Shown: positions 1-27,192 of the stretch, one piece after another
Layout of the letters: each line of letters begins with the position of its first letter
How positions within the stretch are numbered: position 1 is the first letter of the stretch
DNA from: Candidatus Hermodarchaeota archaeon
GTDB taxonomy: Archaea > Asgardarchaeota > Hermodarchaeia > Hermodarchaeales > Hermodarchaeaceae
Length of the DNA: 27,192 nt
Assembly (NCBI GenBank): GCA_016839805.1
Contig: JAEOTO010000017.1
Coordinates: forward strand, 1 to 27,192
Reading direction: 5' to 3'
Notes under the pieces: generated by a model
The model's database searches: none
Told to the model about the DNA's origin: nothing
The model's input: the letters and a program-made list of their open reading frames with translations, nothing else
Made by a program: the position numbers and the translations under genes

Positions 1-2
1 AC

Positions 3-350
3 TTCAAAGATAGAGTCCTCAAAGACAACCACGCCGTCATCGTCTTAGAAAACAATAAAGCCATAGCCGCGAGTGCACCCCTCCGACTCAAACCCGATCA
101 ACAATTTCTCCTAGGTGATGGAGAACGAATCATCATGCGCTTCACCGCCATTCGCCCCGGTTACCGACACGCCTGGCAATACCTTCTCATAGCCATCGCC
201 CGCGAAGCCCAAGCAGCAGGATGGGCAAAGATTCCCCTCCGTGTCTCCTTCCCCTTCAACACCGGAGATCCCCTTGCCACAACCCTCGCAACCCTACAAC
301 CTGAACTAGAAAAGTACGAAGTCCTCTTGAAACTCCCACCCGAGAAGTAA
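3..350 (+). CDS. 5'-truncated protein, C-terminal part resembling a GNAT-type acetyltransferase fold
   Basis: Frame is open from position 3 (FKDRVLKDNHAVIVLENNKAIAASAPL...IIMRFTAIRPGYRHAWQYLLIAIAREAQAAGW...) to TAA at 348-350, so the ORF-track start at 135 is internal. The strand-strand-(AIRPGYR)-helix pattern resembles GNAT motif A. The fold call is tentative. Confidence 0.5.
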   Translation, partial: FKDRVLKDNHAVIVLENNKAIAASAPLRLKPDQQFLLGDGERIIMRFTAIRPGYRHAWQYLLIAIAREAQAAGWAKIPLRVSFPFNTGDPLATTLATLQPELEKYEVLLKLPPEK

Positions 351-487
351 CTCCAATCGTTACCAGCACCCTACCTCAAAATAACTACCAACCCATCATA
401 AACTAACCTTCGGTACTATTCGTAACTCTTTCCAATCCTCTCACAAAATCCTGGAACTCAATCGAACCACAACTTTCTCTGATATGA

Positions 488-613
488 CTACCTGCGCCAC
501 GTCTTCACGCGATCTCGTTCTTCCCGACTCTTCGCCTGGAACTAGATCCGCAGTGGTTTCTCACACCTCCCATCGAAATACGCCAAAATCATCCGATTCG
601 TTTACTTGAAACA
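488..613 (-). pseudogene. Displaced hydrogenase 3'-end copy A
   Basis: Translates CFK*TNRMILAYFDGRCEKPLRI*FQAKSREERDRVKTWRR*, colinear over 42 codons with 5471-5596 (CFSCTDRIILSYPDGKKEEKPWAWFQQKSREERDRVKAWRR*). Two internal stops. Confidence 0.9.
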
Positions 614-655
614 TCTAGAAGTACAGAGAGTAACACCCAATTCCAGTAATTATTT

Positions 656-925
656 ATGCTCCGATTACTCTCTTCTAGCTTGGAGGCGAAAGGCATCAAA
701 AACCGCGTCCAAAACCATAATAGAAAAGAGCAATATCGCCGCTGGAAGGCATACATCGAAGCAATGCGTGGACCCCTCAGCAGCATACCAGCTGATCACC
801 AACAAATTGATGCAATGATTGTGAGAAAACGTGCTGAAGCACGATTCTTTGAGGGGCGCAATCAACATTCTGTGAATCGGTCCGCATTTCATCTGACTAA
901 AATGCTTAAACGCCAAACCGGCTAA
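656..925 (+). CDS. Small hypothetical protein or gene remnant (cargo between copies A and B)
   Basis: 89-aa ATG ORF filling most of the interval between two tail copies; no recognisable motif. Confidence 0.3.
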   Translation: MLRLLSSSLEAKGIKNRVQNHNRKEQYRRWKAYIEAMRGPLSSIPADHQQIDAMIVRKRAEARFFEGRNQHSVNRSAFHLTKMLKRQTG

Positions 926-1003
926 TCCCCAAAACCCCGCCTATTCAAGACGCTGTTAAGGTTGAAAGCCCTTTTAAGCTATCTTCTTAAATATGGAGAC
1001 AAC

Positions 1004-1135
1004 TTGGAGTCGTCACGTGCTTGCCTGCCCACATGCTTCTCGACTCCTTGCTCAAAGCACGCCCACGGCTTTACTTCTTTCTTCCCATCCGGGTATGCCA
1101 AAATGATCCGATCCGTACATGAAAAACACGGTATC
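1004..1135 (-). pseudogene. Displaced hydrogenase 3'-end copy B
   Basis: PCFSCTDRIILAYPDGKKEVKPWA matches the resident gene at 22/24 aa (58/72 nt), then CFEQ-(1-nt deletion)-SREACGQAST*RL. Confidence 0.92.
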
Positions 1136-1211
1136 TGAGTTCCCATTCAAATCTAAAAACTCTATTATTACATGAAAGGGTGACTGGATTGTAAATGACG
1201 GGATTGTCAGA

Positions 1212-1922
1212 TTATTGGATCATATGCCCCCAATTTGCAGTCGTCACGTGAAGCACATGGTGGGTCGCGTTCAAGACGACATATTGGTAAATTCTACTAC
1301 CTACCAAATCACCATATTTGAGCATCATATGGACCATGAACGCATCTCCATAGGTTTCAGTATACGGAGGATATCTCGAAATCTCGTACCCTGTTGTAAT
1401 CCATCGTGCCGATCGCATTGCATCTGAATTGACCTTCCAGGGAAAGGAAATCGTCATCGACTGGTTTGAAGCCACAATCGCACTACCAAAATTTACCTGA
1501 ACCGTGAGGTTGGAAATCCAATACGCCGACGCATTATACTCGTATTCCGCAGAAATCCATGGCTTCGTTTTGGTGATGTTTTCCAATCGCGAGACCAAGT
1601 ATTCGAGGGTCTCATTGTTGATAAAATTAAGCCAGGTTTCAAATCTACTGGGTGTCATAACATCACCATGCGACCAATAGGGTGTCCACTCCAAAATCTC
1701 GCTATAATTCGCTATCTCCGCGCTATGCATCGCATCCCGGGCAGGCCCCGCTGTTGGAGACCGATGAAACACCATCGAATGTGTGGGAAGTGGTTGTCCA
1801 AAATACCAGAAATATGACCCCACCATGAGGGCAATAAAAAAAACTAAAGGCACGGCAATAAGAACTCGCCTATCGAAACGACGCGATTTCACCTTTGATG
1901 TCATCATCACACAGCATAACAT
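1212..1922 (-). CDS. Hypothetical membrane-anchored protein (single N-terminal TM; start probably ATG ~1907)
   Basis: 236-aa ORF with a basic stretch (KSRRFDRR), a hydrophobic segment (VLIAVPLVFFIALMVGSYFWYF) and a soluble domain with several N-x-S/T sequons. Confidence 0.7.
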   Translation of the reverse strand: MLCCVMMTSKVKSRRFDRRVLIAVPLVFFIALMVGSYFWYFGQPLPTHSMVFHRSPTAGPARDAMHSAEIANYSEILEWTPYWSHGDVMTPSRFETWLNFINNETLEYLVSRLENITKTKPWISAEYEYNASAYWISNLTVQVNFGSAIVASNQSMTISFPWKVNSDAMRSARWITTGYEISRYPPYTETYGDAFMVHMMLKYGDLVGSRIYQYVVLNATHHVLHVTTANWGHMIQ

Positions 1923-2099
1923 AGCGCATTATAAGAATGATAGTTTTGCGGAAACAAGTCACTTTTATAACAAAAAAAGGATACTACACTCCAAACTGCC
2001 TGAAAACCGTTCAAGTTTCAACTTAGTTCAGATTTACCATTTAACCAAGATAAGAATCATTAAAAACCAACCCTGATGTAAAGCTACACAAGGGAATCA

Positions 2100-2456
2100 A
2101 TGATGCATTATCAGGTAGGCGGTTGGATGCTTCTCTGCTCGATGATCCAACCGCCACCATTCATTGACGACTTTGAATTGACCGCTTTGATGTATAACTT
2201 CCTACTTGGATTCTCCATTATTCTCGTCATCGCCCTCACCATCATTGTGGGGTGGCTTCTCAAACGAATATATCCTTCACCGAAACTCACTGGTCGAGAT
2301 TACGCCGCACTAACCGCGTTTATCGGCATTGTATTTTTCGCGTGTGCCCCCTACTGCACACCCCTTGCCAGCCATTCCCCCCTCGTTGCATATCTTGCCG
2401 CAGTCTTTGGATGCTGGTACCTCGCATGCCGATCTCCATGGTGGAAAAAACGCTAA
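2100..2456 (+). CDS. Small hypothetical membrane protein (about 3 TM)
   Basis: 118-aa ORF with three hydrophobic segments and a basic C-terminus (WWKKR). Exact start uncertain. Confidence 0.65.
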   Translation: MMHYQVGGWMLLCSMIQPPPFIDDFELTALMYNFLLGFSIILVIALTIIVGWLLKRIYPSPKLTGRDYAALTAFIGIVFFACAPYCTPLASHSPLVAYLAAVFGCWYLACRSPWWKKR

Positions 2457-2518
2457 ACCGACAAGAATTCACTTCAATCGGAAGACCAAGAGTAATCTAA
2501 TGCACAGCATACGATCGA

Positions 2519-2634
2519 TTACCCACGCCACATTTTTCAGCTTCACAGGCTTCCCGACTTTGCTTCTCAAACCAAGCCCACGGCTTCTCCTCTTTCGAGT
2601 CATCAGGATAAGCCAGGATAATCCGATCCACACA
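2519..2634 (-). pseudogene. Displaced hydrogenase 3'-end copy C
   Basis: CVDRIILAYPDDSKEEKPWAWFEKQSREACE-(1-nt deletion)-KMWRG* aligns with the resident CTDRIILSYPDGKKEEKPWAWFQQKSREERDRVKAWRR*. Confidence 0.9.
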
Positions 2635-2728
2635 ATTTCTGGTCAAATCCTCTTCAACTTAACAGCTTCATTTATTATGCTAACTGGAGATCAAAGAAAC
2701 TCTAAGAGAATTCTTCGAGAGAAAAGAA

Positions 2729-3154
2729 CTACTCATCCTCTTTAAAATCGAGTGAGACTGAATTAATACAGTAGCGTAACCCCGTCTTATCTCTCGGTCC
2801 ATCATCAAACACATGACCAAGATGCCCACCACAGTTCTTACACAGAACTTCTATTCGTCGCATAGCATGAGAGAGATCGAGTTTCTCTTCAATTTTGTCT
2901 TTATCTAGGGCATCATAAAAACTCGGCCAACCACAACCAGAATCGAATTTTGCATCAGATGAAAAGAGTTCCACACCACAACCCGCACACTTGTAGGTAC
3001 CCTTTTCTTTATGATTCCAATACTTACCAGTGAACGGACGTTCTGTCCCCTTCTCTCGCAACACAACATACTCTCGTTTAGAGAGTTTCTTCTTCCATTC
3101 GTCTTCGGTTAATTCTCCTGCAATCTTCATATCAATCACTTCGTTTATTGCCAC
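2729..3154 (-). CDS. msrB: Peptide-methionine (R)-S-oxide reductase MsrB, Zn-binding
   Basis: GTERPF, CAGC and CKNC zinc pairs, KFDSGCGWPSF, HLGHVFDDGP, RYCINS motifs. Confidence 0.97.
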   Translation of the reverse strand: MAINEVIDMKIAGELTEDEWKKKLSKREYVVLREKGTERPFTGKYWNHKEKGTYKCAGCGVELFSSDAKFDSGCGWPSFYDALDKDKIEEKLDLSHAMRRIEVLCKNCGGHLGHVFDDGPRDKTGLRYCINSVSLDFKEDE

Positions 3155-3246
3155 AAATCACTAATTGCTTTTCGCAAATACTAGCACTAATAGCAATTGC
3201 TTAATGATTTGGAAACGTTACACTCATTCTGAAGATCAAGAGAAAA

Positions 3247-3309
3247 TTATCAGCACCACACTTTTGCTCTTTCACGCTCTCCACGGCTCTTCTGCTGGAA
3301 CCACGCCCC
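3247..3309 (-). pseudogene. Displaced hydrogenase 3'-end copy D (short)
   Basis: AWFQQKSRGERERAKVWC** versus resident AWFQQKSREERDRVKAWRR*. cggctcttctgctggaacca is 19/20 identical to the resident gene. Terminal TGG TGC TGA TAA is explicable as W-R-R-stop with two C>T changes. Confidence 0.85.
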
Positions 3310-3343
3310 CAAACGCACCTCACGCCTTACACACCGTAATCCA

Positions 3344-3380
3344 TTTAAAGAAACCAAAAACCGGACGCCATGGTGAGGTG
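3344..3380 (+). promoter_or_regulatory. Putative TATA box and Shine-Dalgarno for the 692-aa ORF
   Basis: TTTAAA at 3344-3349 and GGTGAGGTG at 3372-3380, 11 nt before ATG 3392. Confidence 0.45.
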
Positions 3381-3391
3381 TCCCCCACAAT

Positions 3392-5470
3392 ATGGTCCCC
3401 ACCACCCCATCTGAGGAGTATAAAACTGCTACTACGAACCCTCCTACTGAAAATCACATGCCCTCCACCACAGCCACTCTGTTATCGACCCAATTTCTCC
3501 TGAAGACAGGCAAACCCATTAAAAAATGGACCCGCCTCCGCCACGATCTCGCCACCACGCCTGAAGCCGAACACCTTCTCGATAACTACGGTCACACCGC
3601 CTGGCAAACCCTCGAACACAACCTCCACCGACACCCCTACCTCCAAACCCGCACCACCTTCGACCACGCCTACATCAACACCCTCTGGCACCGCACCCTC
3701 ACCGCCGCCCGCCACGACAGACACCTCACAAACAAAACCTACAAAGAACTCGAAACCATCACCGGCATCCCTGCCGGACGCATCCGCGACTGGCATCTTG
3801 GCGAAAAAGAACCCCACCTCGAACGCACCCTCCGCATCCACGAAAATGCACGCCAACAATGGGAGAACGAACTTCAAAACGAAGCCAAAGACCACATCCT
3901 CGACCCCAGCCTCGTCTACACCACCTTCAAACCCCTCCTCGACCACCCCGACCACCAAACCCCCCAAGCCCTCACCACCGCCATCGAAACCCTCTACCAC
4001 CACGGCGACACCACCCGACTCACCATCGTCGAACTCAAACCCTACCACAAAACCGGACCCCAACCCCTCCGCACCATCGCCCACACCATCACCAAACACC
4101 AACCCCAGATTACCAACCTCCTCAACCAACACCTCAACCTCGCTGAAACGCAAGAGGAGCTCTGCTTCGCTATTGACCACGACATCCTCTACATTTGGCG
4201 CAAAACCACACACCCCGACCACTGGCTCAACACCTACAAAGACGAACTCCTCTACCTCAAACCCAAAATCAAAGAAGACCTCATCACCACCGCCCAACGC
4301 CACCTCAACGTCAACACCCAACAACTCGGACAACTCCTCACACAACTCACCGACCACAAAGGCCACCGCACCTACAACCCCCGCGCCACCCCCTACGAAC
4401 TCACCCACTCCAGCCCCAGCCTCCACGGCAACACCCTCCACCTCCTCCTCGACGCCACCAACCAATCCTTTGATGCAATTAAAACCCATATCATCCAAAT
4501 CGGACGCATCGTCAACCACGAAAAAGGCGGCGGCATCCAAAACCCTCAATTCCCTATAGGCGAAAAACTCGACGAAATCCGTGCACAGCTTATAGCCATC
4601 GCCCTCAGCGACTGCCATATCAACAAAAACACCCACGTCCTCACCTACCATGAAAAAGACAAAGATCGAATTGAATACGTACGAACACTCTTCCGAAAAC
4701 TTGGTGAAACTGACTACAAAACTGAAGAACTTAAAGGAAAACGCAAGCGCCTCACCATCACAGCCGTAGTAGGTCGGCTCCTTGAAAACTGGGGCGTCCC
4801 CAAAGGCGACAAACACCTTCACCCCAACTTCCGGTTACCGCAGAGTATACGCGACGGAACAAATGCCACTAAATGCGCCTACCTTCAAGAAATAATCCCT
4901 GAAGAGGGTTACTTTGTCAAACGCGCACATCATCAATTCGGAATAAAGAGAGCTCAAATTCTTACATCTGGCGACAAAGGAGAAAATCATGGATTTTTAC
5001 AAAAAGTTACTCCAGATGAAAAGGCGTTTATTCAAAAATATGGGCGAGAACAAATCTTTCAAATTAGAGATGATAAACCTCGACGGGTATTCATACTAGT
5101 CTGGGGGAAATTAAAGCATTTGGCAAAAAGAACAAAAGACAACCATGAAGTACAAATCGCCCAACACCTAGTAAAAACGATTCAAGAAAATAAATGCAAA
5201 TTACTGGAGGATGAAATTCAATTAGCATCCAGTTTAGGAATCAGCATGTATAAACTAATTAAGCAAATTCAATTTTATGAAAGTGGACGAGTATCTACCA
5301 TTTGGGAAGCCTACACCCGAACAAAAAAAGACACCTACAAATGGTCACAACTCGCTTTGCCTTCAACAGGAATTAAACGAAAAGCCGTTGAAAAATGGAT
5401 TGCCCAATATCAATTAGAATCTCCTAAACATAAAAAGAACAAAAAACGTGAATTCTCCAAACTTCTGTGA
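3392..5470 (+). CDS. Free-standing HTH + double LAGLIDADG (DOD)-like homing endonuclease domain protein
   Basis: HTH-like TYKELETITGIPAGRIRDW. LAGLIDADG-like helices QLIAIALSDCHI (~4586-4620) and KCAYLQEIIPEEGYF (~4871-4915), with the intervening LLENWGVPKGDK and RLPQSI and a block-H-like LLEDEIQLASSLGI. No intein splicing motifs seen. Confidence 0.7.
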   Translation: MVPTTPSEEYKTATTNPPTENHMPSTTATLLSTQFLLKTGKPIKKWTRLRHDLATTPEAEHLLDNYGHTAWQTLEHNLHRHPYLQTRTTFDHAYINTLWHRTLTAARHDRHLTNKTYKELETITGIPAGRIRDWHLGEKEPHLERTLRIHENARQQWENELQNEAKDHILDPSLVYTTFKPLLDHPDHQTPQALTTAIETLYHHGDTTRLTIVELKPYHKTGPQPLRTIAHTITKHQPQITNLLNQHLNLAETQEELCFAIDHDILYIWRKTTHPDHWLNTYKDELLYLKPKIKEDLITTAQRHLNVNTQQLGQLLTQLTDHKGHRTYNPRATPYELTHSSPSLHGNTLHLLLDATNQSFDAIKTHIIQIGRIVNHEKGGGIQNPQFPIGEKLDEIRAQLIAIALSDCHINKNTHVLTYHEKDKDRIEYVRTLFRKLGETDYKTEELKGKRKRLTITAVVGRLLENWGVPKGDKHLHPNFRLPQSIRDGTNATKCAYLQEIIPEEGYFVKRAHHQFGIKRAQILTSGDKGENHGFLQKVTPDEKAFIQKYGREQIFQIRDDKPRRVFILVWGKLKHLAKRTKDNHEVQIAQHLVKTIQENKCKLLEDEIQLASSLGISMYKLIKQIQFYESGRVSTIWEAYTRTKKDTYKWSQLALPSTGIKRKAVEKWIAQYQLESPKHKKNKKREFSKLL

Positions 5471-6676
5471 CTAACGGCGCCAAGCTTTAACTCGATCTCG
5501 TTCTTCCCGGCTCTTTTGCTGGAACCAGGCCCATGGCTTCTCCTCTTTCTTCCCATCAGGGTAGGAAAGAATGATGCGATCGGTGCATGAAAAACAAGGA
5601 TCAATCGAAGCTAACGCGATGGGGACGTCGGCGATTTTGCCGCCTTTGAGGATTTCGATGACGCCTGGGATGTTGCCGAGGGTGGGGGCGCGGGCTTTGT
5701 GGCGTTCGGGCTTATCTGTTCCATTGGAGACGACGTAGTGGACGACTTCGCCGCGTGGGGCTTCGAAGGTGCTGAGGGCTTTGCCGGGTGGGACGCGGCG
5801 GGGGGCGCGGATGCTGATGTCGCCTGGGGGGAGGTTGTTGAGCCAGTGGATGCAGCAATTGGTGGCATCGATGGTTTCGAGGATGCGGACGACGACGCGA
5901 CCGGCGACGTCGCAGAGGTCGGAGGTTCGGGTTTCCCAGTGTTTGCCTTCGCTTTCCTTGTAGGGGGTGCGTGGTTGGGTGTTGCGGACATCCCAGTGAA
6001 TATCAGATGCTCGGGCTGTGGGACCGGTGGTACAGAGAGCTTTCCCGATCTCTGTTTCGAGAATGCCGACGCCTAAGGCGCGATCAAGAATGGTTTGTTC
6101 CTTTAAAATCAGGTTCAGGTAATGTTGCATCCGGTCACGGATTTTTTCCATCCGTTCAACCATGGATGGTACTTGGGGTTTGGTGACATCGTGGCGGACG
6201 CCACCAATGATGTTGTTGGCGTAATTGACCCGATTTCCACAGATCTCTTCGATGACATCCATGGCGTACTCGCGGTCCCGCCATGTATAATGGAAGAGCG
6301 TATCCCAGCCTATCTCATGACCAGCAACGCCTAGCCAGAGAATGTGGCTGTGAATTCGGTTTAACTCATTCATGATGCCCCGAATGTACAAACCACGTGG
6401 CGGCACATCCAAATCGAGAATCTCTTCTACAGCCTGGACATAACACGTCGTGTGGGATTGTGAGCAGATGCCACAGATGCGTTCCGCTAAGTAGACGTTT
6501 TGGCTATAACTTCGGCTTTCAAATGCTTTTTCAATTCCGCGATGGACGTATCCAATTCGGGCATCGACATCGACGACGATTTCTCCGTCAACGGTTATAG
6601 TGAAATTTTCGGGTTCTTTAAGAGCGGGGTGTTGGGGCCCGATGGGGATGGTCATGGTCATGGGTTGTTTTGCCAT
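5471..6676 (-). CDS. Group 4 [NiFe]-hydrogenase large subunit (Mbh/Ech-like, NuoD superfamily)
   Basis: GPQHP, GYVHRGIEK, L1 motif ERICGICSQSH, EAPRGE, RAPT, L2 motif DPCFSCTDR followed by a C-terminal extension. Confidence 0.95.
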   Translation of the reverse strand: MAKQPMTMTIPIGPQHPALKEPENFTITVDGEIVVDVDARIGYVHRGIEKAFESRSYSQNVYLAERICGICSQSHTTCYVQAVEEILDLDVPPRGLYIRGIMNELNRIHSHILWLGVAGHEIGWDTLFHYTWRDREYAMDVIEEICGNRVNYANNIIGGVRHDVTKPQVPSMVERMEKIRDRMQHYLNLILKEQTILDRALGVGILETEIGKALCTTGPTARASDIHWDVRNTQPRTPYKESEGKHWETRTSDLCDVAGRVVVRILETIDATNCCIHWLNNLPPGDISIRAPRRVPPGKALSTFEAPRGEVVHYVVSNGTDKPERHKARAPTLGNIPGVIEILKGGKIADVPIALASIDPCFSCTDRIILSYPDGKKEEKPWAWFQQKSREERDRVKAWRR

Positions 6677-6685
6677 AGTGGGTCA

Positions 6686-6710
6686 ACTACCTGAAAGCTT
6701 TCAAAGTAGT
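6686..6710. promoter_or_regulatory. Palindrome just upstream of the hydrogenase start (candidate operator)
   Basis: Perfect 12-bp palindrome TGAAAGCTTTCA (6692-6703) flanked by ACTAC...GTAGT. Confidence 0.4.
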
Positions 6711-6761
6711 AGGTTCATGCCTATTCTTCCTTAAGAAATTAACCGTCAAACTACGATATAC

Positions 6762-6799
6762 CTATCAGGTCGATCCATTTTCTGTCAGGTCGATGCATT
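6762..6799. repeat. Two-copy direct repeat with 20-bp period in the divergent promoter region
   Basis: ctatcaggtcgatccatt / ctgtcaggtcgatgcatt, 16/18 identical. Confidence 0.75.
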
Positions 6800-6908
6800 G
6801 ACAAAATCGTACCCTGCTTTTTAAAGGATGTACCTTTTGTAAACCACTCCCTTTACGCCAGTTAATATCGAACATCACACCTACTAGCCAACAGGTCGTT
6901 CCCGATAG

Positions 6909-8288
6909 TTGGAGGGACGATTTTTGGAGGAAAGAAAATTGCAATTTGGCAATAGAAGAAGAACGATACTGGCTGCGATCTCAATCTGCATCATGGCAAG
7001 TCTGCTACTCGCTGGTACGGCGGTCATGGCTCGGCCTCATCATGGCGTGTTCATTGTAGCACCCTCAGGTGATGTGTCAGGAGTCACGGATACGACCAAC
7101 ATACAGCAGGCACTTGACAACGCCATTGCGGCAGGAGGAGGAAGCACAGTGTTACTTGAGGAAGGTAACTTCTACCTCTGTGAAACCATAGTGGGAGTCA
7201 ACTTCGACGGAACATTCAAGGGTGCTGGAGCTGGACTGACGGTTCTGCACAGTGTGGAGAACTTCCCTGCTCAAGACACGGGCAACCTTGGCGTAGCAAA
7301 TCCGAGAATGCTGATGTTCTACCAGGATGAGTACTCGACTAGCACTCGTAGACATCCCTACAAGATACTGCTGCGTGACTTCTCCTTGAAAGTGGACCAA
7401 CCAACTGAGGAGTGGTATTTTGGTTACTTCAGGGCCATGAACGTGCTTGACCTCTATGGCAAGATCGATGGTCAATGGACTGAGGATGTGTCCTACTTCG
7501 ATGCCACCGTGAAGAATGTGGAGTTCTTGGGTGATGCTGGTGACGAATATGGCTACTTCGGCCTTAGCATTCAGAATGCTCTACTCATTCAAGGTGAGTG
7601 GGGCGCGGACTTTGCGAATGAGAGAATCAGCGGAAGGTATGTCGTTGAAGGTTGTCACTTCCAATACAGCGTCGGTTCAAGCGTCATGTTTGGATCATTC
7701 GGAGATTCACACATTCGAATAGTCCGAAACACCTACCAGGACACTCTGATCGGTCCAGAGCTCTATGACCTCGACAACTCACGTGCCGAGGTGGCATTCA
7801 ACGAGGTTGCCGGAGTTGGCTGGTACGGCACGTATGTGTGCAATGGCCTCTACGCGACCAGTCTTGAACCAAGTCGGGTTCTCATCCATCACAACCACAT
7901 TGAGTGTGCACCAGGTGCAAATGGCATCTGGCTTGACGACTCCCTTGCCGTACCGGGAGAGGTAGAGGGAGTCTCAGTCTTTGCGCATCACAACGAGATT
8001 GTCCTGAATGATCCATATAGTTGGGGTGTCTTCGGTTATGGTGCTCAGAAAGTGTGGCTAGTCCACAACACCATCCGTGGAAGTGGAGAAGCGGGAATCG
8101 TGACAGGAATCTGGGGTGATGCGGTAGAAGGGTGGAAGCTGGTCCTGAATGACCTTTCCGACTTCGACGCAGAGGTAGCAGACATCTGGTTGGGTCAGGG
8201 AACATCGCATTGTTGGCTAATCCATCGCGGACCCAGTGATTCAGTCCTCGACGAGGGCACTGACAACTGGCTGCTCCTCCTCCCGTAG
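6909..8288 (+). CDS. Secreted right-handed parallel beta-helix (pectin-lyase-like) repeat protein
   Basis: Signal-peptide-like RRRTILAAISICIMASLLLAG; DTTNIQQALDNA...TVLLEEGNFY cap; repeated (I/V)xxNxI motifs (IVRNTY, VAFNEV, IHHNHI, AHHNEI, LVHNTI). Start uncertain. Confidence 0.8.
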   Translation: MEGRFLEERKLQFGNRRRTILAAISICIMASLLLAGTAVMARPHHGVFIVAPSGDVSGVTDTTNIQQALDNAIAAGGGSTVLLEEGNFYLCETIVGVNFDGTFKGAGAGLTVLHSVENFPAQDTGNLGVANPRMLMFYQDEYSTSTRRHPYKILLRDFSLKVDQPTEEWYFGYFRAMNVLDLYGKIDGQWTEDVSYFDATVKNVEFLGDAGDEYGYFGLSIQNALLIQGEWGADFANERISGRYVVEGCHFQYSVGSSVMFGSFGDSHIRIVRNTYQDTLIGPELYDLDNSRAEVAFNEVAGVGWYGTYVCNGLYATSLEPSRVLIHHNHIECAPGANGIWLDDSLAVPGEVEGVSVFAHHNEIVLNDPYSWGVFGYGAQKVWLVHNTIRGSGEAGIVTGIWGDAVEGWKLVLNDLSDFDAEVADIWLGQGTSHCWLIHRGPSDSVLDEGTDNWLLLLP

Positions 8289-8534
8289 ATCGAGCGAGTC
8301 GTACGAGATTGGACAACATAAACGGTCGGGGTCGAACCCTTTCTAAGGTGGGATGTCCCGACCAAACCTCTCTTTTTCCTCTTCCACAACTAGAAAAACT
8401 TCTAGCCGATACGCTCAGGCTAGAATACACCTTCCTTCCCACAACCCCTTTCCTATTGGAGATTCTAGGTTTAACTTGAGAATCCCTTAAGAGATTTTGG
8501 TTTTGCCAACCTTTAACGGGGTTAACTCGTGGTT

Positions 8535-10010
8535 CTATTTGTGCTGTTTTGCCAGCCTTTTGACTTCAGTAATGTCAAGCTTTAATCCTTTTGCGACGCG
8601 GGTCCCATATTCTGGGTGAACTCTATAGAAGATAGCGGTTTGACGGAGTTGAATCTCTTTTTTGGCGTTTCCGAGGTGATCGACGATATTGCCGATGAGA
8701 TGATCTCGGTCACTGTCAGTCATTACCTTTTCGTAGAGGGCACGAGGCTGGATGAAGTCATCGTTGGGGTGACTATACGCGTGGCGACCAACTTTTCCGG
8801 TCACTTCGAATTGTGGTTCTGCTGTGGTTGGATCGGGTTCAGGTCCGCCCATACTGTTTGGCCAGTAGTTGGGATGACCACTAGTTTCTTCCCGTCGCAT
8901 GAATCCGTCACGTTGGTAGTTGTGAACTGGACCTTTGGGTGCGTTGATGGGGAGTTGTTCATAGTTAGCTCCTAGACGATATCGGTGAGCGTCATGGTAG
9001 GAGAATATGCGTCCTTGCAGCATCTTGTCAGGTGATGCAGCGATACCAGGTACGAAGTTACCGGGGCAGAATGCTGATTGCTCCACATCCGCGAAATAAT
9101 TGGTGGGGTTGCGGTTGAGGACCATCCGTCCTAGGGGTTTGACAGGGTAGTCACCGTGTGGCCAGACTTTGGTGATGTCAAAGATGTTGAAGCGGTATTT
9201 TTCGGCATCTTCCGGAGGCATTATTTGTACTTCGACATTCCAGGCGGGGTAGTCACCCCGTTCGATAGCATCGTATAGGTCGCGAGTCGCGTGGTCAGGG
9301 TCCTTGCCTTTCATGATTTCGGCTTCTTGTCTTGTGAAGTTTTGAATGCGTTGGGCGGTTTTGAAGTGGTATTTGACCCACCAGTATTCGCCTTGGTCGT
9401 TGTACCATTTGTAGGTGTGTCCGCTGTAGCCGTTCATGTGCCGATGCGTTTTGGGTGTGCCTCTATCGGAAAAGAGGATGGTGACTTGGTGGATGGATTC
9501 GGGGGTGAGGGAAAGGAAATCCCAGAACATATCTGGGTCTTTGGTGTTTGTGGCGGGATTGCGTTTCTGAGTATGGATGAAATCGGGGAATTTCATAGGG
9601 TCACGAATGAAGAAGACGGGTGTGTTGTTCATCACCAGGTCATAGTTGCCTTCTTCTGTGTAGATCTTTACGGCAAAGCCGCGAGGATCTCTTTCAGCAT
9701 CGGCTGATCCCTTCTCGCCCCCGACAGTTGAGAATCGAACAAAAAGATCGGTTTTCTTGCCAACCTTTGACAGGAATTTTGCTTTTGTGTATTTCGAGAG
9801 GTCATGGGTGACTTCAAGGTACCCAAAAGCTCCCGCACCTTTAGCATGGACGACTCTTTCAGGGATTCGTTCGCGGTTGAAATGGGCAAGTTTATGGACA
9901 AGGTGGACATCCTGTAGAAGAACTGGACCAGGATCACCGGCCGTTACACTATTTTGGTCATCATCCACGGGAGAGCCAAAACTGGTTGTATACCTTTTTT
10001 TCTTCGCCAA
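8535..10010 (-). CDS. katA: Monofunctional heme catalase, small-subunit type
   Basis: [42 protein letters not shown] heme-ligand motif; TTG start preceded by GGAG. Confidence 0.97.
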
Positions 10011-10189
10011 TACTTACTCCTCCAAGATTTGATTAATCAGAGGTAGTACTGTTCAGCTTTAAATTCCCTTACCTCTTTCTAGTCACTAAAGTTATTGATG
10101 ACATTAGTGAGACATGAGTTTAGGGAAATCTCAACGATATTAAATAGGAGAGTGTTCAATGATTTTCTAATCCTTATGGAGGATTTAAT

Positions 10190-12589
10190 ATGTCAAAATT
10201 AGATGCACGACAACTTCGGGCTCGATGTCCAGTGCGTGAATTCGCCTGTAAGACCAGTGCTGAGTTATCTCTCTTGGAAGGTGTCGTGGGGCAACCCCGT
10301 GCCCTCAATGCAATGCAATTCGGGTTAGAAATTCCTGATAAAGGCTTCAATATTTATGTAGCGGGTATGCCCGGAACAGGGCGATCTACAGCGATTGAAC
10401 GATTTTTAAAGGAACTTGCAGCAGCTCAACCAGTCCCATCAGATTGGTGTTATGTGACTAATTATGCTAATCAGTTTATACCAAAGGCTCTTGAGTTTCC
10501 TGCTGGGATGGGGAAAGTCTTTGTTAATAAGGTTGATCGGTTTATTGAAGCTTCACGAACGTCAATTCAGCAAATGTTAGAAAGTGAGGAATACGCGAAG
10601 CAACGTGAAGAACAAACTCAGATCTTCGAAGCTCAACGAGATAAATTAACTGAAGAGATGCGATCGAAAGCCCAGGAAGCTGGTTTCGTTTTGCAGGGCA
10701 CACAAACTGGATTACTTATGGTACCCATAATCAAGGGACAACCCATCACTCCTGAAATGATAGCTCAACTAAAACCTGAGGCTCGGAAGGAAATTGAATC
10801 TCGGCGAAACGCATTAGAAAAGGAACTCCGGGCAACTTTCCGGAAACTTAGGAATCTCGAACGGGAGCTTCGTGAGAAACTCCGTCAAATGGAAGAGAAA
10901 GCGGTTCGATTCACCCTTGAACCCTTAATTGCTGAGCTTGAAGAAGAATATCAGGGAAATGAAAAAGCGGTAAAATGGGTTCATGAGCTTTCAGATGATT
11001 TGATTGAGAACCTTAACCAATTCATTGGTCGCCAACCCGAAGGACTCCCACCCCTACTAGCTGCTCGAATTCCATCACCAGAAGATTTTGCTCAACGCTA
11101 TAAAGTAAATTTGATCGTTGATAATTCAGAGCAGGATGGAGCACCCATTGTCATTGTTTCCAATGCGACATACACAAATCTCTTCGGACGAGTAGAAAAG
11201 GAACCGCGGTTTGGCGCCCTAGTGACTGATACAACCATGATTCGGGCGGGTGATCTTCATCGCGCCAATGGCGGATATCTTGTCATCCCGGTTCGTGAAA
11301 TGTTAATGAATCCAGTTTCATATCCGGCGCTGAAACGCGCACTTCAGAATGATCAAGTTGGCATGGAAGAAGCCTCTGAAGTTATGGGATTCCTAACCGT
11401 CAAAACCCTTCATCCAGAACCAATTCCTCTGAAGCTAAAAGTTATACTCCTTGGTGAACCAATGTGGTATCAACAGCTCTATCAACTTGACCCTGATTTC
11501 CGTGAACTGTTCAAAGTGAAAGCAGATTTTGATACAACGATGGATCGCAACCAAGATTCAGTAAGAATCTATGGCGACTTTGTGTGTACCCTTACGGAGA
11601 AAGAGTCGCTTCTGCCATTAACCGTTCAAGCTATCGCTGAGGTTGTAGATTTCAGCTCACGGCTGGCAGATAGTAAAGATAAACTTTCAACACGATTCGA
11701 CGTCGTCTCTGATGTGATTCGTGAAGCCAACTTCTATGCGAAAAAAGAAGATAAAAAAGAGATTGGATTATCCCACATCAAAAAAACCATTGATGAACGC
11801 TATTTTCGATCCAGCTTATACGCGGAGAAAATCCGAGAGTATATTAAGAAAGGTGTGGTTCTCATTGACACCGAAGGAGACGTGGTAGGGCAAATCAATG
11901 GGCTTTCTGTACTTTCACTGGGTGATTTCACTTTCGGACAACCTTCTCGAATTACCGCTACAGTAGCACCAGGACGTGGTCAAGTAATTGACATCGAACG
12001 TGAAGCCCAGCTTAGTGGCCCTCTCCAAATCAAAGGAGTTCAAATTCTCACTGGGTTCCTTCACGAATCCTTTGGTCAAGATAAACCCTTGAGCTTGTCT
12101 GCTCGAATTACTTTTGAACAAAGCTACGGTGGAGTTGATGGAGATAGTGCCAGCAGCACGGAGCTATATGCTATGCTATCTGCCCTTTCTGAAGTTCCTA
12201 TTCAGCAGCGTTTTGCTGTTACGGGATCAGTTAACCAACATGGTCAAGTACAAGCTATTGGTGGGGTCAACCAGAAAATCGAGGGTTATTTTGCGGTGTG
12301 CAAAGAAATCGGCTTAACGGGTGAACAGGGTGTTCTTGTTCCGAAATCTAATGTTCAAAACCTCATGCTTAAGGATGAGGTGATTGAAGCAGTCGAGGCA
12401 GGAAAATTCCATATCTTCTCGGTCGAGACAATTGAAGAAGGTATTGAACTTTTGACGGGTATGCCTGCTGGGAAACGACAAGTTGATGGCAAATTCCCAT
12501 CAGATTCAATCTTCGGACGAGTGGATAAACGGTTACGAGAAATGGCAAATATCATGCGAGAACATAACCGACCCGATGTTGGAAATTAA
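10190..12589 (+). CDS. Lon-like (LonC-type) AAA+ protease with coiled-coil insertion
   Basis: GQPRA, Walker-A-like GMPGTGRS, LHRANGGYL, LFKVKADFD, Lon protease domain with DGDSAS (Ser) and IGGVNQKIEG (Lys) dyad; SD GGAGG upstream. Confidence 0.93.
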   Translation: MSKLDARQLRARCPVREFACKTSAELSLLEGVVGQPRALNAMQFGLEIPDKGFNIYVAGMPGTGRSTAIERFLKELAAAQPVPSDWCYVTNYANQFIPKALEFPAGMGKVFVNKVDRFIEASRTSIQQMLESEEYAKQREEQTQIFEAQRDKLTEEMRSKAQEAGFVLQGTQTGLLMVPIIKGQPITPEMIAQLKPEARKEIESRRNALEKELRATFRKLRNLERELREKLRQMEEKAVRFTLEPLIAELEEEYQGNEKAVKWVHELSDDLIENLNQFIGRQPEGLPPLLAARIPSPEDFAQRYKVNLIVDNSEQDGAPIVIVSNATYTNLFGRVEKEPRFGALVTDTTMIRAGDLHRANGGYLVIPVREMLMNPVSYPALKRALQNDQVGMEEASEVMGFLTVKTLHPEPIPLKLKVILLGEPMWYQQLYQLDPDFRELFKVKADFDTTMDRNQDSVRIYGDFVCTLTEKESLLPLTVQAIAEVVDFSSRLADSKDKLSTRFDVVSDVIREANFYAKKEDKKEIGLSHIKKTIDERYFRSSLYAEKIREYIKKGVVLIDTEGDVVGQINGLSVLSLGDFTFGQPSRITATVAPGRGQVIDIEREAQLSGPLQIKGVQILTGFLHESFGQDKPLSLSARITFEQSYGGVDGDSASSTELYAMLSALSEVPIQQRFAVTGSVNQHGQVQAIGGVNQKIEGYFAVCKEIGLTGEQGVLVPKSNVQNLMLKDEVIEAVEAGKFHIFSVETIEEGIELLTGMPAGKRQVDGKFPSDSIFGRVDKRLREMANIMREHNRPDVGN

Positions 12590-12645
12590 CTGCGCAATTC
12601 ACTTTTAAGCATAGTCTACACAAATCCCTGCTAGGGAAAGCTTGT

Positions 12646-15519
12646 ATGCCATCTAGCGGAGAAACTCAATCAGATCAAGAGGCGATTGTCAACCCTCATA
12701 GTCAGAGTGCAACAAAGTTGGCAAAACAGCTTGGTACGGATCTTAATAATGGATTAATGAGTGGCGAAGCTCTGAACCGGTTAGACAAATATGGACCTAA
12801 CAAGCTCCCCCGAATTCGTGGGTCCTTTTGGAGAGTGTATTTAGCACCAATCCTAAATGGACTCATCCTCATTTACTTGATTGTAATCGTTATTCTGTCA
12901 GCAATTGTCATTTTCTTTGATACTCCTGGAACCTCAAATGTGATTGTCTGGATCGTTATCATTGCTTTTAACGCGCTTTTGGCTATTGTTCAACAATACC
13001 GAGCACAGAAACAACTCGAAGCTCTTCAATCACTTACAGCGGATACAACTATGGTTATTCGAGAAGGACTGAAGAAAGAAATACGCGCAGATGATGTAGT
13101 TCCTGGGGATGTCGTTGTTCTCGCACAGGGTGATCGAATTCCTGCTGATGGTCGACTCTTAGAGGCAAACCAATTAACCACCGTTGAAGCTTCTTTAACG
13201 GGCGAAAGTGCACCTGTGACGAAGATGGCTACACGAGCACCATTAAATCCTGAACTACCCTTACATGCTCGTCACAATATGGTCTATAATGGGACTTATG
13301 TCGCAACAGGCTCTGGTCGATTTCTTGTAACCGGGACTGGTGTAACAACCGAAATTGGTGATATCAGTCAAGGCTTGGAAACCCTGAACACTGGGGACAT
13401 ACCACTTCGTCGAAAGGTTAATCGGCTGGCAATTTATCTTGGTGCGACTGCGATTTTTCTTGGTCTATTAGGTTTTATCTCTTACATGCTGTTTCCCAGG
13501 TCTGTTAATGGTATAATTCTAACTCCACCTGAGGTTGCGGTAGAAGCGATTATTAACGCTATGACAGTGATGCCAATCAACATACCCTTACTCACTACGA
13601 TCGTATTGCTGACCGGCGTCTTAGCCATGGCTGGGGTTGGGGTTATTGTGAGTAATCTCTCAGCCGTTGAAAGTCTTGGACGGGTCAGCATCATTTGTAC
13701 TGACAAAACAGGAACTCTAACGAGAAGTGAGATGATGGTGAGTCTCATCTGGGATGGAACTCGTTTGTTTCATGTCACTGGACAGGGATATGATCCTGAG
13801 GGAGAAATCCATTTAGTAAAAAATCGCTCAGATCTCACGGACACAACCCTAGAGCAACCAGTGAACATCGAGGATTATGATCAACTAGCCCTGTTGATTC
13901 GGATTGGTTCATTAAATAATGACGCTCAAATTTTGTCAGAAACAAATCCTGATCTAAATGTTGTTCAATGGCGTGCTATTGGTGACCCAACTGAAGCAGC
14001 ATTGTTGGTTCTTCTTCATAAGAGTGGGATTGTGGAAGACGCATTACGTGCAGCATATACGGTAGTTCAAGACCATCCCTTCGATTCAAGGTTAAAACGC
14101 ATGACCCGGGTCTTTACACATCCCGAAGGAGGGTATATTGCTTTTGTCAAGGGGGCAACAGATAGCCTACTACCATTGTGTAATCAAATCGGAGATGACC
14201 GGTCCTCACAAAAACTTACCAAAAAGCAAATGAAAGCGATTGAAAAATACGCTAATGAGTTTGCGGCAGGAGGATATAGAGTTCTCTCCTTTGCTATACG
14301 TCGCTTCACAAAATTACCGCCAGGACATGGACAGACACTTCGTGATGCCATCGAACAAGACTTGACCTACGTTGGGTTCGTATCCATCGTCGATCCACCA
14401 CGAGAGGGCGTTCGTGAAGCCGTAATAGAAGTTGCGAATGCCGGAATTAAAACTGTCATGATTACTGGCGATGCCGCTGCCACCGCAGAAACGATTGGTC
14501 GACAACTTGCAATTGTCAAAGAAGAGGATTATGTCATTGAAGGAAAGGATGTCCGAAATATTAACGATGCACAATTCAATCATGCAAGCGTCTTCGCACG
14601 AGTGGATCCAGAGGATAAGCAAATCATCGTACAACGCTACAAAGACGCTAAACGGGCTGTAGCGGTCACCGGTGATGGAGTAAATGATGCGCTTGCGTTA
14701 AGCATGAGTGACGTCGGTATTGCAATGGGAATAACTGGCACGGATGTCGCAAAAGAAGCCGCTGATATGATTATCGCAGACGATAGTTACAACTCTATTG
14801 TTGAAGGCGTGCGCCAAGGTCGAGGACTCTTCAACAAAATTCGGATGATGATTTTCTTCTATATCTGTATCAACGTAGGAGAATCCATCCTCTTTTTTGG
14901 TACATTCCTATTAGGTATCCCATTTCTCACTCCCAGTCAACATATTTTTCTTACTATCTCGAGTCATAGCTGGCCAGGTCTCGCCCTTGTCTTTGATCGG
15001 ACGGCGAAATATGTGATGGAGGAAAGACCCCGAAACACTGAAGCTATTATTACAAAACGCCTTGGATTTTACTTGCTCCTCAATGCGTTCCTCATCTTTC
15101 TCGGTGCGGCAACTGCCTTCTATTTTACCACTACTGCAATTTTACCTGGGAGCGAATTTCTAGAGCCACACAGCCCTTTCGCTGTCCAAAAAGCCCTTGT
15201 ATTGACGATTGCCGTTCTGCTTTTTACTGAATCCTTAATGATTCTCAGTATTCGTCGAATCAACCAATCTCTTGTCCGATCAATACGATTTGAAAGCTAT
15301 TGGCTCATCTATGTCCTCATTGGCTTGGTCTTCCTTATGTTTGCAGGGTTGATGTATATCCCCGCTGTAAACCTCTTCCTCGTTAGTTTGGGCATTGATT
15401 TCCAATTTATACCCTTATCTGCCATAGACTGGCTTGTCGCTTTTCTCCTTGCAACACCAGCAATTTTTGGAATGGAATTAGTTAAGTGGGTCAGCCGAAA
15501 ACGTGATATCTACTTTTGA
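12646..15519 (+). CDS. P-type ATPase, P2A-like scaffold with atypical transmembrane site
   Basis: LTGES, ICTDKTGTLT, GDPTE, KGA, DPPR, MITGD, TGDGVNDA motifs and about 10 TM segments. M4 motif reads PINIP instead of PEGLP. Confidence 0.95.
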   Translation: MPSSGETQSDQEAIVNPHSQSATKLAKQLGTDLNNGLMSGEALNRLDKYGPNKLPRIRGSFWRVYLAPILNGLILIYLIVIVILSAIVIFFDTPGTSNVIVWIVIIAFNALLAIVQQYRAQKQLEALQSLTADTTMVIREGLKKEIRADDVVPGDVVVLAQGDRIPADGRLLEANQLTTVEASLTGESAPVTKMATRAPLNPELPLHARHNMVYNGTYVATGSGRFLVTGTGVTTEIGDISQGLETLNTGDIPLRRKVNRLAIYLGATAIFLGLLGFISYMLFPRSVNGIILTPPEVAVEAIINAMTVMPINIPLLTTIVLLTGVLAMAGVGVIVSNLSAVESLGRVSIICTDKTGTLTRSEMMVSLIWDGTRLFHVTGQGYDPEGEIHLVKNRSDLTDTTLEQPVNIEDYDQLALLIRIGSLNNDAQILSETNPDLNVVQWRAIGDPTEAALLVLLHKSGIVEDALRAAYTVVQDHPFDSRLKRMTRVFTHPEGGYIAFVKGATDSLLPLCNQIGDDRSSQKLTKKQMKAIEKYANEFAAGGYRVLSFAIRRFTKLPPGHGQTLRDAIEQDLTYVGFVSIVDPPREGVREAVIEVANAGIKTVMITGDAAATAETIGRQLAIVKEEDYVIEGKDVRNINDAQFNHASVFARVDPEDKQIIVQRYKDAKRAVAVTGDGVNDALALSMSDVGIAMGITGTDVAKEAADMIIADDSYNSIVEGVRQGRGLFNKIRMMIFFYICINVGESILFFGTFLLGIPFLTPSQHIFLTISSHSWPGLALVFDRTAKYVMEERPRNTEAIITKRLGFYLLLNAFLIFLGAATAFYFTTTAILPGSEFLEPHSPFAVQKALVLTIAVLLFTESLMILSIRRINQSLVRSIRFESYWLIYVLIGLVFLMFAGLMYIPAVNLFLVSLGIDFQFIPLSAIDWLVAFLLATPAIFGMELVKWVSRKRDIYF

Positions 15520-15588
15520 ACTGTTCCTCAATCCAAAACTTTTTCCTTCCTACTTAATACACTCACAGTTCCAAGACGGTGATTAACT

Positions 15589-16704
15589 ATGGTTGATGAG
15601 CGAATTTCTCGACTAGCTCGACTTACTGTTGAATATTCCATCGGAGTAAAAAAGGATGAATTAATTGGAATTAGTGCTCCTGCTTTTGCTGAACCCCTTG
15701 TTCTCGAATTAACTCGGGAAATTATCAAAGCCGGCGGATATCCCTATACCCGCATTTACTTACCCCGTACTCAAGAAATATTTTACAAATATGCTCAAAA
15801 TCATCAACTCGACTATGTCAATCCACTCATGCTTGACATGATTGAGAAAGTAGATGGCTACATTGTCATTTATTCCTCTGACAACCGAAAAGCGTTAACG
15901 AACGTTGATCCTGCGAAACAAGCCCGAGCAGCTAAAGCGCAAACTGAACTCCAAGAACGTTTCACTGCTCGGCTGAAACAGGGTTGGTATGCTCTAGTTC
16001 CCTATCCTTCTCCCAGTCTCGCTCAAGAAGGTAACATGGGTACCGAAGAATATGAAGAATTCGTTTATCATGCCTGTCTAGTTGACAAACCAAACCCTGT
16101 GAAGCTATGGAAAAAGATTAGTGAAAAGCAAGCAAAAATCACAGCTTATCTTAATACCAAAAAGATGGTTCGATTTGAAAGTACCGATGTCGATTTTTCT
16201 GCCAAAGTGACTGGACGCAACTGGGTCAATGCAGACGGACATCTCAATATGCCTGATGGAGAGGTGTTTACATCGCCTATTGAGGACAGTGTGGAAGGAA
16301 CTATTCGCTTCAGTTATCCGGGTATATTCATGGGTAAGGAAGTCGAAGGAATCGAATTGACCTTTAAGAGGGGTGTCGTAGTCAAAGGCACGGCTGAAAA
16401 GGGTCAAGATCTTTTAAATCACATTCTTGGAATTGATGAGGGTGCCCAACGTCTGGGTGAAATTGCCATAGGGACAAATCCGGGTATCACGAAGTTTACA
16501 AAGAATATTTTGTTTGATGAAAAGCTGACTGGCACTATTCATTGTGCATTGGGTAATGGGTTTGAGGAAGCTGGAGGAAAGAACAAATCAGCGATTCACT
16601 GGGATCTCTTAGCTAACATGACTAAAGATGGCAAAATTTTCGCAGATGATGAACTCTTCTATAAGAATGGGAAGTTCCTCATGATGGTCATTGAGGCAAA
16701 GTGA
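15589..16704 (+). CDS. Aminopeptidase, M29 (AmpS/AmpT) family
   Basis: NMPDGEVFTSP, LGEIAIG, ILFDEK, HCALG, SAIHWD motifs. Confidence 0.93.
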   Translation: MVDERISRLARLTVEYSIGVKKDELIGISAPAFAEPLVLELTREIIKAGGYPYTRIYLPRTQEIFYKYAQNHQLDYVNPLMLDMIEKVDGYIVIYSSDNRKALTNVDPAKQARAAKAQTELQERFTARLKQGWYALVPYPSPSLAQEGNMGTEEYEEFVYHACLVDKPNPVKLWKKISEKQAKITAYLNTKKMVRFESTDVDFSAKVTGRNWVNADGHLNMPDGEVFTSPIEDSVEGTIRFSYPGIFMGKEVEGIELTFKRGVVVKGTAEKGQDLLNHILGIDEGAQRLGEIAIGTNPGITKFTKNILFDEKLTGTIHCALGNGFEEAGGKNKSAIHWDLLANMTKDGKIFADDELFYKNGKFLMMVIEAK

Positions 16705-16713
16705 TAAATCGAA

Positions 16714-16944
16714 CTATCTAGTACGAACTGACTCCATTTTGAAAATTACTTTACAACCCTTTAGGGTAGCATGCACTTGATTTGCTACCTCAATCATATC
16801 CTGTACAGAGCCGTTCTCATCCCATTCGATGACAAAATCATGTTCTCCTGCGATGGGTTGGAATCCCATTCGCATCAGCCGCTCAACGACTTCGCTGGGA
16901 GCTGCCCCTTCACTACTCAGATAGATAGTTAGGTAGCTTTTCAT
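16714..16944 (-). CDS. Small hypothetical protein (ferredoxin-like alpha/beta pattern)
   Basis: 76-aa ATG ORF with upstream GGAGG, globular composition (SSEGAAPSEV...GFQPIAGEHDFVIEW), fills the gap convergent to the aminopeptidase. Confidence 0.8.
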   Translation of the reverse strand: MKSYLTIYLSSEGAAPSEVVERLMRMGFQPIAGEHDFVIEWDENGSVQDMIEVANQVHATLKGCKVIFKMESVRTR

Positions 16945-17096
16945 ATTCTGAAGCCTCCAGAGAATACATGAAACGGGGTAACAAGCTATTTATCCCTAAT
17001 CAATGCGGCATAGTCCCTCATAGCTCCAATGTACTCGGGAAATGCGAAAAGGCTATTTGAATATTCATCACATTAAGCGCTCTAGAGATGTATTGA

Positions 17097-17669
17097 ATGT
17101 CAAAGAAGTCTCGTTTACCTCCTGGACAACGTTGGATTACTGGATTCCCCGTTCGAACTGCTGAACGGATGCCTGACCCCTTTAATCCAGAGACTTGGAA
17201 CCTCACGGTTGATGGGGAGGTCAAAACCCCACTCGTTTTTTCTTATGATGAATTCTGTGCTTTACCTGTTACCACTCAGATTAGTGATTTTCACTGCGTT
17301 GAGGGGTGGTCTGTTCCTGATAACAAATGGGAAGGTGTCCTCTTCAAGGAAATAGCTAACCGCGTCAAACCCAAGTCTTCAGCCAAATATGTACTATTTC
17401 ATGCTGAACACGAATACACCTCTTCTATTGCTCTTGACGTTGTTGTGGAGGAAGATGTAATTCTCGCCTGGAATCGCAACGATGAACCTCTCCATGTGGA
17501 AGACGGGTGGCCCCTACGCCTAGTAATCCCACGTCTTTATGCCTACAAAAGCGTGAAATGGGTTCGTCGCATCACCTTTCTCAAAGATGTTGAACTGGGA
17601 TTTTGGGAAAAACGGGGCTATCATCAGGAAGCTGATCCTTGGCTAAGTCAACGGTTCGCTCAACGCTAG
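17097..17669 (+). CDS. Sulfite-oxidase-family molybdopterin-binding oxidoreductase (YuiH-like)
   Basis: RLPPGQ, DFHCVEGWS (Mo-ligand Cys), GWPLRLVIP, YAYKSVKWV, GFWEKRGY. Confidence 0.92.
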   Translation: MSKKSRLPPGQRWITGFPVRTAERMPDPFNPETWNLTVDGEVKTPLVFSYDEFCALPVTTQISDFHCVEGWSVPDNKWEGVLFKEIANRVKPKSSAKYVLFHAEHEYTSSIALDVVVEEDVILAWNRNDEPLHVEDGWPLRLVIPRLYAYKSVKWVRRITFLKDVELGFWEKRGYHQEADPWLSQRFAQR

Positions 17670-17677
17670 GATGTTCC

Positions 17678-17822
17678 AAAAAAAGGAATAAGGCCCTTGC
17701 GGGCCTTAGCGACTCCTTTGCAGGAGTCAAGGACTGGGAGAGCATTCACTTCTGTTGCATCTGAGAGTATAAGGTTAGGTACTCCCCAAGCATACACCTA
17801 CATGATGCCTGGTTCTAGCTCT
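17678..17822 (-). ncRNA. Candidate structured small RNA (~145 nt)
   Basis: TTTAAA about 20-25 nt upstream on the minus strand, several stems, two perfect GCAA-tetraloop hairpins (17711-17728, 17689-17708) and a U7 run (17678-17684). No family recognised. Confidence 0.45.
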
Positions 17823-17967
17823 GCGTAATATTGGGGCATTTAAAGAAAATAGATTTTTTTTCACTTACTGTGATTGGAAAAAACTTATGATGGTGGTCAC
17901 GAGACGGACGCAAGTCTGACTGCTTTATGTGTTCCTTTGTGATTGTTATACCGGAGTTGTGTGACAA

Positions 17968-18663
17968 ATGGTGAAAACGGTGAGGAAAGTATTGGATGGG
18001 TTTTATTGGATTATGGCGCGGGAAGGAATGTTGCCAGATAGTAATATCTTTCTAGTCCAAGATGAGGACCGGTTTGTGCTTTTTGACGCGGGAATTCATC
18101 ACTTTTTTACTGATACATGTCAAGCAATTTCGGAATTAGGATTGAATTTGAAACAGTTAGATCGTCTTATCCTAACGCATACGCATCTTGATCACTCGGG
18201 GTCAACGCCTGAATTTCTTCGTGATGCAAAGGATTGTGAAGTGTGGGTATCTGAGGAGGAGGGTACTCTCTTAGAGCAGGGAGATGATACGATTGTATTG
18301 GGAAGCATGTTAGGTCAACGTTTGCCTCCCATTTCTATCGCAAAAAAACTGCAAGAAGGTGACGTGATCACCGTTGGTAATTATTCCTTTAAAGTGCTTC
18401 ATACTCCCGGTCATAGCGCTGGAAGTCTTTGCTTCTTCGAACCACAACAGCAACTGCTGATTTCAGGAGACGTCGTGTTTCGACATGGGTCTTTTGGGCG
18501 AGTGGATTTTCCCACCGGTAATGGGGCAGTATTGAAGGAATCGATTGCCCGACTCGCTGAACTTCCTGTAGAAATGCTACTACCTGGACATATGGGTATA
18601 GCAACTAAGGGTGGGAAACGTGAAATTCAATTGTCTTTACAGTTTGCTCGTCAGGTACTCTAG
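17968..18663 (+). CDS. Metallo-beta-lactamase-fold hydrolase (glyoxalase II-like)
   Basis: THTHLDH, HTPGHS, SGD, PGH metal-binding motifs. Confidence 0.92.
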   Translation: MVKTVRKVLDGFYWIMAREGMLPDSNIFLVQDEDRFVLFDAGIHHFFTDTCQAISELGLNLKQLDRLILTHTHLDHSGSTPEFLRDAKDCEVWVSEEEGTLLEQGDDTIVLGSMLGQRLPPISIAKKLQEGDVITVGNYSFKVLHTPGHSAGSLCFFEPQQQLLISGDVVFRHGSFGRVDFPTGNGAVLKESIARLAELPVEMLLPGHMGIATKGGKREIQLSLQFARQVL

Positions 18664-18724
18664 CATCCGTGAAGATAGCGTGAGGCGAGGGCATAAATTC
18701 ATCAGGTAATGGAAGCCTTGGGAT

Positions 18725-19507
18725 ATGGTGCTCGCAATAGGTAAGAACCGGAGTCGGATTGTAGCCTACTTAGCTGTGTTTATAGCTCTAGTAACGGTTT
18801 TTGATGCGATTCCAATTATTCCAGGATTATATAGCGGAGTATGGGACTCCTGGATTTTCCTTTTGAGCCCAATTATTGGTGTACTTCTCGGTCCAATGTT
18901 TGCCATTCTTGCTGTTGGACTTGGTAGCTATCTAGGACACTTTATCTATTTTCGTGATCCTTTTGAATTCCTCTTTTTGCTAGGCGCGGTATTAGGTGCT
19001 GCGTGTGCAGCCTTAATATTCCAACGTCGCTGGAAACCCGTTTTAATCATTTATTCGGTTTTACTTGCGGGTTATTTCCTAACACCAGTAACCTGGATCT
19101 TACCACTTATCGGAATATGGGATATTCTCCTTGGTTATGGTATACTCCTGCTCTTCATACTGTTAATTAACCAAAAATGGTGGCCTACTGTACATTCTCA
19201 GGACATATGGCTACGACTACTCTTTTGCGTCATTATCGGATTGGAAGCCGATATTCTCCTTCGCGTTTTCATCTTGGTTCCTGGGCAAACATACTGGCTT
19301 TTCTATGGATGGACAGTTGAAGTACTTCAAATTCTCTGGTTGACTGCAGGATTAATCACCCCAACAAAAGTGGCGTTGGCTACCCTATTCACGGTCACCA
19401 TTGGCTTCAGCTTACTTCAAATCCTCCCACAAACCGGTGTTCCTCTCACAGAAGAATATCGCGGTATGAATAACACACTACCTCCGAAAGCAGAGGGGCG
19501 CGTTTGA
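18725..19507 (+). CDS. Polytopic membrane protein, possibly ECF-transporter S-component-like
   Basis: About 7-8 hydrophobic segments; N-terminal LAVFIAL and IIGVLLGP motifs resemble S-components. Confidence 0.6.
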   Translation: MVLAIGKNRSRIVAYLAVFIALVTVFDAIPIIPGLYSGVWDSWIFLLSPIIGVLLGPMFAILAVGLGSYLGHFIYFRDPFEFLFLLGAVLGAACAALIFQRRWKPVLIIYSVLLAGYFLTPVTWILPLIGIWDILLGYGILLLFILLINQKWWPTVHSQDIWLRLLFCVIIGLEADILLRVFILVPGQTYWLFYGWTVEVLQILWLTAGLITPTKVALATLFTVTIGFSLLQILPQTGVPLTEEYRGMNNTLPPKAEGRV

Positions 19508-19600
19508 TTCCCCCCAAATGTTTGACGAAAATAAGCGCCAGAAGGTTTTTACGGGCGAATTCCTAGCCAGACACTAGATTTTCATTAATCGATATCGAGG

Positions 19601-21217
19601 TTGAAGGAAATGGCCAAATTACCTAAACTTGATACTCAAATAAAGGCAGTTACAATATATCGAAATGGTGCCAAAATCGAGCGGACAGGAACTATCGAAT
19701 TAAAACCTGGAACTCATAAACTCGAAATTGCGAATCTAACACGTTACCTTGACAAAGAAAGTGTTAGAGTCTCCGGTCGTGGACACGCTACCATTGTAAG
19801 CTTTGATACTGTGGACGCCACAGTTGAGGTCACTGGTTACTCGAAGTTAGATGATCTTATCAAGAAACGAGAAACCCTGCAAAAGAAACAAATCCAAACC
19901 CAAAGTGAACAAGCTCGTATAACCCAACGCATGGAATTCTATTCTCAAGTTCTAGCCAATTCAGCAGGAGAATTTTCACGCTGGATACCTGCGGGTGAAA
20001 GTGAAGTTGACCGGTTAAGCTCTCTCGAAACCCTAGTCACGAAACAACTAGATGCGCTTCATAAACTTCAGTTAAAACTGAATGAAGACCTTGAGAAGCT
20101 GCAAAAGGAGATCGCCATAATTACACGTGAGATTGATAAGTTCCGCAGTGAGGTCAACCAATACGAAATCACTCACAGTGTATTAGTAAATGTTGAAGCC
20201 CATAAACTCGGAAAATGTGAGTTTAATATTTCTTATTTTGTAAGTAACGCATATTGGGAACCAACCTATGATTTTGTCCTCTCAGAGGAATCAACGGATG
20301 TCACAATGTACACAGTCGTTCAGAATAATACTCAGGAAGACTGGGATAAAGTCAATCTCACAGTTTCAACAGCCTCTCGGCGTACGGCAACAATCACTGA
20401 ACCATCTCCATACTTCTTGTCAATCTATGCCCCCCCTCCACCACGTCCTCGGAGGGCAATGGCAAAGGAGCGTAAGTTGGCAGCACCAGCTGCTTCTGGT
20501 GCAGTCGCCGATGAATTAGAAGTTGAAGAAATGGCTGTGATACCTGAAGAACCACTTCCGGATATGGCTCCCCCCCCAGTCACAGCCACTGCTATGGAAG
20601 TTGGTGGCGTCTTTGTATTTGTACTCCCTGATCCTGTAAAGGTAGCTGCAGATGGTGAACCACATGCCTTTCCAACAAGTCATATCAACCTAGAAGCAGA
20701 CAGGAAGTTCTTCTGGAATGCAGTTGACTTTGCCGAAGCGATTGAGGTAACTACCATTGAGAATGGTGATAGTGTCTTGCTCCCTGGCAGAGCACGAATC
20801 TACTTCCAGGATGAATATCTCGGTGAAACCCATCTCAGCCTTATAGCTCCTAACGAGAAAGTTGATGTGGGTATGCGCTTCTCGTATGATCTCAAAGTGG
20901 AAAAGAAGTTGGTTGCAAAAAGCACCGAAAAGAAGGGATTACTCAAGGGGAACGTTGCTCGGGATTATGCCTATGAGTTGACCATCAAGAATTACGGGCA
21001 GAAAATGAGTGCTGTTAAGATAATGGATCGGATTCCCCACAGCGATTCGGAAGTCATCAAGGTAGAAGACAGGAAATTCTCTCCACAACCAACAAAGGAT
21101 GAGCTTGGTGTGCTAACGTGGGAAATTGAAGTTCCCAAAGAAGGCGAAACCAAAATCACATACTCCTTTCAAGTAGAATATCCACGCGGACAAAGAATCA
21201 CACCCCCCTTACCCTAA
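19601..21217 (+). CDS. DUF4140/DUF4139 (mucoidy inhibitor MuiA-like) protein; start likely ATG 19610
   Basis: IKAVTIYRNGAKIER N-terminus, coiled coil, YFVSNAYWEPTYD, QNNTQEDWDKVNLTVST, LLPGRARIY, DRIP, GVLTWEI motifs. Confidence 0.88.
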   Translation: MKEMAKLPKLDTQIKAVTIYRNGAKIERTGTIELKPGTHKLEIANLTRYLDKESVRVSGRGHATIVSFDTVDATVEVTGYSKLDDLIKKRETLQKKQIQTQSEQARITQRMEFYSQVLANSAGEFSRWIPAGESEVDRLSSLETLVTKQLDALHKLQLKLNEDLEKLQKEIAIITREIDKFRSEVNQYEITHSVLVNVEAHKLGKCEFNISYFVSNAYWEPTYDFVLSEESTDVTMYTVVQNNTQEDWDKVNLTVSTASRRTATITEPSPYFLSIYAPPPPRPRRAMAKERKLAAPAASGAVADELEVEEMAVIPEEPLPDMAPPPVTATAMEVGGVFVFVLPDPVKVAADGEPHAFPTSHINLEADRKFFWNAVDFAEAIEVTTIENGDSVLLPGRARIYFQDEYLGETHLSLIAPNEKVDVGMRFSYDLKVEKKLVAKSTEKKGLLKGNVARDYAYELTIKNYGQKMSAVKIMDRIPHSDSEVIKVEDRKFSPQPTKDELGVLTWEIEVPKEGETKITYSFQVEYPRGQRITPPLP

Positions 21218-21253
21218 CTTCCTTAATACTATTCAACCATTGGTGTACTCAAT

Positions 21254-21859
21254 ATGGCACCCTACGAGGAACCCCCGAAAGAATCACCTCAGTCTACTCC
21301 AACATCACCTACTAAACGTTATGTCCTGCAACCCCACCTCCACCCCAATAAATGGAAACTGCAATTGAAAGACAGCTCAGGCCAGATAATATATAAGATT
21401 CTTCGGCGACTTACCATACCGATCCGTTACCGTGTTCAGACCAATCAATTGCAAGAAACAAATCCGCTAACGATAAAAACAGTGACCATCGGAGATATTC
21501 AACGCTACATCTTCTTTGAAGGAAATCAAGCAAAGTTATCACTTCGTCAATCTGCTTCCTCTGAACTAGTGCTTCTCCAAGATGCTAAACGCAAAATCAT
21601 AGCACACTTTATTTCAATAACTCCTGAAATCACCCTTCTTAGGGCGCAAACAAATGTCATCGCACGTCTTCGGTTTAAAGAAAATCCTACACCAGCTGGA
21701 TTTGTCGTTGATTGTCAAGTTCAACCAGAATTAAAATGGCTTCATGCAATACTGCTCTACGTAATTGCCAAGATTGAAGAACCAAAGCCATCTACCTTAC
21801 CAGAAGAGCCTTTTGAAGTCGAACCAGAAAATAATGCATCAGAAGCTGCAAGTCCTTAA
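21254..21859 (+). CDS. Hypothetical protein, possible Tubby/LURP-one/scramblase-type barrel
   Basis: Repeated short beta hairpins (LKDSSGQIIYKI, LQDAKRKIIAHF) followed by one C-terminal hydrophobic helix (WLHAILLYVIA), with low-complexity termini. Confidence 0.55.
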   Translation: MAPYEEPPKESPQSTPTSPTKRYVLQPHLHPNKWKLQLKDSSGQIIYKILRRLTIPIRYRVQTNQLQETNPLTIKTVTIGDIQRYIFFEGNQAKLSLRQSASSELVLLQDAKRKIIAHFISITPEITLLRAQTNVIARLRFKENPTPAGFVVDCQVQPELKWLHAILLYVIAKIEEPKPSTLPEEPFEVEPENNASEAASP

Positions 21860-21926
21860 GCTTTTAGAGTGAGGAATACAATTCATCTTTCAAGACAAAT
21901 AATTATATTCGAAATGGTTCACGGAC

Positions 21927-22697
21927 ATGCAAATTCAAGTTCTAGGAAGCTCTTCTTTTATCCCGACAATAAAGGGTAGCTGGTCCAGTTTTTTTATCAA
22001 CCTTGATAATGGAGATAAAATATTGGTTGATGCTGGAACACGACGACTCCTTGGATTACGAAAGGATATCCTAGCCGTGAGCCATATATTCATCACTCAT
22101 CGACACCCAGATCATATTATGTTCCTTGGCGCTCTATTGCGACGAATGAAACGGAACAAAAGAAAAAAGATCTTAACAATCTTCTGTCCAGTCAACGCAT
22201 TTTACCACATCCAGGGCTTTATCCGATTTTACAATCCCAGCGGAGTTCCTGAATTCGTTAAGTTCAAAACCTATACACCCAACGACCCTGAAATTCTAGT
22301 TAAGTTATCCAAATCAAAAACTGAGATCTGGGCGGCTGCGGCCTGTCACACGACAATGGCCGCAGGTTTTGGCATTATTCAAGGCGATAAGAAGGTAGTT
22401 ATTGTTCCTGATACTCGCCCCAATTGTCCAACTATTCTTGCTTTAGCAAAGAACGCTAGGGCATTTTTCCATGATTGTACCTTCCCAACAGCTGTACATA
22501 CTTTTGCCCTTTCAAAAGGACACTCAAGCCCAGAAGGCGCGGGTATTGACGCTACTAAGGCTGGTGTGCAAACCCTAGTACTCATTCATACCAGTTATGT
22601 TCGGGCCCTCGATCGACAAACCTTGGTCACTGGTGCCGCTGGTCATTTTAATGGAGAAATCCTCGTCGCAACTGATAATTCTACTTTCAAATTTTAG
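21927..22697 (+). CDS. RNase Z-like MBL-fold phosphodiesterase
   Basis: VLGS, LVDAG, THRHPDH, PDTRP, HDCTF, GHSS, LIHTS motifs of the RNase Z/ElaC group. Confidence 0.85.
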   Translation: MQIQVLGSSSFIPTIKGSWSSFFINLDNGDKILVDAGTRRLLGLRKDILAVSHIFITHRHPDHIMFLGALLRRMKRNKRKKILTIFCPVNAFYHIQGFIRFYNPSGVPEFVKFKTYTPNDPEILVKLSKSKTEIWAAAACHTTMAAGFGIIQGDKKVVIVPDTRPNCPTILALAKNARAFFHDCTFPTAVHTFALSKGHSSPEGAGIDATKAGVQTLVLIHTSYVRALDRQTLVTGAAGHFNGEILVATDNSTFKF

Positions 22698-22737
22698 ATT
22701 CAATCGAATTTCATGACGAATTCTCAGAGAAACTTGA

Positions 22738-23337
22738 TTAGGGAACACAATAACGATATACTGTATGGTGACCCGCTGTTTCAGATTCTCGTTTTATTTG
22801 TATTACATCACCAGGTCGGGCACCTATGGCTTTCGCGGCAGGATCTCCAGCTTTGATTTTAGGGAGTTGTTCTCGTGAAGCACCATACTCTTTTTCGATT
22901 TCTAGGATTTCTTTTTCAGTCAATATGTCATGTTCTGGAACGAGGTCGTGCAAAAAGAGATCAATTGATAGGAAGCGACGATGTAAAAGTTCAACATCCA
23001 TTTCCTTAGCCTCGCGGCGAGCGGCATATGTGTAACGCTCTCCACCAATAAGAATCGCTTGACCGAATTCGCCACTATCACGTTCCTTAATGGTATTTCG
23101 GAGAATCTCTACTCCAACTGTTGGAGTGTCTAGGATTATCCGAACTAAAAGAGTTTCTTTCTTTTTCTTGTCAGTGTCTTTCGCATGAATATCGGTGATA
23201 CCTTCCTTTTCCCCTTCGACTTTCTTAGTAATTATAAACCCACGGCGTTGGATGAGCCGTTTTAAATAGCCGAATTGTTTATCCGTTAACATATGTTTCA
23301 CCACTGGGTCCGAGAAAAAGTCGACTATTGCCTTCAC
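22738..23337 (-). CDS. rpoH: RNA polymerase subunit Rpo5/RpoH with an extra N-terminal Mrr/RPB5-jaw-like domain
   Basis: C-terminal HDLVPEH...QLPKI...DP...GARPGDVIQIKRESETAG...YR is the RpoH/RPB5 assembly domain, preceded by a ~110-aa alpha/beta domain. Start GTG 23337 or ATG 23292. Confidence 0.9.
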   Translation of the reverse strand: MKAIVDFFSDPVVKHMLTDKQFGYLKRLIQRRGFIITKKVEGEKEGITDIHAKDTDKKKKETLLVRIILDTPTVGVEILRNTIKERDSGEFGQAILIGGERYTYAARREAKEMDVELLHRRFLSIDLFLHDLVPEHDILTEKEILEIEKEYGASREQLPKIKAGDPAAKAIGARPGDVIQIKRESETAGHHTVYRYCVP

Positions 23338-23397
23338 TCGCGCCGCGACAGTGCTAAAAATTGCTTATAAACGTTTGTATCATCTGGCTTTCAAATC

Positions 23398-24204
23398 TTA
23401 GGTTGGAGGTTTGAGAAGAAGCTTCCGAATGCGTTGAGGATCCACGAAATTAGTCAACGCCTCTTTTTCTTCTTGGGTTGGGAGTGGAGTTGAATCAATT
23501 CGACGTGGGATTTGGAACGGAAATCTCGTTTGCTCTTTAATAATATCAACATCGGCGCCTGGATGGATGGATTTGAGGTGTATATTTCGATCCCGCCGAT
23601 CGAAACTAAATACACAGAGATTAGTGACAATTACGTCTGGCCCACCATGCCGGGTTCCCTTTGCACTGGAAATCCATCCCGGACTTGTAATAAAGGGCAC
23701 TTGGTTAACGAGATTTCGTAAACTATGGTTGGGGCGCCAAGCGATAATGCGACGAAAACTTCGAATCATAATCGGACCTCCGGCACCACCTGGCAATCGT
23801 ACTTTTGGCTGGTCATAATCCTCACCAATGACGCTCATATTTAGACTGCCAAATTGGTCAATTTGAACTCCACTCAAAAACGCAACATCCATTAGACCAT
23901 TATTAGCAAGATCAAAAATTTCAGGAAAGGTGATAGCATTTTCACAACAATCGAAAAGGTGAGGATCTCCTGTAGAGAAGGGAAGCCTATGTGGAGAGGG
24001 ATTGATGGTTCCAAGAATGGTGAAGTAGAGTAAATTCGGAGCATGGGTAGCCTTGGCAAGTAACACCGCCATCATTTGCACAGGACTCGCTACTCCGATA
24101 AACACTCGGTCCCGGTCTTTTAGTTGACGTCCAAGTGTTGATAAAATTAGTTCATCGTAGGTGTAATCCTTAACGGAATTCATGATGTATTTTCCTCCTC
24201 TCAC
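23398..24204 (-). CDS. Glutaconate CoA-transferase-like beta subunit lacking the catalytic Glu (AibB-like)
   Basis: GVASP, ATHAP, GVQIDQFGSLN, RLPGGAG, VTNLCVF, HPG motifs. Likely start ATG 24183 after GAGGAGG. Confidence 0.85.
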   Translation of the reverse strand: MRGGKYIMNSVKDYTYDELILSTLGRQLKDRDRVFIGVASPVQMMAVLLAKATHAPNLLYFTILGTINPSPHRLPFSTGDPHLFDCCENAITFPEIFDLANNGLMDVAFLSGVQIDQFGSLNMSVIGEDYDQPKVRLPGGAGGPIMIRSFRRIIAWRPNHSLRNLVNQVPFITSPGWISSAKGTRHGGPDVIVTNLCVFSFDRRDRNIHLKSIHPGADVDIIKEQTRFPFQIPRRIDSTPLPTQEEKEALTNFVDPQRIRKLLLKPPT

Positions 24205-25133
24205 TTGTTACTTGATTGGGTCCTAGTCCAGGAAGGAGGTAAACCAATTTTCTTAACAAAATCCCTTTGGTTGAAGCAGCTGAGGATAAACTCTTCTAAG
24301 AACTTATCAAAGCCCTCTTCAGTTTTAGCAGCATCCTGATATCCCGCAATATGGTTTGCGTGGACTTCATATCTTTGATTTAAGGCGGTTGGTGTGGCAC
24401 CATAAGGAACTAGGGCAATTGCATCCACGAGGAAATGGGGGATTGTAATGCGGTGCACTGGTAGGGATCCTGGTTCAACAATCTCCTCGACGGTAACTAA
24501 GACCTTTTGACAGGCTTGTGCGGTGGTGAGAGTGAAATTTGGCCAGGGCTCATCAAGAAAAATATTTCCTCTTTCATCAGCGGAATGGGCGTGAAGTAAA
24601 AGGACATCGGGTCGAAGGGCGGGCACTGTAATCACAATGTCGTTAGTATTGTAGGGCGAGGGTATTTCCCGGTAATCCGTACGAATGCTTAATAAATCTG
24701 AACCTCTGAAATCCGGAAGGGGAATGAATGGAATCCCATATGCACCCGCTCTTAAGGCCATGACAATCGCATACCCCATACTTTCCTTTACACGTATCGT
24801 CCCGGTTTCAGCTGCTGTGCGAAATCGTTGCATCGACGCAAATCCTTGCTCAGTCATGAATCCTAAGAAATAAAATTCGACCTCAGTGACACACCCTGCA
24901 CCAACGAGTTGATCCACAGCTAGACCATTTGGAGCACTAACTATTCGTAGTTGATGGCATTTGGACCGGATAATCTCATGTACCGCGGCCATGGGCAAAC
25001 GATTGACAAGTAATCCTTCTAGATATATCCGAGACTGATCGGGAACGAAGTTTTGAACCATTTCTCTCAATGACATTATTTTATTTTCCCTAGACACTAT
25101 TGAACAGACTCCTGCAAGTTTCAACTTACTCAA
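24201..25133 (-). CDS. Glutaconate CoA-transferase-like alpha subunit
   Basis: PMAAVHEIIR, DQLVGAG, LRAGAYGIPF, GSDL, VPALRPDV..HA..ADERGN, VTVEEIV, PYGATPT motifs; adjacent to the beta gene. Confidence 0.88.
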   Translation of the reverse strand: MSKLKLAGVCSIVSRENKIMSLREMVQNFVPDQSRIYLEGLLVNRLPMAAVHEIIRSKCHQLRIVSAPNGLAVDQLVGAGCVTEVEFYFLGFMTEQGFASMQRFRTAAETGTIRVKESMGYAIVMALRAGAYGIPFIPLPDFRGSDLLSIRTDYREIPSPYNTNDIVITVPALRPDVLLLHAHSADERGNIFLDEPWPNFTLTTAQACQKVLVTVEEIVEPGSLPVHRITIPHFLVDAIALVPYGATPTALNQRYEVHANHIAGYQDAAKTEEGFDKFLEEFILSCFNQRDFVKKIGLPPSWTRTQSSNK

Positions 25134-25157
25134 GGTAAGGCGGTTGTGAAGCTTAAG

Positions 25158-26174
25158 CTATTTCTTCTTTTTATCAGGTCGATACATTCGAACCCAGCCC
25201 TTGTTAATCACCCAAATTATGGGGATTATTACAGCTGGAATCATAATTAACAATTGAATTTGCCAGGTATAAACTGGAATGCCACTTGGAAGGAAAAACA
25301 GGGGTAACGGGTTGAACACGTTATACATACCTAATATATTGGCAATTAACGATGGAACAGCTACCGTAACTGTAATCGCTGTCAAAATCACAATCACTCG
25401 ATTTAAGCGGTTGGCAAGTAACACTGAATGTAGTGATACGAGATCAGTTAAACCTCGGGCATTGAGTTCCAGTGTCTGTTGTTGTCGTTCAATTTCGGAA
25501 AGTGCCGTGCTAAGGAGGGTCCTCAAATCCTCATTGAGCTGTAAATGACGTGGAACCTGTTGAAGCATCAAATCTACAATATGCCGCTGGACTGTCAGAT
25601 GTTTGTAGAATTCATTTTGCAAGTGCCGAAATCGCTGGATTTTTTCTAATATAATATTAATACCCACGTCAGCAAGGGTTTGTTCCAACTCCAGCGAACC
25701 TTTGACGATATCATCAATTATAATCGTGTTCCGCTCAATGATTTCTTGCACGATTCGGACGGCGACAATCGATGGGGTGACTTCTTGCTCTATTGAGACA
25801 AGATTTCGAATTGTTTCTTCAACTTCTTCAATGGCGTCCGGTTGAATACTCTTTGCAATAGTTGCCACCATACGTTCTCCAAGTAGTATAAGGGCAGTTT
25901 CCGTGTGTTGGACGGGTTCGGCAATCATTATTGGCACATGAAATGCGGAAAAATTAAAAAAACGGTGGTATCGACCCCTCTGTGAATGCTCTAATACTCG
26001 AGGTATACTCTTTGGGTCAACAGAAAGATACAGGCCTAGTTGGGAGTGCTCCTCTAAGCTAGGATCAACTGCTAAAATCCAGACGAAGTCCAGTTCTCGC
26101 CAAATTTTTTGGAAGTCCTCGGTACGGGCTAGCTTGCGAAATTCTCCATTCTTAATGTAATAAACTTGGAGCAT
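25158..26174 (-). CDS. corA: CorA-family divalent cation transporter
   Basis: Large soluble N-domain, NRLNRVIVILT stalk, PSLIANILGMYN (GMN-like) loop, second TM and basic tail. Confidence 0.85.
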   Translation of the reverse strand: MLQVYYIKNGEFRKLARTEDFQKIWRELDFVWILAVDPSLEEHSQLGLYLSVDPKSIPRVLEHSQRGRYHRFFNFSAFHVPIMIAEPVQHTETALILLGERMVATIAKSIQPDAIEEVEETIRNLVSIEQEVTPSIVAVRIVQEIIERNTIIIDDIVKGSLELEQTLADVGINIILEKIQRFRHLQNEFYKHLTVQRHIVDLMLQQVPRHLQLNEDLRTLLSTALSEIERQQQTLELNARGLTDLVSLHSVLLANRLNRVIVILTAITVTVAVPSLIANILGMYNVFNPLPLFFLPSGIPVYTWQIQLLIMIPAVIIPIIWVINKGWVRMYRPDKKKK

Positions 26175-26268
26175 TTACTCGCTAACCTTCCTGCTCAATA
26201 TTAAAGGAATTGATTCTTGTAATCCTAGGGTTGCTCCTCTTAAAAGGTTGAATGCTAAAAGCCGATTA

Positions 26269-27192
26269 TTATTTACGACGGGCTAATTTGACTTTATCGT
26301 CTTTGAGTTCAAGTAGTCTTGCACGTACTAATTCTTGTACACGACGTCGCGCTTCGAACACTCCAACTCCCAATATTTTACTGAGTTCTTCAAGAGTACG
26401 TTGTCCCGTCTCTCGAACAAGAAGGTAAATTCGATATTTTGAATCCTTTTCAAGGGCTTTTTTCAGCTGCTCTAATTCTACTTCTAAATCATTAACGCGT
26501 CGACGGAGCACAGTAGTGTCCTGTACTGCTTCTCGTTGAACAATTCCTACAGTTCGGAGTTGGTCTGCCTCAGTCTGTGCATCCTGGGCTATATCCTTCT
26601 TTGTGAGTATGTCTTTTTGTAACGCGACAAGCTCCTCATCCCGCTTCTTAACTACTCCACGTAATTTGCCAATTTGCTCCGCCATTGCCTCCAATTGACC
26701 GAGGAGCTGTTCTTCTCGAGACTTGGAAAGTTTCTCCTGTTTTTTCAGCTCCTTTTCAAGGGTAGAAACTTGATTCCCGGATTCAGTGAGTTTTTTATCC
26801 AATTCTTTGATTTGCTTGGTCCTTTGTTTGATTTCGTCTTCGAGTTGAGGGATTTTTTCTTGAAATTGTGCGTTATCCGTGTTAGCTTGGTTAAGTTCTT
26901 CTGTTAACGAGGCTATTTGATTCTCGAATTCATTCTTCTTGCTGTTAATCTCATCAACCTGGTTGATAAGCTCGGATACTTGTTTAGATAATTCTTGGTT
27001 CTTTTGTTTCGATTGCTCAATTTCGGTATTCAGCTGGCTAATCTTAGAACGGAGTTCCGTTACTATATCCTCTTCTTCAACTGCTTCTGCCATGGATACT
27101 TCTGGTTCCTCTTCGATGGGTTCTTCTGTGGTGTCTTCTGGTTCCTCTTCGATGGGTTCTTCTGTGGTGTCTTCTGGTTCCTCTTCGATGGG
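26269..27192 (-). CDS. 5'-truncated protein: acidic tandem repeats, long coiled coil, C-terminal winged HTH
   Basis: Frame stays open upstream of ATG 27093 to the window edge (PIEEEPEDTTEE repeats); about 200 aa of heptads; C-terminus RIYLLVRETGQRTLEELSKILGVGVFEARRRVQELVRARLLEL is wHTH-like. Confidence 0.85.
   Translation of the reverse strand, partial: PIEEEPEDTTEEPIEEEPEDTTEEPIEEEPEVSMAEAVEEEDIVTELRSKISQLNTEIEQSKQKNQELSKQVSELINQVDEINSKKNEFENQIASLTEELNQANTDNAQFQEKIPQLEDEIKQRTKQIKELDKKLTESGNQVSTLEKELKKQEKLSKSREEQLLGQLEAMAEQIGKLRGVVKKRDEELVALQKDILTKKDIAQDAQTEADQLRTVGIVQREAVQDTTVLRRRVNDLEVELEQLKKALEKDSKYRIYLLVRETGQRTLEELSKILGVGVFEARRRVQELVRARLLELKDDKVKLARRK
27099..27192 (-). repeat. Perfect 36-bp coding tandem repeat (at least 2.6 copies, runs off the window)
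   Basis: Unit ttctggttcctcttcgatgggttcttctgtggtgtc on the plus strand encodes PIEEEPEDTTEE on the minus strand. Confidence 0.95.

Follow-up and report, generated by a model that had tools for sequence, protein, structure and literature searches.

A candidate LAGLIDADG homing element acting by 3'-end replacement at a [NiFe]-hydrogenase gene in Hermodarchaeia

Described homing systems and the hydrogenase locus

The seg and mob genes of phage T4 encode free-standing homing endonucleases of the GIY-YIG or HNH type that spread by 'intronless homing', and integrative elements are known to restore the genes they target. The Hermodarchaeia locus considered here bears comparison with both. As in T4, a nuclease gene lies outside a conserved neighbouring target, and the sequence-variation immunity and co-conversion of flanks seen in the phage also belong to the scheme proposed below; the seg and mob genes, however, reside in phage genomes and lack stacks of displaced gene ends. 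As in integrons and tandem islands, ordered cassettes lie between short repeats and, in the case of islands, the target gene is restored, but the present locus has no integrase, no attC structure and no fixed core, and its repeats are decaying coding tails.

The same anatomy is met in two further systems. WHO elements, at FBA1 of Torulaspora and Lachancea yeasts (PMC7282813; 10.64898/2026.08.13.744650), practise a type of homing described in 2026, in yeasts, as a rare third category of homing element (10.64898/2026.08.13.744650). Like them, our locus has a free-standing two-motif LAGLIDADG gene just 3' of a conserved gene that remains intact, additional 3' fragments starting at one site (the cut site in WHO, an inferred one here), host-gene trees that conflict between the 5' and the 3' portion, arrays that vary among strains, divergent nuclease variants, and a site that overlaps metal-binding active-site codons. 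Unlike them, it lies on an archaeal chromosome, its nuclease has N-terminal HTH-like domains instead of a C-terminal zinc finger, the target is a hydrogenase (with paralogues targeting at least six other genes), each array holds one intact nuclease while older slots hold unrelated passenger genes, the tail is only 43 codons long, a mirror base skew surrounds the site, and cleavage is predicted from the junctions. In the fungal mitochondrial mORFs with a foreign C-terminus, at atp6 of Allomyces macrogynus and at atp6, atp9, cox2 and nad3 of Glomus (PMC3630166), a foreign 3' end is likewise given to the host gene, with the nuclease ORF next and the native end stranded behind, and related elements strike several host genes. 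Most of those elements are solitary, and some are read in frame with the host gene or share its transcript; the present nuclease, in a prokaryote, is encoded on the strand opposite its host gene, and as many as four or five tails are interspersed with cargo. The locus appears to work like WHO and mORF 3'-end replacement without being a member of the WHO family (PMC7282813; 10.64898/2026.08.13.744650; PMC3630166). New features would be the archaeal chromosome, the convergent orientation, the single nuclease per array, the passenger genes in older slots, the use of tails as recombination joints (hybrid tails are seen) and the mirror-image skew at the site. We found no case of 3'-end-replacement homing in archaea in the literature, most subscription papers being beyond reach.

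On balance, we believe that a free-standing LAGLIDADG homing element probably targets this locus and acts by 3'-end replacement. The window (the whole 27,192-nt stretch analysed) contains the following parts of the array:

5471..6676, minus strand: [NiFe]-hydrogenase large subunit, group 4-type, 401 aa, intact
5471..5602, minus strand: live tail, putatively a replacement, from D-P-C-F-S-C to the stop; by tree comparison it appears to travel with the nuclease
5585..5605, minus strand: inferred cut or junction zone, codons D-P-C-F-S-C, placed from the starts of displaced tails
3392..5470, plus strand: putative free-standing homing-endonuclease gene, 692 aa, tail-to-tail with the hydrogenase
~3248..3308 (weakly to 3338), minus strand: displaced tail D, 3' half only, directly behind the nuclease gene
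~2520..2634, minus strand: displaced tail C, 1-nt deletion near its end (tblastn; nucleotide alignment)
~1009..1131, minus strand: displaced tail B, starting in the Pro codon, 1-nt deletion (tblastn; nucleotide alignment)
488..613, minus strand: displaced tail A, starting at the first Cys codon, internal stops (tblastn; nucleotide alignment)

The hydrogenase has RICGIC as its L1 and DPCFSC as its L2 motif, matches Pfam Complex1_49kDa and NiFeSe_Hases, and falls into group 4 by its L1/L2 CxxC motifs, its NuoD-like protein and its NuoH/NuoI-like partners. Its ORF is continuous, with no intron or intein, and the nuclease gene abuts its stop at 5471; Rfam searches gave no match. In a Bathyarchaeia outgroup, nuoH and nuoI directly follow the hydrogenase gene.

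Displaced gene ends in this genome and its relatives

Downstream of the hydrogenase gene, and like it on the minus strand, lie four degenerate repeats of its final 20-43 codons. Their nucleotide identity to the live tail (65-71%), their local scores (83-135, where 4,000 random genome windows reach 58.5 at most) and their tblastn E values of 1e-12 to 3e-4 bear out the first-pass annotation, which had reported four displaced ends in one orientation, decayed by stops or 1-nt deletions; only small coordinate changes were needed. It had also placed the starts of A, B and C within D-P-C-F-S-C, which holds for A and B, with C starting at the last Cys or the next Thr codon; D starts much later. The copies are confined to this locus, as supposed: a tail-profile search of the 2.3-Mb genome found none elsewhere.

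The source is a short-read metagenome bin from a sample with related strains, whose hydrogenase ends might have been joined in one contig. This reading can practically be dismissed, as it fits neither the divergence, stops and frameshifts of the copies nor a second assembler, which followed the same path on the probable source run at an even depth of 13.3-13.5 (1-2828, with A, B and C, in one contig; 2810-4059, with D, and 4034-5696 as further contigs; same sample, hence not independent). Relatives carry the same tail junctions, that of D in genome G003 and that of A in G013 and the metagenome locus L120. The array is not an assembly artefact.

Tail B differs from the live tail at 14 positions in 72 nt, 11 of them third codon positions (binomial p 7e-4), with 22 of 24 amino acids identical, exactly as first counted. 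The conclusion once drawn from this, that B diverged in a working gene, stands as regards coding constraint; a foreign donor and later evolution of the live tail are indistinguishable from this count alone. The donors of A-D were not identified, the best other live tail scoring 2-6 points above the genome's own. Mismatches (C 49, A 40, T 27, G 22) are not adenine-specific, and a search of the 87%-complete genome found no RVT_1; a diversity-generating retroelement was rejected.

Of the 19 genomes of this Hermodarchaeia (Asgard) family, 13 carry arrays of this kind, which persist in two genera and differ in copy number and cargo order; 41 tails fall into 28 flank classes. Among 35 displaced tails in the 13 genomes, 24 start inside the 18 nt of the D-P-C-F-S-C codons (18 inside the first 10) and essentially none upstream; the starts thin out over 60 nt, a pattern like that left by end resection. 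In two cases a live gene end in one genome carries behind it the cargo that follows a displaced tail elsewhere: that of G002 with msrB equals D with msrB here (80% over 567 nt), and that of G013 with its module equals the first displaced tail and module of L120 (86% over 761 nt). G002, with msrB directly after the gene, was considered as a naive empty site and rejected, having the C-rich tract described below and a mosaic tail; it may be a deletion product.

Could the array be built by a recombinase? An integron-like or tandem-island process would need a tyrosine recombinase acting in trans to insert circular cassettes at an att core in D-P-C, and would draw on the cassette-like modules in variable order, on two tyrosine recombinase genes on other contigs of the genome, and on the restoration of target genes by integrative elements generally. 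Nonetheless, we judge it very improbable: the tail starts are spread as after resection, and no array mapped has an integrase between the gene and nuoH, which agrees with the earlier report of none in the window and extends it leftward. A fixed att core is likewise lacking: over the site the 13 alleles are all different in DNA, the protein being nearly invariant. Neither a palindromic attC-like repeat nor an RNA family was found, and a search of the 87%-complete genome gave no serine recombinase. Membership among integrons was rejected in its own right, there being no linked IntI tyrosine recombinase between host gene and nuoH or in the window, and the repeats being coding tails with variable third positions and no matching inverted repeats. 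No tRNA genes were found at nine loci.

Gene-history trees point to exchange of gene ends. In AU tests the body and tail trees reject each other (p 5e-150 and 1e-32); the tail data reject the body tree (p 1e-4) and not the nuclease tree (p 0.13), while the nuclease data reject the tail tree, which, at 132 nt, is poorly resolved. In L120 the body is like this genome's, and the tail and nuclease are like G011's. Tail and nuclease domain thus appear, by sequence comparison, to share a history in conflict with the gene body. Of the repeated capture from divergent donors that had been suggested, repeated 3'-end replacement at D-P-C and the exchange of tails among divergent backgrounds are supported.

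The nuclease gene and its paralogues

The 692-aa protein comprises an N-terminal helical, HTH-like part (aa ~45-370) and a double-LAGLIDADG domain (aa ~390-680). Its AlphaFold model (pLDDT 86) matches PI-PfuI (Z 15.7), I-Tsp061I (15.2) and I-DmoI (12.8) in Foldseek and VIA, with an rmsd of 2.5 to PI-PfuI over 186 residues of aa 390-680, and in the model a beta-sheet saddle follows each of two predicted LAGLIDADG helices. D407 is invariant, and position 505 is D or E (E505 here) before an invariant Gly in the alignment, these catalytic acidic residues being assigned by motif and secondary structure, not from a bound structure; in motif 1 of this clade, Cys replaces the usual Gly after Asp. The nuclease domain, with dN/dS of 0.09-0.30, is under purifying selection as judged from sequence. 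Pfam and NCBIfam searches gave no family for it or for the small cargo ORFs, a PDB sequence search with the N-terminal part gave weak homeodomain-like matches only, and a search of viral contigs found no relative of the nuclease and so no vector. WHO membership was rejected: the protein stops right after the LAGLIDADG domain with no Cys cluster and hence no C-terminal zinc finger, shows no HO/VDE kinship, has archaeal intein and intron enzymes as its best fold matches, and targets a hydrogenase, not FBA1, without a cluster of several nuclease genes.

The first-pass annotation had recognized the HTH-LAGLIDADG ORF, and the modelled fold agrees, but it had listed the gene as cargo; we see it as the likely engine of the array, one that is not an integrase and has a predicted cleavage activity, and because of this the integron-like mechanism then proposed is not supported. 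The nuclease lies directly behind the live tail in 8 of the 14 family genomes with an assembled gene end (one counted by the nuclease's last codons only) and in metagenome loci L094, L119 and L120, and the first-slot copies form a single clade (support 100, in a quick tree only). Paralogues lie tail-to-tail with mvhA, an FAD oxidase gene, etfA, MTHFR, acs and a cysteine desulfurase-like gene, with a displaced 3' end of the respective host gene behind them; at mvhA in this genome, five tails start in one register, C-L-S-C. Among 2,006 long ORFs in the whole genome, there are 6 whose own end recurs downstream, and the multiple-copy cases are this hydrogenase, mvhA and actin, each with a convergent LAGLIDADG or LAGLIDADG-like ORF, that beside actin being a weak lead. 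No displaced end was detectable beside the paralogues at etfA in this genome, at fae and at one MTHFR gene, or at the majority of 20 loci taken from another family of Asgard archaea.

Were the nuclease mere cargo, foreign DNA would come in through homologous recombination within the conserved hydrogenase gene on one side and illegitimate joining on the other, with D-P-C a breakage hotspot of other cause. We consider this unlikely, while granting that most units lack a nuclease remnant, that tails recombine with no need of a nuclease, and that arrays persist without the gene in G008, G013 and G017; indeed, it is absent behind the hydrogenase in 6 of the 14 genomes, 4 of which still carry tails, which loss of the nuclease may explain. 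Such a view would leave unexplained why the tails stop so sharply on their 5' side at one motif, why the nuclease keeps to the first slot and forms one clade, why it has a history in common with the tail, and why the layout recurs at six other genes.

A domesticated system, with the nuclease kept by the host for programmed gene capture, tail diversification or WhiA-like regulation and the array being adaptive, is in our view highly unlikely. The extra HTH-like domains, WhiA among the fold matches, the persistence of arrays across genera and stress genes such as msrB in the cargo speak for it; a selfish nuclease better fits the patchy presence of the gene, its truncation or internal deletion after displaced tails in G001 and G007, the fast divergence of its second LAGLIDADG half (35-47% identity) with kept acidic residues, and the decay of tails by stops and frameshifts.

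A homing nuclease as engine is also consistent with a mirror base skew, which is centred on the site and flips at the D codon:

5620..5990, minus strand: C/A-rich third-position tract (codon endings) upstream of the site, left arm of the skew
3295..4762, plus strand: strongest C/A-on-plus tract, 5' two thirds of the nuclease gene, right arm

In the hydrogenase tract, 19-25 of 30 codons end in C, a richness found in 13 of 13 family genes tested and 0 of 12 outgroup genes; nuclease variants recombine in the right-hand region. The same mirror skew flanks an intein-like insertion in this genome's MCM gene. The C/A to G/T mirror is probably a by-product of repeated break repair in two homology arms. 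No sequence rule splits nuclease-bearing from nuclease-free alleles among the 13.

A proposed homing scheme, its cargo and its meaning

The mobile core would consist of the hydrogenase tail and the convergent nuclease gene. In a susceptible allele, the nuclease would cleave the nickel-binding motif at its D-P-C codons, and, as junctions and trees suggest, repair from a donor allele would give the gene the donor's tail, while the old tail, starting at the cut or slightly after, moves outward with whatever followed it. The donor tract may include passenger genes and end in the donor's own old tail, or be end-joined to the cut, yielding a new unit of tail and cargo; with at least 28 distinct junctions, this would have happened many times. 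As mosaics show, new nuclease variants mostly overwrite the resident by crossing over in the 5' part, and displaced nuclease genes are deleted, leaving the observed maximum of one intact copy per array, in the first slot. Old tails, being direct repeats, are joints at which recombination removes, inserts and rearranges cargo, as a G013 hybrid of the 5' half of C and the 3' half of B shows. Most older units, unlike WHO clusters, lack a nuclease remnant, so the route of cargo entry is a proposed one. No increase of decay with rank was seen (rho -0.12, p 0.65), and modules, which are reordered between arrays, are shuffled by inter-tail recombination, so that the order 'newest nearest the gene', as first claimed, is unsupported beyond the first slot. 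The cargo and its left continuation are as follows:

2729..3130, minus strand: msrB, methionine sulfoxide reductase B (Pfam SelR, E 1e-54, confirming the first identification)
2100..2456, plus strand: 118-aa ORF, putative gene, two hydrophobic segments by hydropathy
1212..1922, minus strand: 236-aa protein of no family, one N-terminal hydrophobic segment, with homologues
656..925, plus strand: 89-aa ORF module, common to G013, G008 and L120 at different ranks
1..350, plus strand: 3' end of a ~320-codon cargo ORF that starts on contig C4, by contig overlap

Most arrays have msrB, at varying rank. The 118-aa ORF has a weak MFS_1 match (E 4e-4, below cut-off), the 89-aa ORF has no Pfam match, and the 236-aa protein has two distinct homologues (61% and 40%); the C-to-B cassette that holds its gene is absent from G013, by gain here or loss there. 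Contig C4 overlaps the window by 127 nt at 100%, and the array runs on there with DUF362 and an additional shared module until nuoH- and nuoI-like genes are reached, with neither another tail nor an integrase on the way. Promoter and terminator counts, for bacterial patterns only, are at chance level.

A bolder idea, which we regard as rather doubtful, is that Hermodarchaeia have made 3'-end-replacement homing a general, integrase-free gene-collecting system whose shuffled accessory genes are under selection. If true, a nuclease aimed at metal-ligand codons of core genes would open the locus and old tails would be reusable recombination sites, a functional analogue of integrons built from different parts.

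Regardless of that extension, homing at this locus would explain the split of an ancestral hydrogenase operon by an 8-kb accessory island, and it calls for caution with marker genes of this kind, whose 3' ends have a foreign history. The nuclease variants would form a natural collection of long-site nucleases for which targets are predicted, and the mirror skew would be a sequence mark for locating sites of repeated break repair. More broadly, a whole nuclease family on Asgard chromosomes would perform 3'-end replacement, at many core genes, which implies that alleles from separate species come together in the same cell frequently enough for gene ends to be exchanged, and would be direct evidence that DNA often changes hands in an uncultured lineage related to eukaryotes.

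The hydrogenase array and its resident nuclease

The first-pass annotation had proposed that the 3' end of a [NiFe]-hydrogenase gene recurs four times downstream in the same orientation, and the comparison bears this out. The genome concerned (G000; 2.3 Mb, 87% complete), of which the window is the entire contig C3, is that of an Asgard archaeon, with marine sediment as its probable origin. Displaced tails A-D share 65-71% identity with the live tail, and their scores of 83-135 exceed the background maximum of 58.5. Stops or 1-nt deletions are present in these tails, and the earlier count for tail B, in which 11 of 14 mismatches fall at third codon positions, is exact. No further copy of the hydrogenase end was found elsewhere in G000.

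Features of the hydrogenase array (window coordinates)
5471-6676, minus strand: NuoD-like [NiFe]-hydrogenase large subunit, both CxxC motifs present
3392-5470, strand opposite to the hydrogenase: 692-aa ORF with LAGLIDADG fold, ending one base from the hydrogenase stop
3248-3308, minus strand, hydrogenase orientation: displaced tail D
2520-2634, minus strand, hydrogenase orientation: displaced tail C
1009-1131, minus strand, hydrogenase orientation: displaced tail B
488-613, minus strand, hydrogenase orientation: displaced tail A

A second assembler, applied to the same sample, recovers the array at even depth, with A, B and C on one piece. Leftward, contig C4 shares 127 identical bases with the window start and continues through three more cargo ORFs to nuoH- and nuoI-like genes; it carries neither an additional tail nor an integrase between the overlap and these genes. 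In a Bathyarchaeia outgroup nuoH directly follows the large subunit gene with nothing between, and the ~8-kb array has therefore split an old operon. Neighbours upstream of the hydrogenase differ among genomes too: a beta-helix ORF and a catalase gene lie between hydrogenase and lon (6909-10010) and are missing from a close relative, the metagenome locus L120. At 6759-6799, ~90 nt ahead of where the hydrogenase gene starts, two 20-nt tandem copies (81% alike) form a possible regulator site, and the contig end (27071-27192) holds three 36-nt tandem repeats coding for an acidic repeat.

A Pfam search of the 692-aa protein returned no match, and the Atlas result suggested LAGLIDADG. In a confident model of the protein, residues 390-680 match archaeal intein and intron homing endonucleases (PI-PfuI, Z 15.7; I-Tsp061I, 15.2; I-DmoI, 12.8), with HTH-like parts N-terminal to this domain and the catalytic positions of the two LAGLIDADG motifs held by D407 and E505. 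Purifying selection acts on the nuclease domain (dN/dS 0.09-0.30), yet identity among variants drops to 35-47% in its second half. Orthologues, which make up one clade, occupy the first slot directly behind the live tail in three further metagenome loci and in 8 of the 14 family genomes whose gene end is assembled. No array holds two intact copies; a displaced tail is followed by a nuclease gene internally deleted to ~250 nt in G007 (L040:10280-10660), and by only the last 216 nt of the gene in G001 (L039:1386-1720). Presumably the nuclease would cleave at the hydrogenase site, and nuclease-bearing alleles would be immune.

Tails, cargo and mosaic histories across the family

Displaced tails are present in 13 of 19 family genomes, with a maximum of four or five per genome; none was confidently found in G002 or G006. 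They start inside the 18 nt encoding D-P-C-F-S-C in 24/35 cases (18/35 inside its first 10 nt), the remainder starting further downstream, and upstream of the motif there is one loose match only. By their 5' flanks, 41 tails sort into 28 classes, so the junctions arose repeatedly at a single site.

Cargo modules are shared among genomes but reordered: msrB is first in G002, second in G000 and fifth in G011, and two other modules stand in opposite orders in G008 and G003. The array varies across relatives in both tail number and module order; a comparison of copy number and cargo between strains had been proposed in the first-pass annotation. Its suggestion that a displaced tail might elsewhere be the live hydrogenase end, followed by the same cargo, is borne out in two pairs (G002/G000 and G013/L120). 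Its ordering of the array, with the newest tail nearest the gene, is not supported, since tail decay does not increase with distance from the hydrogenase. Hybrid tails also occur: in G013, where the C-to-B cassette is missing, one tail is C-like before the E-K-P-W codons and B-like after them, and in L120 an A-like start is fused to a D-like end, then msrB. Some modules found as cargo in the arrays of other genomes have copies of 77-86% identity at unrelated G000 loci (C50:104831-105356, C21:135756-136827 and C27:64373-65698), which suggests a common accessory pool as the source of cargo; we infer, rather than observe, the route by which it first enters the array.

The gene-body and tail trees reject each other. 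In L120, for example, the body resembles G000 and G013, the tail G006 and G011, and the nuclease domain G011. The tail data are compatible with the nuclease-domain tree but reject those of the gene body and of the nuclease 5' part; nuclease data reject the tail tree too, although that tree is weakly resolved. The nuclease gene is itself mosaic, the metagenome locus L119 having a 5' part 88-91% like G006 and a nuclease domain nearest G000. The mobile core is therefore probably the tail plus the nuclease domain. Crossovers would bound it within the gene body at one end and, at the other, within the resident nuclease gene's 5' part, and would leave one nuclease while tails and cargo accumulate. 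Across the site the 13 alleles all have different DNA sequences but encode a nearly invariant protein, as would be expected if variants differ in specificity; third-position diversity there is no higher than in the gene's 5' part.

Related layouts and mirror base skew

The tail-to-tail arrangement recurs for nuclease paralogues at mvhA, an FAD oxidase gene, etfA, MTHFR and acs, each with the host's displaced 3' end behind. At uvrB (G004, L056:5419-12068) the 5' end is displaced instead: the nuclease is preceded by a 117-codon uvrB start and followed by the full gene. In G000 a 5'-truncated paralogue faces an mvhA-type hydrogenase (C46; L085:9620-19140), whose five displaced tails begin at C-L-S-C, in register with those of the studied hydrogenase. 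A downstream copy of a gene's own end accompanies only 6 of 2,006 long ORFs of G000; those with several copies are the studied hydrogenase, mvhA and actin, and each faces a convergent LAGLIDADG or LAGLIDADG-like ORF. Actin, a weak lead, has its last codons displaced in three copies (end of C32 and start of C9; L124:5300-10278 and L123:1-936), and its convergent 427-aa ORF has weak LAGLIDADG likeness and lies outside the nuclease family studied. In a second Asgard family, 38 of 60 genomes carry members of that nuclease family, and 2 of 20 loci sampled there (L135:5310-8883 and L140:3142-8664) have the nuclease tail-to-tail with a cysteine desulfurase-like gene and a displaced 3' end, and most are without this layout. 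Other copies there sit behind ahcY or form part of fused ORFs of 900-1,470 aa.

In every family member ~77% of the third positions upstream of the D codon are C, against normal values in outgroups. On the downstream side, this strand stays rich in G/T over kilobases, with a peak across the nuclease gene's 5' part, and in every array the skew changes sign at the site. The same pattern flanks an intein-like insertion in the 1,240-aa MCM (G000, C22:60075-63794), where third positions are C/A in 39/40 cases upstream and 1/40 downstream. We read the skew, which the second Asgard family lacks, as a mark left where breaks were repeatedly repaired in the homology arms. Mirror C/A and G/T tracts also flank a 614-aa ORF, without an NCBIfam match, downstream of rps19 (G000, C9; L122:7670-10190).

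Relation to known elements

The first-pass annotation had likened the array to an integron, which we reject, as both a linked integrase and a fixed core are absent; a DGR is likewise rejected for the hydrogenase-tail array. Yeast WHO elements replace the FBA1 3' half, displace older ends outward and yield conflicting half-gene trees (PMC7282813; 10.64898/2026.08.13.744650). The Hermodarchaeia array shares anatomy and way of working with these elements and with fungal mitochondrial mORFs (PMC3630166). Unlike WHO, its nuclease has no zinc finger, its targets are different and each array has one nuclease, and we therefore reject membership of the WHO family. Our literature searches found no published archaeal case of 3'-end replacement. 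Overall, the array is real and family-wide; its best explanation, which we consider probable, is an archaeal homing element of the 3'-end-replacement kind, with relic tails that assemble and reorder the cargo.

Follow-up and report, generated by a model that had tools for sequence, protein, structure and literature searches.

A free-standing double-LAGLIDADG gene beside an Asgard hydrogenase gene as the likely endonuclease of a 3′-end-replacing homing element

In the window analysed here, a stretch of 27,192 nucleotides from a Candidatus Hermodarchaeota archaeon, the TGA (5468–5470) of a 692-aa ORF touches the TAG (5471–5473) of a convergent hydrogenase gene, and behind the ORF the 3′ end of the hydrogenase gene occurs in four extra copies ("tails"), together with unrelated cargo genes (Table 1). 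This raises the question of what the ORF encodes and whether its product built the array. The ORF most likely encodes the endonuclease of a homing element that replaces the 3′ end of its host gene, in a mode like that of the yeast WHO elements and the fungal mitochondrial mORFs, with a protein of a separate family; cleavage, resistance of the resident allele, and the repair routes are inferred.

Table 1. Features of the nuclease gene, the array, and the host gene (window positions).
Feature	Position	Strand	Remarks
Free-standing double-LAGLIDADG endonuclease gene (cleavage inferred)	3392–5470	+	692 aa; residues 1–39 disordered; from AlphaFold model and conserved residues
N-terminal region, aa 40–389	3509–4558	+	Confidently folded, without clear structural match
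LAGLIDADG domain pair, aa 390–678	4559–5425	+	D407 4610–4612, K474 4811–4813, E505 4904–4906
Candidate TATA-like promoter of nuclease gene	3334–3350	+	Inferred; conserved in four loci; directly beside short displaced tail
Displaced tail 1, short	3248–3321	-	From about W382
Cargo, msrB (SelR)	2729–3154	-	Found at other array positions in relatives
Displaced tail 2	about 2524–2637	-	From C364
Cargo, 118-aa probable membrane protein	2100–2456	+	Weak MFS match
Cargo, 236-aa ORF without family	1212–1922	-	
Displaced tail 3	1014–1131	-	From P360
Cargo, small ORF	656–925	+	Unit of small ORF and tail 4, with identical junction, common to L003
Displaced tail 4	489–613	-	From C361; internal stops
Gene end truncated by contig edge	3–350	+	Homologue also after last tail in L001
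NiFe-hydrogenase large subunit, complex-I-like (group 4 type)	5471–6676	-	401 aa; motifs L1 RICGIC, L2 DPCFSCTDR
Resident 3′ end of hydrogenase, codons 354–stop	5471–5617	-	Replaced, element-borne tail
Predicted recognition region, codons 354–367	5576–5617		Cut inferred near D359/P360, about 5602–5594
Left flank of swapped segment, codons 221–353	5618–6016	-	92% C/A at third codon positions; stops abruptly at codon 354

Fold and catalytic residues of the 692-aa protein

The frame of the ORF is uninterrupted over its whole length and includes two LAGLIDADG-like motifs, LIAIALSDCH with D407 and YLQEIIPEEG with E505. Searches of Pfam and NCBIfam gave no significant match, the only marginal one in Pfam being LAGLIDADG_3 (E 0.059), and therefore the fold assignment rests on a structure model. 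The AlphaFold model, built with 19 homologues, has a mean pLDDT of 86, and its residues from about 390 to 678 match double-LAGLIDADG nucleases, first of all PI-PfuI (Z 15.7, rmsd 2.5, 186 aligned), with further matches to I-Tsp061I (Z 15.2), WhiA (Z 14.5), and I-DmoI (Z 13.7). The fold alone is not decisive because WhiA scores nearly as high as PI-PfuI. When 68 distinct family members were aligned, D407 was kept in all 62 that cover it, position 505 was D or E in 66 of 66, and position 474 was K or R in 64 of 64. The catalytic positions D407, K474, and E505 were thereby assigned by alignment, without measured active-site geometry. Motif 2 is deviant in carrying P503, as well as E500 at a position where LAGLIDADG helices usually bear a small residue, and C408 stands in place of G in the hydrogenase-associated nuclease clade. 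The product of the ORF is a double-LAGLIDADG fold protein with both catalytic acids retained, its fold being predicted by the model and its cleavage activity inferred. The second LAGLIDADG domain (aa 500–675) is the part that differs most between alleles and travels with the hydrogenase tail; within one genus, the identity of the C-terminal nuclease domain between alleles falls to 45%.

The Hint domain is absent from the protein, structural matches to inteins being confined to their nuclease domain, and no CxxC motifs, i.e., no zinc finger, were found. The ORF stands alone and antisense to the hydrogenase gene, with no intron context and no splicing, and the host frame is unbroken; an intein or an intron-encoded nuclease is thus ruled out.

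Residues 40–390 are modelled at a pLDDT of 90, but a structural search with them against 48,161 chains revealed no clear match (best Z only 5.8). The helix-turn-helix at aa 113–137 (3728–3802) consists only of predicted helices, 117–124 and 128–135, and has no profile match; a second HTH-like bundle at about aa 290–370 is weak (Z 4). In a comparison with the Atlas, the region scored 0.86 by features only, the nearest clusters being LAGLIDADG- or HTH-associated, which can serve merely as a lead.

A preliminary description, made from sequence alone, had claimed an ORF abutting the hydrogenase stop with two acidic LAGLIDADG motifs and without intein or intron context, and all of this held: the ORF, the contact of the stops, and both motifs were confirmed, and neither a Hint domain nor an intron was found. 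Its claim of an N-terminal HTH held only in part, as a prediction. The two checks proposed there and performed here were passed: the LAGLIDADG fold is present with intact catalytic acids, and homologues are tied to tail duplications at the hydrogenase and other host genes, as described below.

Displaced tails, swapped gene ends, and other host genes

The four extra tails were detected with E values from 1e-6 to 2e-18, and none was found elsewhere in the 2.3-Mb genome; the copies are degenerate and 64–80% identical. Among the 1758 genes of this genome with ≥150 aa, orphan tail copies within 12 kb were found for only four, namely this hydrogenase gene, mvhA, an actin exon, and one probable paralogue, and both the hydrogenase gene and mvhA adjoin a member of this nuclease family. 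The actin-like exon (own genome, C32:39753-40241) has two orphan downstream copies, with no nuclease family member found there. Logan contigs of the probable source sample span the stop–stop junction and the tails, though they are not independent of the assembly; in Logan contigs from other runs, at 85% likeness, the joints were too short for use. The same layout, with a convergent nuclease gene and tails, recurs in independent assemblies. At the opposite end of the window (27071–27192), a 36-nt tandem repeat encodes an acidic low-complexity stretch in a coiled-coil protein running off the contig end.

Ten loci bear this nuclease clade, all convergent on the same hydrogenase stop with a gap of 0–133 bp, while four hydrogenase alleles lack the nuclease gene; three of these four (L062, L063, and L068) still carry arrays of displaced tails. 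The cargo varies by genome, and some units of cargo plus tail recur with the same junction at other array positions. There is one nuclease gene per array, always in the first unit and never distal, and a search for nuclease relics in the distal units found none. In L008, L015, and L102, cargo immediately follows the nuclease gene, with no detectable short tail. In L068 (1429-2352), a 292-aa membrane-type ORF occupies the nuclease position between the resident and the displaced tail, and its last residues resemble those of the L067 nuclease, which would fit a replacement of the nuclease gene by cargo.

When the displaced tails are placed in codon register across genomes, none starts upstream of P360 in D359-P-C-F-S-C364. 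Eight independent junctions fall at codons 360–362 and a few at 363–368; short tails, including all four that are nuclease-adjacent, start at about codons 376–384. A fixed cut followed by variable trimming would produce this pattern, sharp at the 5′ limit and ragged on the inner side, although the cut itself is inferred.

The resident tail has been laterally swapped, so that the host gene is chimeric and the nuclease gene mosaic. Between the window and L003, the hydrogenase body is 87% identical and the tail 62%; among L001, L003, and L015, the values are 80–81% for the body and 85–87% for the tail. Informative sites in L003 are split 24:12 in favour of its body kin up to codon 359 and 1:24 after it, i.e., in favour of the other group. 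Fisher values (6e-7 for L003, 0.003–0.015 for the window) were calculated as if linked sites were independent and have only descriptive value. The clearest case of tail swapping between lineages is L102, where the backbone genes are 85–91% identical to the L015/L065 lineage and the first 534 nt of the nuclease gene 90%, whereas the hydrogenase tail is 86% identical to that of the window and 57% to that of L015, and the last 821 nt of the nuclease gene are 80% identical to the window, with the zero-gap stop junction of the window type as well. Therefore, the tail and the nuclease 3′ half were jointly transferred between lineages, the crossover lying within the nuclease gene.

Alleles without the nuclease gene reveal the origin of the displaced tails. 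In L003, the nuclease-adjacent tail, the spacer, and the next gene are collinear with the resident tail region of nuclease-free L062 (304/360 nt); in the window, the resident tail region of nuclease-free L065 has its collinear counterpart in tail 1, the spacer, and msrB (248/332 nt). The displaced tail is the former gene end, as seen in nuclease-free alleles. No simple diagnostic recoding at the target site was found between nuclease-bearing and nuclease-free alleles, and hence resistance of the resident allele is not demonstrated.

The hydrogenase codons after R367 are presumed to encode a maturation peptide, since in group 4 hydrogenases the residues beyond this arginine are clipped off by a HycI-type protease (PMC7654741); the same genome encodes a protease of the HycI family. 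The bulk of the replaced tail lies beyond R367, and a tail swap might cost the host little, as the peptide gets removed. By the same inference, hydrogenases may be favoured hosts, their conserved L2 codons being followed by a short cleaved maturation peptide (PMC7654741).

The frequency of C/A at third positions in the hydrogenase gene is 92% in codons 221–353 and 27% in codons 354–364, the genome mean being 0.53, and nuclease codons 51–350 display a mirror-image bias, with 85–100% C/A third positions on the opposite strand. The less biased middle, comprising the tail and the C-terminal nuclease domain, is probably the mobile part. Repeated break repair in the flanks might have produced the bias, which is no more than a guess; the bias is not a general family mark because the own-genome mvhA gene shows none.

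The upstream side of the hydrogenase gene is also variable, since gene content there differs between relatives: the interval from the hydrogenase gene to lon contains a beta-helix ORF and a catalase gene (window 6909–10010), while this position is gene-free in L003 and L009 and occupied by different genes in other relatives. A possible operator is a 21-nt direct repeat upstream of the hydrogenase start, at window 6759–6799; its two copies are 20 nt apart, and a similar copy occurs at window 25168.

Members of the nuclease family are found at other host genes, too. At mvhA, two loci carry 4–6 displaced tails, the longest of which start within the DPCLSC motif and the others shortly after. The mvhA arrays beside another nuclease-family member lie in the own genome (contig C46, L010:9620-19119) and in L007:2129-13978, the own-genome nuclease copy there being devoid of the N-terminal 300 residues. 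Further members adjoin etfA, metF, and a gene for an FAD oxidase, and in all three cases a displaced tail is found on the far side of the nuclease gene. On own-genome contig C10 (L011:2143-3741), a 135-aa family remnant ends with zero gap from the etfA stop, and its intact relative in L029 is accompanied by a displaced etfA tail. In L025:8480-15071, a member is flanked by full uvrB on one side and, on the other, by a 5′ piece of uvrB that breaks off at the YYDY motif; this arrangement is a duplication of the gene head, the mirror image of tail replacement. In L086:6169-7251 and L044:2242-2526, ahcY is cut short at the GHPS motif beside the nuclease gene, while other ahcY-clade members adjoin intact ahcY.

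In several loci (L017:2576-5647, L019, L056, L082, L084, L094, L095, and L099–L101), the member directly follows a same-strand gene. These preceding genes encode 850–1060 aa, and the pair is possibly a two-gene mobile module; the L017 gene has a HerA-like (DUF87) ATPase match, and two others have no Pfam match. Still other members (L021:5879-10719; L038, L042, L059; L088, L089, L091) are located at further genes, either directly upstream of aglB or a 2-oxoacid oxidoreductase beta gene, or convergent on scpB, a cysteine desulfurase gene (with a tail copy on the same side), or probable rps19. In the distant family f31, many members have no detected neighbour duplication and many follow a gene of about 1000 aa, so that tail swapping is evidenced for the family to which the window's genome belongs and not for the whole protein family.

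A single-sequence scan of the genome contigs for the family gave nothing, and members were recovered by profile searches. The nuclease family occurs in 14 of 18 other genomes of the family to which the window's genome belongs. Beyond it, in a sample of 400 genomes of the phylum, members were detected only in the last three of 33 sampled families (48/89 genomes) and in one other genome, every listed match in those three families belonging to f31. Named homologues are labelled Hodarchaeota or Promethearchaeota, which marks the host as an Asgard archaeon. Many genomes bear several copies, some of them truncated or frameshifted. In the nuclease-domain tree, UFBoot support is 97 for a monophyletic hydrogenase clade, and the ahcY clade is supported at 99; most members group by host gene, while mvhA members appear in two places.

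Proposed mechanism and rival explanations

The fold, the catalytic residues, the linkage, the sharp tail edge, the chimerism and mosaicism, and the existence of filled and empty alleles are shown; cleavage, resident-allele resistance, the repair routes, and the meeting of two alleles in one cell are inferred. According to the model proposed, the element would consist of the hydrogenase tail (from about codon 354–360) and the convergent nuclease gene. Sensitive alleles would be cut by the nuclease near D359/P360, within the conserved L2 codons, and the left end would be repaired on an element-bearing allele, so that the gene is rebuilt with the donor tail. Three routes may be envisaged for the right end. 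In route (a), it would rejoin at the short tail beside the nuclease gene, whereby the element is inserted and the old end displaced. In route (b), it would rejoin within the 5′ half of a resident nuclease gene, so that the tail and the C-terminal specificity domain are overwritten; since the resident module is replaced in this way, nuclease genes would not stack. In route (c), supposed to be rare, the right end would be joined without homology after copying has proceeded past the nuclease gene into the donor's downstream genes, and the product would be a new cargo unit whose following tail starts at the cut. Given that no relic is found in distal units, route (c) would require repeated clean loss of the nuclease gene. 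This requirement counts against the model, as do the unusual motif 2, the lack of diagnostic recoding at the target site, the loci with cargo immediately behind the nuclease gene, and the many f31 members without a detected neighbour duplication. Nuclease loss of this kind is nevertheless part of the model. Such loss, e.g., by recombination of the resident with the short tail, would yield nuclease-free arrays open to reinvasion.

Several claims of the preliminary description may be judged against this model. A cut near DPCFSC, which is still inferred, fits the sharp tail edge at P360–F362, and the copying of a donor tail held, as evidenced by gene chimerism. One-sided invasion had to be refined: it is needed only for new cargo junctions, and in ordinary spread two-ended repair is more likely, the second arm being supplied either by the nuclease-adjacent short tail or by a resident nuclease gene through its 5′ half. 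The claim that the ORF drives the array is supported, in that the ORF is its likely driver, with cleavage inferred. The two alternatives mentioned there, WhiA-like domestication and passive cargo, both fit poorly.

According to the first of the rival explanations, the ORF is merely a passive first cargo, and the array was built by another agent, such as a distant nuclease, an integron-like recombinase using the tail as its attachment site, or homology-facilitated illegitimate recombination of foreign DNA. In its favour, arrays persist without the ORF (L062, L063, L068), and units of cargo plus tail recur at differing positions across genomes in a cassette-like manner. However, the ORF is always the first unit and never a distal one; each family clade is tied to its own host gene, in several cases with the tail of that gene duplicated; no integrase is annotated beside any array in the loci examined; and the sharp 5′ edge at one codon demands a site-specific event. 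This explanation is therefore considered unlikely.

Still less probable is the second explanation, that the nuclease built the locus formerly and is now inactive or domesticated as a WhiA-like regulator of the hydrogenase gene. The WhiA fold score near those of active nucleases (Z 14.5 versus 15.7), the large N-terminal region with HTH-like elements, and the deviant motif 2 speak for it. Against it, the catalytic acids and the lysine are invariant over about 65 members, the gene is patchily distributed with decaying copies, and its C-terminal domain moves between lineages and is as little as 45% identical among alleles of one genus. WhiA itself has lost the catalytic acids.

Artefacts of assembly or binning might be suspected, as the genome was assembled from a metagenome in 50 contigs and the array extends to the end of one, but they are all but excluded because tails with 64–80% identity are too divergent for misassembly, single contigs bridge the junctions, and independent assemblies share the layout.

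A bolder version of the homing-element reading can be put forward: these Asgard nucleases spread by swapping the tail and the C-terminal specificity module via a crossover in their own 5′ half, have been retargeted to many conserved genes, and leave as a by-product an integrase-free capture array behind essential metabolic genes, with the conserved 350-aa N-terminal region of unknown fold participating in repair. Taken as one joint claim, it is somewhat less likely than not.

Comparison with known systems and significance

WHO elements are known from Torulaspora and Lachancea yeasts, at FBA1 (PMC7282813; bioRxiv 10.64898/2026.08.13.744650). In both systems, a free-standing double-LAGLIDADG gene lies downstream of a conserved host gene whose 3′ end is replaced without splicing, displaced 3′ fragments start at about one position, the 5′ and 3′ parts of the host gene give discordant trees, the distal fragment serves as a second homology arm, by inference in the archaeal case, and arrays form. 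At the same time, the archaeal element resides on an archaeal chromosome, its host is a hydrogenase gene and not FBA1, and clades of its family occur at many host genes. Its protein lacks an intein-derived Hint domain and a C-terminal zinc finger, and has in their stead 350 N-terminal residues whose fold is unknown; the replaced part amounts to only about 42 codons, versus half the gene in WHO; and there is one nuclease gene per array, with unrelated cargo between the tails, while WHO stacks nuclease genes and pseudogenes. The crossover inside the nuclease gene is another difference, and cleavage, proven for WHO, is only inferred for the archaeal nuclease. Membership in the WHO protein family is ruled out by the lack of a Hint domain, a zinc finger, and nuclease clusters.

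Fungal mitochondrial mORFs also bring a foreign C-terminus, as described for atp6 of Allomyces macrogynus and for atp6, atp9, cox2, and nad3 of Glomus (PMC3630166). An inserted foreign C-terminus, a LAGLIDADG ORF, a displaced native C-terminus, short tails, and transfer between lineages are shared features. However, mORFs are co-transcribed or in phase with the host gene, with one displaced end described per gene, whereas the archaeal ORF is antisense, has its own candidate promoter, and is associated with up to five tails with cargo genes, on an archaeal chromosome rather than a mitochondrial one.

The archaeal LAGLIDADG nucleases PI-PfuI, I-Tsp061I, and I-DmoI, which are encoded in inteins or introns, provide the closest folds (Z 13.7–15.7) with the same catalytic positions; the 692-aa protein differs from them in the absence of an intein or intron, in two second-domain insertions, in a long N-terminal extension, and in an identity of only 13–16%. 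With WhiA (DUF199), it shares a double-LAGLIDADG fold joined to an HTH, but WhiA is vertically conserved, has no catalytic acids, and bears its HTH at the C-terminus, while the archaeal family retains the acids and is patchy and mosaic; no WhiA match to the 692-aa ORF was found in Pfam or NCBIfam. The arrays resemble integrons in having variable gene units between a repeated site, growth from one end, and units common to several genomes; unlike in integrons, what is repeated is a decaying stretch of coding sequence, the gene tail, with its start at a putative cut site. Neither a tyrosine recombinase (IntI) nor attC is annotated beside the arrays in the loci examined, as judged by annotation only and not genome-wide.

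Within the literature searched, which mostly did not include subscription papers, no archaeal or Asgard precedent for such an element was found, and the strategy has been published so far only for a few yeasts and for fungal mitochondria. WHO elements have been described as a third class of homing elements known from one yeast gene; the present locus indicates that a WHO-like strategy operates on archaeal chromosomes, with an unrelated protein architecture and at several host genes. A further implication is that Asgard lineages with 10–20% DNA divergence frequently convert one another's alleles, which bears on DNA exchange among these uncultured cells, and the locus suggests an integrase-free way of capturing and shuffling genes. 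The family would also represent a natural series of meganucleases whose target sites are predicted and whose specificity domains have been exchanged, and in vitro tests of it need no culture of the host.
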